A model generated the notes under the pieces. That model was not told where the DNA came from, ran no database searches, and was given only the letters and a program-made list of their open reading frames with translations. Both the position numbers and the translations under genes were made by a program. Shown piece after piece: positions 1 to 56,760 of a stretch of 56,760 nucleotides of DNA. Source of the stretch: a virus (lineage: Duplodnaviria > Heunggongvirae > Uroviricota > Caudoviricetes); the IMG/VR virus record IMGVR_UViG_3300038499_000012, positions 64,001 through 120,760 of that record, one strand, 5' to 3'. Positions within the stretch are counted from its first letter, which is position 1. Each line of letters starts with the position of its first letter.

Positions 1-598
1 TAAGATCGAGATTCCTACTACAGACTCCGAAATCACCCTGATACTTAAAACAGGTCATCGACGATCCGTCAATTTTCACGGAAACGTAGAAAGATTTCCC
101 CTGGTAGAACGAGAGTTCTTCAAGAAGATTTTGAATACGTTCCTCGTCCGTCTTAGGAATGTACCCAGGGAAAGCCCCTCTAACCTCACCAGCCAGGCAT
201 GCTGGCACGGGGGCCTCATAGAGACGAATACCTAATAACTCGGAGACATCTTCTCCTACAGCCATTCCTACGCACTCTGGGAACACGGATAAAGGCATGG
301 CGAGTCCTTGAGAGATCTGTCCGAGTTTCCGAGCTGTTTTGAGTCTGTATCCGAGTTTCTCTATTCCCTCCACGATCATCTTCTTAGGTGACGACCCTTT
401 AGCTAAAAATTCATAACGGGGGAGTACCGGGAGGAAGCTGTCCACCTCATGATAGACACAGATGTCACCCTGCTTAAAATCTGTTTTCAGGGCTACACAC
501 TGCCAACCACGAACCTTCACCAGGCAGATGTTGTCCGCGCCTTCAATGGTAAGGACCTCTTCTATAGTTTCGATTGTCGCAAGCTTTCTCACGGACAT
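1..598 (-). CDS. RNA ligase, DRB0094/DraRnl-like family (3' end runs off the window; not in the supplied ORF track)
   Basis: Manual translation from ATG at 598, with AGGAG upstream: MSVRKLATIETIEEVLTIEGADNI...YHEVDSFLP...YEFL...GYRLKTARKLGQISQGLAMPL...YIPKTDEERIQN...VSVKIDGSSMT...GVCSRN. It has the nucleotidyltransferase motif I KxDG and the RKLA / GQISQGL / KTDEERIQN motifs I recognise from this family. Confidence 0.88.
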   Translation of the reverse strand, partial: MSVRKLATIETIEEVLTIEGADNICLVKVRGWQCVALKTDFKQGDICVYHEVDSFLPVLPRYEFLAKGSSPKKMIVEGIEKLGYRLKTARKLGQISQGLAMPLSVFPECVGMAVGEDVSELLGIRLYEAPVPACLAGEVRGAFPGYIPKTDEERIQNLLEELSFYQGKSFYVSVKIDGSSMTCFKYQGDFGVCSRNLDL

Positions 599-609
599 AC
601 TCCTGATTA

Positions 610-888
610 TTACGGTAATCCATCAACACAGATGCATTCGTTATGCTCACACTTTGGACACGGAAGGTTGGTACGCTTCACCGCAGGGACTTCCATTAAA
701 CTACTCTGATTTTTTAAGGTAGGATCTACCGGCTCCCCTAATACCCATCGCATGGCATATCTGCACGTACAGTCAATACAATAGAGATCGTCATCTTTAG
801 GCCATATAGGACAAAGTTTGGGATTGTCTGTTTCTTGAGCTTTACTACACGCCTTTATAGCGTTCCTGATTTCTGTTTCAGTCTTCAT
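610..888 (-). CDS. Hypothetical Cys-rich protein (CPxW, CxxCxC, CxxC...CxC; possible Zn binder)
   Basis: 92-aa ORF co-oriented with neighbours and ending 11 nt before the ligase ATG. Confidence 0.6.
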   Translation of the reverse strand: MKTETEIRNAIKACSKAQETDNPKLCPIWPKDDDLYCIDCTCRYAMRWVLGEPVDPTLKNQSSLMEVPAVKRTNLPCPKCEHNECICVDGLP

Positions 889-1042
889 GATTTGTGCCCT
901 CTAGGGATGTTATTTCTATAATACCTTCATGTTCTAAGTCAGAGTTGTCAATGTCCAGGAAATGAGCTGATAGATTATTGAGCAACACGTCCAGGTCCTC
1001 GGCTTCTAATATGGTATCGGCAACGAATCGGAATTTTGCCAT
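878..1042 (-). CDS. Small acidic hypothetical protein (54 aa, MAKFRFVADTILEAEDLD...)
   Basis: Manual translation. AAGG upstream of the ATG; overlaps the start of the next ORF and fills the gap in the operon. Confidence 0.5.
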   Translation of the reverse strand: MAKFRFVADTILEAEDLDVLLNNLSAHFLDIDNSDLEHEGIIEITSLEGTNHED

Positions 1043-1066
1043 TAGACCTTTTTCTCTTCGACAGTA

Positions 1067-1261
1067 TTAGCGGGGGCGCTCCTTTTTCTTGTACTCAATA
1101 ATCTTTACACAGCCACCCTCTGGGGTGAATAACGTGTCTACATGTAAAATGTGACTAGACTTTATGAGTATGATTTCATTCAAACCATATTGTTCTCTAA
1201 CAATTTCATAGCGATTACACATCAGAGTCGCGATCAAAAGTATGAGAAGAAATATTCTCAT
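1067..1261 (-). CDS. Small hypothetical protein with hydrophobic N-terminus (64 aa, MRIFLLILLIATLMCN...)
   Basis: The non-tRNA part of track ORF 1067..1498. No clear RBS. Confidence 0.35.
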   Translation of the reverse strand: MRIFLLILLIATLMCNRYEIVREQYGLNEIILIKSSHILHVDTLFTPEGGCVKIIEYKKKERPR

Positions 1262-1272
1262 AAATAAATTAT

Positions 1273-1344
1273 TTGGCGCGAGAGGACTCGAACCTCTAAA
1301 TAGCAGGACCAAAACCTGCTGGCTTGCCATTTGCCGACGCGCCA
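1273..1344 (-). tRNA. tRNA-Gln(UUG), CCA not encoded
   Basis: TGGCGCG/CGCGCCA acceptor stem, anticodon arm GCAGG-TT-TTG-GT-CCTGC, T-arm AGAGG-TTCGAGT-CCTCT. Confidence 0.95.
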
Positions 1345-1350
1345 GAAAAA

Positions 1351-1426
1351 TGGTCGGAGTGACTGGATTTGAACCAGCGACGTCTTGGTCCCGAACCAAG
1401 CGCCCTACCAACTGGGCCACACTCCG
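1351..1426 (-). tRNA. tRNA-Pro(CGG), CCA encoded
   Basis: CGGAGTG/CACTCCG-A-CCA, anticodon arm CTTGG-TT-CGG-GA-CCAAG, T-loop TTCAAAT. Confidence 0.97.
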
Positions 1427-1428
1427 AG

Positions 1429-1504
1429 TCGGAGCGATCCGATTTGAACGGATGGTCCCTGCCACCCCAAGGCAGTGCCTTAGACCAGACTGGGCCACGC
1501 TCCG
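1429..1504 (-). tRNA. tRNA-Pro(GGG), CCA not encoded
   Basis: CGGAGCG/CGCTCCG-A, anticodon arm CTGCC-TT-GGG-GT-GGCAG, T-arm ATCCG-TTCAAAT-CGGAT. Confidence 0.95.
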
Positions 1505-1534
1505 AAAAACAAAAAGGCCCTCTTTCGAGGGCCT
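1505..1534 (-). terminator. Intrinsic terminator (attenuator helix 3:4) immediately upstream of the first tRNA
   Basis: Minus strand AGGCCCTC-GAAA-GAGGGCCT followed by TTTTGTTTTT, which abuts base 1 of tRNA-Pro(GGG). Confidence 0.9.
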
Positions 1535-1569
1535 AGATTCACGACAAAACTATTCGCAGGCCCTCGGGC

Positions 1570-1614
1570 TTAGATGACTCCTGGCTGCGGTTGGGGGTTC
1601 CTGCGAGTGTTCAT
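1570..1614 (-). CDS. Putative leader peptide MNTRRNPQPQPGVI (probably leaderless)
   Basis: ATG AAC ACT CGC AGG AAC CCC CAA CCG CAG CCA GGA GTC ATC TAA. The ATG lies 7 nt after the -10 box and has no SD sequence. Confidence 0.75.
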   Translation of the reverse strand: MNTRRNPQPQPGVI

Positions 1615-1621
1615 GTTTCAT

Positions 1622-1650
1622 AGTATACATCAAGACTGGTCAGATTTCAA
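1622..1650 (-). promoter_or_regulatory. Sigma70-type promoter for the leader/tRNA operon
   Basis: TTGAAA-N17-TATACT (-35 at 1650-1645, -10 at 1627-1622). Confidence 0.8.
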
Positions 1651-1653
1651 GGT

Positions 1654-1794
1654 TTATTTTCCAAGAGGCAATGCCCGAAGCAACTCAAGTAGACTCAGTA
1701 GTAGGACAGCAATCCATAACGGAACCTTCCCCATAGCCGTTCCTACCGTCATTACGAAAGCAGCAATCGCCAGAATCAGCAAGACTGTAAGCAT
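1654..1794 (-). CDS. Small two-helix membrane protein (46 aa; not in the ORF track)
   Basis: AAAAGGAG RBS 6 nt before the ATG. MLTVLLILAIAAFVMTVGTAMGKVPLWIAVLLLSLLELLRALPLGK. Confidence 0.75.
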   Translation of the reverse strand: MLTVLLILAIAAFVMTVGTAMGKVPLWIAVLLLSLLELLRALPLGK

Positions 1795-1833
1795 AGCTCA
1801 CTCCTTTTGTTTAAACATGTAGTCCCACCTTGC

Positions 1834-2190
1834 CTATATCACAGCTTCATATTCAATTTGACACTTAGTACACTTTACAACACTGCGACTACCAATTACG
1901 GCAAATCTGTGTTGACATTCTTTTTCTTCAACAGCTTTCTCAACCGACTCTCCATGCATCATTCTCTGAAACATTTCTGGGTCGAAAATAAACAACTTCC
2001 CATCTTTTTCCCCTAAAGTGCAATACCCATAAAGGGCAAGCTCTGCCCCAATATCACTATAAAAACTAAGCCCTCTTTCCACAAAACACTTTGTCAGAGC
2101 CACAGTCTTGTTGTCTATTTCTTCACCTACAGCCTCACTGGTGTGGTATTGATACCGTCTTTCAACCCTTAACTCTTTTGTGTTGAGCAT
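1834..2190 (-). CDS. Hypothetical protein with C-terminal CxH...CxxC zinc ribbon
   Basis: Track ORF 1834..2205. The ATG at 2190 (MLNTKE) has AAGGAAG upstream and is the more likely start. Confidence 0.6.
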   Translation of the reverse strand: MLNTKELRVERRYQYHTSEAVGEEIDNKTVALTKCFVERGLSFYSDIGAELALYGYCTLGEKDGKLFIFDPEMFQRMMHGESVEKAVEEKECQHRFAVIGSRSVVKCTKCQIEYEAVI

Positions 2191-2552
2191 ATTTCTTCCT
2201 TCCACACAATTAATAAAGGGTCTATTCCAGCCGGAATCTTTGAGTCATTTCGAGTAAGATATACTACAGCAGACAGGAAAATGCCTGATGAATAGACCTG
2301 CGAATAACCATACAAAATAGGCATGAGCCGCGTCTTTATCTCGGAATCCACAAAAACAGGACACGAAAATTTAATGGCAACCTTAACAATAGCATATTCA
2401 ATAACAGCCGAATTAATGGCTGACGCATCCAAAATTATCCGAGAATGAATCCAATAAATAAGATCGTTATATGCTTTAGATACGTCATAGGCTGCTGACA
2501 ATTTGTGATAGTGTTTAGGATTCGCCTGTATTGCTATCTGATAGCGATCCAT
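2169..2552 (-). CDS. Hypothetical protein
   Basis: 127-aa ORF starting 7 nt after the vWA stop. Confidence 0.5.
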   Translation of the reverse strand: MDRYQIAIQANPKHYHKLSAAYDVSKAYNDLIYWIHSRIILDASAINSAVIEYAIVKVAIKFSCPVFVDSEIKTRLMPILYGYSQVYSSGIFLSAVVYLTRNDSKIPAGIDPLLIVWKEEICSTQKS

Positions 2553-2559
2553 TTAAGGC

Positions 2560-3972
2560 TCACGGGTCCTTTTTTTCCGAATTTGATCCTGTCACAATAG
2601 TAGGGACAACCTCATCATCGGATACTCCAAATTCCTTAAGCATACTTGCCTGTGTAGATGACGTATATGTAACCGATTTAGATCTCATAGATCTAGCGGA
2701 AGATCCCCGAGAGGTTGAAAAAGCGTTAGAATACGCCGTTGCAGCCATTAATCCTCCACTTAAATACACACTTCTATTCGATGTTTCAGAGGCCATAGTA
2801 GTAAAAACATTACGTATATCTGCAGAATTATCGTGCCACGTGTTGTTCTGAATCCACACTATACCCTTATTCAAAACGACTCCAGCACCGGCATAATCAC
2901 CAGCATCGGCCTTATCTTTTGCTTCCTTCTGGATCTTAGCCGCCTGAATCATAACAAGCTGCTTCTTAACCTCAATATTCGCCTCAGCAGGAACTTTGCC
3001 TGGTTTCACATACTGAATAGTTGCCGTTTCTTCAAAACTGATGTTCTGTTTGGTCTCAACATCCATATAGGTCACCTTTATGGTGCAAACCTTAAAAGGT
3101 CCAGCACACACAGCCTCAGTAGCTTCGGGTATCTGCATCTTCATCATTACATGTTTGGCTTCACCGGTATAAATATCATCTATCACGAATTCAAGCTTAG
3201 ACCCGGTAATTCCTCTATACCCCGGCTTGTTCTCAAATTGATATGAGCTCAAGAACTCCGTAATGGCTGTGTTCCCTGTTGGGTCCACCGTGACTCTTAT
3301 GTTCTGGGCATACAAAGACAAAAGTCCTCCGAGCTCAAGAGCAAAAGCCTTGTTACAGTCCTCACTCTTCTCAATATAGAAATGATTCCCTCGACCGGTA
3401 TTAGATAGAGACAACAACAATTCCGGGTTGTAGTCTGTGCCGTATCCAAACGTCGACAGAGAGACGGTATCCACCATACCGTTTACGATGCTTACTAAGT
3501 CACCGTGCACACTCTTTCCTGCTGTCGGAAGACCGTCGGTAAGTACTACAATCCTGCAGACTTTATTTTTCTCGGCCGTGGCGCATTTCTCGATGGCTAC
3601 CTCAAGGGCTGCACTAAGATTCGTTGCGCTATAATCTCGTAATCCTTTAACGATATTCTTGGCCAACTCACGGTTAGCTTGGGTCATGGGGGCCGTCTCA
3701 AATACTGTTTGAACTTCAGTAGAAAACGTTATGATACCCAACGTATCATTCTCAGTGAGGTGATCCAACAGCTTATCTACTGTAGTCTTCACGGACTCAA
3801 GCTTAGTTCCAGCCATAGACCCAGAAACGTCTATAGCCAGAATCAAATGTAGGGGAATGCGTTTGCTATCTTGTCTTTCAGGGGCTCGAAAGATGGCATC
3901 AAGATGAATGTCGGAGATCTTTGAGTGATCTACTTCAACAAAATCAAAGACGGGACTGAGTGACAGCGACAT
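2560..3972 (-). CDS. von Willebrand factor A (vWA) domain protein
   Basis: MIDAS motif LAIDVSGSM, plus GIITFS, ATNLSAAL, IVVLTDG.PT.G, STFGYGTDYN and GRGNHFYI. AAGGAG RBS. Confidence 0.93.
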   Translation of the reverse strand: MSLSLSPVFDFVEVDHSKISDIHLDAIFRAPERQDSKRIPLHLILAIDVSGSMAGTKLESVKTTVDKLLDHLTENDTLGIITFSTEVQTVFETAPMTQANRELAKNIVKGLRDYSATNLSAALEVAIEKCATAEKNKVCRIVVLTDGLPTAGKSVHGDLVSIVNGMVDTVSLSTFGYGTDYNPELLLSLSNTGRGNHFYIEKSEDCNKAFALELGGLLSLYAQNIRVTVDPTGNTAITEFLSSYQFENKPGYRGITGSKLEFVIDDIYTGEAKHVMMKMQIPEATEAVCAGPFKVCTIKVTYMDVETKQNISFEETATIQYVKPGKVPAEANIEVKKQLVMIQAAKIQKEAKDKADAGDYAGAGVVLNKGIVWIQNNTWHDNSADIRNVFTTMASETSNRSVYLSGGLMAATAYSNAFSTSRGSSARSMRSKSVTYTSSTQASMLKEFGVSDDEVVPTIVTGSNSEKKDP

Positions 3973-4063
3973 TAGAAACTCCTTGGTTTGGCAAAGGCCC
4001 TATACAGCACAACTACAAGTAATATCCGCTTTATACGACATCCCATACTCAACCAAGTATCAC

Positions 4064-6760
4064 TTATTTTGGTTCATTAGGATTTAAACCTTCTATATCC
4101 TTAAGCATCTTATCTATCTGACTCTGAACATCAACCAATGTTTCTCCTTCCACAGGATTGGCAAAACGAGCCCGGATTCCATCCTGCTTCTCGTCATCCC
4201 ATCCTACCCACTTCAACAAATAGTTCAGCTGCTCAGCCATGGTGGTAAGAAGATTGGTCTTCTTACTCAGAACAGCCAATATGATCTCCGTCGAGAGCTC
4301 TTGTCCAGAATTGAACGCATCATACATAGCTTCCTTCAAAGCCTGCTCTATCTCACGGCCACAGAAATGTTCACTGTGCTGTGCAAGCTGCTCAGGAAGG
4401 AATTTATCTGGATTTCTGTTGAGCTTCTTCAAATGTATGCTGAATATATCCTTACGCTCATTGAACTGAGGAAGATTCACAAAAAAAGTCTCATCAAATC
4501 GCTGTATGAGCTCTGGCGGAAGATACTGAATGTTGTTAGACGTAGCTACCGTGAAGACAGGCTTAGTACACTCCTGAAGCCATATCAGAAAACTTCCTAT
4601 AACACGGGCCGTAACGCCGGCATCAGAGAAGGTAGAACTATGCATCCCAGCCAGGCCTTTTTCTATTTCGTCAATGAACAAAATACACGGAGAAATATTC
4701 TCGACGATCTGCAAAACGCGTCTAATATTGCTCTCGGAATCACCTACACGGGATGAAAATACTCGGGCGGGATCGAACTGGATGATCGGAAGTCCCCACT
4801 CATTGCCAATTGCTTTACAGATGAGAGAGTTGTGAGTGACAATGTAACCGTCAGTAAGATAGAGGTTGTAACGATCATCAATCGCGATGCATTTTGCCTC
4901 TTTCTTACCAACGTATTCAATGCGCTCCACAATCCTGTGCAGCTTGCTGTACTTTGTTCTGCCGACGATTCTGTTTTCCTTCCTCTTCAAGGAGAAAGGA
5001 TTGAAGTTGGCCTTAATCCAACAACGGTAGGCTCTCGCACCGGGTTTTTTCTCGCCGTTCTTCCCTTTGTAATGAGGTATCCGGGAAGTAATGGTACACA
5101 AACCGCCCAAAGACTCAACCAACAATTTGAAATCTTGGGCAAGACGAGGGGATGACGTTGCCAACTCGGGATTCATTCCATTGGAGGAAATATCGCCATC
5201 AGTATCCATGAGTCCCTGCAGCAGCTTCATCCGGTCTTTGTGGCTGCTGTAGAGATACTCAATGGGAATGAACTTGTTCACAGAAGTTTTTCCCCACAGC
5301 CCGAGACCCTTCAGGATGTCCTGGTACTTGTTCGGCTTGGGCGACCTCTTGGATCTGCGAATCGAGTGATCGTACTTGCCGTGTTTCTTGGCAACATACT
5401 CTCCCTGACTGTCTTCCGAGAAATACTTGGCTGCCTTTTCAGATATCTCGGCATCCGCCGAACAGAGATCAAGGTGCCGCGGGTTCTTGAGGTCAGCTTC
5501 GTTCCCAAAAGAGCCATCCCCAATCAGAAGACCCAAAATGTAAGGGTCCATCGGAAGAGGGTTGGAATCAAAGTCAACTTTGATCGCGGTTTCGACATAG
5601 ATGTTTCCAACGCCCTCTTTCGACTTCACCTTATCGAGGAGGTACTTGATCGGAACAATCCATTTATCCGCTTGATGACGCCGGTCTCTGAGGGTAACCT
5701 GCCACAAATGGTCTCCGCAGCATTCGGTTGAACTGCCATCCTCAAAATAGACCAGATAGACGTCTACCTTGCCTTGGGGAAAGGTTTCAACAACCGTCGC
5801 CCTCTTCCCATTGGGGGTACACACTACATCCCCTTTTTGGATCTCACCCATAGTTCGGGGTCCGGTAGGGGTAAACACTGTCGCACCCAAAGGCTGAGCT
5901 TTGCCACACCCGGGCAAACCAACCATCAGCAGACCCTTGAGCAGGGGCAATCCGAATTTCCTACCCTCTACAGTCCATCCTCCAGCCGACTTCTTAATCC
6001 ATTTTTTGAGTGTAGCAAGCCCACCAATGCTATCAAAAGTAATCTCGGTTTCGAGCAGAGATAGAAGATCAGTCTTGGCAATAGCGGATTTCTTAAAATT
6101 TCTGATAAAGGGCAGTTCAATCTTCTTGTGCATGAAGTAAGACTGCAAGTACGCCTGTTCTACTTCAAATTTGGTCAACCCTTTCAGATTTATGACCACC
6201 TCTTCCGAGGGAGCGGTAGAATTCTCAGGAAAATCTTTATCAACCTTAAGCTCCAATTCTTTCGTCAGACCGTCCGAAGTAGCCCTAAGAGCATTTTCAT
6301 CCGGTAGATCAAAGAACACGACCTCGGAGAGCCTTTCCAAACTTGGAGGCACCGAGACTGTGTGAGAAATACAGATTAAAGACACGGCGAAACTACTGTC
6401 CAGCTGGTATCTGGACAGTATGTCCTTAATCTTACGAACGATTTGTTTGTCGCTGATATAATTATCGGAATCGAGAAAAATGTAAGATTCAAAAGAGTTG
6501 TTGGCCTGATGGAAATTTTTGTTCAAAATACTATCAAGAATATCTACAGTACTGGACGGACTCCCGATGGCGCAGGAGTTAAATTTCTTTAAAAGTAAAT
6601 CAGACAATGGAACCGTGGACGCCAGTGTGGTGCTGTAGACGAAGAATTTATTCTTCTTCGTATGATTCTTTTCTAGATGTTGTAAGACTTCAATATCACT
6701 CTCAGCAACAACAAACATTAATGGACGATTTGCGCCCATACACTGATCGAGTGTCAGCAT
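4064..6760 (-). CDS. Ycf46-like AAA+ ATPase, interrupted by an intein (541 aa after splicing)
   Basis: FDSIGGLATLKKW, GLLMVGLPGCGK|SL, VGDSESNIR, CILFIDEIEKG, VATSNNIQYLPPELIQRFDETFFVNLP. N-terminal degenerate AAA domain. Confidence 0.9.
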   Translation of the reverse strand: MLTLDQCMGANRPLMFVVAESDIEVLQHLEKNHTKKNKFFVYSTTLASTVPLSDLLLKKFNSCAIGSPSSTVDILDSILNKNFHQANNSFESYIFLDSDNYISDKQIVRKIKDILSRYQLDSSFAVSLICISHTVSVPPSLERLSEVVFFDLPDENALRATSDGLTKELELKVDKDFPENSTAPSEEVVINLKGLTKFEVEQAYLQSYFMHKKIELPFIRNFKKSAIAKTDLLSLLETEITFDSIGGLATLKKWIKKSAGGWTVEGRKFGLPLLKGLLMVGLPGCGKAQPLGATVFTPTGPRTMGEIQKGDVVCTPNGKRATVVETFPQGKVDVYLVYFEDGSSTECCGDHLWQVTLRDRRHQADKWIVPIKYLLDKVKSKEGVGNIYVETAIKVDFDSNPLPMDPYILGLLIGDGSFGNEADLKNPRHLDLCSADAEISEKAAKYFSEDSQGEYVAKKHGKYDHSIRRSKRSPKPNKYQDILKGLGLWGKTSVNKFIPIEYLYSSHKDRMKLLQGLMDTDGDISSNGMNPELATSSPRLAQDFKLLVESLGGLCTITSRIPHYKGKNGEKKPGARAYRCWIKANFNPFSLKRKENRIVGRTKYSKLHRIVERIEYVGKKEAKCIAIDDRYNLYLTDGYIVTHNSLICKAIGNEWGLPIIQFDPARVFSSRVGDSESNIRRVLQIVENISPCILFIDEIEKGLAGMHSSTFSDAGVTARVIGSFLIWLQECTKPVFTVATSNNIQYLPPELIQRFDETFFVNLPQFNERKDIFSIHLKKLNRNPDKFLPEQLAQHSEHFCGREIEQALKEAMYDAFNSGQELSTEIILAVLSKKTNLLTTMAEQLNYLLKWVGWDDEKQDGIRARFANPVEGETLVDVQSQIDKMLKDIEGLNPNEPK
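4829..5899 (-). mobile_element. Intein (357 aa, Ala-start, class-3-type WCT signature) with LAGLIDADG homing endonuclease
   Basis: Starts AQPLGATVFTPTG directly after the Walker A Lys. Block B TECCGDHLW, LAGLIDADG motifs YILGLLIGDGS and LLQGLMDTDG, block F EAKCIAI, end IVTHN|S. Confidence 0.92.
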
Positions 6761-6810
6761 TATGTTATCCGATTTATGATGTAGATATCTTTACGTTTTG
6801 AGAGCAGTCA

Positions 6811-7122
6811 CTATCTGGTCATGTAAAGAATAACCTCTCCATGGGCATTGGTTTCTTCTCGCAACTGCATGCCTTCTTTGATGGCCTCGGCACGGTAATA
6901 GTTTACCGAGTATGCCTGCTTAATCTTATTGACGTCATGAGTATTGTCACTGTCGTGGGTAATGCTTCCAGTCTTGGAATTGATGACTATATTGTGATAA
7001 GAACGTTTCATTTCGATTTGATCTTCACTTACCTCGTTGAAGTCAAAACCGAGTCGACGAAGGGTGTCCTTCATGATCAACATGTTGCGAATTTCAAACT
7101 GAACACAAATCTTGGCTGACAT
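6811..7122 (-). CDS. DUF1257 / Ycf35-like protein
   Basis: Pattern resembles the family (EIRNMLIMKDTLRRLGF ... IKQAYS ... EAIKEGMQL.EETNAHGEVILYM) and the gene sits next to a Ycf46-like AAA, its usual context. Confidence 0.7.
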   Translation of the reverse strand: MSAKICVQFEIRNMLIMKDTLRRLGFDFNEVSEDQIEMKRSYHNIVINSKTGSITHDSDNTHDVNKIKQAYSVNYYRAEAIKEGMQLREETNAHGEVILYMTR

Positions 7123-7154
7123 AATAATACCTTTCTATAACACCATGAAGAGGA

Positions 7155-7328
7155 TTACTTTATGTGTACGTTCTGATAAACAGGAGGATGGTCTTTATCT
7201 TCAACACTGCTAATCTTGCCGGCTTTTTTGGCAATATCCCTCAACTTGAAACACTGATCACTGTGCTCTAAGCCCTCAATTTTCGAGTCCCCGGTCTTGG
7301 AAATCGTGATTTTTGTGTTAGGCAGCAT
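7155..7328 (-). CDS. DUF2997-like small protein (57 aa; not in the ORF track)
   Basis: AAAGGAG RBS. MLPNTKITISKTGDSKIEGLEHSDQCFKLRDIAKKAGKISSVEDK... Position next to the DUF1257-like/AAA genes supports the call. Confidence 0.6.
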   Translation of the reverse strand: MLPNTKITISKTGDSKIEGLEHSDQCFKLRDIAKKAGKISSVEDKDHPPVYQNVHIK

Positions 7329-7345
7329 TTATGTCTCCTTTCTGC

Positions 7346-8062
7346 CTATGGTAATGTATTGAGCTTCTCAAAAAGCCTTCCTGACGTATAGTTTCCATCA
7401 GGCAGCATGGATATGTTCCACTTATCCATGAATGCCTGCATATCCTTACGTTGCCATTCTGCTGAATTCTTAGAAGCCTTTCCCAATCTATGAATCACTC
7501 TCGATTTAGGTTCGTACCACACAGACCAATCATGATATCTGGACCACAGGCAATAATCGCTTTCTGAGTACACCAGAAACATGTGTTCGTCCATAAGACC
7601 TATCTGTTCCACCATCTCCCTTTTCAACATCATGGACGCACCATTAACCCATACCTGCTTCTCAGGAAATCTGCAATGACCCAAGGACACTCTCCCGCCT
7701 TTATGAGCACCGGCCGGAAAACATTGCAAAGTGCCTCCGTGCCGAATCAGGTCATTATCCTCCGGGTCTAATTGCATTGATCCTGCAATGCCTACTTTAG
7801 GATCGGATTTCAATCGCTCGATAAGTGCTTCCTGAGCTCCTTCTAGAACTACGGCATCCTGATTAAGTAGCCATATGAAAGGAGCGGTCCCTGCCTGAAT
7901 ACCTATATTACAGGCTGCAGTGAACCCTCTGTTCACCGTGTTGTTGTCAATAACATGTATCTGATAATCCTTGCAATGCTTGTGTACGGATTCTATACAT
8001 CGATCAAGATCCTTTCGATCTCCATACAAAACAAAAATAATGTCAGTAGTGATCATGTGCAC
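7346..8062 (-). CDS. Family 2 glycosyltransferase (GT-A fold)
   Basis: VIDNN..NRGFTAACNIG, FIWLLNQDA, WVNGASMMLKRE...IGLMDE.MFLVYSESDYC, WSVWYEPKSRVIH. Confidence 0.9.
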   Translation of the reverse strand: MHMITTDIIFVLYGDRKDLDRCIESVHKHCKDYQIHVIDNNTVNRGFTAACNIGIQAGTAPFIWLLNQDAVVLEGAQEALIERLKSDPKVGIAGSMQLDPEDNDLIRHGGTLQCFPAGAHKGGRVSLGHCRFPEKQVWVNGASMMLKREMVEQIGLMDEHMFLVYSESDYCLWSRYHDWSVWYEPKSRVIHRLGKASKNSAEWQRKDMQAFMDKWNISMLPDGNYTSGRLFEKLNTLP

Positions 8063-8103
8063 CTTTATAGGTTAGTTCCTAGCTGATTCCTACCATCTGT
8101 AAG

Positions 8104-8132
8104 ATGATACAACACGAAAGGGAAAAGATAAA
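8104..8132 (-). promoter_or_regulatory. Candidate promoter TTTATC-N17-TATCAT upstream of the GT2/AAA/vWA genes
   Basis: Intergenic position, correct 17-nt spacing, and the same motif as at 16271-16299. Confidence 0.4.
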
Positions 8133-8133
8133 G

Positions 8134-8313
8134 TTAAACCAAAGACTCAGATAGGAAAACTTCGCCCGTCTTCCTGTCCATGCCTATTAACGGCTGCTTG
8201 TAATATGTGCATTTATCGTTGGAACAGAAAACAGCCGTCTTGTCGTGATCTTCCCGTCTGAAGTCACTGATCTCCAGCTTCGACTTGCACTTTGGGCAGG
8301 CGAGTGCGACCAT
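8134..8313 (-). CDS. Small zinc-ribbon protein, C-x2-C-x20-C-x4-C (Ogr/Delta-like spacing; not in the ORF track)
   Basis: GAGG RBS 7 nt before the ATG. MVALACPKCKSKLEISDFRREDHDKTAVFCSNDKCTYYKQPL... Overlaps the 3' end of the sigma-like gene. Confidence 0.65.
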   Translation of the reverse strand: MVALACPKCKSKLEISDFRREDHDKTAVFCSNDKCTYYKQPLIGMDRKTGEVFLSESLV

Positions 8314-8974
8314 GTTGTTTCCTCACGGTACTCTCCCAAATGATACCATATTTCTTCATGGCTAATGCGATTTCCCGTTTCATGGTCGATACGAACATGT
8401 TCGATACCCCATACATCAGGGCAATCTCTTTATTCGACATGCCGTTCTTCAGATGCTTATATACATCAAGGAGGGTACAGCCAGCAGTTTGAATAGCCTT
8501 GTTTCGACGACGTTTCAGCGTGTAGGTTTTGTTGTATGCTCTTTTCAGGAAGCGTTGTTCAAACTCATCCAACTCCATACCAAGACCTCCGGGCTCGTCG
8601 GAGACATTGTTGTGTTGTCGGATGTTTTGATACTCCATGGACAGCAGATTGGCCTTTCGTGCCTTATCATCTTCACAATCAGACCATTTTCCACCGCCGG
8701 TATAAATTCGGACACCCTCTCTCTTCAGAATGGTCAGTAGTTCATTCCGAATCACTGGGAAAAGAAAGGTGGACAGTTTAGCGTGGTTTGCGTGGTTGGG
8801 GTCAAAGATGTTCAAAATATTGAAAGTGGCGAATCTTAAGTAGATATCCTGAACAATATCGTCGACGGTGATTGAAGGTGGGCAACTCTGGCGAGAAAAA
8901 AAGCTGGAAATCAAAGACCGAACATCAGAATCATTTAGGCGTACGAAGTCCCCCAGCGATTGTGTAAAACGCAT
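8264..8974 (-). CDS. Sigma-70/ECF-like RNA polymerase sigma factor
   Basis: Region-2-like DDIVQDIYLR...FDP...AKLSTFLFPVIRN. Region-4 HTH LKNGMSNKEIALMYGVSNMFVS. Confidence 0.72.
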   Translation of the reverse strand: MRFTQSLGDFVRLNDSDVRSLISSFFSRQSCPPSITVDDIVQDIYLRFATFNILNIFDPNHANHAKLSTFLFPVIRNELLTILKREGVRIYTGGGKWSDCEDDKARKANLLSMEYQNIRQHNNVSDEPGGLGMELDEFEQRFLKRAYNKTYTLKRRRNKAIQTAGCTLLDVYKHLKNGMSNKEIALMYGVSNMFVSTMKREIALAMKKYGIIWESTVRKQHGRTRLPKVQVEAGDQ

Positions 8975-9155
8975 GGTGATCCCCCGAGATGTTGTGTTGT
9001 GGTAAACAGATAAAACCCCTGTAACTCTTTGTGCTTTAACAAATTATGGCTGCCAACCCTCACGTAGGAATGTTGACAGAAGAACGATTTATGGCTTGCT
9101 TGATGCAACCCATATGTTTAATGGGAAGTTATGAATTTTACATCAAGCAGAAAGT

Positions 9156-9184
9156 AATATAAAACCTCGGAAGTGCCGTGTCAA
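9156..9184 (-). promoter_or_regulatory. Near-consensus sigma70 promoter upstream of the sigma-like gene
   Basis: TTGACA-N17-TATATT. Confidence 0.75.
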
Positions 9185-9257
9185 TAGAAAGTTACAGATT
9201 GTAAGTCCAACAATTGCAAGGGTTTATAGGAAGGTGATCTTGACACGGAAAAATTAT

Positions 9258-9445
9258 GATCCCGTGAGCGAGAAAACCAACGGTTTTAACCATGGGATGA
9301 AAGCGAACCAGAAATAACCCATAATATTAGATACTTTCTTATGCATACGGGCTGGAGTCTGTTGAACGACCTATGCCTCGCCGTAAGGCAAAGGCAGGGG
9401 TGAGGGTTCATGGAAGCCCACGACTTTAGTCGTGGGAGCAGTCAC
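9258..9445 (+). mobile_element. Non-autonomous IS200/IS605-family miniature element (188 bp, no transposase or TnpB ORF)
   Basis: TTAT target at 9254-9257. Left end has AAAA at +16..+19, then hairpin CCAACGGTTTTAACCATGGG. Right end is GAAG-CCCACGAC-TTTA-GTCGTGGG-AGCAG-TCAC. Confidence 0.82.
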
Positions 9446-11859
9446 ACGCCTTGGTACCGGGCTAAAGACAGAAAAGCGTCTATGGGAACCTTGTTTTCCG
9501 ACACGGAAAAGACATTCCCAAGATCATCCCGTAACTTCAAACCCCCCTTAGGGCCCCGGTAGGCAACCCCGCTTTTAACCTCATCCATCAGAAACAGAAT
9601 AATGCCATTCAATCTTCTCACGGTACTCTTTCGAGTATCCTTAATAGTGTAGACAAAAGTTTCATCTGACTCTATATCAACGGAGGTGCTGCTTTCTTTA
9701 GGAACTTCCGAAGCAATCTGAACTGGAATAACAGAAGTACTATCAGATAAAACAGGAGGAGAAATAGAGGTGCTATCCGAAGTAGGAGCGGTAATGTTTT
9801 CAGGAACCACTTGATTTGCACTACTAAATACCACAGGAGATACATTCTCAAGTTCAGGATGCTCTTTGAAAAAATTATTCTCCACTTCCCATGAGTCCCC
9901 ATATTCCGCATCAAGTTTTAATGGTATCGGCCACTCGAAGATTTTTTGCAGAATGCCCGTCAGTTTCATAATGTCATTAAACTGGGGTATTAAAATATCA
10001 AGCAAATTTTCCCGTATCTCAAAAACAAGTTCATCATGCATCGTGATCAATATCCGAGCATTGTCTTGGTGGTTATTTTTTATAATCCAGTTATGAACCC
10101 TAACCATTGCCGTCTTAATGATATCAGCTCCAACCCCCTGCACCTCATGATTTACGGCACATCGATCTCCATGTGACTGCTGTGCCATATCATCACTGTC
10201 ATAAAACATAGCTAAGGGACGGATCCGGCCAAAAGCCGTACGAGAATACTTTAATTTTCGTGCCCGAGCCCGTTCAAGATCAATCCATCTCTTCAACATT
10301 GGAAGGCCGGCAAAGAAATCGGCCATGATCTTTCGGCCTTCTCTCTCACTTATCTTAGCCTTCATAGCTAACGCGGTAGGGCCTCCACCATAAACCACAA
10401 GAAAATTTACCGTTTTTGCAATTTTCCTTTCAGGCTTTGTTATCTCACTCTTTCCAAATATTACCTGACCAGTCTTTGTGTGTAGATCCCCAGATCCTGA
10501 TACAAACTCCTCCATCCACTTAGTCTCTTTGGATAAATTGGTAACAATCCGAAGTTCTTCCCCCGAATAGTCCATAGCCACGATCTTAAATCCCGGACGG
10601 GCCTTGAAAGCTTTACGTATTGGGAATTCCTTAAGAAGCTTAGGAGTGTCGTCCGCGGCAGACGTTGGAAGACTCTGAACATTCATACCACAGTATCCGT
10701 CTTCCAACAAACCCCGTCCTCCAGGAGAGGAGAACCTACCTGTGTCCGTTCCAGATTGATTGAATGACAGCTTTATGTATCCATCTTCATCTACATTTTT
10801 GAGCAAATTTTCAATATACGTACCTAAAGTCTTTTCCATCCCTCGGTATTCTATAAGCAGCTTAACGACCGGATACTCCTCGCCTATCTTCTCTAACGTT
10901 GCCGTATCCGTTGAGTACTGCCCAGAAGCCGTCTTTTTGCTATCCGGATACCTATAGCCGAGTTCATCAAACAGGACTCGTCCCAACTGTTGAGTGCTGG
11001 TAAGATTGAACTCCCGACCTACAAGCTTAAATATTTCCTGCCGTATCTCATTCTGTCTCGTCTCGATCATCTTCTTCACATTTTGAAGATAGGGAACATC
11101 TAGAGCTATGAGATTGCTCTCCATCTGAATGACAACATTGACCAGTCTCTTTTCCAAATGGTAGATGGACATCTGGTTTTGAATAATCTGCTGTTTGATA
11201 AAAAATTCATAAAGACCCAACGTGCAAACCGCATCAGATGCCGCATATACGTACGATACCTTCGGGGAGATCGTATCAAATCTGTCCTCTCCTCGAACAA
11301 CGTCCTTGAACTCCAACATTGGTTGCCCTAAAAGTTTATCACTAAGAATCTTTAATCCAATTTCCTTCTGCCCTGCATCATATAACCGAGCCAGAATCAG
11401 CGTATCCTCAAAACGGTCATACTGTACGACGGAGATACCGTAATTCTTGAGGAAGGCAAGGTCAAATTTAGTGTGGTGATATACCGTCACGCAGTTATCG
11501 CACAGGCGCTTGAGTTCTGCTAAAACATCCCGTTCTGGAATATTTAACTCCGAACCTTCAAGATGATTTATAGGTATGTAGACACCTACAGCAATGTTAT
11601 AGGAGAGGGAAATACCAACGATTCGATTCACGGGTACAGTAAAGCCATTCGATTTTTTCACCCGTGTACTCAACCCGGTAGTTTCTAAGTCTACAGCACA
11701 CACTCCAGCCTTTATGGCCTGGTCTATATAATCAGAGACCTCAAGCATGTTGGATAACAGTCTAAAAGATCTGTTCTCCATCCAAGTCTTTTTAGCCGTC
11801 AGCTCTTTTATATCGTCTTCCAAGAGCTCCGAAAACCCAGGATTATAGTGCTGCTGCAT
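9442..11859 (-). CDS. polA: DNA polymerase family A (3'-5' exonuclease + polymerase, no 5' nuclease)
   Basis: ExoI AVDLETTGL, ExoII HHTKFD, ExoIII YAASDA, TDTGRFSS, motif A DYSGEELR, motif B RKIAKTVNFLVVYG, motif C MHDELVFE. Confidence 0.97.
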   Translation of the reverse strand: MQQHYNPGFSELLEDDIKELTAKKTWMENRSFRLLSNMLEVSDYIDQAIKAGVCAVDLETTGLSTRVKKSNGFTVPVNRIVGISLSYNIAVGVYIPINHLEGSELNIPERDVLAELKRLCDNCVTVYHHTKFDLAFLKNYGISVVQYDRFEDTLILARLYDAGQKEIGLKILSDKLLGQPMLEFKDVVRGEDRFDTISPKVSYVYAASDAVCTLGLYEFFIKQQIIQNQMSIYHLEKRLVNVVIQMESNLIALDVPYLQNVKKMIETRQNEIRQEIFKLVGREFNLTSTQQLGRVLFDELGYRYPDSKKTASGQYSTDTATLEKIGEEYPVVKLLIEYRGMEKTLGTYIENLLKNVDEDGYIKLSFNQSGTDTGRFSSPGGRGLLEDGYCGMNVQSLPTSAADDTPKLLKEFPIRKAFKARPGFKIVAMDYSGEELRIVTNLSKETKWMEEFVSGSGDLHTKTGQVIFGKSEITKPERKIAKTVNFLVVYGGGPTALAMKAKISEREGRKIMADFFAGLPMLKRWIDLERARARKLKYSRTAFGRIRPLAMFYDSDDMAQQSHGDRCAVNHEVQGVGADIIKTAMVRVHNWIIKNNHQDNARILITMHDELVFEIRENLLDILIPQFNDIMKLTGILQKIFEWPIPLKLDAEYGDSWEVENNFFKEHPELENVSPVVFSSANQVVPENITAPTSDSTSISPPVLSDSTSVIPVQIASEVPKESSTSVDIESDETFVYTIKDTRKSTVRRLNGIILFLMDEVKSGVAYRGPKGGLKLRDDLGNVFSVSENKVPIDAFLSLARYQGV

Positions 11860-11872
11860 ATTTAAAAATTCC

Positions 11873-12418
11873 TTAAGTCGGGATCAGACAAGACAGACAC
11901 TTGGCTTCTAGCTTCTTGATAGTTTCTGAAACATCAACCTCTTTCGAACGATAAAAGCCTATCATTTGATACGTGTAGGCCAGAGTCCTGTATTTTTCAA
12001 GAGGAATGATGCCCCTTAATTCCTGAAGTCTTCTACGAATACAGGTAAGATTAACATCATCATTAGATACTTCAGGAGGAGGATCGAGCTTTATCTCTGG
12101 ATCTTCCGGTATAGAAGATGTATCAACCCGATATCGCTCTACAATAAACTTCAGAGCATTTAAAAACCCGTATCCTTCTTTATCCTGAATGAATGAAACT
12201 ACATCCCACTTCTTCTTACAAAACCAACAAAAACAGGACTGAGTATTTCGGTAAAGCCTGGCGCTTGGATTCTGGTCCTTACCATGAAAAGGACACCTGA
12301 ATTGAACTTCAGCAGCGTGCCTGGGATTGAAAGCAAACTGCACTCCATAGCTCAGCATGACCTCTGCCAAGTCTACTTGCTCCAATATCAAACTTTTCAG
12401 CTTGATTGGGTCTTTCAA
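11873..12418 (-). CDS. Stand-alone CHC2 zinc-finger protein (DnaG-type zinc-binding domain without TOPRIM)
   Basis: FRCPFHGKDQNPSARLY...CFCWFCKKKWDVVSFIQDKEG. The ORF is only 181 aa. Confidence 0.8.
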   Translation of the reverse strand: MKDPIKLKSLILEQVDLAEVMLSYGVQFAFNPRHAAEVQFRCPFHGKDQNPSARLYRNTQSCFCWFCKKKWDVVSFIQDKEGYGFLNALKFIVERYRVDTSSIPEDPEIKLDPPPEVSNDDVNLTCIRRRLQELRGIIPLEKYRTLAYTYQMIGFYRSKEVDVSETIKKLEAKCLSCLIPT

Positions 12419-13902
12419 ACGTTAACCGGTATTTCTTTTAGGAGTTCATCATCAGGCATGGCCGTCTTCTTAGGCATCAAATCTCTCAGTGTCCTGGACG
12501 AGAAATCCAAATGAGCCTCAAATGCAGGGAAGGGGGCCCCCCACCGATGCTTCATGCACCCTATTTTCACAAGACTGTTACGCTGCATCTCTTCAGTCAT
12601 GAAAACGCTGACAACCATATCCGCGGAACGTTCTGTTTCGTTAGAGTCTGATAGTGCTGATAGCTTATAGATACCCTCATTCTTTTCAGCTTCTTTCCAA
12701 CCCTGACGATTCATCTGCCATGGTGTGATGAATCGAACACCACGGCCGTTATCAAAAGTTATTGACAGATTCTTGAATCTCTGTATCATGGAATTGAGAT
12801 CCGCTTTACGATCTCCCTGTCTCTCAGCCTTATCCGGATACATCAGTCCTACGTAATCGACTATCACGAAATCCAGCTTCTTTCCTTCTTCCACCAGGGC
12901 AGCGTTAACGTCATACATCTTGTATTCAAGCTTAGCGGGGGTCAGCATCTCAGTGGGCTGATGAATCGTTAGGTTACCAAAACTCTCTTGGGCCACGAAA
13001 TCCTTCAATGCTACCTGAAAAAACTCTTCTTCCGTATCCGTAAATTCTCCATACCTAAGCTTATCAAACGACAATTTTCCAGCAAGATTCTTATATTTAG
13101 GATGGTCATACCATTCAGGATTGCTGGAATGAAGCAGATATAACATCCTTCTCATGTCTTCAAAGGGCATCTCCAATGTCACATACAATCCATTCAGACC
13201 CTGCATTATACCGTTGTAGGCTAAATTGGCTACCACGGTAGTCTTGGACTGACCTACATATCCTGCGACGATCATTAACTGCCCAGGTTTCGTTCCTCTT
13301 TGAACGTCATCGATACGTTCGAGGAACGTGTACATGCCAATAGCCGCCAGAGGATCTTTTTTCTTTGCCAAATAATCCTTCAAGACTTCTTGAGCATCCT
13401 CCTCACTCCGGATGCTGCTTTCAGTTTTCACGTACGTTTCGTGATACTTAAGGGTCCTGACTTCTCCCATGAAATAGTCAGATGCCTCGCCTATCCCCTT
13501 TAGAGTTTTCTTACCTACCTTTAGGCCAGCATTAGCTACTTGCCAAGTCTTGGTAAGGATACTCTGGAGTTTGCCTTTGGACTGTTCTTCAAACTTATCT
13601 TTAAGAATGGCCTTAAAATTCGATCCTATATACGGCTGTTCCGCAACAATGTCCTTCAAAGAGGATAGGACTGTAGTATCTCCCTCCTTAGTTCCCTTAT
13701 CATATAACAGTTCTAAAGAGGGTATCTGTTCGTATTCCCTGAAATGGGATTCTATCCAGTGGTAGAGCTTGATGTAAGAAGGATCCTCAGGCTCTACACG
13801 GCTGGCTAAAAACGACCTGTAGTTGGCCTTTAAGTCCGACTGTTCAATCGTAGACTTATCATTTTTACGTATGTCAATTATCGAACGAAATATTTTTTTC
13901 AC
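12415..13902 (-). CDS. dnaB: DnaB-like replicative helicase (SF4)
   Basis: GQLMIVAGYVGQSKTT, YVTLEMP, FVIVDYVGLM, ITPWQMNR, SDSNETERSAD. Confidence 0.88.
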   Translation of the reverse strand: MKKIFRSIIDIRKNDKSTIEQSDLKANYRSFLASRVEPEDPSYIKLYHWIESHFREYEQIPSLELLYDKGTKEGDTTVLSSLKDIVAEQPYIGSNFKAILKDKFEEQSKGKLQSILTKTWQVANAGLKVGKKTLKGIGEASDYFMGEVRTLKYHETYVKTESSIRSEEDAQEVLKDYLAKKKDPLAAIGMYTFLERIDDVQRGTKPGQLMIVAGYVGQSKTTVVANLAYNGIMQGLNGLYVTLEMPFEDMRRMLYLLHSSNPEWYDHPKYKNLAGKLSFDKLRYGEFTDTEEEFFQVALKDFVAQESFGNLTIHQPTEMLTPAKLEYKMYDVNAALVEEGKKLDFVIVDYVGLMYPDKAERQGDRKADLNSMIQRFKNLSITFDNGRGVRFITPWQMNRQGWKEAEKNEGIYKLSALSDSNETERSADMVVSVFMTEEMQRNSLVKIGCMKHRWGAPFPAFEAHLDFSSRTLRDLMPKKTAMPDDELLKEIPVNV

Positions 13903-14585
13903 TTTGTAACGAACCCCGCTGCTGAGTCTTGGCTGGCAGACCGTTTGGAGGACTTGTTCCCATCACCTACTATTTCAATGATCTGATAAGACGCCTTAAC
14001 ACAATTCATGAGCTCTTCAGAATACTCGTACGTGCAATCGCTCAGTACTTTTCGAAATGTTGGAAGATACAACCATGTGGGCCTCCTGCTTCTCATACGG
14101 ATGTACACGACCTCGGCTATGCAAGTCTTGAGCTGATCATTTTTCTCCATGGTATCCAGGCAGATTACCATGAGATGGAATTTGTTGGTATCCGCCAGGC
14201 TCGCTGAACTTCCGTCCTTTTGTTCAACGTAAAAATCCCTGAGTACTGAGATGGAACTACAGAACAGAATACTCGTAACCGGATCATCAAACCTGTGACG
14301 CATCATAATGCTTTTCACATTTTGACGAAACAACCAATCATTACCTCTGACCATATAATTCTGATTCTCCAAAAGATTCGTCGGATCGAATACCAGCTGC
14401 TTATCGATACGCTCTAAAGGCATGTACTCCTCATGACAATCTCCGAGTAACGACGGGCACTCCTCAGATACCAGTTTTGATGTCAGACACAGGCATGGCT
14501 GTGACCGCATGATTTTGATGTGAAATACGGGCTGTGTGACAACAACACCTTGATACCCGCTACCACCGCATATTGAGCAGATCAT
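13899..14585 (-). CDS. DnaC/IstB-like helicase-loader homologue lacking a recognisable P-loop
   Basis: N-terminal CxxCxGxG...PCxC Zn motif. ILFCSSISVLRDF, FHLMVICLD and EVVYIRMRSRRPTWL follow the DnaC/IstB strand pattern. Coupled to dnaB. Confidence 0.55.
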   Translation of the reverse strand: MICSICGGSGYQGVVVTQPVFHIKIMRSQPCLCLTSKLVSEECPSLLGDCHEEYMPLERIDKQLVFDPTNLLENQNYMVRGNDWLFRQNVKSIMMRHRFDDPVTSILFCSSISVLRDFYVEQKDGSSASLADTNKFHLMVICLDTMEKNDQLKTCIAEVVYIRMRSRRPTWLYLPTFRKVLSDCTYEYSEELMNCVKASYQIIEIVGDGNKSSKRSASQDSAAGFVTK

Positions 14586-16255
14586 AAAGCAGCCGCATCC
14601 TTTTTAATGTCTTCAAACAGATCGTCTATAATACTGTCCTCTGATCCGGTAAAATCCAGAGCTCCTACAGCCGTATTGCCCAATATGGCATCACTGAGAT
14701 CCTTCTTCGCATCAACCTTATTAAGCACTCGAACATCAATAGTTCCCTTGTTCACCATATGAATAAGCAGGATATGCTCCCTAAGACTTCCTATTCTCTG
14801 GGCTCTACCAATAGTTTGTACCAAATCTCCATAGGACCATGGGGTGTCATAAAAGATTACTACACTGGCTGCTTGAAGATTCAGGGATTCAGATCCTGCG
14901 GTCGTTATGAAGATGATATTGCAGTTTGGGTCAGACATAAACTTGTTTTTTGCGACGTCCCGTTCCTTGGCATTCTCACCCCCTGTTATCTTCGTATACT
15001 GTATGTGGTTACGTTCACAGATGATTTCCAAAAAAGGTATCCCACTTGCGAATCTGGTGAATAGGATGACCTTCTCCGTTAGGAGCTCATCCTGCATGAG
15101 TCTCAGGAATTCATTCTCCTTGCTGGACTCTCCAGGTTTTTTCACAAGGGCTGGACCATTACTGACCATCTGGCAGTACGTAAGAGCCGCAAGCTTGCCG
15201 CGTTTTTTACCCTCAGGGGTCAGGAACTTCTCGTACTTTTCCTTGAGCTGATTGTATAGTTCCATGACCTTAACATCGAACTGCCCATTCCTGACCTTAT
15301 CTGATACCTCAAAAAACGCCTGTTTGATCTTTTCCTCATACAGGATGCCGGCTAAAGCTTCCCGGTATGCCTGCTTCTGCTCATCTTCCATTTCCAAAAC
15401 GACCTTACGAGACATGAGTTTTGGTAGTTCGGTAGCCACCTCTTCTTTCCTGCGTATCAAAAAATACGGGTCGAGTACCGTTTTGAACTCTTTGAGGTTC
15501 TTATACCCGACGATCTTTGGTATTTGACGGGGTTTGCCATTGATGATCAGTCTCATGAGTCTCATCTGGCAAAAATTGGTCCTAAACCGGGTAATGTTCC
15601 CAAATAAACCGGGAACGATTACCGCATAGATACCCCATACCTCTTCAAGACCGTTTTTTATGATGGTCGCGGATAAGCCATAGACACGCTTGGCAGACAG
15701 GGCAAGTTGCTCACAGGCAAAATGGGTCTTGGTCTTTTTATTCTTAATAACCACACATTCATCAAGAACCATCATGTAGTTGTTCCCAAGAATCTGCTTG
15801 ATCGCTTCATACTCATCAAGAATCGGGTTGTAATTGATTATTAACACATTCTCAGTGAACCGACTATATTGCATTTTTCTTGCTTGATACCCTACGACCC
15901 CTTCAAACTCATTAGTAAGTACCCTGGTAGTTATGCCCTGTGTAAATTTCTGAAACTCTTCCTCCCACTGATACATGGCGGATTTATGGCATAGAACTAT
16001 GAGCTTCAGCGTCGGATCCTGATCGAGAAGAAACGAGTACGCCATTATGATCTGTAGCGTTTTTCCCAATCCACAAGAATCTCCAAGCACCATCCTATTG
16101 AGCAGGAGCATATGCAGAGCCCCTACAACCTGATAGTATCTGAGTTTCGTGGACTCTCGAACATACTTATTGGGCTTGAAAGAGGCAGTCTTGGACTGCC
16201 GAAGCTCAAGAAGCTTGGGATATATCTCGGGCACGCCGACAAACGTCTGGGCCAT
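14582..16255 (-). CDS. SNF2-family helicase/translocase
   Basis: LGDSCGLGKTLQ, VLDECVVIKN, LSATIIKNGLEE, RRKEEV..ELP, ESLNLQAASVVIFYDTPW, QTIGRAQRIG. Confidence 0.93.
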   Translation of the reverse strand: MAQTFVGVPEIYPKLLELRQSKTASFKPNKYVRESTKLRYYQVVGALHMLLLNRMVLGDSCGLGKTLQIIMAYSFLLDQDPTLKLIVLCHKSAMYQWEEEFQKFTQGITTRVLTNEFEGVVGYQARKMQYSRFTENVLIINYNPILDEYEAIKQILGNNYMMVLDECVVIKNKKTKTHFACEQLALSAKRVYGLSATIIKNGLEEVWGIYAVIVPGLFGNITRFRTNFCQMRLMRLIINGKPRQIPKIVGYKNLKEFKTVLDPYFLIRRKEEVATELPKLMSRKVVLEMEDEQKQAYREALAGILYEEKIKQAFFEVSDKVRNGQFDVKVMELYNQLKEKYEKFLTPEGKKRGKLAALTYCQMVSNGPALVKKPGESSKENEFLRLMQDELLTEKVILFTRFASGIPFLEIICERNHIQYTKITGGENAKERDVAKNKFMSDPNCNIIFITTAGSESLNLQAASVVIFYDTPWSYGDLVQTIGRAQRIGSLREHILLIHMVNKGTIDVRVLNKVDAKKDLSDAILGNTAVGALDFTGSEDSIIDDLFEDIKKDAAAL

Positions 16256-16270
16256 AATGTCTCCTTATAA

Positions 16271-16299
16271 ATGATATGACGGAAGCAGGCAGGAATAAA
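16271..16299 (-). promoter_or_regulatory. Candidate promoter TTTATT-N17-TATCAT upstream of the replication operon
   Basis: Intergenic, 17-nt spacing, followed by an AAGGAG RBS. Confidence 0.4.
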
Positions 16300-16331
16300 C
16301 TTGCGGGTCTAAACGGCTGGAACTATTGGAC

Positions 16332-16466
16332 TTAAGGTTTCTTCTGCTGTTGTTTTCGCTGTTTTTTCACGAACTTCTTCATGATGTCGAAGCCTCCGGT
16401 CTCGTATTCCTCGGACAGCTTCTTCTCCTGAGCATACCTGACAGCAGCTCTAAAAATAGTTCTCAT
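16332..16466 (-). CDS. Small basic protein (44 aa, MRTIFRAAVRYAQEKKL...; not in the ORF track)
   Basis: ATGA overlap with the stop of the upstream ORF. Confidence 0.55.
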   Translation of the reverse strand: MRTIFRAAVRYAQEKKLSEEYETGGFDIMKKFVKKQRKQQQKKP

Positions 16467-17044
16467 GGATTTTTTAACTCTTTCTCTTTGGACACAACCT
16501 TATAGAAACCGCTCTTACGGAACTTTCTATCAAACTCCGCAAAAGGATACTTCTTACCCGGGGCAGACTTGTGTATGTTGATGTAAGTCCCGTGCAGACC
16601 AGCCGGATAAAGCTCAGGCTTGGCCAGATACTTTATCAGGTTCCTCTTAGCCTCATCAGGAGTAACGCTCTTCTCCGTGAGAAACTTCTCCCCAGAAAGC
16701 ACTTCCTGCCCGCCAGGAGCCTCAACACCCCATGGATATAGCGGGGTACGAAAAATGAAATGCTTGCCCTCCTCCAACTTTCCACCCGTGGCATACTCAG
16801 ACCGGGTGAACAAAAGCTCATAACGGGTCCACTGAAAGTTTCCCTCATCAGATACCGTCTCAGTAGAAGGCTTGTCCGGAGCCTCAAAATACGCGGTCAC
16901 CCTCTCAGGGGCATACTTATAGCGTACGGGACCTTTAGGAGTCTTTTCTTCCTCAGGAGGAGTATCGGACTCAGACTCATCATTAGAGGGTTCTACGGCC
17001 TCTGCAGCGAGCCTACGAAGTAGTTCTGATATCCGGTCCATCAA
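16463..17044 (-). CDS. Hypothetical protein with acidic N-terminal linker
   Basis: 193-aa ORF coupled (ATGA overlap) to both neighbours. Confidence 0.65.
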   Translation of the reverse strand: MMDRISELLRRLAAEAVEPSNDESESDTPPEEEKTPKGPVRYKYAPERVTAYFEAPDKPSTETVSDEGNFQWTRYELLFTRSEYATGGKLEEGKHFIFRTPLYPWGVEAPGGQEVLSGEKFLTEKSVTPDEAKRNLIKYLAKPELYPAGLHGTYINIHKSAPGKKYPFAEFDRKFRKSGFYKVVSKEKELKNP

Positions 17045-20000
17045 TCAATTCTCCGCATAGTAATAGGTCTGCCAGGAAGATTGAACAGATCAACACTGTC
17101 CGCATCAGACTTATGATTCATCATACGGACCGTAGACGTGTTGTCGGTTTCACTTGCAACTACCATGAGGTACAGATTCCCATCATTGTTCTGATTCAGA
17201 ACATACGGCTGATAAGTCTTCTGATACGCCCCAGTAGTATCCAAGGTCTCGTACGAGAGGCCCAGATTACTCAAACCAAACTTGGTACCAGGCAAATAGA
17301 CCTGTGACCGGCCTCTGTCTGCCGTATGCACCCCAATGATAGCTGCATTGGAATCCAGATCTACGATATCCTGGGTCTTAGAAACGATTCTGGTATCAAG
17401 AACCGGTACGTCTTCTGTAATCCATGTGGATATGCCCTCACTCTTACCACTAGCGTCTGCATTTGAATACAGCGCCGGCAATCTATCAATGATGTTACTG
17501 TGATTGAAGTAAGGCTGATCTTTGGCATAGATCATGTAAGTACCAGTAGCGGATGTTGCCGCATCATTTTTGATGTAGAGCGTATCATCGTCCACCACTG
17601 TTGTAATCTCATATATCCTGGTGGTATCCGCAGTTCGATATATGTAATTACCTTCTCGTACATTTGATGACCATTGCGTACCCGATCCATTCACCACGGT
17701 GCTGTCGATAACGAATGTTGCTGTTCCTTGAGCGTATGTATAATCCGTCATAGCTCCAGACCCTGCTGTCGTCACGATAGGATTCCCCACAGCTTCTATG
17801 CGACCCATCGTAGTGGTATCAAGGATACCCTGATAGGGGGTTGTCTCATAAAACACTGTGTAGCCTTCCGAGCTTCCTATAGCACTACGTGTCAGGGCTG
17901 GTATCTCAATAGTTGCTCCTGCAGGAGGAGCAGAAATAAAGTCGATTTTAGGACGGGTCTTCGTTGAATCCAGAGGGAACTGCCAGTTATTAGTCGCCAA
18001 AGTGGTCATGGTACCATTAACATAGGCATACCCTTCTCCGTCACCAGTACGGAGACTCGCAAGAGCCATAAAAGCTTTATTCGTACTATCCAGAGTGAAT
18101 TGAGTTAATCCAGTAGCAGGCTCAAGCGGACGATACTCAGCCATTTCATAACAATCAATAATGGCTCTGCCCTGCTTATGCAAGTCAAAGAATTTCGTTC
18201 CAGTATACAGCACCAACTCTACATCATCATTCGTGTTCGGTGAAGGGGATCCAACATTGATGGTGTATTGATTATTATCCCGGGACACACCAATACTTCG
18301 ATACGAAGAGCTATCTACCCGGGCGCTCATCACGCCCAGAATTTGGTATCCTTCCACAGTTCTTGGTACGGTTACGTAGTTGGTTCCGTTACCAAGTGCG
18401 TGATAGATCATTTGATGACCAAAGTCGTAGGGCTCAGTAACGAAAGCCCCAGCATTGTGGAGCATATTGTATTTGGTTCCATCAATGGTCCCTACAGGGC
18501 CTGCAGTACGAACTCTGATGTCTGCATCCATAGTAGCGATGGAACATGTAGAGTCTTCATTACGGCATTCCAGAAATGCTGTAGGCACTCTTGTCAGACC
18601 GCAAGCTCCAGACGGATACCTGATGATATATTCGAATGTCAGGGGAAGCGAGGTAGTAACAATAACTCCGGCCGTAATAGAGATGGTGACCGTTCCAGAG
18701 GGTAACGTAGATACAGAAAATCCTGTTGTACGAATCGTATCGCTTTGATAGACCTGACGAATGTTATTAATTGTCGAGCCTGTTGGGTATGCCGAAGTAC
18801 TAAGCTGAACTTGATCCCCTATAGTCCAAGCCCCTCCTATTGTTCCTACCGTCTTGTCATTCACGGTACGAACGGCAAATGACTCTGACTGATCCACGCC
18901 TGTATTTGACCATACCCTACGAATTCCATCAGGATTCCCAGGAAGTTTAACCGATCCGTCTTTATCAACATCCGATACAGCATCCGCCTGTACCAGAGTT
19001 ACTCCAAAGTGATCTTCTCCAAGATCACTATAGGTCATACGAGTCTTCAGATCCCCACTGATAGCCTTCTGGAAAGCTCTCTCGCAGAGCTCCTTGTAGT
19101 TATCCTGTACTGAGACCAAATGTCTCATATCCAGAATATCACTAGCCTCAACAACATCGTTGTACTTGTTATCGGGGCGGTCAGACGCATATCCTGCCAC
19201 ATAATCGGCCCGATTCCTGCCCGCGCCATTTGAATAATCATCCGGGGTATACGCATGAGAATTACGCCGTGTTATGGCAAACATCGGAATAGCATAGGTG
19301 TACCCATCGACCGTCTCTAGGGTCTCTTGAGCAATCGTATCGCCCGCACCGGCTCTCCAGAGTCCTACATCACCAGAAACAGATAAGAAGTAGGCATGGC
19401 TACAAGTATTGATAGGAGACACAAGAGGACCTTGTACAAAAACATTATTCGGATCAAACCCATCGGAATAGGTATCTATGTCGATGTCTTCTACTACCCG
19501 TATCCTGTACTGCAGTTGCACTCGAAGGGCGGTCTCAATAGGCGTAACAGGATCTATCAAGTCATTGGTAGGATTTGTGCCGCCATAAAGGACATTTCCA
19601 TATTTATAGATGACATCTGATGGGTAGATGAGTTTACGCCACACTTCCAGGAACACAAAATTCACCCGATGGCCACTTGAAGGAGGCTCTGGAAGGATGA
19701 TGATATTGTTTTCATCCGTAGAGCTCGATCCTTGTACCGTAAGCTGCCAGCCATTCACCCAGGCGGTCAGATGACCGGTCTGAATGCCTTTATCAAGGGC
19801 TATGAGCTTGAGAGTCTTTCTGATGAAGGTCGGAGATGCCAAAACATCTCCTGCCATACAGAGGATTTCAGATACGCCCTGTTTCAGCCCTCCGACCACG
19901 GCCCAACCGCTTGGGAGGAGGTACTTGGTTTGAAGCCTAGAACGCTCAGATGAGAGTTTCTCGCTGAGGTTTTGCTCGGACGACAGAGGAGGTTTTCGTT

Positions 20001-20079
20001 TCTGGGCAACGATCTCTTCGAAGCTCCTGTTGTCGGTATCGAGTACACGTGTTTGATTTGGTCCAAGATAATCAGACAT
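17041..20079 (-). CDS. Virion structural protein (baseplate/tail appendage), paralogue of 25317..29351
   Basis: Shared motifs FLEVWR, ET..RVQLQY.IRVV, GLWRA, VDGY.YAIPMF, RPD...DILD.R. Beta-rich S/T/G composition. Confidence 0.65.
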   Translation of the reverse strand: MSDYLGPNQTRVLDTDNRSFEEIVAQKRKPPLSSEQNLSEKLSSERSRLQTKYLLPSGWAVVGGLKQGVSEILCMAGDVLASPTFIRKTLKLIALDKGIQTGHLTAWVNGWQLTVQGSSSTDENNIIILPEPPSSGHRVNFVFLEVWRKLIYPSDVIYKYGNVLYGGTNPTNDLIDPVTPIETALRVQLQYRIRVVEDIDIDTYSDGFDPNNVFVQGPLVSPINTCSHAYFLSVSGDVGLWRAGAGDTIAQETLETVDGYTYAIPMFAITRRNSHAYTPDDYSNGAGRNRADYVAGYASDRPDNKYNDVVEASDILDMRHLVSVQDNYKELCERAFQKAISGDLKTRMTYSDLGEDHFGVTLVQADAVSDVDKDGSVKLPGNPDGIRRVWSNTGVDQSESFAVRTVNDKTVGTIGGAWTIGDQVQLSTSAYPTGSTINNIRQVYQSDTIRTTGFSVSTLPSGTVTISITAGVIVTTSLPLTFEYIIRYPSGACGLTRVPTAFLECRNEDSTCSIATMDADIRVRTAGPVGTIDGTKYNMLHNAGAFVTEPYDFGHQMIYHALGNGTNYVTVPRTVEGYQILGVMSARVDSSSYRSIGVSRDNNQYTINVGSPSPNTNDDVELVLYTGTKFFDLHKQGRAIIDCYEMAEYRPLEPATGLTQFTLDSTNKAFMALASLRTGDGEGYAYVNGTMTTLATNNWQFPLDSTKTRPKIDFISAPPAGATIEIPALTRSAIGSSEGYTVFYETTPYQGILDTTTMGRIEAVGNPIVTTAGSGAMTDYTYAQGTATFVIDSTVVNGSGTQWSSNVREGNYIYRTADTTRIYEITTVVDDDTLYIKNDAATSATGTYMIYAKDQPYFNHSNIIDRLPALYSNADASGKSEGISTWITEDVPVLDTRIVSKTQDIVDLDSNAAIIGVHTADRGRSQVYLPGTKFGLSNLGLSYETLDTTGAYQKTYQPYVLNQNNDGNLYLMVVASETDNTSTVRMMNHKSDADSVDLFNLPGRPITMRRID

Positions 20080-20094
20080 TCATCAACTCCTATG

Positions 20095-20976
20095 TCAGCG
20101 GAACCATCCGAGGGGTACCATAGTACTTGATTCGATCCGAGCTGTCTTGATCAAGCTCGCAACAAGATTTTCATAGTTATACAGAAAATCATAGAACACC
20201 GACGAGTCAAAAAACCATGTTGCGGGATATCCTGTGCTTGTCTTAAAAACTCCATCAATGGAAGAAAGCCTATAAAGGGTCTCCGCTAAAACGGACATGC
20301 CCTTCTTTATTTGCATGAACTTATCAACTACATCCGTTGCGGTTTCTCCAACAGCCTGCTTCACCATAGATTTGGAAAGTCCGGCCGTCTTACTCAATCT
20401 TGATAGCGTTGCCCAAGACTTTCGATCCGAAGACTCCATGATGATATCTAGATCGTTTTCCCACTGTCCAATGGGCAATAACTCAGCTTTCACACTAGAA
20501 AGAACAACAGCGACTTTCTTTTCACCCCACATAGACGATGGAAGTTTGGTCTTCAGAAGTATTTCCGCCTGTCTTCTGGTATCTATCAGGACCTCTTTGA
20601 ATCCATCGAGACTATTTCGATACTCAGCCACGCCATTTAGGATTTTAGCAGTCTTCATTTCCTTGGGTGTATTATCGGTTATTTCGTCAGGAGCAGCATC
20701 CAAAACCTGCACCTCAACATCCACGACATGCTTCTTTATCTCATCCAACAAGGGATCTAAAAGACTATCTGCAGTCTTCCAGCCCTTGATACCGAAGTTC
20801 TTGCCAAGATTTATAGCTATCAAAGAAAGAACAGGTATCGACCTGGATGAAAATTTCTTCAACGTATCCGATTCAGTCAGTGAACACCCATTGAGCATCC
20901 CGTCATATCTGTTATCCGTACGACGGAAATAAAGTGTGTCAGGACCTATATGTAATGCCCCAAGCATTCTTATCAC
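20095..20976 (-). CDS. Hypothetical protein
   Basis: 293-aa ORF coupled to its neighbours. Contains three KTA motifs. Confidence 0.6.
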   Translation of the reverse strand: MIRMLGALHIGPDTLYFRRTDNRYDGMLNGCSLTESDTLKKFSSRSIPVLSLIAINLGKNFGIKGWKTADSLLDPLLDEIKKHVVDVEVQVLDAAPDEITDNTPKEMKTAKILNGVAEYRNSLDGFKEVLIDTRRQAEILLKTKLPSSMWGEKKVAVVLSSVKAELLPIGQWENDLDIIMESSDRKSWATLSRLSKTAGLSKSMVKQAVGETATDVVDKFMQIKKGMSVLAETLYRLSSIDGVFKTSTGYPATWFFDSSVFYDFLYNYENLVASLIKTARIESSTMVPLGWFR

Positions 20977-21638
20977 GCAGTGATCCTAAAGATAATTGTA
21001 AGAGTCATGGAATTGCTTTTATTGATAACGGGGAACGTTCTATAATTAATCTCCGTACCACTGTCCGCGGAATCCGTAGCATCCCCGCCAAACAATCCCA
21101 TCTCCACCAAAGGTCCTACAGCCTCTGTCTCGGCAAAGGTCGCCGTGAAATCCACCACACCGGTAGGTGTCAGAACATGATCTCCTGTTGAAGGATCCAC
21201 GAAAGACACATCCGGTGTCGTGAAGGCCTTACGAGCGATCTCATTCTCAAGGACGGTTTGTGTATTGGTCGGCTGTGGTGGATTCTGAAGGTTCCACCCA
21301 GAAGCTCCCGTGCCTACCGCCAGATAGGATATGCCGGCATCAGGCTCAGAATTGTCTTTGAGCAGCCTGGCAATCAGAATGCTTGCCGAGTTCACTATAA
21401 TATTCGTATCATGCCGTTCTTCAATGACACGGCCTGATGCATTTCGGAGTAAGATCCAATACTCCCCGGAGAGGCCATTTAGCTTTTCCTCGTACTTAAC
21501 CCTATGCCCCCCGAAACATCCTTCGGCAATCTTCTTCAACGCCTCTTTGAATATCATTGGCACCACTCCGATTTTTAGAACGTATACGTATCTAAATGTA
21601 AGACCTATTAAGAGATTATCACCTGAAATCTCTGCCAC
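20973..21638 (-). CDS. Tail-collar/fibre-attachment-like structural protein (start may be the internal MIFKE)
   Basis: NIIVNSASILIARLL, ISYLAVGTG, LENEIARK, EAVGPLVEMGLFGG and YRTFPVINK resemble small phage baseplate/collar proteins. Confidence 0.55.
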   Translation of the reverse strand: MAEISGDNLLIGLTFRYVYVLKIGVVPMIFKEALKKIAEGCFGGHRVKYEEKLNGLSGEYWILLRNASGRVIEERHDTNIIVNSASILIARLLKDNSEPDAGISYLAVGTGASGWNLQNPPQPTNTQTVLENEIARKAFTTPDVSFVDPSTGDHVLTPTGVVDFTATFAETEAVGPLVEMGLFGGDATDSADSGTEINYRTFPVINKSNSMTLTIIFRITA

Positions 21639-24600
21639 CTAAAGTGCGAGCACCTCTACCTGTTTTATGGTTCTGAAGGTCCTGTCCGGTAGCAATTCTC
21701 GATACGTCTTCTTCCTGAATTTGACCAAAGAATCATTCAGGAAAGAGTAACTCACAGCAAAGTTCAGAGGATTTGACCACCGCCAGGGATCCTGAATCCT
21801 GATCATAGCATTCGGGAAAGTCTCAGGAGTGCTTATCTCATCCTCAGATGCACTGTAGGTTTCAAACACAGGCCCTGAAAAGATGTGTTCCTCAATGGCA
21901 TAAGTGTCCTTGTTGAAGAACACCAGCTTAATACCCGTGCTATTATCATCCAGAAAATTGATGTATTCCGAAAACAAAACAGTCGACTGCATCTTAATTG
22001 GATCAGGACAGGCGGACGGATACACATACTCATAATCATAAACCCTGGACCGATCCGTATCCATTACCTCCACCCACTGAACATTCAGAACTTTGTATGT
22101 GAACTCTACAGTTGCACTCAGCGGAGGAGCAGAATTCAGAACTATCACACCCGTTACAGGATCTAGGGTCAAAATAGCACTCGGTACTGTAACTCCATTA
22201 ACTTTCACAAGAACATCAGAGAGGTCAGCATACGTAGTGCTGTTCTTCATTACCGGCAATACCGAGAAATCAACATACCCATACTCAGTAGTGCTCTTCT
22301 TCACGGTAGCAGGAAGGTTGAATACCGTCTGGGCCACATCCGCCGGAGTCATTACAGTATAGACGTTGTACATTGTTCCAACGTCGGAGCGTTCCCTTAG
22401 AATGAAATTCCTACGAAGCAGTTTACCCGCTACCCTAACGTTATGGACAGCTTCCATCATTCCTGGGAAACTTATCCGAACATCATCGGTTTCAACGGTA
22501 TCAAACAGGATCCACGGATCACATTCCTTAAGTTTGTCTAACGTTTCCGTGAACCGTATCTGGAACGTAGGAGCTTCAAAATCACACAACGAGCTCAGAT
22601 TGACACTATTGCCCTCTAGGAATTCTTTCAGCAGCAGATCCGAGTACATGAGCGGATTACGATGCTGCCGAATATCCTGTAACTTCCTTTGATACACAAG
22701 TCCGGGATGATGAGACCAGGTTTTCTGGAATGGCGGGGTTCCCTCATACAGTTTGAGTACCGGGTCAAGACCATTATCCAGATACTTGTCGTTGAGAACG
22801 ACCGAGGAACTGGTGTCGTAGAGGAACTCTCCACTAAAGAAGAGGTTCTTATGATTCAGGGAATCCTGCTGATTAATCAAAGATGCCCGTTTGACAGGCT
22901 TCTGGTAATTATTAAGCAGCAATGTATCCGGAGAATTCAAAACCGACGTATGATGCAGCAAATACGCTCGATACCTATATCCAATCTCGGCAGGAGTCTC
23001 AAACGATCCGGCCCCAGTCTCAATATCAGTATCTAATTCTCCGTCATACACTATTGTGTACGGAGAATTATATCCCTTGTAGGAGTCGTACATCCTACCC
23101 AAGTCGTCGTAGAGCATCGTATAGACAAGATTGTTCCCACGATAGAACTGGAAGTCAAAAACATCTCCTACCCTTGGTAGCCTACCCAACTCAGAACTAG
23201 TCCAAAATGACGTTGCCGAGTTGAGAGTGACATGACCGAGTAATCCATCAACAGTCGTGACAGCACTCGTAATAGTTGTTCCATCGACGGTTATCGCTAC
23301 ATCAGAGGGTTCTGCCAGAGATCCGGTTTCACTGACCAAAGGTGCAGAAGGCATCTGCCAATACGAAATGCCATATACGAAGGCGGAGGTTGCATCAAAA
23401 ACGGTTCCATCTACGCTATAGTGATATCGGAATTCAAAATCATTTCCGGGGATCGGATAATGCCCAGCACTACTATCCCAGTAGGTGTAAACGTTTGTAA
23501 GATTGATAAGACTCGTGCTGGTATCTACAGCACTAACGGCATTAGTAAGGGACGTTCCATCTATTCGGAATAGAATATCGGAAGGTGTAGCAAGAACCCC
23601 ATAACCATCCGTCAGTGGCTTATAGGGCATTGTGAATTCAAAGTTATCTCCATACAAGGACATGTCGTAGATATCACTACGGTCCCATGGATATGAAAAC
23701 CGTGGAAATCCCATGCGTTCATTGAGCATGGAACTGTAGGTCTTTTCAGACTCACTCTGACCAGTACAGGATTTTCTCAAATCTTCATAATGAGGAACGA
23801 GCAGGTCTTGTACCCAGCGATCGCATATTGTTGTCTCCGACTTTATCTGCAGCGGAAATCTTCCCTGAGCATCCATCTGCTTCTTCACAAATTCCTGGAA
23901 GACAGGCAGACGATACGTGCTGCGATAGAAAAACGCGTAAGGATTGGTTCCTAGATACGAAGATTGCCACCAGAATTGAAAGGTTCCCGGGATGCGTACG
24001 TAGCTGATTTTTACGTACTGCCCTATACGCAGTTCGTTGATGGTAATCCGTTTTCCAGAGGCATCAAAAATCTTGGTTCCATCTACACCTGGTTCTGTGA
24101 TGACACGAGTTTCATCGGCCAGAAAAAATATCAAATCATCGTGGTGTATGGAGTCAATTCTTCCCGTAGCCCCTATCGGTGAAATCTGGACATTCACCTG
24201 GAATGCAAGAATTACAAACTCATCAAGAGGCCCATAGAGATAGACAGGTACGCACCCACCTCCGGTATCTCCATAAATCAAGTCATGAACCTTATTAGTA
24301 TCGAACTGCTCGGTCCATATGAAGTGGGTGTCATAGAGGACATGCGCCGGCCGTATGAGGTTGATGAAAAAATCTAGATCATTTGCAAGTTCCGTAAAGC
24401 TACGGCCAGTTTTGATAAGATCATCTATCAGGACCTCTACAATCATCTTATTGCCATCAATCACGCCATAAGACGATCCGGGCTTACGAGCCTCGAGATA
24501 GAGCTCCTTAATATTGATGTCCAGGCCGGTGAATTTACTGGCAGTATCTTCAATATTGGTCTTGATACTGCCTTTGAGATATGCATTTTTCAGTGATATT

Positions 24601-24950
24601 AGATAATCACGAAAAGTAGCATCGTTGTAGCCTGCCGGAGCTATTCGTTCTTGCAGGAATAAGCGTTCTCCCAGAATTTGCTGAAGATACTCAATACGAG
24701 TACTGGTATAAACCTTATCGTCATTTATGGCGTCGTTAGAATAATGGATCCGAGAGAATTCTCTGGCCAATACTTGGCACAGAATAGCAAGATTGGTGGT
24801 CTGCTCTTTTGTGTAATTACTGGGATATAAGTCCAGAATTGTAGCCAGCTTGGACATTGCCCGGTTGTACAAATCCAACCGGAATCCCTTATCATCAGGG
24901 AATCGCCTGCGTCCTAGCTCTTCTGGATCAGGAATGTAGATTGAGCTCAT
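21639..24950 (-). CDS. Baseplate wedge protein (gpI/Mu gp48-like N-terminus) with repeated Ig-like modules
   Basis: N-terminal LDLYPSNY...LAREF...FRDYL...LKGS...IRPAHVLY. Three PSDV/LSDV-x-V-x-G repeats. Lies downstream of the baseplate J-like gene. Confidence 0.55.
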   Translation of the reverse strand: MSSIYIPDPEELGRRRFPDDKGFRLDLYNRAMSKLATILDLYPSNYTKEQTTNLAILCQVLAREFSRIHYSNDAINDDKVYTSTRIEYLQQILGERLFLQERIAPAGYNDATFRDYLISLKNAYLKGSIKTNIEDTASKFTGLDINIKELYLEARKPGSSYGVIDGNKMIVEVLIDDLIKTGRSFTELANDLDFFINLIRPAHVLYDTHFIWTEQFDTNKVHDLIYGDTGGGCVPVYLYGPLDEFVILAFQVNVQISPIGATGRIDSIHHDDLIFFLADETRVITEPGVDGTKIFDASGKRITINELRIGQYVKISYVRIPGTFQFWWQSSYLGTNPYAFFYRSTYRLPVFQEFVKKQMDAQGRFPLQIKSETTICDRWVQDLLVPHYEDLRKSCTGQSESEKTYSSMLNERMGFPRFSYPWDRSDIYDMSLYGDNFEFTMPYKPLTDGYGVLATPSDILFRIDGTSLTNAVSAVDTSTSLINLTNVYTYWDSSAGHYPIPGNDFEFRYHYSVDGTVFDATSAFVYGISYWQMPSAPLVSETGSLAEPSDVAITVDGTTITSAVTTVDGLLGHVTLNSATSFWTSSELGRLPRVGDVFDFQFYRGNNLVYTMLYDDLGRMYDSYKGYNSPYTIVYDGELDTDIETGAGSFETPAEIGYRYRAYLLHHTSVLNSPDTLLLNNYQKPVKRASLINQQDSLNHKNLFFSGEFLYDTSSSVVLNDKYLDNGLDPVLKLYEGTPPFQKTWSHHPGLVYQRKLQDIRQHRNPLMYSDLLLKEFLEGNSVNLSSLCDFEAPTFQIRFTETLDKLKECDPWILFDTVETDDVRISFPGMMEAVHNVRVAGKLLRRNFILRERSDVGTMYNVYTVMTPADVAQTVFNLPATVKKSTTEYGYVDFSVLPVMKNSTTYADLSDVLVKVNGVTVPSAILTLDPVTGVIVLNSAPPLSATVEFTYKVLNVQWVEVMDTDRSRVYDYEYVYPSACPDPIKMQSTVLFSEYINFLDDNSTGIKLVFFNKDTYAIEEHIFSGPVFETYSASEDEISTPETFPNAMIRIQDPWRWSNPLNFAVSYSFLNDSLVKFRKKTYRELLPDRTFRTIKQVEVLAL

Positions 24951-25315
24951 ACGACCCTAGAAAAATCCACTAAACTAACGGCGGTGGTGTCGGCACTATA
25001 CAACGTGAAAAGTCCTACCGTATGCATGGTAGCATCCGTCGGTATCGTCGGAAAACTAAGACTCCTCAGGGCAGATTGCGGTGTGGACGTATTACTGGTC
25101 AGGTCCGCGGCACCGTAAAAATCATGCACGGACAGGGCTGCATACTGATATTTGCTGCTATCCGAGGAGGAGTACTTTGCTATGCCCGATAGCTGAACCT
25201 GTCCTCCAGGATATTTCATCACGGTATTTCCTACGCGCACCGTGCCCGGAAGAACTGTAACCGTAGAATCGGTTATTTCAACATCCAGAGCTCTGTTTGA
25301 TATTGTTTCTAACAT
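24947..25315 (-). CDS. Hypothetical virion-region protein
   Basis: 122-aa ORF coupled within the structural operon. Confidence 0.55.
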   Translation of the reverse strand: MLETISNRALDVEITDSTVTVLPGTVRVGNTVMKYPGGQVQLSGIAKYSSSDSSKYQYAALSVHDFYGAADLTSNTSTPQSALRSLSFPTIPTDATMHTVGLFTLYSADTTAVSLVDFSRVV

Positions 25316-25316
25316 T

Positions 25317-28300
25317 TTAGATCCTACTCATGGGTCGATTTGGGAGTCGATATACCGCTATAGAGTCGTGATTTCCGCTGATGAATCCTGTAGAATTAGT
25401 AGTCTCGGTCATAAAAGTTCTGCAGAATACTACCAAAACATACTCACCGGTCATGAAGATCGTGCTGGTCGGATCTTTTATTCTGGCCAAGACTGGTAGA
25501 TAAACCTTTCTAGGTATAGCCATCTGCAGACCTTCTACGGACACTTCGAATTGTTCCGAGCATGCAGAATAAAACGGCCGATTCATATTATCTACGGTCA
25601 GGGATGACAGGGTAATAGTATCGCTGAACTTTTTAGGTATGGTAGCCGGCATGCTCACGAATCCGGAATCCACCGAGAAGCTACTGAATCGGAGCTTGTC
25701 GTAATTGCTGAAGAACCCGTCATTCAGTATTGTGGAATTATTAGTAGGTATGAACTCCATAGGATTGCTGTAGGGTTCTCCACCTGATCCACCACTGCCA
25801 AGGGTGGATACATAAACACTCGGAGATACTTCCACAATATCCATAGATACGGATGACGGAAGAGCAATAATGCCTGTACTTGGCAGATATGTGTAGGCTA
25901 TCTGAAGACCATCATTGGCTATATCGTCAGGATTAGGCAGAGCCGTTTGACCAACGAGGACTTGTATAGAAAAAATACCCGTAACTGTGGTCGAAAAGGT
26001 CAGTGTCAATGTACTGGTTCCAAATCCAGAAATCTGAACAGGGTACATAGTAGTTCCCGGACTTTTCCAGCAAACGTACTGTGTCAGGCTTGTGGTTGTT
26101 TCTGTGGTGGAAGCTCCTAAAGCTACTCCACCTAAGACGGGTATAGGGACTGTTGCCGTCGGTAAGATAATATTGGAGCTATAAGCGATAATGGAATTAC
26201 AAAATGTTCTGATCTTCTTATTTCCCGGACTGAAGTTAACGGTGGCACCGTTTCTTACATTATTGTCTCCTATGGCTGACAGCACTCCTGCCACGATCTC
26301 AAGCGTAGCCCCTTCAATAAAGGGGTATCCAGAGACACTATAGACTCTGATCTTATCCGTTACCGTTATGTGATCAATTTTGTAGGAAAATCCCGAAGTA
26401 ATGTTATTAATCTTTGAAACGGAAGTTGCATAAGCAGATCCTGATCCTATAACATACTTTGACACGTCCGAAGAGTCCGCCCCAGGGATGTCAAAATCAA
26501 TTGCAAGGATGTTTGAAGAATCAATCTTTACAGGCGTCCCAGAGCTTGATGCCCGCGTGAAATAATGCAGTTCAACAGTCGAGGCCCGGTACTGCTGATC
26601 CGTACTGGATGAGTCTGCACCAGGATACGCAAGTGCATAACTCTGATATCCAGAAATACCAGAATCCCACTGCTCAATTACTCGATTCTGTGTATCCAAC
26701 ACACCTTGATAAAAGAAATTATTGGAACTTCCAGCACCACTGGTATTTTTTACCAACATAGGTGTAGCTGGAATGTGTGTCAGCGATGAAGTACTGTCTC
26801 GGACCTCGGGCCCAGTTACTAAGTAATCAGTAAGCAAAGGATCCGTCAACTGTGAATTAGCAGACGTGCTGAATACAAACTTTGGCTGGCTACTGCCTAT
26901 GCTTGACCAATACCCCGGTATAGATTTCCCTCCAAATACAGAAGATGTACTCACGTAGGTAGCATTATATTGAACAGGGTTCTGATGATAAAGTCCCGCT
27001 ACCAACGGGAGTGATAGTTCAGTAGGAACCGTTGTGGTAGCTGCTGTAGTATCAAATCTGGTAAGCAAGGAGACTTCAGAAGATATCAAACCATTTACGG
27101 CTTCAGTAAGATTTCCAGGTATCTGTGTCCCGCCATCTGAAGATAAACCAGAGATCCTATCAATCTGAAGGAGTTCTTTACCGAACCGATCTCCTCCTGA
27201 AGAAACATGCCCGAATGTTGTAGATAACTCAGTCTTAGACAGAAGATCAAATCCGGTCTCGAAAAGCTCTGATACCGATGGAATCAAAACTTTCCTACGC
27301 ACATCCAATATATCCCCGTCCACAACCATCGTCGCTGTAAGCAAATCAGGACGAACAAAAGTCCCTGCTACATGCTGCCCGTTAGCATTGGATTGGGCAT
27401 TGAAAGCTTGAATATTACGTCTGTTAACAAAAAACATAGGGATGGCATAGACATACCCATCAACGGTATTCAGACATTTTGCTCTCCACAATCCATAATC
27501 CCCCGTAGTCGATCCCATATTCTGATACGGATACAGACCAGTACCAGGCCCTTCCCCGTATATTGCTGACGACAGCCCGGCTTCAGGATTGGAATCAGGA
27601 TCAACACTTCTGACGACTCGAATCTTGTACTGAAGCTGCACCCTTTTTGTTGTTTCGACCGATGCATCAGGATGTATGGTGTTCTCATTAAGGAAGACGG
27701 AAGTCTCTGTGTTACCTTCCTTGTAGACTCTCTGCACTTCACGAGCTACTATTTCACTCTGCTGAGCTGTCCAGGTAACTCCGCCATCATCTGTATATTG
27801 AATGACAGAGTTTGCACCTGCTATCCAACCCTTACTCTGATCAATAAAACTCCCAGAATAGAGATTATAAGAGGTACCTGATGTTTCTTCTTCCCAGGTA
27901 GCCCCTATGTTATCTGTCCTAAGAATCTTACCATTATCCCCAACAATCCAAGCACGGCCTGAGAATACTGCATTATTTTGCTTGTAGTAATAGGTCACCT
28001 TGACTACATCACAAAGCATAGGCGCTGTCACAAGTCTAATTCTGCCTGCGGCTCCATCCAACACGTCTACCGCGACAACAGTACCATTAACTTTGACTGT
28101 TACATCGGAAGGATCATTACTTGTAGTGCCCTTTCCATCACCTGTCGTAACTGGTGTGTGCACTATAATGAAGGTAAGATTAGTCCCGTTTGCCTGGGAA
28201 CCCACTTCTTCATCTACAACAATGACGTCCAAACTGGGGACCATGACCACGTCATTAAGATTATCGGAAATTGAAGAATAGGAAGATCCATCATAAATAT

Positions 28301-29351
28301 TCCCCGACTGAGAAACCCACGAAGCTCCTCCATCTGAACTTCTGAGTATGGTGCCGTTATTTCCAACAGCAAATCCAAAATTCAAATCATAAAAGAATAT
28401 TGAGTTCAGATTAACCGTAATGCCGCTAATCAGCTGAAGCCAAGTAATACCACCATTAGTCGTCTTGAGAATAGTCCCTGAATCACCAACAGCCCACCCT
28501 ACCAAAGCATCATAAAAATGCACCTTGGTCAGATTTGAAGTTGTACCACTGACCATAGCAAGCCAAGTAACACCATTAGTAGTCCTCAAAATTGTACCGG
28601 AATCGCCAACGGCCCATGCTATCAACTGACTATAAGCATAAACAGACTTAAGATTCTCTGCAGTAGGACTAGTGAGATTTACCCACGTAGATCCAGCGGA
28701 AGATGTGCGAGCTATGACACCATTGTTCCCAACAACCCACCCTATAGAAGATGTTATGAATGATATGCCGTGTAGGTCTCTGGTTGTGTTCACCAACTGC
28801 ACGGTCCAGGTTCTGCCACCATTCTGGGTATTCAGAATCAAACCATTCTGACCACAGGCCCAGCCATTGTTCGAATCATACATCGTAATCCCGTACAGAG
28901 TATCAATGATACTGGCAGGATCAGGTTTATTGATGTTGGTATTAGGATCAAGCAGGGCCCTCCATACCTCTAGAAAAACACCATTTACCAGATTGCCTGT
29001 TGTAGGAGCATCGCCCAGATCTATGATGTTCAGATTATCTGCGGTTGTACTAGTATTCGTGACGTAGACGACCTGGCCATTTACCAAGGCATATTCAGGC
29101 TTGGGGCTGGACGGATCTTGGGTATAGAATTGATTAGCAAGAGCTTTGTCCGTGTGAATAGGGTATAGTGATACCCATCCAGAAGGCATCGTAGTCATCT
29201 GCCTTCGATTGATTTGATTCTGAAGCTGCTGAACGAGGTTCACTTCAGAATCAAGTATCGGTTTCTGTTTCTCAAAAACGACGAGGTCATAATTATACCC
29301 CTCATCGTCATAGACATAAGAAACGGCATTACCTAAATCTTGCGCCATCAT
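25317..29351 (-). CDS. Virion structural protein with an inserted seven-bladed YCF48/BNR-type beta-propeller
   Basis: Seven W-x-x-G-x-x-G-x-I-x-x-T-x-x-G-G-x-x-W-type repeats inside a scaffold shared with 17041..20079. Confidence 0.72.
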   Translation of the reverse strand: MMAQDLGNAVSYVYDDEGYNYDLVVFEKQKPILDSEVNLVQQLQNQINRRQMTTMPSGWVSLYPIHTDKALANQFYTQDPSSPKPEYALVNGQVVYVTNTSTTADNLNIIDLGDAPTTGNLVNGVFLEVWRALLDPNTNINKPDPASIIDTLYGITMYDSNNGWACGQNGLILNTQNGGRTWTVQLVNTTRDLHGISFITSSIGWVVGNNGVIARTSSAGSTWVNLTSPTAENLKSVYAYSQLIAWAVGDSGTILRTTNGVTWLAMVSGTTSNLTKVHFYDALVGWAVGDSGTILKTTNGGITWLQLISGITVNLNSIFFYDLNFGFAVGNNGTILRSSDGGASWVSQSGNIYDGSSYSSISDNLNDVVMVPSLDVIVVDEEVGSQANGTNLTFIIVHTPVTTGDGKGTTSNDPSDVTVKVNGTVVAVDVLDGAAGRIRLVTAPMLCDVVKVTYYYKQNNAVFSGRAWIVGDNGKILRTDNIGATWEEETSGTSYNLYSGSFIDQSKGWIAGANSVIQYTDDGGVTWTAQQSEIVAREVQRVYKEGNTETSVFLNENTIHPDASVETTKRVQLQYKIRVVRSVDPDSNPEAGLSSAIYGEGPGTGLYPYQNMGSTTGDYGLWRAKCLNTVDGYVYAIPMFFVNRRNIQAFNAQSNANGQHVAGTFVRPDLLTATMVVDGDILDVRRKVLIPSVSELFETGFDLLSKTELSTTFGHVSSGGDRFGKELLQIDRISGLSSDGGTQIPGNLTEAVNGLISSEVSLLTRFDTTAATTTVPTELSLPLVAGLYHQNPVQYNATYVSTSSVFGGKSIPGYWSSIGSSQPKFVFSTSANSQLTDPLLTDYLVTGPEVRDSTSSLTHIPATPMLVKNTSGAGSSNNFFYQGVLDTQNRVIEQWDSGISGYQSYALAYPGADSSSTDQQYRASTVELHYFTRASSSGTPVKIDSSNILAIDFDIPGADSSDVSKYVIGSGSAYATSVSKINNITSGFSYKIDHITVTDKIRVYSVSGYPFIEGATLEIVAGVLSAIGDNNVRNGATVNFSPGNKKIRTFCNSIIAYSSNIILPTATVPIPVLGGVALGASTTETTTSLTQYVCWKSPGTTMYPVQISGFGTSTLTLTFSTTVTGIFSIQVLVGQTALPNPDDIANDGLQIAYTYLPSTGIIALPSSVSMDIVEVSPSVYVSTLGSGGSGGEPYSNPMEFIPTNNSTILNDGFFSNYDKLRFSSFSVDSGFVSMPATIPKKFSDTITLSSLTVDNMNRPFYSACSEQFEVSVEGLQMAIPRKVYLPVLARIKDPTSTIFMTGEYVLVVFCRTFMTETTNSTGFISGNHDSIAVYRLPNRPMSRI

Positions 29352-29360
29352 TTACTCCAA

Positions 29361-32300
29361 TCAGAAGGCCTGCTTACTCAACTGTCTCGGCGTATCATAG
29401 GTCACAGAGAAAAATCCAACGGACAAGTACTCCACAGACGCGACATTGATATCGTTTGCCCCCGTCTCGCCTTCAACATAGTAGGCTACTTGATAATTCT
29501 TATCATCAGGTAGCGCCCCGTCTCTTGTGGACACAACGATACGACCGTCATCCCTGATATAGGCCCTTCCCGCTCCACCAGAAACATCCAATGGATCCGA
29601 CTGCAGAACTAAGGGCATATCGTCTTCAAATACACCACGGAACATTGTTTCGGGCCCACCCTTATCTACCGTCTTATAAGTGAGCACTTCCGCAACCGTT
29701 GAATAGGACGTAGCAATACCGCTGTTGTATATCTGAAACTGGGTCTTACCTATATCATCTCTGACTATGAATGATCCATCCGCCTTTGCCATCTTCAAGA
29801 ACGGCAGCGCCACATAATCCACATCACTCACACTACTGATAACTGATACCACATCACTCTGAGTTAAGGACACCCCAATACCCAATTGAGAAACGTAGTT
29901 GGCCACTTCAGTCTGAATTTGTGACGTAAGCTTAGTCAAATTCGTGACGCCGGCCTTTGGTACAACCGTCATCACAAAATCAACATCATTCTCAACAGCC
30001 TGCTTAGCGATAACATCCGCACAGGCATGCTTCATTTCATCGACGGCCGTCTGAACTCTGGACAGCAATGCGTTTGTCGTATAAACTATGGTGAAATTCT
30101 CTTCAGCCACATAATTCACCCACACCTTTTGACCGTTGATTATGGATCCCGACTCGATCATCTTGATCGTAGTGGCTATTCGTTCCGTGCCAGTATTAAC
30201 GGTGTAGTCAACATTCAAGACATATATCACCGTATTATCTGTATTAACCACCTGAATGGATGTAGGATCCGCACCAAGATATTCCAAAGATTCATCAGTA
30301 TCCAAAATCAAAACATGTTCTTCGTCACTGATGGTCTGAAATCCCGTCACAGGGAGATCATTCGCAAATTTTATTTTGAGCCCATCTTGTGCTATCGTAG
30401 AGTTGCCCTCTTCAAGCGGATCCTGCAACCGTACCAATTCATAATTAGCAGTCGTTAAAAGACCTGAAAGCTGACCGGTCACAGATACTATTTCAAGCAC
30501 CGGTTGATGCTCCAGAATGAACGTATCAGAACTCCGGAACTTATAGTCCACCCGAACCACATCCGTCGTTGCAAGACCTATTTGGATGTTGGTTACAATA
30601 TTTTCATCAATATCTACCGTGTCTCCATCACCTATGATTTGCATACCGGTTAAATCATAGTCAGCCCCCCTCGTTGCATTGTGCACTCGGGATACTTCAA
30701 AAATAGGCGTGTGAGCGGTAACACGGGCATTGTTACTCTTGAGTTGAAAAGCCACGGCGCTGATTACTGTAAAGATTTCTCCGGATTGCGTACCCTCTGA
30801 AGCCGTTATGCTCTCAAAAGAGAAAGCTATCTGATCTGTCTCCTGCTGAGTCTGACGTCCTTGAACATAAATATCAACCTTACCGCCTACATGTTCCTTC
30901 CTGATATCATCGTAGTCACGAAGCATCAAGGGGTCGCCGGCTTTTTCCACACGGACATTTCGTATCCCAGATACCGCAAGAACAGTTTTTACGTACCCAC
31001 CTTCAGTACCGGTATCCACGAAAAAAGCCAACTGAATAGACGTAGCAAGATCTTTATTGGACTGTTCATCGGTTCCAAAACTGATAGGATTCTGGTTCTC
31101 AACAGAGAAATCAGTGTCCGTCCCCGATACTATGGTCCTGATCGTATAGGAATCGGTATTGCCTGACGATCCGGCATTATCCGCTGTAACATCTACCTCG
31201 AGCTCATAACGTTTTGACTGAGCATTATAAAAGGCTTCCCGATTCGAGTATTCCAATACCCGGGTCGTGGTAGTCTTATAGTTCATTGCTGGAATACCAG
31301 AATCTAAGTCTCCCAGGGTCGCTACAACAGCCCCCTCATAGACATACAAATCACGTATGGGAGGCGCATCAGTATAAAAAATGACAGTACCTACAGAAGA
31401 CTGAGCACCTTTTCTAAGCACATTAACGTTCGAGGCAAGCTTATCAAATTGATCGTCTATCAGCTGTTGAACATCAGCCGGATCCGTGAATCCCAACGCT
31501 ACCTGAAGAGCCCTCTTCTTAATCGAAGTTTCTACAGGATCACTGACCCCATCCCCGTTAGAATCATCAAAATCCAATAAAGCAGATACGGACAGTGACC
31601 GGGCCATGAAATCCTGAATCACATACATTCGAGCCTGTTCCTCGGATATAGGATCCGTCATGTCCCTTAAAACAGTCCCCGGCTTCGTATCTATGCCAGT
31701 ATCCGCAGCAAGTAATTCTCGACTATAAGTCAGGATAATGTCGTTTTGAGTCCTTGCTGGTAGGTCCTTTATTCCTGTAGTGATAGTTATCGGGGAGCCC
31801 TGCAGCTCCGGAGAGTAGGTACTCTCAGACACAATACCGACTATCGAATCATAAATAACCGCCGTAGAAACGAAGAAGAAAGGTGTATCAGTAGTAAAAG
31901 TTACGGCAGGCAATAAACCTGTCGTGACCATAGCATTGAATATCGTTGCATCAAAAAATGTGGAGTAGTAATAGATTCGGTCTACTTCATCTGTAGTGGT
32001 TGTTACCCGAATCGTCCCTGCAGTATCGACTTTCTGGGATATCTGAGTGACTACATCCTCGTAAAAGGAGTAGGTAGTGATTGGTTGGGAATTGATCTTC
32101 ACGTACTGATTATTGAGACCACCACTTGAAGTATAAACGTAAAAATTGTAGCCTATGACTTGAGGCTCTGAATTTGCCGCACAGATCACTTCAATTTTAT
32201 CTTGATACCTCTTAAGACGTACGCCTGTTGGAGCTGATATTGAAATAAACTGATCGGAAGAAACAAGGGTAATGTTAAGGGTTGCAGGATCGCTATCAAG

Positions 32301-32534
32301 ATTAGTGGTCTTATCTACAGCAATAACCCTTATGGCATTAACACCAAGTACAACAGTACCCGTCCAAGCCCAAACGGTCTCACCAGGGGTATAGGAAACA
32401 CCTTGTGTAGACCCATTGACCTTAACCAGCTTCGAGTCTGTTGAGGTCGTTCCGGAAAGGGTCTGTATTTCCGTATCCGTCGTGTAGTCTAAGCCCCCAG
32501 ACGGAAGAAGTATTTTGGGTGCCGGAATAGCCAT
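29361..32534 (-). CDS. Baseplate J-like wedge protein
   Basis: GTVLRD..DP, FDKLASN.NVLRK.AQ.S.GTVIF, FGTDEQSNKDLA, GTEGGY, GIRNVRV, GGKVDIYVQG. Confidence 0.8.
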   Translation of the reverse strand: MAIPAPKILLPSGGLDYTTDTEIQTLSGTTSTDSKLVKVNGSTQGVSYTPGETVWAWTGTVVLGVNAIRVIAVDKTTNLDSDPATLNITLVSSDQFISISAPTGVRLKRYQDKIEVICAANSEPQVIGYNFYVYTSSGGLNNQYVKINSQPITTYSFYEDVVTQISQKVDTAGTIRVTTTTDEVDRIYYYSTFFDATIFNAMVTTGLLPAVTFTTDTPFFFVSTAVIYDSIVGIVSESTYSPELQGSPITITTGIKDLPARTQNDIILTYSRELLAADTGIDTKPGTVLRDMTDPISEEQARMYVIQDFMARSLSVSALLDFDDSNGDGVSDPVETSIKKRALQVALGFTDPADVQQLIDDQFDKLASNVNVLRKGAQSSVGTVIFYTDAPPIRDLYVYEGAVVATLGDLDSGIPAMNYKTTTTRVLEYSNREAFYNAQSKRYELEVDVTADNAGSSGNTDSYTIRTIVSGTDTDFSVENQNPISFGTDEQSNKDLATSIQLAFFVDTGTEGGYVKTVLAVSGIRNVRVEKAGDPLMLRDYDDIRKEHVGGKVDIYVQGRQTQQETDQIAFSFESITASEGTQSGEIFTVISAVAFQLKSNNARVTAHTPIFEVSRVHNATRGADYDLTGMQIIGDGDTVDIDENIVTNIQIGLATTDVVRVDYKFRSSDTFILEHQPVLEIVSVTGQLSGLLTTANYELVRLQDPLEEGNSTIAQDGLKIKFANDLPVTGFQTISDEEHVLILDTDESLEYLGADPTSIQVVNTDNTVIYVLNVDYTVNTGTERIATTIKMIESGSIINGQKVWVNYVAEENFTIVYTTNALLSRVQTAVDEMKHACADVIAKQAVENDVDFVMTVVPKAGVTNLTKLTSQIQTEVANYVSQLGIGVSLTQSDVVSVISSVSDVDYVALPFLKMAKADGSFIVRDDIGKTQFQIYNSGIATSYSTVAEVLTYKTVDKGGPETMFRGVFEDDMPLVLQSDPLDVSGGAGRAYIRDDGRIVVSTRDGALPDDKNYQVAYYVEGETGANDINVASVEYLSVGFFSVTYDTPRQLSKQAF

Positions 32535-32539
32535 TCAGA

Positions 32540-33265
32540 TTATCCTTCCGCAGTATTCAACAATTGCGTATAGGTCATCGATTTACCGGACTTTGCGGTC
32601 AGAGTAACATCCGCCCTGATAATTGTCGGATCGTTCTCATCCGGATAAACTTCAACATTATCTATGGATGCTAAAGTCTCTCCGTTAGTCATAGGTCTTC
32701 CCGTCAGCTTATATTGACCTTGCATATCCATGAACTTCTGAAGGGTCGTGTTGATCTCCTGCGTAATTTTGGTAGATAGAAAGTCTATATCCGCTATCTT
32801 CTCCCCAAGAAGTCCTACCAACGAAGTCCCTATGAAACTGTGGAAAGGATTACTCCGTATCTGCGTGACAACAAACTTCTCTACATTCTGTAACAGAAGT
32901 TTTTCATCCCTCAGTTCTTTAAGGTCTCCACGAACATCATAGCTTATATCAGTGACCGTTTTTAGCCCTATGCATTTTGGGCAGTATCCTGAGTATGTGA
33001 CGTAGGTGATTTCGAAGAAGTCGGTAGGAGATCGCCATTTCTTTTTGAAATACACGAGCCGTGTTTGAAATGCATCCGTAGTGCTAGTATCAAAAATGAC
33101 GTTGTACATGGCTTTAGGGACCAAATTTCCCGTAGCATAGACCGAAACATTAGAGGATGCCAGGGGTCTTGCCATTCTCAGAGAATGCTGATCATCGTCC
33201 ATTAGGGAGAGTTCCCTATAGATGCGGTGATTGCATACGGTTATCAGGTTCAGGTCGAAAGACAT
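32540..33265 (-). CDS. gp25-like baseplate wedge / sheath initiator with N-terminal extension
   Basis: C-terminal KLLLQNVEKFVVTQIRSNPFHSFIGTSLVGLLG...ASIDNVEV...IRADVTLTAKSG. Directly upstream of the J-like gene. Confidence 0.7.
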   Translation of the reverse strand: MSFDLNLITVCNHRIYRELSLMDDDQHSLRMARPLASSNVSVYATGNLVPKAMYNVIFDTSTTDAFQTRLVYFKKKWRSPTDFFEITYVTYSGYCPKCIGLKTVTDISYDVRGDLKELRDEKLLLQNVEKFVVTQIRSNPFHSFIGTSLVGLLGEKIADIDFLSTKITQEINTTLQKFMDMQGQYKLTGRPMTNGETLASIDNVEVYPDENDPTIIRADVTLTAKSGKSMTYTQLLNTAEG

Positions 33266-33283
33266 AGGTGAAGGTCATGTCTA

Positions 33284-34819
33284 TTAAGAGATTATTGAGA
33301 TGTATCCGTGCCTGGTCTGCCAGGCTTGGTAGTCGGATACCATCTTACTTTGCTTTGCTTTGTAGTCTGACTCTGATATGAGCCCATTGTATAGTAGAGC
33401 ATCAAGGGCATATGAACAGATCGATATCAATTCTATCATTTTCACAGAGACTCCGTTGGTATACCCATCGACTGAATAGATAGTAGTCTTATTTATGGTG
33501 ATCTGATTTTGGACCTTCCCAAACTCAAGCTGATCTGCGGCATTTAATAATTCAGACGACATCTTTTCCGCAGTCCCATACAAGGACAGCAACTCCCCTA
33601 AAGCCGTATTCAAAGTAACAAAAGGATCTGTAGCCTTAATATCTTCGAGTTGTTTCTGCAATCCCTGCTGGGCCCCAGATTCCGCTTTAGCCTTTTGATT
33701 CATGGCCTCAGTCCTAGCCGCATCCTCCTCAGAACCCTTCCTGTTATCACAAAAAGTCCTATTGCCATGAAGAGCTGATATCATACTGTTGAACTTATTC
33801 GTAGCCGCAGCTATGAAATTGGGGGACCCTAAAGTCGACCACCATTGAGAGGCTTTATCCGTAAAAGCTAACGCCTTCGCAAACGTGCTGGTCTGACCTA
33901 AGAATGAATTGTTTTTTTCAGGAGCTCCTACCGGCACCTGCCTAGAGGTCAAACGTCTAGATACAAACGGATCATTGATGTTCTTGGTCATCTCCTGAAC
34001 ATAAACCTTCACATCATTTTCGAGCTTCTCATTCTCCGTAGTTTTGCGTACCGACCCTAAAAGTCCCTCAATAGAAGTTTTGTTGAGGTCTGATCCAGGG
34101 TTGGTGAAATCCAAAATCAGCTTCCCCGACAATACCCACGGATTCCTCTCAGCAAAAGCCACAAAAGCCTGCTTCAGTCTCTGCAACTGATCTATCACCT
34201 TGGTCATATCCGTGTAACCCATTTTACCATCTACGGTCCGAGAAGCTTTTCGGTACTCACTATGGATTTGCCATAGCATAAACAGCTCTGCAGTCATCCG
34301 TTTTGATATTCTATCCCGTTCCAAATCCTCTTCAGAAGCTGCACCTTTTGCCGCCAATTTTGCATTGATAGTCTCAAGTTTTGCCTTCGTGTACGACAAA
34401 AGGACATCAACCTCAAGAATCTGTGCGGATATCCGGTCATGCTCTTTATTGAGCTCCTGAACTCCTGCCGAAAGTCGTTCTATCTTATTTCTGGCATAAG
34501 TTACTCGCTCATCAGGATCTGGAAATCCTGTATCAAAATTTGCATAGGCTTGTATCGGATCTATAGTCTTGAAGTAATCTGCCTTATGAAGGTTTTCATC
34601 AAAAATCTCCGAAAGTTCCAAGTCTCTACGTATTCTCTGCAAAAATAAAATTTCAGCGGATCGCAGCTCAGAAAGACGACGTTCAAGAGCAATGATAGTT
34701 TTGTTCGCAAATTCCTTAGACGACCTTAGACCCGTAAGGCTGTTCTGCTGTGCTACGCTATTTATAGCGCTGAGCTCTCTTCGTGTAGTTTCAGTGATAC
34801 CCATTTCAACCACCCCCAC
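33284..34819 (-). CDS. Hypothetical coiled-coil protein in the structural operon
   Basis: 511-aa ORF. The likely start is the second Met (34804). Confidence 0.6.
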   Translation of the reverse strand: MGVVEMGITETTRRELSAINSVAQQNSLTGLRSSKEFANKTIIALERRLSELRSAEILFLQRIRRDLELSEIFDENLHKADYFKTIDPIQAYANFDTGFPDPDERVTYARNKIERLSAGVQELNKEHDRISAQILEVDVLLSYTKAKLETINAKLAAKGAASEEDLERDRISKRMTAELFMLWQIHSEYRKASRTVDGKMGYTDMTKVIDQLQRLKQAFVAFAERNPWVLSGKLILDFTNPGSDLNKTSIEGLLGSVRKTTENEKLENDVKVYVQEMTKNINDPFVSRRLTSRQVPVGAPEKNNSFLGQTSTFAKALAFTDKASQWWSTLGSPNFIAAATNKFNSMISALHGNRTFCDNRKGSEEDAARTEAMNQKAKAESGAQQGLQKQLEDIKATDPFVTLNTALGELLSLYGTAEKMSSELLNAADQLEFGKVQNQITINKTTIYSVDGYTNGVSVKMIELISICSYALDALLYNGLISESDYKAKQSKMVSDYQAWQTRHGYISIIS

Positions 34820-36647
34820 CGGTCAGTAACTTAACCATAATACCAAAAGCCTTTTCAAGGGCTTTTGTCTGCACTTCTATAAGGGCTTTATTCTCCTCAC
34901 CATTTACGGTGAAAAGACTACCACCAAAAGCAAACACTACTCCCGCCGTCATACCATCTACACCGCTAAACCCATCTTTGGGCTGTTTGGCACTCCTAAT
35001 TCTGTCCATGAATCCTGCTACACCACCTGATTGGGGTGGTATATATAAGAATGCCGCGGAAGGTCCTAGTATCAATTCTTTCATCTTAGTTACGATAGCC
35101 GTCATGATATCAATTATCTGCATATATTTTTGAATCTTCTCTTCTAACCCATTCAAAAATTCCGTGAATGAGTCAGAACTATTCTTGACCATACCCTCCA
35201 AAGTTGCAAGAAGTTTATCCATCATATCAATCAAATTTGGTAATAGTGGTATTGATCTTCCTATCTGCAAAGAAGACCAACTACCCAGTCCTCCCCATCC
35301 CGCGGATATGAACTCTGTGTATCCCCTCGGATGCTCCACAACAGCAGTAGACATTGGGTCAATACACTTTTTCTCTACGGGCACCATAATGTCCGAAGAA
35401 GGCGGACCCCAAAACGCGGGCCATCCTGATTCAATTATGTAGTGGTATTCTTTATGGGTCGGATCACCTGAAGTGTCTACAGGTATGTCCTGGTCAACAT
35501 ACTCCCCACCACCAGTAATGATGTTGGATTTGACTATAACTGGACTGCCCATGGTAACACTTATAGGTTCTTCATCAATTTCTGTGTATTCCGTATAAGT
35601 ACTCTTGTGATCTGGGTTGAATGTTGGATCATCGTACTTATAGACCGGTTTCAAAGGCCAATCCCCAGGATCCCGCTTAGAAGTAATTCCTTTTCGTTTA
35701 TCTCTTAATCCAGAAACAAGCGTACTCAATCGAACTTTTAAAGCATGAAGAAACCCGTCTTTCCCACCTAACTTTGTAGGAATATCCTTAACAGACGTTT
35801 TTCTTCCTCCTGATTCAGTACTTCTGGACACCCTAAAAAATCCACCGGCAAAAGGTACTCCCGGAGGAGCGTCCCATTTCAAACGTATACCATATTTTTT
35901 CTCTACAGTCTGACCAGCTATGTCCTCCGTTACCATTTCCTGATACACAGGATAACTCTGGATGTTTTCAGGAGGAGGGACACTAGTATTGAAAGGAAAC
36001 AAATCCATAAAATCAAATAGATCCCCAAGCTGCTTTAGGGTCTTGAAGAACTCATCAGGGGCCGTAGCATCTACCAATATTATGAATCCTCCAACGACAC
36101 CATTATCATCAAATATGGGTCTGTTCTTATCATAAGGATTCACCAAGGATACCTGCAGTCTTCCTAAGAAACCTTCAAATCCTCCTGCCGACAAGTTCTT
36201 CCAGTTATCATTCTGGAACATGTTTCTATTCAGAGAAGGAGGCATAAGTATGTTCATATACGCGCCGGCCGTAGCCAAGTCTTGGGCCATTGTATTGACC
36301 GTACCGCGTATGAATGACAACAGCGAGGATATCAAAGAAGAAAAGGATCCGAATGAGCTGATAAAAAGCTGAAGGATTTTCATTACTTTGGTAAGGATAG
36401 ACATTACCTTACCAAGCCCCTTCACAGCTTTATCAAAAGTTTTTATCACACTTTTAGGTAAATCTTCACTGGAAATGGCTGATTGTTGCCACTTCCCAGC
36501 CTTCTTATTGAGCCATGCCTGTGCTTTTTCAAGAGCATTTTTAGCCTTCTCCTCCTTAGAGGCAGAATCTTCAGGACTTCCAGGTTGGACCTTAGAAGAA
36601 GAATGTGGTACAGCCAACATTCTGGCCTTGAAATCAAAATTAGACAT
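34806..36647 (-). CDS. Hypothetical virion-region protein (helical N/C termini, central beta domain)
   Basis: 613-aa ORF in the baseplate operon. Confidence 0.6.
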   Translation of the reverse strand: MSNFDFKARMLAVPHSSSKVQPGSPEDSASKEEKAKNALEKAQAWLNKKAGKWQQSAISSEDLPKSVIKTFDKAVKGLGKVMSILTKVMKILQLFISSFGSFSSLISSLLSFIRGTVNTMAQDLATAGAYMNILMPPSLNRNMFQNDNWKNLSAGGFEGFLGRLQVSLVNPYDKNRPIFDDNGVVGGFIILVDATAPDEFFKTLKQLGDLFDFMDLFPFNTSVPPPENIQSYPVYQEMVTEDIAGQTVEKKYGIRLKWDAPPGVPFAGGFFRVSRSTESGGRKTSVKDIPTKLGGKDGFLHALKVRLSTLVSGLRDKRKGITSKRDPGDWPLKPVYKYDDPTFNPDHKSTYTEYTEIDEEPISVTMGSPVIVKSNIITGGGEYVDQDIPVDTSGDPTHKEYHYIIESGWPAFWGPPSSDIMVPVEKKCIDPMSTAVVEHPRGYTEFISAGWGGLGSWSSLQIGRSIPLLPNLIDMMDKLLATLEGMVKNSSDSFTEFLNGLEEKIQKYMQIIDIMTAIVTKMKELILGPSAAFLYIPPQSGGVAGFMDRIRSAKQPKDGFSGVDGMTAGVVFAFGGSLFTVNGEENKALIEVQTKALEKAFGIMVKLLTGGGG

Positions 36648-36876
36648 TTCTCATTTTCCCGACTTTGACGATCTGTTTTTGTATCTCATTAACGTCCTTC
36701 TGAACCACCGCAACCGTCATGGCCATCAATCTTTCCAGCTCCTTTATAATCGTATTTTCAGAAGAAGGAATGCCTCTCACCCATTCTAATTGTGCTACAT
36801 CAGCCGTTTGTTGATCGCCAACGCCGACTTGTTCCGTTCGATTATCTTTTCCGTCTGTCTTAGTCTCGCTAAACAT
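36640..36876 (-). CDS. Possible small hypothetical protein (true start uncertain)
   Basis: Fills the 36647-36795 gap but overlaps the upstream ORF by 82 nt. Confidence 0.3.
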   Translation of the reverse strand: MFSETKTDGKDNRTEQVGVGDQQTADVAQLEWVRGIPSSENTIIKELERLMAMTVAVVQKDVNEIQKQIVKVGKMRNV

Positions 36877-39800
36877 CCCTGACTCCTATTAAAACGATTA
36901 TCCGCCCAATTATACAAATTACCCGTCCCACCATCAGTAGCCCTGAGATACTCCTCAGACTTGATATGATTAATGATCTGTGGCTGCCGAGTCTCATCTA
37001 AATACGTAATCCGAGCCGTTACTACATCACTACGATCATGAACGAAAGTAGTCCTATCATATAGCATCTCATCTGATATCGTCGGATAATACACAGTCAG
37101 CGGCCTGAGCGTCGGATACAACGTCGCATCAGGAGGAATAAACCCGGAATCAAACTTGAACGGAGGCCGCGATGTATCCGCCCCCGTCTTAATAGGATGA
37201 GTCACTATTCCTGCAAGACCATTGATACCCGTCCGTATTGCAGCAACCGTCGTATAATCTGCATATGGGAAGGTTGATGTTTCAGAAGAAACATGTGTCC
37301 AAGAAAGCTGAAGGGATGTCATATTCGTCGTATACTGCAGGCCCGTCAGTTGGGGATATATAGTTGCATCCACTACCGTAGCAGTTGGAGGAGCACCTAT
37401 AGAAATATTAGTTGCGTCCTGTTTAAACGGCGGTGTTGATGCATCAAATCCAATACTTCCGGAAGCCGACAACCCAGTAATCAGATTGATGTCGTTCTTG
37501 AATGATTGAACTGTGGGATACGAAGAATACAGAAATGATCGGTGCTCATAAGTCGTATCATGATGCCAATACAAATTCATGGAAGAAGTATCTATCAGAT
37601 ACGAAATATTTGTCATGTCGGCAACGTTGTTATAGGTAACGTTGAAATACCCCAACGCATCCGGACCGGCATATTGAATATTGAAAAGACCTACCGTATC
37701 ATTCAAATGAAATGTAATTTCATTATTGAGACTGTACTCAGTACTAGGTACCCATCCAGTAAATGACCCATCTATAGACGAGTTATCATTATTGAATATT
37801 ACATACGGATGCATGATAACAGAACCAAAAGGCACCCCCCACCAATTCATAATCCTGCGATCATGGTCTGATGGAAAATGCTGCAGAATGAACTCCGTCT
37901 GACCACGAATGTCAGTTACCCCAGGACCTGACGAAACAGGCACCCCTACCCCAGTTATATCCGTCCCAAGAATACCCTGAATGTGTGACAGATAATCAAG
38001 ATTCCACTTCCAGGCATCTACCTTACCCGTAAAATCATACCCCACAGCATAATCATATGTATATGCCGCACTGCAATCCGCCTGGTAATCCGTCGTGTCC
38101 CCGAAAGCTATCAAAGTGGAATTATAGGAAGGCTGTCCAGGTTCCTGAAGAATCCATGATTCGGAATTGCTCTCATCCGTGAGCTTGTATTGTTCTTGAA
38201 TGATGCACAAAGCTTCAGACATAGCTAATGCCTTGACGGCATTAGCCTGACCCGTGTAAGATACCCGTGCGAGCTTATTGGATACCCCAGCCGTGACTAT
38301 CGTATCAAGTAAGGGAATTTCTTGATTAAGATATCCGGCCTCTGTAGTGTCCCACAAAATCTCAGCGCCACTACTCGACCGGTCATAGTTCCCACATGCC
38401 GATGAATCAACCACAAATCCCAATTTTGCTACTGAGGAGCTATCACCTATCAGCAAACAATTGTACGGTGTTGAAGAGTCCACCCTCAGAGCTATCACAT
38501 TTTTATAGCCATAACTCGTAGCCGGATCATAAGCCCACTCAACCGTCGTATTTATGCTGGGTAGCTGAGTATTCATGTAATCAGCTACATCAAACAGGTT
38601 GAATTTGGAAATAGACTTTCCGTTGTAAGAAGATGGAAATGCACAAGACCTAAGATTACCATCAACAAAACATCTGAAAGTATCCCCAGTCTTCAGTTTA
38701 GGAGTAGGCTTTGTCTTTGTCCCTACAATCTTAGGACCCACATATCCATCATCATCGTACAACGGGAAAGAAGACGTGATGACAAACTCTTCGCCATCTA
38801 TAGGAGAAGTAGGGCCTACGTATGGCGTAGTAAGAACAATTGAAGAGTCATTGATGATCGACTGAACCTGAAAATTCGTAGTCATGTCCGATGGCCGCAT
38901 CCAATCCCCAACAAAAATCTGCCGGGACCAAATACTCACCCCATCATCCGCCCGAGTTACATCCTTTTGTCCATTGATGAAAATGGCCTGCCCAGGACCC
39001 CTTGTCTGACCGGTAAGAGGTGTAATAGGATATGGAGGAAGACTCGTGTAATCCGCAGTAGGCCACATCCTGTTGAAGGAGTATGGTGCCAAGGTCTCGT
39101 CTGCGGAAGACAACAGCCCATCATTGTTACAGAGTTTCCAACCTAATGCGGCATAGTACTCATTACCGAAAGCCTGTAATCTGTTCTGAAACCAGTCATA
39201 TATCTGTTTGAATACCCGGCATTCAATTTCAAGATCCTGTCGCTTATACTCATCCCCCGTAACTCCGCCCTCTGAATTTCCCTGTGCATCATCTCCGGGT
39301 ACATCCCCACCCTGTCCAACGCTTCCTGATAGATATACAGCCTCTTCCTTGACCCTAGGCTGTATGACCTGCTCAAGAAAGTTCCTCTGACTCATGACTT
39401 GGATGTAGAACTGATCAAGATTGTCGTATTCGAAAGAAGCACTGAGTTTGGATCCCTTAGGCAGTGTCGTGAAGAAATCTCCAGAAACCGTAACCTGTCT
39501 ATTGCCTAAATAATCCAATCCCAAATAATCAAGATTATACCGCTGACCCTTAGCCACACCGTGATTCAGAACCACCGTACCATTAGACAATGAAAAATCA
39601 ACGGTATCCGTTCCGTCCAACAACAATGCCGGCTTAAGAGTCAACAATAATGGAGCTCCATCAGACACAGCCTTACCCGTAACCGGATACATCTTGAAAC
39701 AATCATGTCCGGAGGCATAAAGCGTTAGAGCCAAATCAGATATGCCCGCTGTGAAAATCGCGCTCGACAAGTCCGATAAATGCTGAATGGTAGAGTAAGA

Positions 39801-42452
39801 GAACAAGTAACTACTCTGGTCTGTGGCGACCACGAATCTTGATGAGTCCGTCGTTATGTAGGCGGCCCGCTCACTATAGTAGGAAACAGTCATTCCTGGC
39901 TCTTGTGGGTCATCCAAAGCATATGATCGAGGAACAAGAACCGTATCCCCCTCAACATACAAAGGTCCATCAGACATGGTAAGAGCCGATAGAATACCGG
40001 AAGATGTGTAGTCTTTGCTGACGTCGGACGCAAGGGTGACTACAGTAGCAGTAGCATCCTGGTCATAAGAAGCGGATGAAATGCTATAAACATCGAGATC
40101 AACCTTAATAGCTGTATTAGTCCGGAATATGTTAGGGGAATTGGTATTCGGAAATGATATGGTATTTGCACCGGAAACAATAGGTGCCGCGGTATATCCT
40201 ACATATCCAAAACTTACGGAAGAATCCGTGACATAGATATAGGGATTAATGATTTCCTCAGATGAGGAAGAATCAAGCTTAATGAGAGTATCTTCCCCAT
40301 CATAGGTCGTAGAACTCACAGGGAACAGAAAGGTCCTCTGAATATCAGAGGGCTCCATACGAACTATTGCCCCCGATGAGAAATCCGACCTTACATCCTG
40401 ACCAACTATATAAAAGGATGATGACCCTTCTGGTATTGTGAAATTATTAATGGCCAGAGGGCTGTATTCAAGAGTCTCACTCTCGTAAGTGAAATCTATC
40501 GTGACAATATCCGTGTCCGAAAGCCCTATGGCCAGGTTGGTGGAAGACCTGGAAACCCGTACAGTACTTTCACTAGTCGATAGACTGGCAAGATCGTAAT
40601 CAGCATGATGAGTCTGATTACATATCCTCTGTACCGTAATAGTCTCTGTATCTATCCTATAATCCTCAAGTGTGAACTCATACAAGTCTACATTGCGGAT
40701 AGTGAGTCGTGAATCATAAACAGTGCAGTAATTCTTACCATCAGCATACGTTATACCATTCGTCTGACCAGCCAACGGCACATAGCTGACACTGATGGAA
40801 TCCGTTATAACCAATGGCGTAGTCAGGATTACCCGACCCGACGTAACAAGAACCATAAAATCCGTGTACTCTTCCAAAGCCACGCCATTTTTCAGAAGAA
40901 TAACCGATCCATCCTTGACCGGAAATCTCTGTAGTCTGAAACTGGTCATCCCAGAAGTAACAGATACCACCTCATTGTCCACCGGATCCGAGTCCACCTG
41001 ATAATCAATGACATACTCTTCACCAGGACCAGGATGGTCTTTGCCAACAGGCACGACCCTTCCAGTATTCAGAACAATGCGTACCGCATCAGTGTTTCGA
41101 GGGGGAATACTGTACTGCTGCCGAATGCCATTACGAGTCACCTCAATGCCATAGTCAATGAGATAACTCTTATCAGAAGCTATGTATTTGACCAAGGGCT
41201 CATTAACATACTCTGAGGACACATACGCTGTCGCAGCATCCGCATCCAAGACATATTCCGTATAGACCTGTAGTCGAGTCCCATCTATACGTATGTTCTC
41301 CGTTCCCGGCATAATACCAGCAACAGGGTTACCTTCATAGTCCGTAAAAACAGCTATGCCTGTCTGCGTATTAGCCGGAAGTAAGTTGGTGTCAGCAAGT
41401 ACCTTCAGAAACATCAAGTTAGCAACACGCCTATCCATCTTTGGAGGAGGATAGACATATATTGGATCCGGGGAGTAACTAATAACGTAATCATTACCAG
41501 TAGGAGGTCGGTACACGATAGAGTTATTCAACCTGACCTGAAGAGTGTCCTCAGGATTGGGTATCACCGGCAACGGGAACTGAAAGGCATCATTCTCAGT
41601 CTTCTGTGCAAAAACTTTATTGTTGACCGTAGCCGTATCCATCAAGTCCGGATCCGTAGACTTGATGGTATGACTGAACATCAGATTAATGCCATCATTC
41701 AGAGCTATGAAATAGTCCGCCGATGTAGGAATACCACTGTCCGTGGTAGCATCAACCGTCCATCGACCACTGTTTTTCTCATACGTGAAATTATCCTGCG
41801 TATATCGAACATCCATCTGCCCGACAAGCTGATGCTTGGCCTTATAAGACCCTACCGTCGTATCACCCGTATAAGCCGATACCAGCGTCAGATGATCGTT
41901 GGTAGGTACCGTATCGATACGGAAGTATTGCTGATACCCATCATGCTTTATGAAATCTCCGGACAGTAACTGAGAAGACCACGTTGTTCCTATGCCATAA
42001 ACATTCTGACTACCGCTGGTGAAGGATGCATCCCCATATAAGGTGTTGTTGTACTTATCAGGCTCTACAAGGTACTCTCGATAGATAAGGGTGCTGTCGT
42101 AAGGCATGACCCCTGAGAGGCCTGTTAGGTTATTAAGCTCAAGGCTGGTGGCATCTCTGACCCCCCGAACAACAAAACTTGAGGAGTCCGCATGAAACTG
42201 ATCTCCTACCTTCCAATTAGAGGCATCAAAACTACTATAGGGAGGATCAACCGTAAGTCCGGTTATGAAGCTGCTGTCGGCCGTGAATGTAGCAGTCCCC
42301 TTGAGGATGTTCTTATTGGGAATATACTGGCCGTCTACATAGAGGATGCTAGTAGACTTGGCATTATTGACGCCGTATTTGGCCCCGCGGATTTCGAAGT
42401 TCTCGAGATCCAAGGACACCAAGACTTTTATCTGATCCATCGAAAGAGGCAT
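36795..42452 (-). CDS. Very large multi-domain baseplate/tail structural protein (1885 aa)
   Basis: Long beta-rich ORF in the baseplate operon, with repeated A-x-F-x-x-G-S-x-x-V-x-G...W...GD modules. Confidence 0.65.
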   Translation of the reverse strand: MPLSMDQIKVLVSLDLENFEIRGAKYGVNNAKSTSILYVDGQYIPNKNILKGTATFTADSSFITGLTVDPPYSSFDASNWKVGDQFHADSSSFVVRGVRDATSLELNNLTGLSGVMPYDSTLIYREYLVEPDKYNNTLYGDASFTSGSQNVYGIGTTWSSQLLSGDFIKHDGYQQYFRIDTVPTNDHLTLVSAYTGDTTVGSYKAKHQLVGQMDVRYTQDNFTYEKNSGRWTVDATTDSGIPTSADYFIALNDGINLMFSHTIKSTDPDLMDTATVNNKVFAQKTENDAFQFPLPVIPNPEDTLQVRLNNSIVYRPPTGNDYVISYSPDPIYVYPPPKMDRRVANLMFLKVLADTNLLPANTQTGIAVFTDYEGNPVAGIMPGTENIRIDGTRLQVYTEYVLDADAATAYVSSEYVNEPLVKYIASDKSYLIDYGIEVTRNGIRQQYSIPPRNTDAVRIVLNTGRVVPVGKDHPGPGEEYVIDYQVDSDPVDNEVVSVTSGMTSFRLQRFPVKDGSVILLKNGVALEEYTDFMVLVTSGRVILTTPLVITDSISVSYVPLAGQTNGITYADGKNYCTVYDSRLTIRNVDLYEFTLEDYRIDTETITVQRICNQTHHADYDLASLSTSESTVRVSRSSTNLAIGLSDTDIVTIDFTYESETLEYSPLAINNFTIPEGSSSFYIVGQDVRSDFSSGAIVRMEPSDIQRTFLFPVSSTTYDGEDTLIKLDSSSSEEIINPYIYVTDSSVSFGYVGYTAAPIVSGANTISFPNTNSPNIFRTNTAIKVDLDVYSISSASYDQDATATVVTLASDVSKDYTSSGILSALTMSDGPLYVEGDTVLVPRSYALDDPQEPGMTVSYYSERAAYITTDSSRFVVATDQSSYLFSYSTIQHLSDLSSAIFTAGISDLALTLYASGHDCFKMYPVTGKAVSDGAPLLLTLKPALLLDGTDTVDFSLSNGTVVLNHGVAKGQRYNLDYLGLDYLGNRQVTVSGDFFTTLPKGSKLSASFEYDNLDQFYIQVMSQRNFLEQVIQPRVKEEAVYLSGSVGQGGDVPGDDAQGNSEGGVTGDEYKRQDLEIECRVFKQIYDWFQNRLQAFGNEYYAALGWKLCNNDGLLSSADETLAPYSFNRMWPTADYTSLPPYPITPLTGQTRGPGQAIFINGQKDVTRADDGVSIWSRQIFVGDWMRPSDMTTNFQVQSIINDSSIVLTTPYVGPTSPIDGEEFVITSSFPLYDDDGYVGPKIVGTKTKPTPKLKTGDTFRCFVDGNLRSCAFPSSYNGKSISKFNLFDVADYMNTQLPSINTTVEWAYDPATSYGYKNVIALRVDSSTPYNCLLIGDSSSVAKLGFVVDSSACGNYDRSSSGAEILWDTTEAGYLNQEIPLLDTIVTAGVSNKLARVSYTGQANAVKALAMSEALCIIQEQYKLTDESNSESWILQEPGQPSYNSTLIAFGDTTDYQADCSAAYTYDYAVGYDFTGKVDAWKWNLDYLSHIQGILGTDITGVGVPVSSGPGVTDIRGQTEFILQHFPSDHDRRIMNWWGVPFGSVIMHPYVIFNNDNSSIDGSFTGWVPSTEYSLNNEITFHLNDTVGLFNIQYAGPDALGYFNVTYNNVADMTNISYLIDTSSMNLYWHHDTTYEHRSFLYSSYPTVQSFKNDINLITGLSASGSIGFDASTPPFKQDATNISIGAPPTATVVDATIYPQLTGLQYTTNMTSLQLSWTHVSSETSTFPYADYTTVAAIRTGINGLAGIVTHPIKTGADTSRPPFKFDSGFIPPDATLYPTLRPLTVYYPTISDEMLYDRTTFVHDRSDVVTARITYLDETRQPQIINHIKSEEYLRATDGGTGNLYNWADNRFNRSQGCLARLRQTEKIIERNKSALAINKRLM

Positions 42453-42461
42453 TTTTATTCC

Positions 42462-43070
42462 TTAAACGAGTTTCCCAATACCAGGAGCAACGGGAAGTGG
42501 CACTGGTCCCACAGGAGGACCTGCAAAAGCTCCTATACAGGTAGCCGTAATCATTCCTGCGGTCATGATGTGATTACATATTCCAAAAGCAATAGCCGAT
42601 ACAAGTTGTGCCGTCTTACTACCTGCAATGACTTTGCCGGCCAGATTTGCTATTATGACAGCCTGCAAAGCTGTAGGGATAAGCATCAAGACCTTTCCTT
42701 GTCCTGCCCCTGGGCCGCCACCTATGACCGAACCAACGACCATGACGGTATTAAGAGATTGTACTACGCCAAATGCTATAGAGTCGAACAATTTTCCAAT
42801 ATCCCTTCCTGCAAGACCCCCTGAGGCTGCCTTTAGTTTCATCAAGCCACTCATGCCCGAAGATGTGCATCCCACAATTTTCCCTTGGAAGGTTCCCGCA
42901 CCAGGGCCTGTAACCTGATTGGTTGTCTGAGCCATCGAAGAGGCCATAATATAGCTACAAGTCGCCATAGAGACCGCGGAGACCATAGGATTGTACTTAC
43001 TACCCGCAAGAGTAAGTGACGCACCCTTGGCCACCATTTGCATGGACATGACTGTTGGAATAAGAGGCAT
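42462..43070 (-). CDS. Gly/Ala-rich protein with a three-fold internal repeat (candidate spike-tip protein)
   Basis: Three G-S/R-x-x-x-x-x-x-S/D-A/S-V/I-x-x-A/G repeats. Located just after the spike gene. Confidence 0.5.
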   Translation of the reverse strand: MPLIPTVMSMQMVAKGASLTLAGSKYNPMVSAVSMATCSYIMASSMAQTTNQVTGPGAGTFQGKIVGCTSSGMSGLMKLKAASGGLAGRDIGKLFDSIAFGVVQSLNTVMVVGSVIGGGPGAGQGKVLMLIPTALQAVIIANLAGKVIAGSKTAQLVSAIAFGICNHIMTAGMITATCIGAFAGPPVGPVPLPVAPGIGKLV

Positions 43071-43072
43071 GA

Positions 43073-43555
43073 CTATCCCTTATCCATTTCTTCCAAGCGG
43101 GCAACTGTATTCCTGAATATTTGAGAAAGTTGATCGTTGATACCAAATCTTTTCTCGTTGATTTCTATACTTCTTCCTATGTTTCCATTTGCGTGACGCT
43201 TACTTGACGCCAGCCAATCAAGAATCATTTCAACAATATCGAATAAGTCCATACTGCGGATAGGATCATTCAATGTTTGAATAGCGTATCCATTCAAATT
43301 ATTGAACTCTGGATGATGTCTATTATTAGCATAGTGATGTTCTAGGGCAGGCTGCATTTCTTTCAAAAACTGTTTGTACTCTTCACTACCGTAAGTAGTG
43401 TCGTGTAGTTTAGATGTGTACATTTCAAAAATAGATGCCTCAGGCTCTTCCAATTTTGATTGATCGTGAGATATAGCCCTCTTCAACAATTCACAACTAA
43501 ACAGATTCAGGTATTTCGCTACTGTCTTAATATGTAACAGAGTTTCTGGATTCAC
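43073..43555 (-). CDS. DUF5662-like HD-related protein
   Basis: HIKTV...RAISHDQSKLEEPE...ALEHHYANNRHHPE...MDLFDIVEMILDW. AAGGAG RBS and GTG start. Confidence 0.7.
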   Translation of the reverse strand: MNPETLLHIKTVAKYLNLFSCELLKRAISHDQSKLEEPEASIFEMYTSKLHDTTYGSEEYKQFLKEMQPALEHHYANNRHHPEFNNLNGYAIQTLNDPIRSMDLFDIVEMILDWLASSKRHANGNIGRSIEINEKRFGINDQLSQIFRNTVARLEEMDKG

Positions 43556-43595
43556 AATTCACTCCTTTTATATTATGTGTGATTGTTATTGTTTT

Positions 43596-45548
43596 TCATC
43601 CCGCCTTCACCGTAGGCAGTCCCTTAATCGGGGCTCCCGTGACATAATCAAAATGGCTTGGCATGGGACCTGCTCCCGTTACCATCCCACTTTTAGCTGG
43701 ATTATTACCAATAAGAACGGAAGCGGCTTTAACGATGGTTTTTACCTTACCTAATAAGGACGCCTTCAATCCACCATCCATTTCCACATTACCGAGAGTC
43801 GTTTTTATTATAACGTCCCCTTTTAAAATAGATACTTTACAATTACCTACTTTAATTTTTGTCGTTCTATCCCCTACAGTAATACTCTCCTCTATATTCC
43901 CTTTCCCTATGATAGTCATTTTCCTATTTCCGAAAGTCTGTATGGTCTCTTCAAGATTACCTTTCACAATAGTAAGCTCATCACTCCCCGTCGAAATAGT
44001 AGTCTTACGCTGACCAAATCGGCATTGCTTCTCCTTAACGGCTATCTCTGTAAAAACACCTAAAACATTCACCGTATTATCGACATTGAACTCGGAATTG
44101 GCAGACCCACGAATACGTTCCGTCTTAAGACCATCTACAGTCAGATTGTATTCCTGACCCACTTCTATGGTCTTATATCCCTGAACATATTCCGAGGCAT
44201 TTCCAAATACGGTCTCTGCCTTAGCAGTGCCTGATTCATCATTAGCACCGTATTCATAATAGGCACCACTCGAAGTACGGATATCTATACTGCGAGTTTT
44301 TTCTTTGGTATTGTGGGCTCCAATGTCCCACTTCACTCCACCCCTGGCCACAAAGTCCCACGAATTCCCTGAGTCAGCCTCAAATCCCCATATCTCCTTA
44401 AGGTTCCCCTGGGCAAGAATGGACATTGACCGGCCGTTGCCCAGAGGGTTAGACATGGAGGCACCAAGATTCATGTAGTAGTGACCCTCTTTGTCCACTC
44501 CGAGAAACGTTCCCGATTTATGAAAATGTAGGGCGTATGCCAGGCCTAGATTGGCTATTTCATCTGCCCCCTTCTTCTGGGAGCATTGTATCAAATCAAA
44601 CTTCCCGACCTTATCAATCCGTGATGAGAACAGAACCGGTCGAAGCATGACGGCATAACGCTTATTGTCCTGTTTAGCCCCCGCATAGTTACCCATGACC
44701 ATGGTGACTATCGGGTCTCGACGGGTAGTAGCGGCATAGCCGTTGATGTCATTGGTATCGAGTATCCCATCACCTTTTTCATCCACATCAACACGATACT
44801 CTGTATAGAACTGGGTGTCATACTCAATACTTGCTCCAAAGGGGACCATATAGATGACATCCCGGCCATCGGGCGTCGTGATTTCACGGGTGTTAGTATT
44901 CTCGATGCGTTTGCCTTGAGCATCGAAAATGTTGGCTTTATTTCGGATGATGGCTCCGGCATGTACTGAGGCCCCATCTGCGAATATGAAATGATTCAGG
45001 GATGTGTTGATGATGGACTGGTCGGATTGCCGGAGGAGTATAGAATCGTGCATTGCATCGGATGCTTCTAGATTTCCATTCACGAGCATCTGACCGCCGA
45101 GTGAGGAGGACATTATCATGTCTCCTTCACTGAGCTTTCGGAATCGATATTGAACTATATTTTCATCTTCATTGGGTATTGCATCAGGATTGAATTTAAC
45201 AGCATTATGTTGCAGGGATGCAGACATGGCCGGCGGAAGATATGAAAGAAGAAGCGGGGCCCCTTTACCGTGGCCTTCATCATAGAAACCGAAAATTCCT
45301 ATGGCATGCTCTTCGGGAAGCATGCCCATACAGCCGGATGGTCCTGCATAAGGGAAAGATATAGGTATCCAAGCAGGAGATCCTGACCCAGTAGTCCATT
45401 GAATCTTCATTCGATATCGGTCGTAGTCTATTTCTAATATCTCACCGACTCGAACATAGAAATACCGATTATATTGATTGGCCCCATGAAAGTTTCTGAA
45501 TACTTCATGAGGTTGCTCGCCTTTGGAATATAACCGACCAGCATTCAT
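43596..45548 (-). CDS. Baseplate central spike (gp5/VgrG/gpV-like)
   Basis: N-terminal OB-fold-like YVRVGEILEIDYDRYRMKIQW...WIPISFPYAG. C-terminal beta-helix-like repeats (ELTIVKGNLEETI, NIEESITVGDRTTKI). Confidence 0.7.
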   Translation of the reverse strand: MNAGRLYSKGEQPHEVFRNFHGANQYNRYFYVRVGEILEIDYDRYRMKIQWTTGSGSPAWIPISFPYAGPSGCMGMLPEEHAIGIFGFYDEGHGKGAPLLLSYLPPAMSASLQHNAVKFNPDAIPNEDENIVQYRFRKLSEGDMIMSSSLGGQMLVNGNLEASDAMHDSILLRQSDQSIINTSLNHFIFADGASVHAGAIIRNKANIFDAQGKRIENTNTREITTPDGRDVIYMVPFGASIEYDTQFYTEYRVDVDEKGDGILDTNDINGYAATTRRDPIVTMVMGNYAGAKQDNKRYAVMLRPVLFSSRIDKVGKFDLIQCSQKKGADEIANLGLAYALHFHKSGTFLGVDKEGHYYMNLGASMSNPLGNGRSMSILAQGNLKEIWGFEADSGNSWDFVARGGVKWDIGAHNTKEKTRSIDIRTSSGAYYEYGANDESGTAKAETVFGNASEYVQGYKTIEVGQEYNLTVDGLKTERIRGSANSEFNVDNTVNVLGVFTEIAVKEKQCRFGQRKTTISTGSDELTIVKGNLEETIQTFGNRKMTIIGKGNIEESITVGDRTTKIKVGNCKVSILKGDVIIKTTLGNVEMDGGLKASLLGKVKTIVKAASVLIGNNPAKSGMVTGAGPMPSHFDYVTGAPIKGLPTVKAG

Positions 45549-47818
45549 GATCCTTGCCCCTGATTAACCAAATTCTTAGACTTCTCATTCGAGAAACCCG
45601 AAGGAACCGTATTGGTGACCGAATCCTTATTTTCAGCAGATCCTGACTTATTATCTTGAGCCACTGCAGCATCTATAGACATGGTATCATCAACATTTAC
45701 ATACGAAGGAACAATACCATCCTCGTTCGCGGGTATCTTGCTGAAGAACATGGACATGAGCTGCGATTCTTGAGCAGAGGATGCCGGCACCATCATTGTC
45801 ATCATATCATTCTTAGCTAACTGAAGACGCTCAATTCCTGATGTGCCTGCGGCTATACCCATATCTACGGAATCCATACGGGTCTGGCCTGTTGCGATAA
45901 TACCCCTTCCATACCTGAATCCTCCTACTACCCGATAACCCTCTTCATCTGTCAGAGGAACGGTCTTATCGGTCACAGAAGATTCTACCTCACCTGCTGT
46001 TCCAGGACTCTGATCAACAACTTCATAACGGCCCTGATAAATTGATGCGAGTCTGTTCATATCCTGAAGGAGACTAAGACTATTAGCTTCTTCTTTCGTA
46101 AGACTCATAGCCTTGAGATCTTTTTCCGTCAAATTTACCTTACCAGGTTCAAGCCCTTCTTTGAACTTATAGATTTTTCTCGTCATCAACGAAGGAGGTT
46201 GAGCATTATAATCGTACGCCCTCTTACGTTCTGCTTCAAGAGACAGGGTTGTACTAAAAGATCCTCCGTAATCAAATGAATGATTAATAGATTTTACGTA
46301 ATGAAAAGAATCCCTGTGCGTAAGATATATAGGATACCCCAGACGCATCTCAGGTCTACCTGGTATAGTCACACTTCCTGTAAAACACTTAGAATTTATT
46401 AGACTGAGATGGCCAACAGCCAGCTGAGCAGCTACCCTGGCATCCGACTTGATGTATTGAAGGGGCATTTCCTTGAACCGAAGACCGTATCTTTTTGCCA
46501 ATTCAATATCCATGTGGAATCCTACTCCACTAGGATTCTCGGGTCCCCGCAATTGTCCGTGGAAGGGTGTCTTTACCTGTAGAACTGTAACAATACCTTC
46601 CGTTTCCGTTTGGAAGCTGCAGTTTATGACATCATTGGGTCGTACTACATAGGGTTCTACATACTTAGTATTCAGATTAAAGAATGGGGGTTTGAACATG
46701 AATACCCCATCCACATCCTGAAAGAATTCATACTCTACACGATTCTTGACCTCTGTAGCTATTTCAAGTTTGGACATGTATTCCGCGTCAGAGAAATCCG
46801 ACATCTTATCAAATTCAAAAAACACCGTAAATCTTCTCAAACTTTCAGTTACATCAAATTCCCGAATATCCGCATAGAATGATGCCTTCTTCTTATTGGA
46901 ATTTGCAGGTAAAGGAGCTTTCTTCACCGGCATGGCCTGTATCGTTGCTATTTCCCCAGAAGCCGATTTAACTATCAACCGATCTCCTTTAGCACCGTAC
47001 ATCTTCAAAAGCGTTCCAAGATTTAAGAAACGTTCTTGCCAATAGTTCATGATTCCAAGAGCATTCTGTTTCAGTACTCCGGGGGGATATATCTGTTTCA
47101 ATGGTGTTTTCTGTGCCAACCACGAAGGAACAACAAACATGTGTGCTACTTTATCCAGCAATTCCTGATTAGCTTTAGCATCCCTACTGCGAGGCACATA
47201 CATATCATTAGCCAATCGCCACATTATGGTAAATGGATTGGCGTTCTTGAATATGGTTTGATAAGGAGTCAGTGTCTGACCCCCACCCATGGCTATATTA
47301 GATTCAGGGACGGGATGGGTATTTATCTGGACATAAGACCACCAATGCAGCATATCCACGCATTGAAGGGTTATCTTGTAGGCCCCACCAGAGTAATTTT
47401 CTTCAACATTAGTAATTAAGCCCCAAAAAGCCGGGTAATACTTCGGCTGCATATCTACAAGAAAACGCCCTTTGAAATATATTTTAACTTCCATCATAGG
47501 GCCGAAAATGGGCACCCTGTACGATTTACCTTCTGTAGAGAATGTTGTCCAATACTTAGAATTTTCATTGTAGATCGGAGCGGTGATTTCAATACTAGCG
47601 CTGGAACTTCCAGGAGGATCTACATTATTCTGAATGCTGACTGTGGTGATGCCGTCATTGAACGACACCTTTTGGTTCGTAGAAGTTACAGGAGCTATGA
47701 TAGATGTGGAAAGATGCCCACCGACATACACAAGAACGTCGGGGGCAAGTTTTATGATTCCCCTACTTCTAAATTCAGACTGAGTAAAAAGTCCTGAATC
47801 ATTCGTCAAACTTGACAT
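45545..47818 (-). CDS. Baseplate hub protein (gp27/gpD/Mu gp44-like)
   Basis: PMMEVKIYFKGRF, FWGLITNVEENYSGG, ITLQCVDMLHW, YEFFQDVDGVFMFKPPF, GSVTIPGRPEMRLGYP, YVKSINHSF...FSTTLSL. Confidence 0.72.
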   Translation of the reverse strand: MSSLTNDSGLFTQSEFRSRGIIKLAPDVLVYVGGHLSTSIIAPVTSTNQKVSFNDGITTVSIQNNVDPPGSSSASIEITAPIYNENSKYWTTFSTEGKSYRVPIFGPMMEVKIYFKGRFLVDMQPKYYPAFWGLITNVEENYSGGAYKITLQCVDMLHWWSYVQINTHPVPESNIAMGGGQTLTPYQTIFKNANPFTIMWRLANDMYVPRSRDAKANQELLDKVAHMFVVPSWLAQKTPLKQIYPPGVLKQNALGIMNYWQERFLNLGTLLKMYGAKGDRLIVKSASGEIATIQAMPVKKAPLPANSNKKKASFYADIREFDVTESLRRFTVFFEFDKMSDFSDAEYMSKLEIATEVKNRVEYEFFQDVDGVFMFKPPFFNLNTKYVEPYVVRPNDVINCSFQTETEGIVTVLQVKTPFHGQLRGPENPSGVGFHMDIELAKRYGLRFKEMPLQYIKSDARVAAQLAVGHLSLINSKCFTGSVTIPGRPEMRLGYPIYLTHRDSFHYVKSINHSFDYGGSFSTTLSLEAERKRAYDYNAQPPSLMTRKIYKFKEGLEPGKVNLTEKDLKAMSLTKEEANSLSLLQDMNRLASIYQGRYEVVDQSPGTAGEVESSVTDKTVPLTDEEGYRVVGGFRYGRGIIATGQTRMDSVDMGIAAGTSGIERLQLAKNDMMTMMVPASSAQESQLMSMFFSKIPANEDGIVPSYVNVDDTMSIDAAVAQDNKSGSAENKDSVTNTVPSGFSNEKSKNLVNQGQGS

Positions 47819-47821
47819 TAA

Positions 47822-48856
47822 TCACCTCGTACCCAGTATACTGGTGCCTTTCTCATGGTGTCTCAACAAAAGTGCACCCAACTCTTCATTTTGTTCAACA
47901 CTACCATCCGTATAAAACCGTTTTATGGCCTCATCAAAACCTAACCCAGTTTCCCTTACCCATAAATTCATAATCCATTGCTGATCTTGAGGAGACATAG
48001 GCTCAATAGGAGTCTCTGTACCTAATTTTGTGATATCTCCCATAAGCCTAACAGTATTTCCAGTTCGGTTAGAAGTCTCTGCCGTGGCCCCTTCTTCTAG
48101 TGTCACAGGAGCGCCACTCCCTTCTTTATCCGAAATAGCTTGGAAGTGCCCTCGAACTTCTTTATACCCGTTGCTCAAACAACTGATTATGAACTCAAAG
48201 TTATAGTTTAAAAGATAAGGATGCTCGGCATCCTCGTCCAACGTGAACGTATTGAAATGACCCATGAAGGTTTGATCATCATAGTCTATTTCCACTCCCT
48301 GAACTACACTGACTACACGAGTAAGAATTGAGGTCTTAGTAGGATCAAGGAGTCTATACCCATTATTTCTATAGGCATTCATCAAGGCCATAAAATTCAA
48401 AAATGCGAAAGAGCGACGACGGAAAAAATTCGTAATCCCCACACCAGGAACCATAAATGCCGCTGTTTTACCGGTCGAAGTCAAGATATCCTGATTATTA
48501 CCCCAAAGCTGAGTCACGAATCCATTTCTGGTATATGAAAAAGAAGTCGCATTGGTCTTACCATGGTTCAATGACTCAGGACTGATAAGCATCATTATCC
48601 GAATACGGCGTCCATCTTTCCCTGCTATCGAAATATACAGAGGTAAAACAGGCTCTATAGCACCTGTAAGGTCCGTATCCAAGGCGGTATCAGCAGCCTG
48701 ACGTAGGGTATCCGATATCTGAACTCCTGTTGAAGCTACAGGGAAATCTTCCGATATGATGGATTGATAAGACTCGCTGGAAGGACTGTTATTAAGGAAA
48801 TCGTCAGTATCTTTTCTTCCTTGGGCCTTCATATTATTGGGTCCTGCGAGACACAA
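47822..48856 (-). CDS. Tail tube initiator-like baseplate protein (paralogue of 48834..49634)
   Basis: MLISPESL...TRNGFVTQLWG...DYDDQTFMGHFNTFTLDEDAEHPYLLNYNFEF. Lies between tape measure and hub. Confidence 0.6.
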   Translation of the reverse strand: MCLAGPNNMKAQGRKDTDDFLNNSPSSESYQSIISEDFPVASTGVQISDTLRQAADTALDTDLTGAIEPVLPLYISIAGKDGRRIRIMMLISPESLNHGKTNATSFSYTRNGFVTQLWGNNQDILTSTGKTAAFMVPGVGITNFFRRRSFAFLNFMALMNAYRNNGYRLLDPTKTSILTRVVSVVQGVEIDYDDQTFMGHFNTFTLDEDAEHPYLLNYNFEFIISCLSNGYKEVRGHFQAISDKEGSGAPVTLEEGATAETSNRTGNTVRLMGDITKLGTETPIEPMSPQDQQWIMNLWVRETGLGFDEAIKRFYTDGSVEQNEELGALLLRHHEKGTSILGTR

Positions 48857-49634
48857 ATTTATAGGCTGTACGTTCCGACTTGAATGTTATAGTGTATGTG
48901 AATCTGAATGGTGTATTGGCGTCTTCATTCAAATCGATACTCTCGAAATACCCCAAATAGGATGCGTAGTCATAGCTTATTCTGATATACCGACGTTCCT
49001 GTACGAATCCCTGATTATCGAAGATGCACCCATTAGTAGCGAATATCTCTATGAGTCTTTTGAATTCCCGATAGGACATCGTAGTCCGTCTCTGAGCTAC
49101 CGTCAGACCTGGTTCCGTTTCAAGCATCCTTCTGGTAGTATGAGTAATGAGATTGTACTCTGTGACGCCCATATAAGAATAGAAATCCGCCCGAGCATCG
49201 GCCTTATACGGGTCTGCGGCTTGTGATACGGCCGCTCTTCCTGCTTGTGCTAGGGAGGGGGATCCTATAACGAATGCCGCGGAGCTACCCTGAAGGGTTA
49301 CGGTGTCTATTTCCTCTCCCCAATGGTCTTCTATCCATCCTACCATGGATTGAGTACGATTGATGATTTTTGCTAAATTTACGCTTACAGATGCCGGATT
49401 AATCATCAGACGAATACCTAATATTTCACGATTTGGTCCGCTGGCATCTGGAGGAAAGGGTATGGTTGTTGGAGTGACGCCATCCGATTTGACTATTTCG
49501 ATAAAAAACGGCATGACGTCTTTAAGTTTGGGGACTCCTTTATATTCGTACAAATAGTCCGAAAATGTCAATAGAGAGTCCGGAGTACCGGCTACGTAAT
49601 CTTCCTGAGCAGTATCTCTGAATGTTTGTGCCAT
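48834..49634 (-). CDS. Tail tube initiator-like baseplate protein
   Basis: LMINPASV...QSMVGWIEDHWGEE...SYDYASYLGYFESIDLNEDANTPFRFTYTITF. Confidence 0.6.
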   Translation of the reverse strand: MAQTFRDTAQEDYVAGTPDSLLTFSDYLYEYKGVPKLKDVMPFFIEIVKSDGVTPTTIPFPPDASGPNREILGIRLMINPASVSVNLAKIINRTQSMVGWIEDHWGEEIDTVTLQGSSAAFVIGSPSLAQAGRAAVSQAADPYKADARADFYSYMGVTEYNLITHTTRRMLETEPGLTVAQRRTTMSYREFKRLIEIFATNGCIFDNQGFVQERRYIRISYDYASYLGYFESIDLNEDANTPFRFTYTITFKSERTAYKFVSRRTQ

Positions 49635-49639
49635 TACTA

Positions 49640-52600
49640 CTATCTCATACCGGTTAGTTGTTCTTTATACAACACACCACGAATTTCATTAGCTATTCTT
49701 TGTGCCAGATCTTTTTCAGTTGCGTTCACATTGATGGTGATACTTTTCTGAGCTGCTCCTCCAGGGGCCGCAGCAAGAGTAGGATTGGCCGGTACCTCTT
49801 TTATCCGTTTAGGGGTTGTATAGGCCATGTCTGGAGGTGTAATATTCTTGGGAAGGATCCATTCCCCACGATGCAGAAGTGTAGCCATCTTAGGTTTTGT
49901 CACCTGCATAGGATTTCTTAGACCCTGTTCAAGTTTTTCAGGTGAAGGGGCATCCAAAATCTTACCTTCTGTTTTTTCAAATTCACTAGCCACATCGGCT
50001 CTACTTTTAAAAGAATCCTGCTGAACTCCTTTTAAAACATACTCTTCCTTAACAGCCTTACGAGCTCCCTCTACATTGTACCCTGCTTTTTTCCCTCCAG
50101 ACATTTTATATGCCTTATGCAAATCTTTAACACTTACACTCATTTTTTTCGCAGCATCTTCCGTTGATAATCCAGAACCTTCAAGAATTTGGGCTTCATC
50201 AGCTATTTCCTTCATGGCTTCTGGACTTGCTTTTACCAATAATTTCTGCCAATAAAGAGCTTGCTTATTAGTCTCATCTAACTGACTTAGGTATGTAGAA
50301 GCTTGTGTAAATAGCTGAAGTTTAGATTCGTTCTGTTTTATTTGAGTATCATTTGACGCTTTAATTTCACTAAGATAGCCAGCACTTTTTTTCGCCATTT
50401 TCGTTTTAAAATTCTCCCACTTTTCCTGTTTTGTCTTATCTACTGTTTCGTCTTTTATACCCTGCAACTCTTTAATCATCCCAGGGTCTGATGTCTTACT
50501 CATTATATCAGCTACATCATTTACTGATCCACCAGAGATCTCTTTTAACACATCCATGTTTTTCTTAATAGAACCCCATCTTTGTTCAAGAGTACTATAA
50601 AAAGCCTTTTCCTCTGGATTAGCAGTGGAAGTCATTCCTTGTTTTGCCTTACCATAAGCAACATCTACAGCTTTATAGGAGTCTTTGGAACTAAGAGCAG
50701 CTTCAATATCTTTATTTATGTTTTGAGAAACCATCGTACTTTTCTTATACATTTTCATCATCTCTAAAGATTTAAGCTGTGCTTCCTTCTGAGACTCCGC
50801 CGTGATATTACCATCACCATCTGTTTTTAGAATATTACTTAAAATAGGATTCTGAGTTTTCAAAAGTTTCAGCTGTTCTGCTGCATTTTTCTGTTCATCA
50901 GTCTGATAAGCCTCCCCCTTAGTAAGCCATTTGAATATATCGAAAACACCCTTATTTATCATTGTGAACATTTTATAATTATAGGCATACCACTTAAATG
51001 CGTCTGTTCCTATTTTCTGCATTTCCTCAAATGACAAAGTCTGATCTCTAATTTCCTTAAAAGTGTCATCTGACATAGCAGACATCTGATTTGCTGTAAA
51101 TTGATCTTTATTCGTCCTTGCCAACGTCATCTTCTGGTTGAGCTTAGCCATCTTCTCTGAATCCAAAAATCCTTGTACAGTAGCCCCTTTTTGACCCCTC
51201 AAAAGTCCTGAAAGCTCTTTCCTGGAATTTTCACTGGACGACAATAACAATGCCCAATCTTGAGCCATTCCCTCATCCATCCCAAGCTGGGATTGCAACA
51301 GTTGAGCTAACTGTTGCGTTGCCAATATCTGATCATCCCCCGTTGTTTTACCTATCAAATCAAGACCAGCTATAATATCAGTGTTACCTGATTTAGAAAG
51401 TGCTATAGCGGAATCAAAAAACTTTCCAGAAGAATCCGCCATATTTTGAAGTCTGTCGGCCGTAACCGCGGTCTCTTCAACCAGCATACGAACTACTTTT
51501 TCTGATATACCCTGTTTTTCCGCAGCCTTAATAGCAACCCATATCTTATCTCCAGTTATCTGAGACATGTCCCTTACACCAGTCATAGCCGTTATAGCCT
51601 TCATCAATAATTCTGGAGCATCTTCCGCAAGAGCACCCATCTCAGTAGCCTGCTGAACAGAACCTTTGCCTATCATCCTTTCATATCTGATTGATTTCTG
51701 ATTGTTTGCATACACCTCAGTCCGAAGTTTTTTCAATTCTTCAGTCTCAGCTGAAGAACGATCCTTCTTACCCTCCAAAAGCTCTATACGACCCTTTAAA
51801 TTAACGTTTTTACCCTTGAATTTTTCGGCCAAATCCTGAAACATTTTGTTAGTAACATTCCCACTCTGGTTCGCAAAGTCTATAATTGCAGCCTGTGAAG
51901 ACATTGCACCACTTTTGAATACCTGAAACATATCCTCGGTTGCCTTAGCAGCATCATCCGAACCGCCAATCATATCCTCACTGAATCGTGTCATGGTTTT
52001 ACCAGCAGCCCCAATAGCCACATTATACAAGGATAGAGAAGCGGAAGCATTCTGTACCACACCCCAAAATCTGTCCGCGGAAAGCCCGGCCTTACGAGCA
52101 TCAAAGGCTATCTGAGTGAAGGTCTCATCTATCTTATCCATTCCCAAACGGAAATTATTGATGAGTTCAGCAACCATACTTCCCACATAAGGCAGATCAA
52201 GACCCAAAGACCGACTGGCCTTAGCCGCCACATATACCGCATCTCTATAACTCAACATTCCCGTCTCAAGCTTACCTAAATTCGTTCCGGCCTGTACGAT
52301 TGACTGTAAGAATCCTCGCACTTCATCAGCATTTAGACCTACTTCTAAATTCTTAGACACACTATAAATCTGATCATTAAACTTCTTGAACTGGGCAGCG
52401 ACATCCTTAGTCATGATGTCCGGACCGCGAACAGAAGCAAATCCTTTATTCGCATTCTTGACAAACTTATCGGCTTCCATCCCTAGATTCCATATCGCCT
52501 TGGCAGCAGCAAAAATTCCACTTAGAATAGCAAGAGGCATTGCAAGTTTTGTAAGCCCACCCAACAGCTTACCTGCCCCCTTAGCAGCAGAACCTATTTT

Positions 52601-53278
52601 ACCAAGAGCACCAGGAAGGCCTTTATATTTTTCTCCTATTTCACCTAGTGCCTCAGCATGATCTTTTGCAGCTGAGGCGCTCTTCAGTATCGAACCCGGA
52701 GAAGCCTTCCAGAATTTGAGCATGTCTCCGGCATAACCCATACCCTTACCAGTAGCTTCATACGCATCTGCCACATCATGAGTGGCATCACGGGTAGCGA
52801 TGATATTTTTTTCAAGCTGTTGATATACAGCTCTCTGTTCCTTAAGTTTTTTACTTATTTCATCAAGAGCGCTACCCTCAAGATCCTTTTTATCTTCAAT
52901 CTCCTTTTCCAGGGCCTCAATCCCTTTAGCAACTTCATTGATACTTTTCAAATAACCTTGAATAGCATCTTTAGAAAATCCCTTCTCTGTACTAAAAGCC
53001 ATCTTCGTAACATCGCCAGTCAGTTCCCCTATCCCTCTCTGAAGTTTATTAATTTCTCCTTGAAAGAGATGACTCGCTTTTACAGCAGTACTAATAGCAT
53101 GAGCCTGATTTTTAGCACCTTTTGTGCCTTTATCAAAAACAACATTCAGGTCTTTCACCATTCCGGAAATGCTCTTCGTGAGCTGATCAATACTCGTACG
53201 AATTGGATCAACTATATCCTGTAACTGCTTCTTAGCTACCTTAGAAGAAGCACCCGCTGATACTTTACGTTCTGCCAT
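49640..53278 (-). CDS. Tail tape measure protein
   Basis: 1212-aa helical A/K/G/S-rich ORF after the tube and chaperones. C-terminal LHRGEWILP and ITINVNA motifs. Confidence 0.85.
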   Translation of the reverse strand: MAERKVSAGASSKVAKKQLQDIVDPIRTSIDQLTKSISGMVKDLNVVFDKGTKGAKNQAHAISTAVKASHLFQGEINKLQRGIGELTGDVTKMAFSTEKGFSKDAIQGYLKSINEVAKGIEALEKEIEDKKDLEGSALDEISKKLKEQRAVYQQLEKNIIATRDATHDVADAYEATGKGMGYAGDMLKFWKASPGSILKSASAAKDHAEALGEIGEKYKGLPGALGKIGSAAKGAGKLLGGLTKLAMPLAILSGIFAAAKAIWNLGMEADKFVKNANKGFASVRGPDIMTKDVAAQFKKFNDQIYSVSKNLEVGLNADEVRGFLQSIVQAGTNLGKLETGMLSYRDAVYVAAKASRSLGLDLPYVGSMVAELINNFRLGMDKIDETFTQIAFDARKAGLSADRFWGVVQNASASLSLYNVAIGAAGKTMTRFSEDMIGGSDDAAKATEDMFQVFKSGAMSSQAAIIDFANQSGNVTNKMFQDLAEKFKGKNVNLKGRIELLEGKKDRSSAETEELKKLRTEVYANNQKSIRYERMIGKGSVQQATEMGALAEDAPELLMKAITAMTGVRDMSQITGDKIWVAIKAAEKQGISEKVVRMLVEETAVTADRLQNMADSSGKFFDSAIALSKSGNTDIIAGLDLIGKTTGDDQILATQQLAQLLQSQLGMDEGMAQDWALLLSSSENSRKELSGLLRGQKGATVQGFLDSEKMAKLNQKMTLARTNKDQFTANQMSAMSDDTFKEIRDQTLSFEEMQKIGTDAFKWYAYNYKMFTMINKGVFDIFKWLTKGEAYQTDEQKNAAEQLKLLKTQNPILSNILKTDGDGNITAESQKEAQLKSLEMMKMYKKSTMVSQNINKDIEAALSSKDSYKAVDVAYGKAKQGMTSTANPEEKAFYSTLEQRWGSIKKNMDVLKEISGGSVNDVADIMSKTSDPGMIKELQGIKDETVDKTKQEKWENFKTKMAKKSAGYLSEIKASNDTQIKQNESKLQLFTQASTYLSQLDETNKQALYWQKLLVKASPEAMKEIADEAQILEGSGLSTEDAAKKMSVSVKDLHKAYKMSGGKKAGYNVEGARKAVKEEYVLKGVQQDSFKSRADVASEFEKTEGKILDAPSPEKLEQGLRNPMQVTKPKMATLLHRGEWILPKNITPPDMAYTTPKRIKEVPANPTLAAAPGGAAQKSITINVNATEKDLAQRIANEIRGVLYKEQLTGMR

Positions 53279-53282
53279 ACAA

Positions 53283-54332
53283 TCAATTCCTTGACGTTAA
53301 AACTTTAGCACCAACCTTGGTCAAGAACTTGTCCTTATCCTCCAGAGAGGCCACATCCTCAGACTGCACAGATACCAATGAAGAAGACCTCTTACGCAGA
53401 ATCTCCCGCATCTCCTCAGGAGTAACAGCCCTCTGCGTTGAAGTAATGCCGGCAGGAGCATCCCCACGTGCCGCCAACATCCTCTCCTCAGCTTCCTTCG
53501 CCTTATTGTCCGCCTCATCCTTCAACTTCTTCAGATAATCCTCAATAAACAAATCATGCCTGTCCTTCACCCCATTCATCTGCCTGTTGAGCTCATCCAA
53601 AAGCTCCTCCACCGTATCCACAGGTGCCGCCCATCCCTCAGGAGACCATCTACCCTCAGTCTCCCTATACCCTATCTCCGCAAGCTGTTTACGCCTGTCT
53701 TCGGAAGACTGAAGATTAGCGTCATGCTGACTACGTATCTTCCGAGTACCCTTAGGATTTGATGCAGAAGCTATTAATAGAGCATTAGAAAATTCCCGAT
53801 TATACTGCGCCTCATCATCAAGCATCCTGTTTATCTGTATCCAACTCTCCTGATGAGCATTTAATCCCATCTCCTTGGTACCAACAATACCCGTAAAAGC
53901 CTCGTCATTAGGCACCCCACCACACATAACCTTCCAACTACGTCGAGAATGATCCGTGTACGAAAATCCCTCCAAATACTTCAGAACATCAAAAGACCTA
54001 CTACGAACAGCATTCATCTCCGTAAAAAATTTCTTGAATAACACATCAGGCATGATCATGAAAGACTCACACAACTCAGAAAGCAAACTACTACGTCCTA
54101 TTAAAACATTATCCCCATCAAACAGAAAAAGACTGTGCACCAGAAAAAGTGTATTGAACCGAACGAGATAATCGGGCCTGTCCGGATGACCTGCATAGGC
54201 CTTCATCAAACTGAACTCGCGCTCATTCACAGTCTTGAAGACAAAGCTCTTCCCATTCAGGATCAACTCCGTAGTTAGAAAACCCCTGAAGATCAAATCC
54301 GACAATGCCCCGTAGGCTTCATCCCGGGTCAT
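53283..54332 (-). CDS. Tail assembly chaperone-like protein 2
   Basis: Position between tube and tape measure. N-terminal domain resembles the upstream chaperone. Confidence 0.55.
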   Translation of the reverse strand: MTRDEAYGALSDLIFRGFLTTELILNGKSFVFKTVNEREFSLMKAYAGHPDRPDYLVRFNTLFLVHSLFLFDGDNVLIGRSSLLSELCESFMIMPDVLFKKFFTEMNAVRSRSFDVLKYLEGFSYTDHSRRSWKVMCGGVPNDEAFTGIVGTKEMGLNAHQESWIQINRMLDDEAQYNREFSNALLIASASNPKGTRKIRSQHDANLQSSEDRRKQLAEIGYRETEGRWSPEGWAAPVDTVEELLDELNRQMNGVKDRHDLFIEDYLKKLKDEADNKAKEAEERMLAARGDAPAGITSTQRAVTPEEMREILRKRSSSLVSVQSEDVASLEDKDKFLTKVGAKVLTSRN

Positions 54333-54925
54333 TTACGCTTCATCTCCGCCTGAGCCATCCGCCGGTCTGCCTCGTCGATTTCCCGCTCTACCTGGCGGGC
54401 CTGCTTATCAACTTCGGTCATGTCAGTATCTTCTGTTTCTTTAACCACTTTCATTCCGGAAGGTCCAGACTTTTCCTGTTCGGGTACCGTGGTAAGATTG
54501 AAATGCTCAAACTTCACACTGGTATTGACCTTATGTTCGAGCTCATTCTGCATATCACTGAAAGCCAAAAACAAAACGTCCTTCAGTACCGTAGGCCATC
54601 CTTCTATCTGTTCCAATAGGAATAGATATTTAGTCATAGTCTTGGGCTGCCCATCATCATCGGAATACTCAACCTCATTCGAAGATAGGTCTATGTCGTT
54701 TATCTTCCTAATAGAGATAGCTAAAGTATTCTTCTTCAGGGCATCCAAATACTCCGCGCCTTCCGCAGGCTTACAGGCTTCCATGATTTTAAGTTCATCC
54801 GCGGAAGTAGGGGATTCCATTTCAATATGAAGATTGAAGTCAGGGAAATCAACGGTCTTTTTCACCGTGAAATCTTTTTTGATCTGACCAAAAATGTCTC
54901 TGAGTTTGGAATTGATGTTCATCAA
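54329..54925 (-). CDS. Tail assembly chaperone-like protein 1
   Basis: Directly after the tube gene. ESPTSADELKI...LKKNTLAISIRKIND...WPTVLKDVLF. Confidence 0.55.
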   Translation of the reverse strand: MMNINSKLRDIFGQIKKDFTVKKTVDFPDFNLHIEMESPTSADELKIMEACKPAEGAEYLDALKKNTLAISIRKINDIDLSSNEVEYSDDDGQPKTMTKYLFLLEQIEGWPTVLKDVLFLAFSDMQNELEHKVNTSVKFEHFNLTTVPEQEKSGPSGMKVVKETEDTDMTEVDKQARQVEREIDEADRRMAQAEMKRK

Positions 54926-55086
54926 AACATCCTTTCAAAAATGTTATGCGAATCTACAAAAGGCAGGTCGAAACCAAAAGAGGTATGAACAAGGGGAAGA
55001 AGTGAGGGATATGATCTTATTTTATTCGGAAAAATATTATCTGTTATATGTATTTTATTCTATTCGGGATCCCTTGATACCTCAAC

Positions 55087-55773
55087 TTAAGACTGTGTCT
55101 TCAGTCTGACCGACCTATTGGTCTGCGTGTCGAGTATCGAGTAAGGCTCAGCACCTGTGTAAGTCACGTTCGTGCTGGACAGGATATCGGAGACGTTGAT
55201 CGTCACCGTTTCCTGAACCAAAGCCGTATCCGACGCGTACGAGACGGAATAGTCAGAAATCCAACATGCCTCGTAAATAGTCAAAAGAGCCTGTGCATTC
55301 GCGGCATTCTCACTGGTCCCTTCCTTATCATCCTGCTGGAAAGGAGTAGTTACCTTAGTCGCAAGATTTGCCGTATTTGAATAGGTCTCTTTGGCAAGCG
55401 CACTAAAAACAACTTCCTGCATGATATCAAACGGCCACCTATGATGCCTGAGTGACCGCACGATACCATCTACACCAGCCTTATATCCAAACACCTGATA
55501 AATGTTCGAAAGATACAAGGCACTCCTAGTAACGGAAATCGTCATCGGGTCCGTCACACCAGGCACCAGCTCAGCTATGTGATCTCCAAAACCGATCCCA
55601 CGAATAGGTTCAATCGTACGTGCTTCAGAAGGATCAAAAGTCGCAATGACTCCAATTTGTGTTTTGGTCCCTTGAGCATTGTACGCGAAAACTCGGTTTT
55701 TGGAACTTATAACTGAGAGGGTATTCGGCGAGACACCCTTTCTGAAGATGTAGCTATCATAGTCTCGGGCCAT
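55087..55773 (-). CDS. Major tail tube protein
   Basis: QIGVIATFDPSEARTIEPIRGIG, ISVTRSALY, WPFDIMQE, TIYEACWISDYSVSY, VQETVTINV. Strong AGGAGG RBS and canonical gene order. Confidence 0.78.
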   Translation of the reverse strand: MARDYDSYIFRKGVSPNTLSVISSKNRVFAYNAQGTKTQIGVIATFDPSEARTIEPIRGIGFGDHIAELVPGVTDPMTISVTRSALYLSNIYQVFGYKAGVDGIVRSLRHHRWPFDIMQEVVFSALAKETYSNTANLATKVTTPFQQDDKEGTSENAANAQALLTIYEACWISDYSVSYASDTALVQETVTINVSDILSSTNVTYTGAEPYSILDTQTNRSVRLKTQS

Positions 55774-55796
55774 TAGTCCCTCCTAGAGTTATATCG

Positions 55797-55824
55797 AAAA
55801 CGCCGGGCTTACGAAGGCCCGGCG
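55797..55824 (-). terminator. Intrinsic terminator-like hairpin before the tube gene
   Basis: CGCCGGGC-CTTCGTAA-GCCCGGCG followed by TTTT. Confidence 0.6.
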
Positions 55825-55832
55825 ATGGCTAC

Positions 55833-56760
55833 TTATCTGAACAATGAGTTCAGCTTGTCTTTCTCATCCGCAGTCATCTCAATGGCATCATACAGACTTC
55901 CCAGAGCCCTGGTGTCCTCTGCACTGAAAACAGCTTCCTCTGCAGTCTGCATAGGATTTGTGAGTTCAATGCCGTCAAAACTGAGAACCGGATTCTTCTC
56001 TTCCGGCTTTTCTTCCTCAGGATCCTTCTTCTCAGCAGTCAACATACTGGTGTCAACGACCTTGGATTCCTTAGGCTTATCGGCCGGCTTCTCTTCCTCA
56101 ACAGGAACCTTTTTCTCTTCCTCAACAGGTGCCTGCTCTTCTGCGGCCAACTTGAGACCAAGCATTTTCATGATCTGATTCTTGAGAGTTCCCTCTTCAA
56201 TAAAATCATTGAGGTACTTCTGAAGTCTCTTAGGATCACCCTTTACCGCCCCACCACCACCAGAAGGTGACGGCCTCAGCTGTGTCTTTGGACCCAACAT
56301 AGGAGCTCCTATTTCCACAGCCTTTTTCTTGGCCTCTTCCTTAGCCTGCTCCTTAGATGTTTCCTCTGCCTCTTCCTGCAAAGACTCAGGCTCTGCGTGT
56401 GCCGCCGTAAACTCAATACCCTTCACGTCAGCAACAATTGCCCGAGCAACCGCATCAGAAGCTTCCTTGGTCCAGAAATCATTGACTTCCACCGAAGCTT
56501 CTATGGGTTTTTCTTCCTCAACAGGCTTTTTGGCCTCTTCCTCAGCAGGCTTCTCGGCCTCTTCCTCTACAGGAGGAGCCACATGGTCCCCAGCATCATC
56601 CGCCTTCTTCTCCTTCTTCCAGGCCTTCGCAGCATCACCAATACCCTTGCCGGGATTGGACTTCAGCCACTTCTTAACAAACTTCGTATAATCAGATGCC
56701 GCCGTCTTCTCGAGTTCTGAAAAGTCCTCAGGGGCATTCTCAGCCGTCCGAGCCGACAAC
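55833..56760 (-). CDS. Acidic low-complexity protein, probable head-internal/scaffold-like (5' end outside the window)
   Basis: E/K/A/P-rich, with repeats such as PVEEEAEKPAEEEAKKPVEEEK. The track start is a TTG at the window edge. Confidence 0.6.
   Translation of the reverse strand, partial: LSARTAENAPEDFSELEKTAASDYTKFVKKWLKSNPGKGIGDAAKAWKKEKKADDAGDHVAPPVEEEAEKPAEEEAKKPVEEEKPIEASVEVNDFWTKEASDAVARAIVADVKGIEFTAAHAEPESLQEEAEETSKEQAKEEAKKKAVEIGAPMLGPKTQLRPSPSGGGGAVKGDPKRLQKYLNDFIEEGTLKNQIMKMLGLKLAAEEQAPVEEEKKVPVEEEKPADKPKESKVVDTSMLTAEKKDPEEEKPEEKNPVLSFDGIELTNPMQTAEEAVFSAEDTRALGSLYDAIEMTADEKDKLNSLFR

Follow-up and report, generated by a model that had tools for sequence, protein, structure and literature searches.

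Leader-peptide attenuators such as trpL, hisL, thrL and Salmonella mgtP (proline codons, mgtCBR; PMC3641672) consist of a codon-rich short ORF, mutually exclusive 1:2, 2:3 and 3:4 helices and a terminator, and the giant-phage locus described here is built likewise. By contrast with these classical systems, the phage switch precedes tRNA and RNA ligase genes instead of genes for amino-acid biosynthesis or transport, its leader would respond to two amino acids by way of five different codons matching tRNAs encoded in the operon itself, and that leader is apparently translated from a leaderless mRNA. We found no description in the literature, including the work on RNA repair in jumbo phages, of attenuator control of tRNA or RNA ligase genes. 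A mixed tRNA-mRNA operon, thrU-tyrU-glyT-thrT-tufB, exists in E. coli, with the tRNAs freed by processing. There, tRNA genes and then a protein gene are on one transcript; the phage locus has the same succession of genes, for which we propose co-transcription, and differs in having tRNAs also after the protein genes and an attenuator in front.

The idea of tRNAs and a ligase as insurance against host tRNA nucleases is shared with phage T4 Rnl1 and Pnkp (PrrC-cleaved tRNA-Lys) and with the RNA-repair sets of jumbo phages, for which the general pairing of tRNAs with RNA ligases has already been published (PMC7824862). Unlike T4 Rnl1, which acts on the anticodon loop, Rnl5 enzymes seal duplex nicks, and the phage fragment encodes no kinase, phosphatase, 2H, RtcB or RlaP partner. 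In the Salmonella rsr-yrlBA-rtcBA operon (PMC7790460, PMC10159003), expression of an RNA ligase responds to damaged tRNA, as we propose for the phage, and in both cases Ro60 and Y RNAs are encoded close by; in that operon RtcR binds tRNA fragments and the ligase is RtcB, whereas in the phage a ribosome stalled on a leader is the proposed sensor and the ligase belongs to Rnl5. The closest described ligases, DraRnl (DRB0094) of Deinococcus radiodurans and NgrRnl of Naegleria gruberi, have the same architecture as the phage protein, with an N-terminal OB domain, then a nucleotidyltransferase domain and no C-terminal module. Members of the family seal nicks in an ATP- and Mn-dependent reaction, and for the present ligase, which differs from them in being phage-encoded and inside a tRNA array, this activity is predicted from sequence. 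PMC5397189 gives the physiological role of the Rnl5 family as not known.

The window, by which we mean the whole stretch of 56,760 nucleotides analyzed, belongs to a 120.8-kb record estimated to represent 26% of a giant phage genome. Gene order and gene families suggest that positions 1–1534 form the downstream portion of a tRNA operon with a leader-peptide attenuator, arranged on the minus strand as promoter, leader, antiterminator/terminator, three tRNAs, ORF1–3, Rnl5 ligase, tRNA-Pro-like 5' half and tRNA-Pro(UGG). The three tRNAs, three co-oriented small ORFs and RNA ligase reported in a first-pass annotation are all present (Table 1). The array and the ligase lie inside an accessory island between a conserved vWA/AAA module and a UvrD helicase gene. 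The array also carries rearrangement scars, namely two tRNA 5' halves, a decayed ORF2 copy and an opposite-strand HNH gene.

Table 1. Features of the putative attenuated tRNA-ligase operon, in order of transcription (window coordinates unless prefixed L003)
Feature	Position	Strand	Details
Sigma-70-like promoter	1622–1650	-	TTGAAA-17 nt-TATACT
Leader ORF	1570–1614	-	14 codons, MNTRRNPQPQPGVI then stop; control codons CCC CAA CCG CAG CCA
Antiterminator strand	1558–1566	-	CGAGGGCCU; 9-nt complement of terminator 5' arm (RNA folds)
Intrinsic terminator	1505–1534	-	8-bp G+C-rich stem, GAAA loop, U-run; -16.1 kcal/mol
tRNA-Pro(GGG)	1428–1504	-	ARAGORN and Rfam, 52 bits
tRNA-Pro(CGG)	1351–1426	-	ARAGORN and Rfam, 67 bits
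tRNA-Gln(UUG)	1273–1344	-	ARAGORN and Rfam, 56 bits
Weak A+U-rich hairpin	1241–1262	-	8 bp, 2 G-C pairs, -6.7 kcal/mol, four U after
ORF1	1067–1261	-	64 aa; predicted small lipoprotein, signal peptide and lipobox Cys
ORF2	878–1042	-	54 aa, very acidic; overlaps ORF3 start
ORF3	610–888	-	92 aa, Cys-rich; 5 homologues, 70–79% identity
Rnl5 ligase, part in window	1–598	-	N-terminal 199 codons; gene runs off left edge
Rnl5 ligase, full gene	L003:9579–10598	-	339 aa

The region upstream of the tRNAs (1505–1650) has the layout of a textbook leader-peptide attenuator. Directly past the promoter lies a short ORF rich in proline and glutamine codons (PQPQP), the only one among the 968 short ORFs of the 120.8-kb record with a run of at least five such residues. 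Its ATG sits exactly 7 nt past the -10 hexamer, which would make this a leaderless mRNA. Taken together, the tRNAs of two phages account for the five control codons: anticodons GGG, UUG, CGG and UGG are present here and CUG in a relative, L019/G001 (94.9 kb), in which the attenuator and tRNAs are also present. RNA folding predicted mutually exclusive terminator and antiterminator structures together with an upstream helix overlapping the leader codons, with which the antiterminator strand can alternatively pair. The predicted folding energies were -18.5 kcal/mol for the 2:3 helix and -19.1 kcal/mol for the 1:2 helix, as compared with -16.1 kcal/mol for the terminator, and the z-score for folding of the whole leader was -3.1. 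The T-run of the terminator (1505–1514) abuts the start of tRNA-Pro(GGG).

L019 has the same promoter layout and the same 7-nt spacing from the -10 hexamer to the ATG. An 18-nt codon block, CCCCAACCGCAGCCAGGA, is identical in the two phages, with diverged flanks. The 1:2, 2:3 and 3:4 helices are predicted in both and are formed by different sequences (GAGGGCC/GGCCCUC here, CGGGGG/CCCCCG in L019), consistent with conservation through compensating changes as judged on this one relative. Analogous attenuator designs were observed in two unrelated contigs, L035 and L048. The alternative helices, the codon-matched leader and the conservation in L019 make a convincing case that the tRNAs sit behind a predicted leader-peptide attenuator, in agreement with the control proposed for them in the first-pass annotation, and we infer that stalling on the leader controls read-through of the terminator. 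With fast leader translation, the ribosome would reach the stop codon and mask the antiterminator, and the terminator would form before the tRNAs. With slow decoding of proline or glutamine codons, whether through tRNA shortage, damage or depletion, a stalled ribosome would free the antiterminator and polymerase would read on.

Read-through RNA would carry the tRNAs and the ORF1–3/ligase mRNA, since there is no recognizable terminator or promoter until past the ligase; the tRNAs would be released from it by RNase P and 3' processing. Specifically, a terminator scan found no terminator-like site in the 675 nt from tRNA-Gln to the ligase. A sigma-70 scan, to which phage-specific promoters would be invisible, found no promoter scoring at least 9/12 in the same interval. 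It had been claimed previously that no strong terminator separates the tRNAs from the ligase, and this is borne out: the only candidate is the hairpin at 1241–1262, far weaker than the upstream terminator (-6.7 versus -16.1 kcal/mol), which covers the ORF1 start codon and was passed over by the terminator scan. At the most, this hairpin would act as a leaky terminator or play a part in processing or translation; with the UUUU that follows it, some transcripts could end there. The spacing of the genes is tight, with ORF2 and ORF3 overlapping and the ORF3 stop lying 9 nt before ATG 598 and 15 nt before GTG 592. Two other signals were set aside: a terminator-like call at 57–73, taken as chance because of its weak U-run and its position within the ligase ORF, and a T9 run past the ligase, which has no hairpin before it and was rejected as a canonical terminator.

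Further tRNA sequence follows the ligase. The first base of the tRNA-Pro-like 5' half lies 1 nt past the ligase stop codon, and a fourth tRNA, Pro(UGG), which reads leader codon CCA, begins ~100 nt beyond this half, with no good promoter in the gap. The ligase cassette therefore lies inside the tRNA array. The two 5' halves align to the 5' halves of tRNA-Pro and tRNA-Gln(CUG) of L019, indicating that they are remnants; a Gln(CUG)-like remnant is thus present in this record. The idea that they are split tRNAs, joined by the ligase to separate 3' halves, was rejected, as neither matching 3' halves nor extra T-arms were found in the 120.8-kb record. Given the upstream attenuator, the position of the ligase inside the array, and the interval between tRNAs and ligase free of recognizable promoters and terminators, co-transcription is the simplest reading. 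We propose from the sequence, at a probability of roughly 55%, that the tRNAs, ORF1–3 and the ligase are co-transcribed behind the attenuator.

The ligase appears to be an intact member of the Rnl5 (DraRnl/NgrRnl) family, as the first-pass assignment to the DRB0094 family had it. We detected the PF21189 N-terminal OB domain (residues 6–103, E = 3e-26) and PF09414 (residues 169–329, E = 1e-31), a match to PHROG 968 (RNA ligase; E = 1e-80), and an end-to-end match to the 340-aa NgrRnl (PDB 5COT; residues 1–337, E = 2e-83). The sequences VKIDGSS, QGECVGE, REGIVF and SFKAVSN align with NgrRnl motifs I (KxDG), III, IV and V, and K175, D177, G178, E229, E311 and K327 are invariant across 11 homologues. 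The protein ends 12 residues past motif V and lacks a C-terminal domain like those of Rnl1 or Rnl2. GTG 592 is a likelier start than ATG 598, because AGGAG lies 7 nt upstream and the homologues start MRKLATI.

ORF1, ORF2 and ORF3 all look like real genes. ORF1 has seven remote homologues of the same size (33–44% identity), all with a signal peptide and lipobox Cys, and these keep the pattern RQxGLxE...IDT...GG..K plus Cys. ORF1 is accordingly predicted to be a small envelope lipoprotein and not an RNA factor, and the ligase cassette is therefore functionally mixed. ORF2 has a 94% homologue, located on a contig of 2220 bp; in the phage itself, 2.5 kb downstream, part of the gene recurs as a decayed copy (L003:8435–8487). 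ORF3 homologues are found on 2220- and 5985-bp contigs, the same sizes as listed for contigs of close ligase homologues, and a 424-kb phage has a copy of ORF3 among the 18 tRNAs of its array. The structural model of ORF3 (pLDDT 55) was too poor for a fold search, and all scores in the Atlas look-up were below 0.9. Both ORF2 and ORF3 travel with the ligase, and no function could be assigned to either. The suggestion that the small ORFs are accessory counter-defense factors is weakened by the lipoprotein prediction for ORF1 and by the lack of an assignable function for ORF2 and ORF3.

We compared the locus with its relatives. Rnl5 is absent across the whole 94.9-kb contig of L019; an interrupted tRNA-like element in that phage was considered as a possible group I intron and had no Rfam match. 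The flanking vWA gene recurs in L026 and L028, the UvrD gene in L028, and neither tRNAs nor ligase are present in these two. Single-protein scans of IMG/VR with ORF3 or vWA found no relatives; alignment-based scans recovered L026–L028 and L112. Ligases at least 90% identical exist on contigs of 2220, 5985 and 79,912 bp. Of the ligase loci fetched with flanks, the four closest (60–64% identity) had no tRNA. Among metagenome Rnl5 loci a nearby tRNA was observed at ~8 of 80, and this frequency of ~10% is not clearly above that for a random giant-phage gene. Among IMG/VR Rnl5 loci the count was 12 of 14, nine of which (L007–L014 and L016) look like one clade with a common tRNA layout and ~33–34% identity. 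No tRNA lies within 6 kb of the ligase in S-CREM1, Mic1 or phiM12. In the cultured Pseudomonas phage vB_PseuGesM_254, an Rnl5 gene precedes a same-strand tRNA-Arg by ~670 nt.

Two contigs unrelated to this phage evidently represent independent placements of Rnl5 in attenuated tRNA arrays. In L048, which has two codon-matched leaders with terminators, the Rnl5 gene lies 14 nt past tRNA-Cys inside a 15-tRNA block without a terminator; a 33-codon leader holds all 13 amino acids of the tRNA block, which is true of ~1% of short ORFs. L035 has a leader (...NNENERN...), then an antiterminator/terminator, two tRNA-Met, tRNA-Glu and two tRNA-Asn genes, and an Rnl5 gene 1.5 kb on. Promoter-like sites were found immediately upstream of the ligase in L035 and L005. 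The tRNA-ligase pairing is evidently not a conserved module, and the linkage is mosaic. The earlier claim of a shared attenuated transcript stands in part: the attenuator, the lack of a recognizable separating signal, the fourth tRNA beyond the ligase and the Rnl5 genes in the arrays of L048 and L035 speak for it, and the mosaic linkage against it. The ligase block may be a mobile accessory cassette that landed or was retained in this lineage's tRNA array, and would not be the ancestral partner of the attenuator.

Mosaic linkage is also what might be expected of chance neighbors, with ORF1–3 and the ligase forming a separate moron under its own unrecognized promoter and tRNA transcripts ending or being processed at 1241–1262. 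Consistent with this, the island content differs in every relative, the array bears rearrangement scars (the tRNA 5' halves, decayed ORF2 and HNH gene), the closest ligase relatives fetched with flanks lack nearby tRNAs, and the recurring unit appears to be ORF2-ORF3-ligase, as judged from matching contig sizes. We nevertheless consider this reading less likely than co-transcription: the 675 nt between tRNA-Gln and the ligase hold neither a promoter of the required score nor a real terminator, the ligase is bracketed by tRNAs matching the leader codons, and in L048 only 14 nt separate ligase and tRNA, leaving no room for a promoter.

Still less probable, in our judgment, is that the ligase is unrelated to tRNA, co-transcribed or not, and that its task in phage DNA replication or repair is to seal RNA-ended nicks in duplex RNA or RNA:DNA hybrids, possibly with the UvrD-type helicase encoded 1.8 kb downstream. 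In PMC5397189, Rnl5 is described as sealing 3'-OH/5'-PO4 duplex nicks with an RNA 3'-OH strand, and loss of DraRnl as rendering D. radiodurans sensitive to ionizing radiation. The ligase gene of Microcystis phage Mic1 adjoins primase and FEN genes. In addition, searches of the 120.8-kb record (~26% of the genome) for the AAA_33, PNK3P, Metallophos, RtcB, RlaP and 2H families found none of them, although control genomes responded; the Pnk or phosphatase partners that the first-pass annotation suggested looking for beyond the left edge of the window were found neither there nor elsewhere on the fragment. A methyltransferase (L003:5462–5980) was rejected as a Hen1-like partner, having no match to a solved structure and only generic Pfam matches. 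However, metal-dependent tRNA nucleases, e.g. P2-OLD, leave 3'-OH/5'-PO4 ends in the anticodon stem, and T4 Rnl1 and Rnl2 reseal a single stem nick of this kind without a healing step (PMC12445682), so tRNA repair would not require a Pnk. At least three contigs unrelated to each other (this window, L048 and L035) moreover have Rnl5 within a tRNA array.

That tRNA is the substrate is pure conjecture; candidate substrates would be duplex RNA, tRNA stems included, with 3'-OH/5'-PO4 nicks. We regard as quite improbable the fuller scheme in which the leader is a stall sensor that switches on replacement tRNAs and a nick-sealing ligase against host tRNA nucleases (Toprim/PIN, leaving 3'-OH/5'-PO4 ends), with ORF2 and ORF3 as ligase cofactors and with repeated assembly of the combination (this window, L048, L035). 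Since no end-healing enzyme was found on the fragment and ORF1 is a predicted lipoprotein, and with the pairing not conserved either, the description of the locus as a coherent "supply plus repair module" is not supported.

Least likely is a wider RNA quality-control island, a phage counterpart of rsr-yrlBA-rtcBA with Rnl5 replacing RtcB and with Ro60 (TROVE-vWA) and Y RNAs 5 kb downstream: although a Ro60 orthologue (L003:2609–4138) and a YrlA-like match (L003:4310–4380) lie on the same strand, no same-strand terminator-like call before the end of Ro60 has both a G+C-rich stem and a solid U-run (the three calls in between are weaker), damaged tRNAs induce the operon of Salmonella (PMC7790460) and a combination of TROVE proteins with tRNAs and RNA ligases is reported for jumbo phages (PMC7824862), an opposite-strand HNH gene and helicase, methyltransferase and glycosyltransferase genes intervene, the Y RNAs have their own promoter-like site, and the two parts are not kept together in relatives.

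If the tRNAs and the ligase do share one attenuated transcript, giant phages would own a demand-driven translation rescue unit, in which the switch of amino-acid operons is re-used to sense tRNA availability and releases spare tRNAs and an RNA-sealing enzyme together. The Rnl5 family, which is poorly understood, would thereby acquire a physiological context open to testing, and the tRNA arms race between phages and bacterial tRNA-cleaving defenses would gain a regulatory layer.

The tRNA genes are preceded by a predicted attenuator that is well supported computationally. The antiterminator strand is perfectly complementary to the 5' arm of a terminator at 1534-1515, whose U-run reaches the base immediately before the first tRNA. 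Folding gave -19.1 kcal/mol for the 1:2 helix, which includes the leader codons, -18.5 kcal/mol for the 2:3 antiterminator helix and -16.1 kcal/mol for the 3:4 terminator helix. An exact-word scan of IMG/VR returned one true relative, a 94.9-kb contig (L019) with a flanking vWA gene 47% identical to the one here. Its promoter layout is identical, with the ATG likewise 7 nt past the -10 hexamer, and its leader, MKLTIRQPQPQPGYNTRGTCV followed by a stop, has an 18-nt codon block identical to ours; its terminator and antiterminator use another sequence (CCCCCG/CGGGGG), and after them come tRNA-Pro(UGG), Pro(CGG), Gln(UUG) and Gln(CUG). When the tRNA sets of both phages are combined, the five leader codons match them one-to-one. 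Among six-frame short ORFs of all sequence examined, a run of five P/Q residues was exclusive to these two leaders. Directly upstream of the attenuator promoter, a 46-aa hydrophobic ORF (1654-1794, minus strand) without a family match may encode a small membrane protein. L019 also carries, at 5010-5290 (minus strand), a tRNA-like element that has a T-arm and whose 7-bp acceptor stem is perfect; an insert of ~215 nt near the anticodon, which matched no Rfam intron family, interrupts it.

Features of the attenuator, tRNA-ligase region and left-hand flank (L003, locus reaching 10 kb left of the window; L003 coordinate = window coordinate + 10000)
Feature	Position	Strand	Remarks
Promoter-like TTGAAA-17-TATACT	1650-1622	-	ATG exactly 7 nt past -10 hexamer
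Leader ORF, MNTRRNPQPQPGVI and stop	1614-1570	-	codons CCC CAA CCG CAG CCA
Antiterminator strand CGAGGGCCU	1566-1558	-	four bases past leader stop
tRNA-Pro(GGG)	1428-1504	-	ARAGORN and Rfam concordant
tRNA-Pro(CGG)	1351-1426	-	ARAGORN and Rfam concordant
tRNA-Gln(UUG)	1273-1344	-	ARAGORN and Rfam concordant
ORF1	1067-1261	-	7 homologues of 60-79 aa, 33-44% identity
ORF2, acidic, 54 aa	878-1042	-	one homologue at 94%
ORF3, Cys-rich, 92 aa	610-888	-	five homologues at 70-79%
Rnl5 RNA ligase, 339 aa, complete	L003:9579-10598	-	ATG 598 ORF exits window at left
tRNA-Pro-like 5' half, no 3' half	L003:9530-9578	-	resembles 5' half of L019 tRNA-Pro
tRNA-Pro(UGG), fourth tRNA	L003:9395-9476	-	525-606 bases left of window start; 54 bits in Rfam
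HNH/endonuclease-like ORF, 291 aa	L003:8556-9431	+	3' end overlaps tRNA-Pro(UGG) by 37 nt
Decayed partial ORF2 copy, 53 nt	L003:8435-8487	-	77% identity; 2.5 kb downstream of intact ORF2
Second tRNA 5' half, no 3' half	L003:8335-8378	-	resembles 5' half of L019 tRNA-Gln(CUG)
YrlA-like Y RNA match	L003:4310-4380	-	precedes Ro60; 38 bits, below gathering score
Ro60 orthologue (TROVE and Ro60 vWA domains)	L003:2609-4138	-	

The first-pass annotation had suggested that the tRNAs and a DRB0094-family ligase share one attenuated transcript. Its inventory of three tRNAs, three small co-oriented ORFs and a ligase ORF at ATG 598 was borne out by ARAGORN, Rfam and the ORF coordinates, with every gene of the tRNA-ligase region discussed on the minus strand. 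The family assignment also stood: the ligase combines a PHA02142 N-terminal OB domain (PF21189) with an RNA_ligase domain (PF09414), aligns end to end with Naegleria Rnl5 (PDB 5COT; E = 2e-83) and retains the KxDG lysine and motifs III-V, and judged by its sequence is a bona fide Rnl5 (DraRnl-type). Its true start is probably GTG 592 rather than ATG 598, because AGGAG lies 7 nt upstream and homologues begin MRKLATI.

Scans of the interval from tRNA-Gln to the ligase detected neither a terminator-like site nor a sigma-70-like promoter of at least 9/12; promoters specific to the phage would escape such a scan. The AT-rich hairpin noted earlier at 1241-1262 does exist, although its 8 bp include just 2 G-C pairs and it is weak (-6.7 kcal/mol, with four U); it may terminate some transcripts. 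The genes from tRNA-Gln through the ligase are tightly coupled, which we counted for a shared transcript. Beyond the ligase, tRNA-Pro(UGG) lies ~100 nt past the post-ligase 5' half, has no good promoter before it in the promoter scan and decodes the leader's CCA codon; the cassette thus has, on either side, tRNAs whose codons figure in the leader. The simplest reading of the sequence, with a probability of about 0.55, would be one attenuated transcript that runs from the tRNAs through ORF1-3 and the ligase, probably as far as the distal tRNA-Pro(UGG).

Counting against this single transcript, the tRNA-ligase association is not conserved across relatives. Supply plus repair does not hold up as a conserved module. 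L019 has no Rnl5 on the whole contig. Among ligase loci retrieved together with their flanks, the four most similar (60-64% identity) lack a neighbouring tRNA. In two further relatives (L026, L028) the vWA gene is present with other small genes instead of the tRNAs and ligase; L028 additionally shares AAA and UvrD genes with our phage. A tRNA is nearby in only ~8 of 80 metagenome Rnl5 loci, and none lies within 6 kb of the ligase in the cultured phages S-CREM1, Mic1 and phiM12. Rather than part of a conserved module, the ligase cassette is specific to this lineage, inserted in a hypervariable island. The UvrD homologue in L028 (12607-15249, plus strand) matches as two pieces ~750 nt apart in one 880-aa ORF, which suggests an intein or other insertion. 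A 64-kb contig (L032) houses a 63% ligase homologue, with PARP-like (WGR, PARP regulatory and catalytic domains) and Csx3-like proteins among its neighbours (3384-4847, plus strand; 7948-8379, minus strand).

As a further argument for the shared transcript, two unrelated phage contigs place an Rnl5 ligase in attenuated tRNA arrays. L048 has two codon-matched leaders with terminators, each heading one tRNA block; its ligase (48% identity) lies within the second block, with its start 14 nt past tRNA-Cys. That block holds 15 tRNAs and no terminator, and its 13 amino acids all occur in its 33-codon leader, as they do in ~1% of short ORFs. In L035, a leader reading ...NNENERN... and a strong antiterminator and terminator stand ahead of two tRNA-Met, Glu and two Asn, with the ligase (51% identity) 1.5 kb downstream of the tRNAs; there, and at another fetched locus (L005), the ligase has its own promoter-like site, which counts against a shared transcript. 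Within the 18-tRNA array of L048, ARAGORN assigned a four-base anticodon (gaaa) to one tRNA (2301-2377, plus strand), which could be frameshift-suppressor-like or a miscall.

The 120,760-bp IMG/VR record, of which the window covers bases 64001-120760, is 26% complete by CheckV and thus a fragment of a giant phage genome. The post-ligase tRNA 5' half begins 1 nt past the ligase stop, with a T9 run behind it, and both 5' halves look like scars of array rearrangement. Together with the decayed ORF2 copy and the opposite-strand HNH gene (probably a homing endonuclease that entered the tRNA array), they indicate that the island has been rearranged, which also counts against a shared transcript. The tRNA-Pro(UGG), 82 nt in length, retains C1-G72 and A73; its variable arm is long and type-II-like (stem CCC/GGG), which is unusual among proline tRNAs.

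All three small ORFs, previously named as candidate accessory counter-defence factors, are genes, but they differ in kind. ORF1 is a small lipoprotein, because all seven homologues have a hydrophobic N-terminus up to a conserved Cys, and their mature part beyond it is conserved as well. Homologues of ORF2, ORF3 and the ligase (93%) are each listed on a 2220-bp contig, and another ORF3 homologue and a ligase of at least 90% identity are each listed on a 5985-bp contig; from these equal contig sizes, ORF2-ORF3-ligase is very probably a conserved cassette. Searches of either protein assigned no function to ORF2 or ORF3. An ORF3-family gene also lies within the 18-tRNA array of a 424-kb phage record with an estimated completeness of 98% (L112:8001-8243, plus strand); its translation is coupled to that of a SAM methyltransferase, and no Rnl5 gene is near. 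ORF3 itself may be linked to tRNA arrays.

Leader-peptide attenuation is classical, and operons mixing tRNA and protein genes are known. In Salmonella, a leader with proline codons controls mgtCBR by leader-peptide attenuation (PMC3641672), and an RNA-repair operon is induced by damaged tRNAs (PMC7790460); jumbo phages have been described as combining tRNAs with RNA ligases, with kinases and with TROVE proteins (PMC7824862). Literature searches yielded no account of attenuator control over tRNA or RNA-ligase genes.

The first-pass annotation had advised a search for Pnk/phosphatase partners beyond the left edge. That flank holds the HNH gene, small basic proteins, a UvrD helicase, a methyltransferase, a glycosyltransferase, Y RNAs and the Ro60 orthologue, and searches that responded positively in control genomes found no AAA_33 polynucleotide kinase, PNK3P phosphatase, metallophosphoesterase, RtcB, RlaP or 2H phosphoesterase there or elsewhere on the 120.8-kb record. 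Even in Deinococcus, Rnl5 has no established physiological role (PMC5397189). Anticodon-stem cuts by Toprim nucleases such as P2-OLD leave 3'-OH/5'-PO4 ends, and T4 ligases reseal a single such nick without a healing step (PMC12445682); tRNA repair is therefore compatible with the missing kinase, and a duplex-nick sealer such as Rnl5 would suit stem damage of the P2-OLD type.

Follow-up and report, generated by a model that had tools for sequence, protein, structure and literature searches.

The leader-peptide attenuators of Escherichia coli (trpL, hisL, pheL, leuL, thrL, and ilvL) are built from a short promoter-proximal ORF that contains the sensed codons, overlapping 1:2, 2:3, and 3:4 helices, an intrinsic terminator before the regulated genes, and a stop codon placed so that a ribosome that has finished the leader blocks the antiterminator. 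The trpL leader has 14 codons, and the choice between helices in these classical attenuators is made kinetically. Expression of pheST, which encodes phenylalanyl-tRNA synthetase in E. coli, is controlled by a leader-peptide attenuator of ~14 codons (pheM) that responds to slow decoding of its own codons, and in this case the regulated product is a component of the translation apparatus. T-box riboswitches, too, work by transcription antitermination and sense the state of one particular tRNA by codon-anticodon pairing, but they bind uncharged tRNA directly without a ribosome, are more than 200 nt long, and carry conserved Stem I and T-box motifs.

The tRNA genes of phages are usually treated as fixed gene content, which either matches codon usage or replaces tRNAs destroyed in infection, and the control of their expression has been little studied. 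In phage T4, a tRNA cluster is co-transcribed with small RNAs that are released by processing, and we know of no leader ORF, antiterminator, or codon match in that region. We found no description in the literature of leader-peptide attenuation controlling tRNA genes.

Here, we analyze a tRNA locus in a stretch of 56,760 nucleotides (the window), which corresponds to bases 64001-120760 of a 120,760-base IMG/VR virus record. Its source is a large uncultured phage, for which the record is ~26% complete by CheckV estimate. All long ORFs of the window are carried by the minus strand, the neighborhood includes genes for a DNA polymerase, an ATPase, and an RNA ligase, and BLAST found no close relative among GenBank phages. 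The region upstream of the phage tRNA genes contains each of the parts listed above for the E. coli attenuators, and its best reading, to which we assign a probability of about 0.58, is a ribosome-mediated (leader-peptide) transcription attenuator that would gate a Pro/Gln tRNA operon. Such a control would share with pheST its action on a component of the translation apparatus, with T-boxes its antitermination in response to the state of specific tRNAs through codon-anticodon pairing, and with the T4 region the setting of a co-transcribed tRNA cluster.

There are also differences from these systems. The phage element would regulate tRNAs rather than biosynthetic enzymes, and the sensed quantity would therefore be decoding capacity rather than amino-acid supply. 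Unlike the E. coli amino-acid attenuators, it is phage-borne, its leader has no Shine-Dalgarno sequence and would be leaderless, and the codons in question alternate between two amino acids, with a different codon for each tRNA isoacceptor. pheST attenuation, by contrast, is chromosomal, controls a synthetase instead of tRNA genes, concerns a single amino acid, and uses a normal ribosome-binding site. Stem I and T-box motifs are absent from the phage leader, which is 110 nt long and has no Rfam match to this class.

Architecture of the region upstream of the tRNA genes

The features of the locus are collected in Table 1. The first-pass annotation had placed a promoter, with its +1 at or next to the ATG of a 14-codon ORF, ahead of a terminator that ends directly at the first tRNA, and the sequences of all of these elements were found as it had described them. 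The 10/12 promoter match is the joint best score within the first 6 kb of the window, and both hexamers are identical in five of five sequences (the window and its relatives L009, L022, L010, and L011). The predicted +1 is A1614 or C1615, and the ATG lies 7 nt past the -10 hexamer, which is the usual +1 distance. The stop codon of the upstream gene is 3 nt upstream of the -35 hexamer, and the 46-residue protein that it encodes ends in ELLRALPLG(K/R).

Because the leader ORF has no Shine-Dalgarno sequence, its translation would have to be leaderless, and its start would be usable only if transcription begins at A1614. We also considered an alternative 23-codon frame from ATG 1621, which we rejected; it starts within the promoter discriminator, and both L009 substitutions are non-synonymous in this frame.

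The terminator combines an 8-bp G+C-rich stem with a U5GU5 tract, the last U of which adjoins base 1 of tRNA-Pro(GGG). When we scanned for perfect stems of at least 6 bp that were G+C-rich and followed by a T-rich tail, it was the only such terminator found on the gene strand of the whole 120.8-kb record. It lies flush against the tRNA gene, with no space for a promoter between them, and the tRNAs could therefore be produced by read-through alone. No promoter-like site was found on the gene strand from 1622 to the start of the window, and the three small ORFs, the RNA ligase gene, and tRNA-Pro(UGG) probably share the gated transcript. The RNA ligase assignment rests on matches to PHROG 968, Pfam PF09414/PF21189, and TIGR02306. 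This gene reaches the window edge, beyond which lie a tRNA 5'-half fragment and tRNA-Pro(UGG).

Table 1. Features of the candidate attenuator and of the neighboring genes, with positions in the window unless stated otherwise.
Feature	Position	Strand	Details
Upstream neighbor gene, outside the switch	1654..1794	(-)	46-aa two-helix membrane protein, conserved
Sigma-70-like promoter (predicted)	1622..1650	(-)	TTGAAA 1650-1645, 17-nt spacer, TATACT 1627-1622; 10/12 match
Leader ORF, 14 codons	1570..1614	(-)	ATG 1614-1612, MNTRRNPQPQPGVI, TAA 1572-1570
Segment 1, TCGCAGG, codons 3-5	1600..1606	(-)	Pairs with CCTGCGA 1560-1554
Putative regulatory codon run	1582..1596	(-)	CCC CAA CCG CAG CCA (Pro Gln Pro Gln Pro)
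Segment 2	1554..1566	(-)	CGAGGGCCT 1566-1558, exact copy of terminator arm 4
Intrinsic terminator	1505..1534	(-)	AGGCCCTC 1534-1527, GAAA loop, GAGGGCCT 1522-1515, TTTTTGTTTTT 1514-1505
tRNA-Pro, anticodon GGG	1428..1504	(-)	
tRNA-Pro, anticodon CGG	1351..1426	(-)	
tRNA-Gln, anticodon UUG	1273..1344	(-)	
Genes probably co-transcribed	2..1259	(-)	Small ORFs 1259-1067, 1042-878, 888-610; RNA ligase 5' part from 598
tRNA-Pro, anticodon UGG	genome 63395-63476, just outside window		~1.8 kb downstream, behind RNA ligase gene

Codon content of the leader ORF

The codons of the Pro/Gln run correspond to the phage tRNAs as follows: CCC to Pro(GGG), CAA to Gln(UUG), CCG to Pro(CGG), CAG to Gln(UUG), and CCA to Pro(UGG). 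Four of the five are thus exact cognates of the phage's four tRNAs, and the remaining one, CAG, can be read by the UUG anticodon only through wobble. A match of the first three codons to the tRNAs directly downstream had already been noted in the first-pass annotation; the tRNA-Pro(UGG) gene behind the RNA ligase gene extends it to CCA.

Runs of this kind are scarce in the genome. With a run counted as five or more consecutive codons that the phage tRNAs can read, we found five Pro/Gln runs in 241,520 frame positions (six frames of the 120.8-kb genome), one of which is the leader, and the expected chance of such a run in the leader is about 1e-3. The choice of Pro codons is also unusual. The phage's preferred Pro codon is CCT (43%), and the leader has CCC, CCG, and CCA once each, all of them non-preferred; the chance of finding these three in any order is about 0.04.

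Because the run is C-rich, more than one of its frames would encode Pro, and chance matches are inflated accordingly.

Mutually exclusive helices in the leader

Two further elements of the earlier proposal, a second perfect copy of terminator arm 4 and an upstream helix that overlaps it, stood up to reanalysis, and the antiterminator turned out to be longer than described. GAGGGCCT occurs at 1565-1558 and again at 1522-1515 as arm 4 itself, and the upstream copy overlaps the CCTGCGA partner of segment 1. Antiterminator helix 2:3 has 9 bp, formed by 1566-1558 with 1534-1526, and includes the C1566-G1526 pair by which it is extended. Helix 1:2 is lengthened in minimum-free-energy folds by pairing of CCC 1595-1593 with GGG 1563-1561, and the leader stop codon lies 4 nt upstream of segment 2. 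The calculated energies are about -13 to -19 kcal/mol for helix 1:2, -16.7 kcal/mol for 2:3, and -16.6 kcal/mol for 3:4; near-equal stability of three mutually exclusive helices is the balance expected of a switch. The free leader folds as helix 1:2 plus the terminator (-38.1 kcal/mol, z = -3.1), and the minimum-free-energy fold of nucleotides 1-88, before arm 4 is made, is the antiterminator.

How often would such a layout arise by chance? We shuffled the 80 nt that precede the terminator 200,000 times with dinucleotide content preserved; 0.16% of the shuffles (1.6e-3) contained an 8-nt copy of arm 4, and only three (1.5e-5) contained a copy together with an overlapping 7-bp upstream helix. 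These numbers bear on the simplest account of the locus, in which an ordinary terminator of the upstream operon happens to lie behind a promoter-like site, nothing is regulated, and the pattern was picked out after the fact. Very many windows were examined, and 1-in-1000 patterns will therefore appear; promoter-like sites in the 6-kb region are no commoner than in shuffles (9 vs 9.6); and GAGGGCCT is somewhat over-represented in the genome, with five copies on the gene strand. Nevertheless, the joint probability of the helix layout, multiplied by the factor of about 1e-3 for the codon run, makes this account very improbable, and evidence from relatives and from an unrelated phage, given below, weighs against it as well.

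The significance of the three-helix architecture does not depend on the ORF, and this architecture would equally serve a terminator/antiterminator switch that is real but set by something other than a ribosome, such as a phage or host RNA-binding protein, a small ligand, or direct T-box-like binding of a tRNA anticodon loop. In favor of the last of these, six bases in the tRNA-Pro(GGG) anticodon loop, UUGGGG, are complementary to the exposed CCCCAA, and the genome does have another RNA-handling gene, the RNA ligase. Rfam, however, gave matches only to tRNAs and none to a T-box, riboswitch, or other family (E up to 1), the leader is far shorter than a T-box, and we saw no T-box-like bulge for a tRNA 3' end. 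Under this account it would, moreover, be a coincidence that the start codon, the stop codon, and the codon run stand where a ribosome-based switch needs them with respect to segments 1 and 2, and we regard the account as quite unlikely.

A model for leader-peptide attenuation

If the leader is instead read by a ribosome, as the attenuator model holds, the parts would work together in the following way. Host RNA polymerase would start at or next to ATG 1614 to give a leaderless transcript, and a ribosome would translate the 14 codons while polymerase advances. When Pro-tRNA and Gln-tRNA are plentiful, the ribosome would reach the stop codon, where it would either cover GAGGGC or depart and let helix 1:2 form; completed translation of the leader would thereby lead to the 3:4 terminator, and transcription would end one base before the first tRNA. 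When decoding of CCC, CAA, CCG, CAG, or CCA is slow, the stalled ribosome would cover segment 1, and the freed segment 2 would form the 9-bp antiterminator with segment 3, allowing polymerase to read into the tRNA genes. Because the tRNAs produced read the test codons, the circuit would exert negative feedback on Pro/Gln decoding capacity.

Folding constrained by ribosome footprints agrees with this scheme and with the earlier suggestion that a ribosome at the stop codon would cover segment 2, whereas one at the Pro/Gln codons would cover segment 1 and leave segment 2 free. First, a ribosome at the stop codon covers the GAGGGC of segment 2, and the probability of the antiterminator in this fold is 0. 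Second, with codon 7 or 8 in the A site, the antiterminator pair probability increases from 0 to 0.23-0.41 at equilibrium. Third, footprint arithmetic indicates that with any of codons 7-11 in the A site, segment 1 is at least partly covered and segment 2 is never reached. Equilibrium folding favors the terminator in every ribosome scenario, and the model therefore requires kinetic coupling, as in trp.

Conservation and loss among relatives

We located relatives through the neighboring genes and found only four leader variants, all close relatives. Between the window and L009, the promoter-leader-terminator unit differs at 3 of 149 positions, whereas the adjacent 46-codon gene differs at 19 of 138, including 13 of its 46 third positions (28%; Fisher p = 2e-4 for unit versus gene). 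The only L009 substitution within the leader ORF is synonymous (AGG to AGA), and one end pair of helix 1:2 is lost in this relative; the 7-mers of that helix are kept in the window, L022, L010, and L011. L022 retains the leader ORF and all of the helices; its changes are two substitutions ahead of the ATG and three indels of a single base, which lie in the linker, at a stem end, and in the U-tract. The intergenic unit is ~ten times better conserved than adjacent synonymous sites, which speaks against a chance assembly of terminator and promoter-like site, and the unit is under strong purifying selection. Its divergence is similar to that of the neighboring tRNA-Gln and tRNA-Pro(GGG) genes.

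Relatives L010 and L011 represent a lineage present in at least five samples and have lost part of the unit. They keep the promoter, the first six leader codons, helix 1:2, a 7-bp terminator, and tRNA-Gln. In place of the Pro/Gln run, they have a segment of ~40 nt with a repeated hairpin, and a single CAA remains; segment 2 contains a central mismatch, with a G-to-A change seen in L010, the antiterminator is at -7.9 kcal/mol, and of the two tRNA-Pro genes only scraps remain. The Pro codons and the Pro tRNAs have thus been lost together, in a single event with which the insertion is confounded, and this lineage keeps part of the unit without the proposed sensing function.

These relatives bear in two ways on the checks that the first-pass annotation had proposed. 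As to co-variation between leader codons and the downstream tRNA genes, the Pro run and tRNA-Pro were lost jointly in L010/L011; the helices show no compensatory base changes among the four leader variants, and comparative support for the helices therefore consists of invariance, together with the shuffling statistics, rather than covariation. Relatives that keep the same tRNAs without the codon run had been named as evidence against attenuation. L010 and L011 go against the model to the extent that tRNA-Gln is kept with a single CAA, and with it in that the tRNA-Pro genes have been lost too.

The same conservation pattern invites another explanation, in which the locus is a stand-alone gene that is transcribed from its own promoter into a small RNA of ~105 nt and closed by a constitutive terminator. 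In that case both the ORF and its codon match would be incidental, and the tRNAs would be made by leak-through or by upstream transcription with a polymerase that ignores the hairpin. A promoter and terminator ~105 nt apart have the usual shape of a small-RNA gene, the leader has no Shine-Dalgarno sequence, and conservation extends to every base, as in a structural RNA, at the level of the adjacent tRNA genes. The parts that persist in L010/L011 without the codon run (promoter, 5' end, helix 1:2, and terminator) also fit this explanation, and the T4 tRNA region encodes small stable RNAs of unknown role. What a small RNA leaves unexplained is the more specific part of the architecture: a second, exact copy of arm 4 at a position where it competes with the terminator, a stop codon 4 nt before this copy, a match between leader codons and phage anticodons, and the sole strong terminator in 120 kb set flush against promoterless genes. 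Moreover, L010/L011 have other sequence in place of the C-rich loop, the natural seed candidate and sole long single-stranded stretch, and the leader matches no Rfam family. We therefore consider a small-RNA gene unlikely.

Additional searches returned no further leaders. Distant homologs of the 46-aa gene (L014-L021) are followed by other genes, with no leader or tRNAs. A search of viral contigs with the terminator sequence matched only terminators of an unrelated phage (L002/L003), and searches with the promoter and segment-2 patterns in viral, metagenome, and genome contigs found no more leaders; nor did BLAST against GenBank phages or the use of the neighboring 123-aa and 898-aa proteins as anchors in viral contigs uncover additional leader relatives. 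A tRNA-Gln pattern search led to a distant phage (L013) in which an ordinary terminator is followed by a promoter and then the tRNA, with no leader. In a jumbo phage locus with 26 tRNAs (L007), we found no similar modules, and the design is therefore not general.

A similar layout in Caulobacter phage CcrColossus

One locus with a comparable arrangement was found in the unrelated Caulobacter phage CcrColossus (JX100810.1), in which a 31-codon ORF, MMTYRNNVRQIRVRQFNLAGRSHVGDGGSEG, precedes a strong terminator and a block of tRNA genes for Tyr, Phe, Val, Ile, Ile, Gln, Gln, Asn, and Arg (the Tyr and Phe anticodons were read directly from the sequence). Within this ORF, 14 consecutive residues, YRNNVRQIRVRQFN, are drawn only from the seven amino acids of the block (Tyr, Phe, Val, Ile, Gln, Asn, and Arg), and a 9-nt copy of the 3' arm of the terminator also lies in the ORF. 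The order of parts is thus the one seen in the window: a promoter, a mini-ORF written in the amino acids of the tRNA block, an upstream copy of the terminator 3' arm, a strong terminator, and the tRNAs. The CcrColossus leader is longer, with 31 codons and seven amino acids compared to 14 codons and two amino acids, and the correspondence is with amino acids and not with every codon, as GTG is used although the tRNA-Val anticodon is GAC; the window leader, by contrast, is codon-exact.

The two elements have no sequence similarity and are therefore probably of independent origin. An independent case raises the prior for an attenuator mechanism, and the recurrence of the layout in an unrelated phage is hard to square with after-the-fact selection of an accidental pattern.

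Discussion

The anatomy of the locus, the energies and geometry of its helices, the codon-anticodon match, and the conservation of the unit all lend partial, in silico support to the first-pass proposal of an attenuator of the trp/his/pheST type, whereas its function is what we infer from these features, namely where transcription starts, that the ORF is translated, that read-through responds to tRNA supply, and how far the operon extends. If this reading holds, leader-peptide attenuation, a known mechanism, has probably been applied here to phage tRNA genes, and this application is what is new.

The trigger in nature is a separate matter. Attack by a host anticodon nuclease is speculation, and simple negative feedback on tRNA supply explains the design equally well. 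A broader scenario, which is possible but doubtful, would make the leader the sensor of an operon for tRNA supply and repair: if a defense nuclease or toxin cleaved or depleted host tRNA-Pro and tRNA-Gln, slowed decoding would cause read-through, and a single transcript would then provide a complete replacement set of Pro and Gln tRNAs together with an RNA ligase that could reseal cut tRNAs. The locus would in that event be a counter-defense circuit coupled to translation, and it would exemplify a broader class, so far undescribed, of leader-peptide attenuators on phage tRNA genes.

The case is the smallest and cleanest that we have seen, a leader of 14 codons with two amino acids and a single codon for each isoacceptor, and should be easy to test in a reporter or reconstituted system. 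If the model is correct, the phage measures decoding speed directly and corrects it, applying the logic of trp and his to the translation machinery itself, and the link to an RNA ligase suggests a connection to defense systems that target tRNA.

Small genes and hairpins around the leader and tRNA genes

The 14-codon leader ORF and the tRNA genes that follow it are flanked by genes for two small proteins. The 46-residue protein has two hydrophobic helices, is conserved, and ends in an invariant C-terminal sequence, ELLRALPLG(K/R); it falls into 11 clusters in metagenomic phages, where its gene neighborhoods vary, and neither Pfam nor PHROG assigned it to a family. The small ORF on the other side starts 13 nt after tRNA-Gln, and its predicted product appears lipoprotein-like because an N-terminus resembling a signal peptide ends in Cys (MRIFLLILLIATLMC). 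This ORF is not conserved in L009, a relative that retains the leader, and other sequence follows the tRNA there.

Positions of features near the leader and tRNA genes (genome, the whole 120,760-base record; L004, handle for genome sequence just outside the window)
Feature	Position	Strand	Remark
46-aa protein gene	window 1654-1794	-	
Small ORF	window 1067-1259	-	
tRNA 5'-half fragment	genome ~63540-63578	-	outside window; directly 3' of RNA ligase stop
tRNA-Pro(UGG)	genome 63395-63476 (L004:5395-5476)	-	outside window
Cys-rich ORF, 291 aa	L004:4556-5431	+	outside window; opposite strand
Second G+C-rich hairpin	genome 62109-62135 (L004:4109-4135)		outside window; precedes next gene
29-nt hairpin element, two copies	L010:1667-1695 and 1783-1811		both also in L011

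The tRNA fragment behind the RNA ligase gene comprises the acceptor strand, the D-arm, and the beginning of the anticodon stem, followed by nine T in a row, and its 3' half is absent. Atypically for a tRNA-Pro, the tRNA-Pro(UGG) beyond it measures 82 nt and has a long variable arm. In the relative L005, the ~100-nt stretch holding the fragment is absent, and a tRNA-Pro(UGG) of the normal 73 nt directly follows the ligase stop. Also missing from L005 is the ~1.3-kb stretch containing the Cys-rich ORF, which has tRNA-Pro(UGG) on one side and the next hairpin on the other; this ORF may be a mobile endonuclease-type insertion beside the tRNA gene. The second G+C-rich hairpin shares the GAGGGCCT/AGGCCCTC core of the leader terminator hairpin and has a 12-bp stem and an 11-nt loop, followed by ATTTAT; an 8-mer of this core occurs in five copies on the gene strand.

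The tRNA-Pro genes in relatives

In the relative L022, the leader is intact, and tRNA-Pro(GGG) (L022:480-540) is without ~20 nt of the T-arm and was not called by ARAGORN. Either the gene is a pseudogene there, or the 593-nt contig contains an assembly error. In the relatives L010 and L011, one copy of the 29-nt hairpin (T6-CCCGC-TCAY-GCGGG-AGTTGAATA) stands in place of the leader's Pro/Gln codon run, and the other lies within remnants of both tRNA-Pro genes, where one of the pieces is in inverted orientation. The hairpin could represent a small element that is mobile or recombinogenic.
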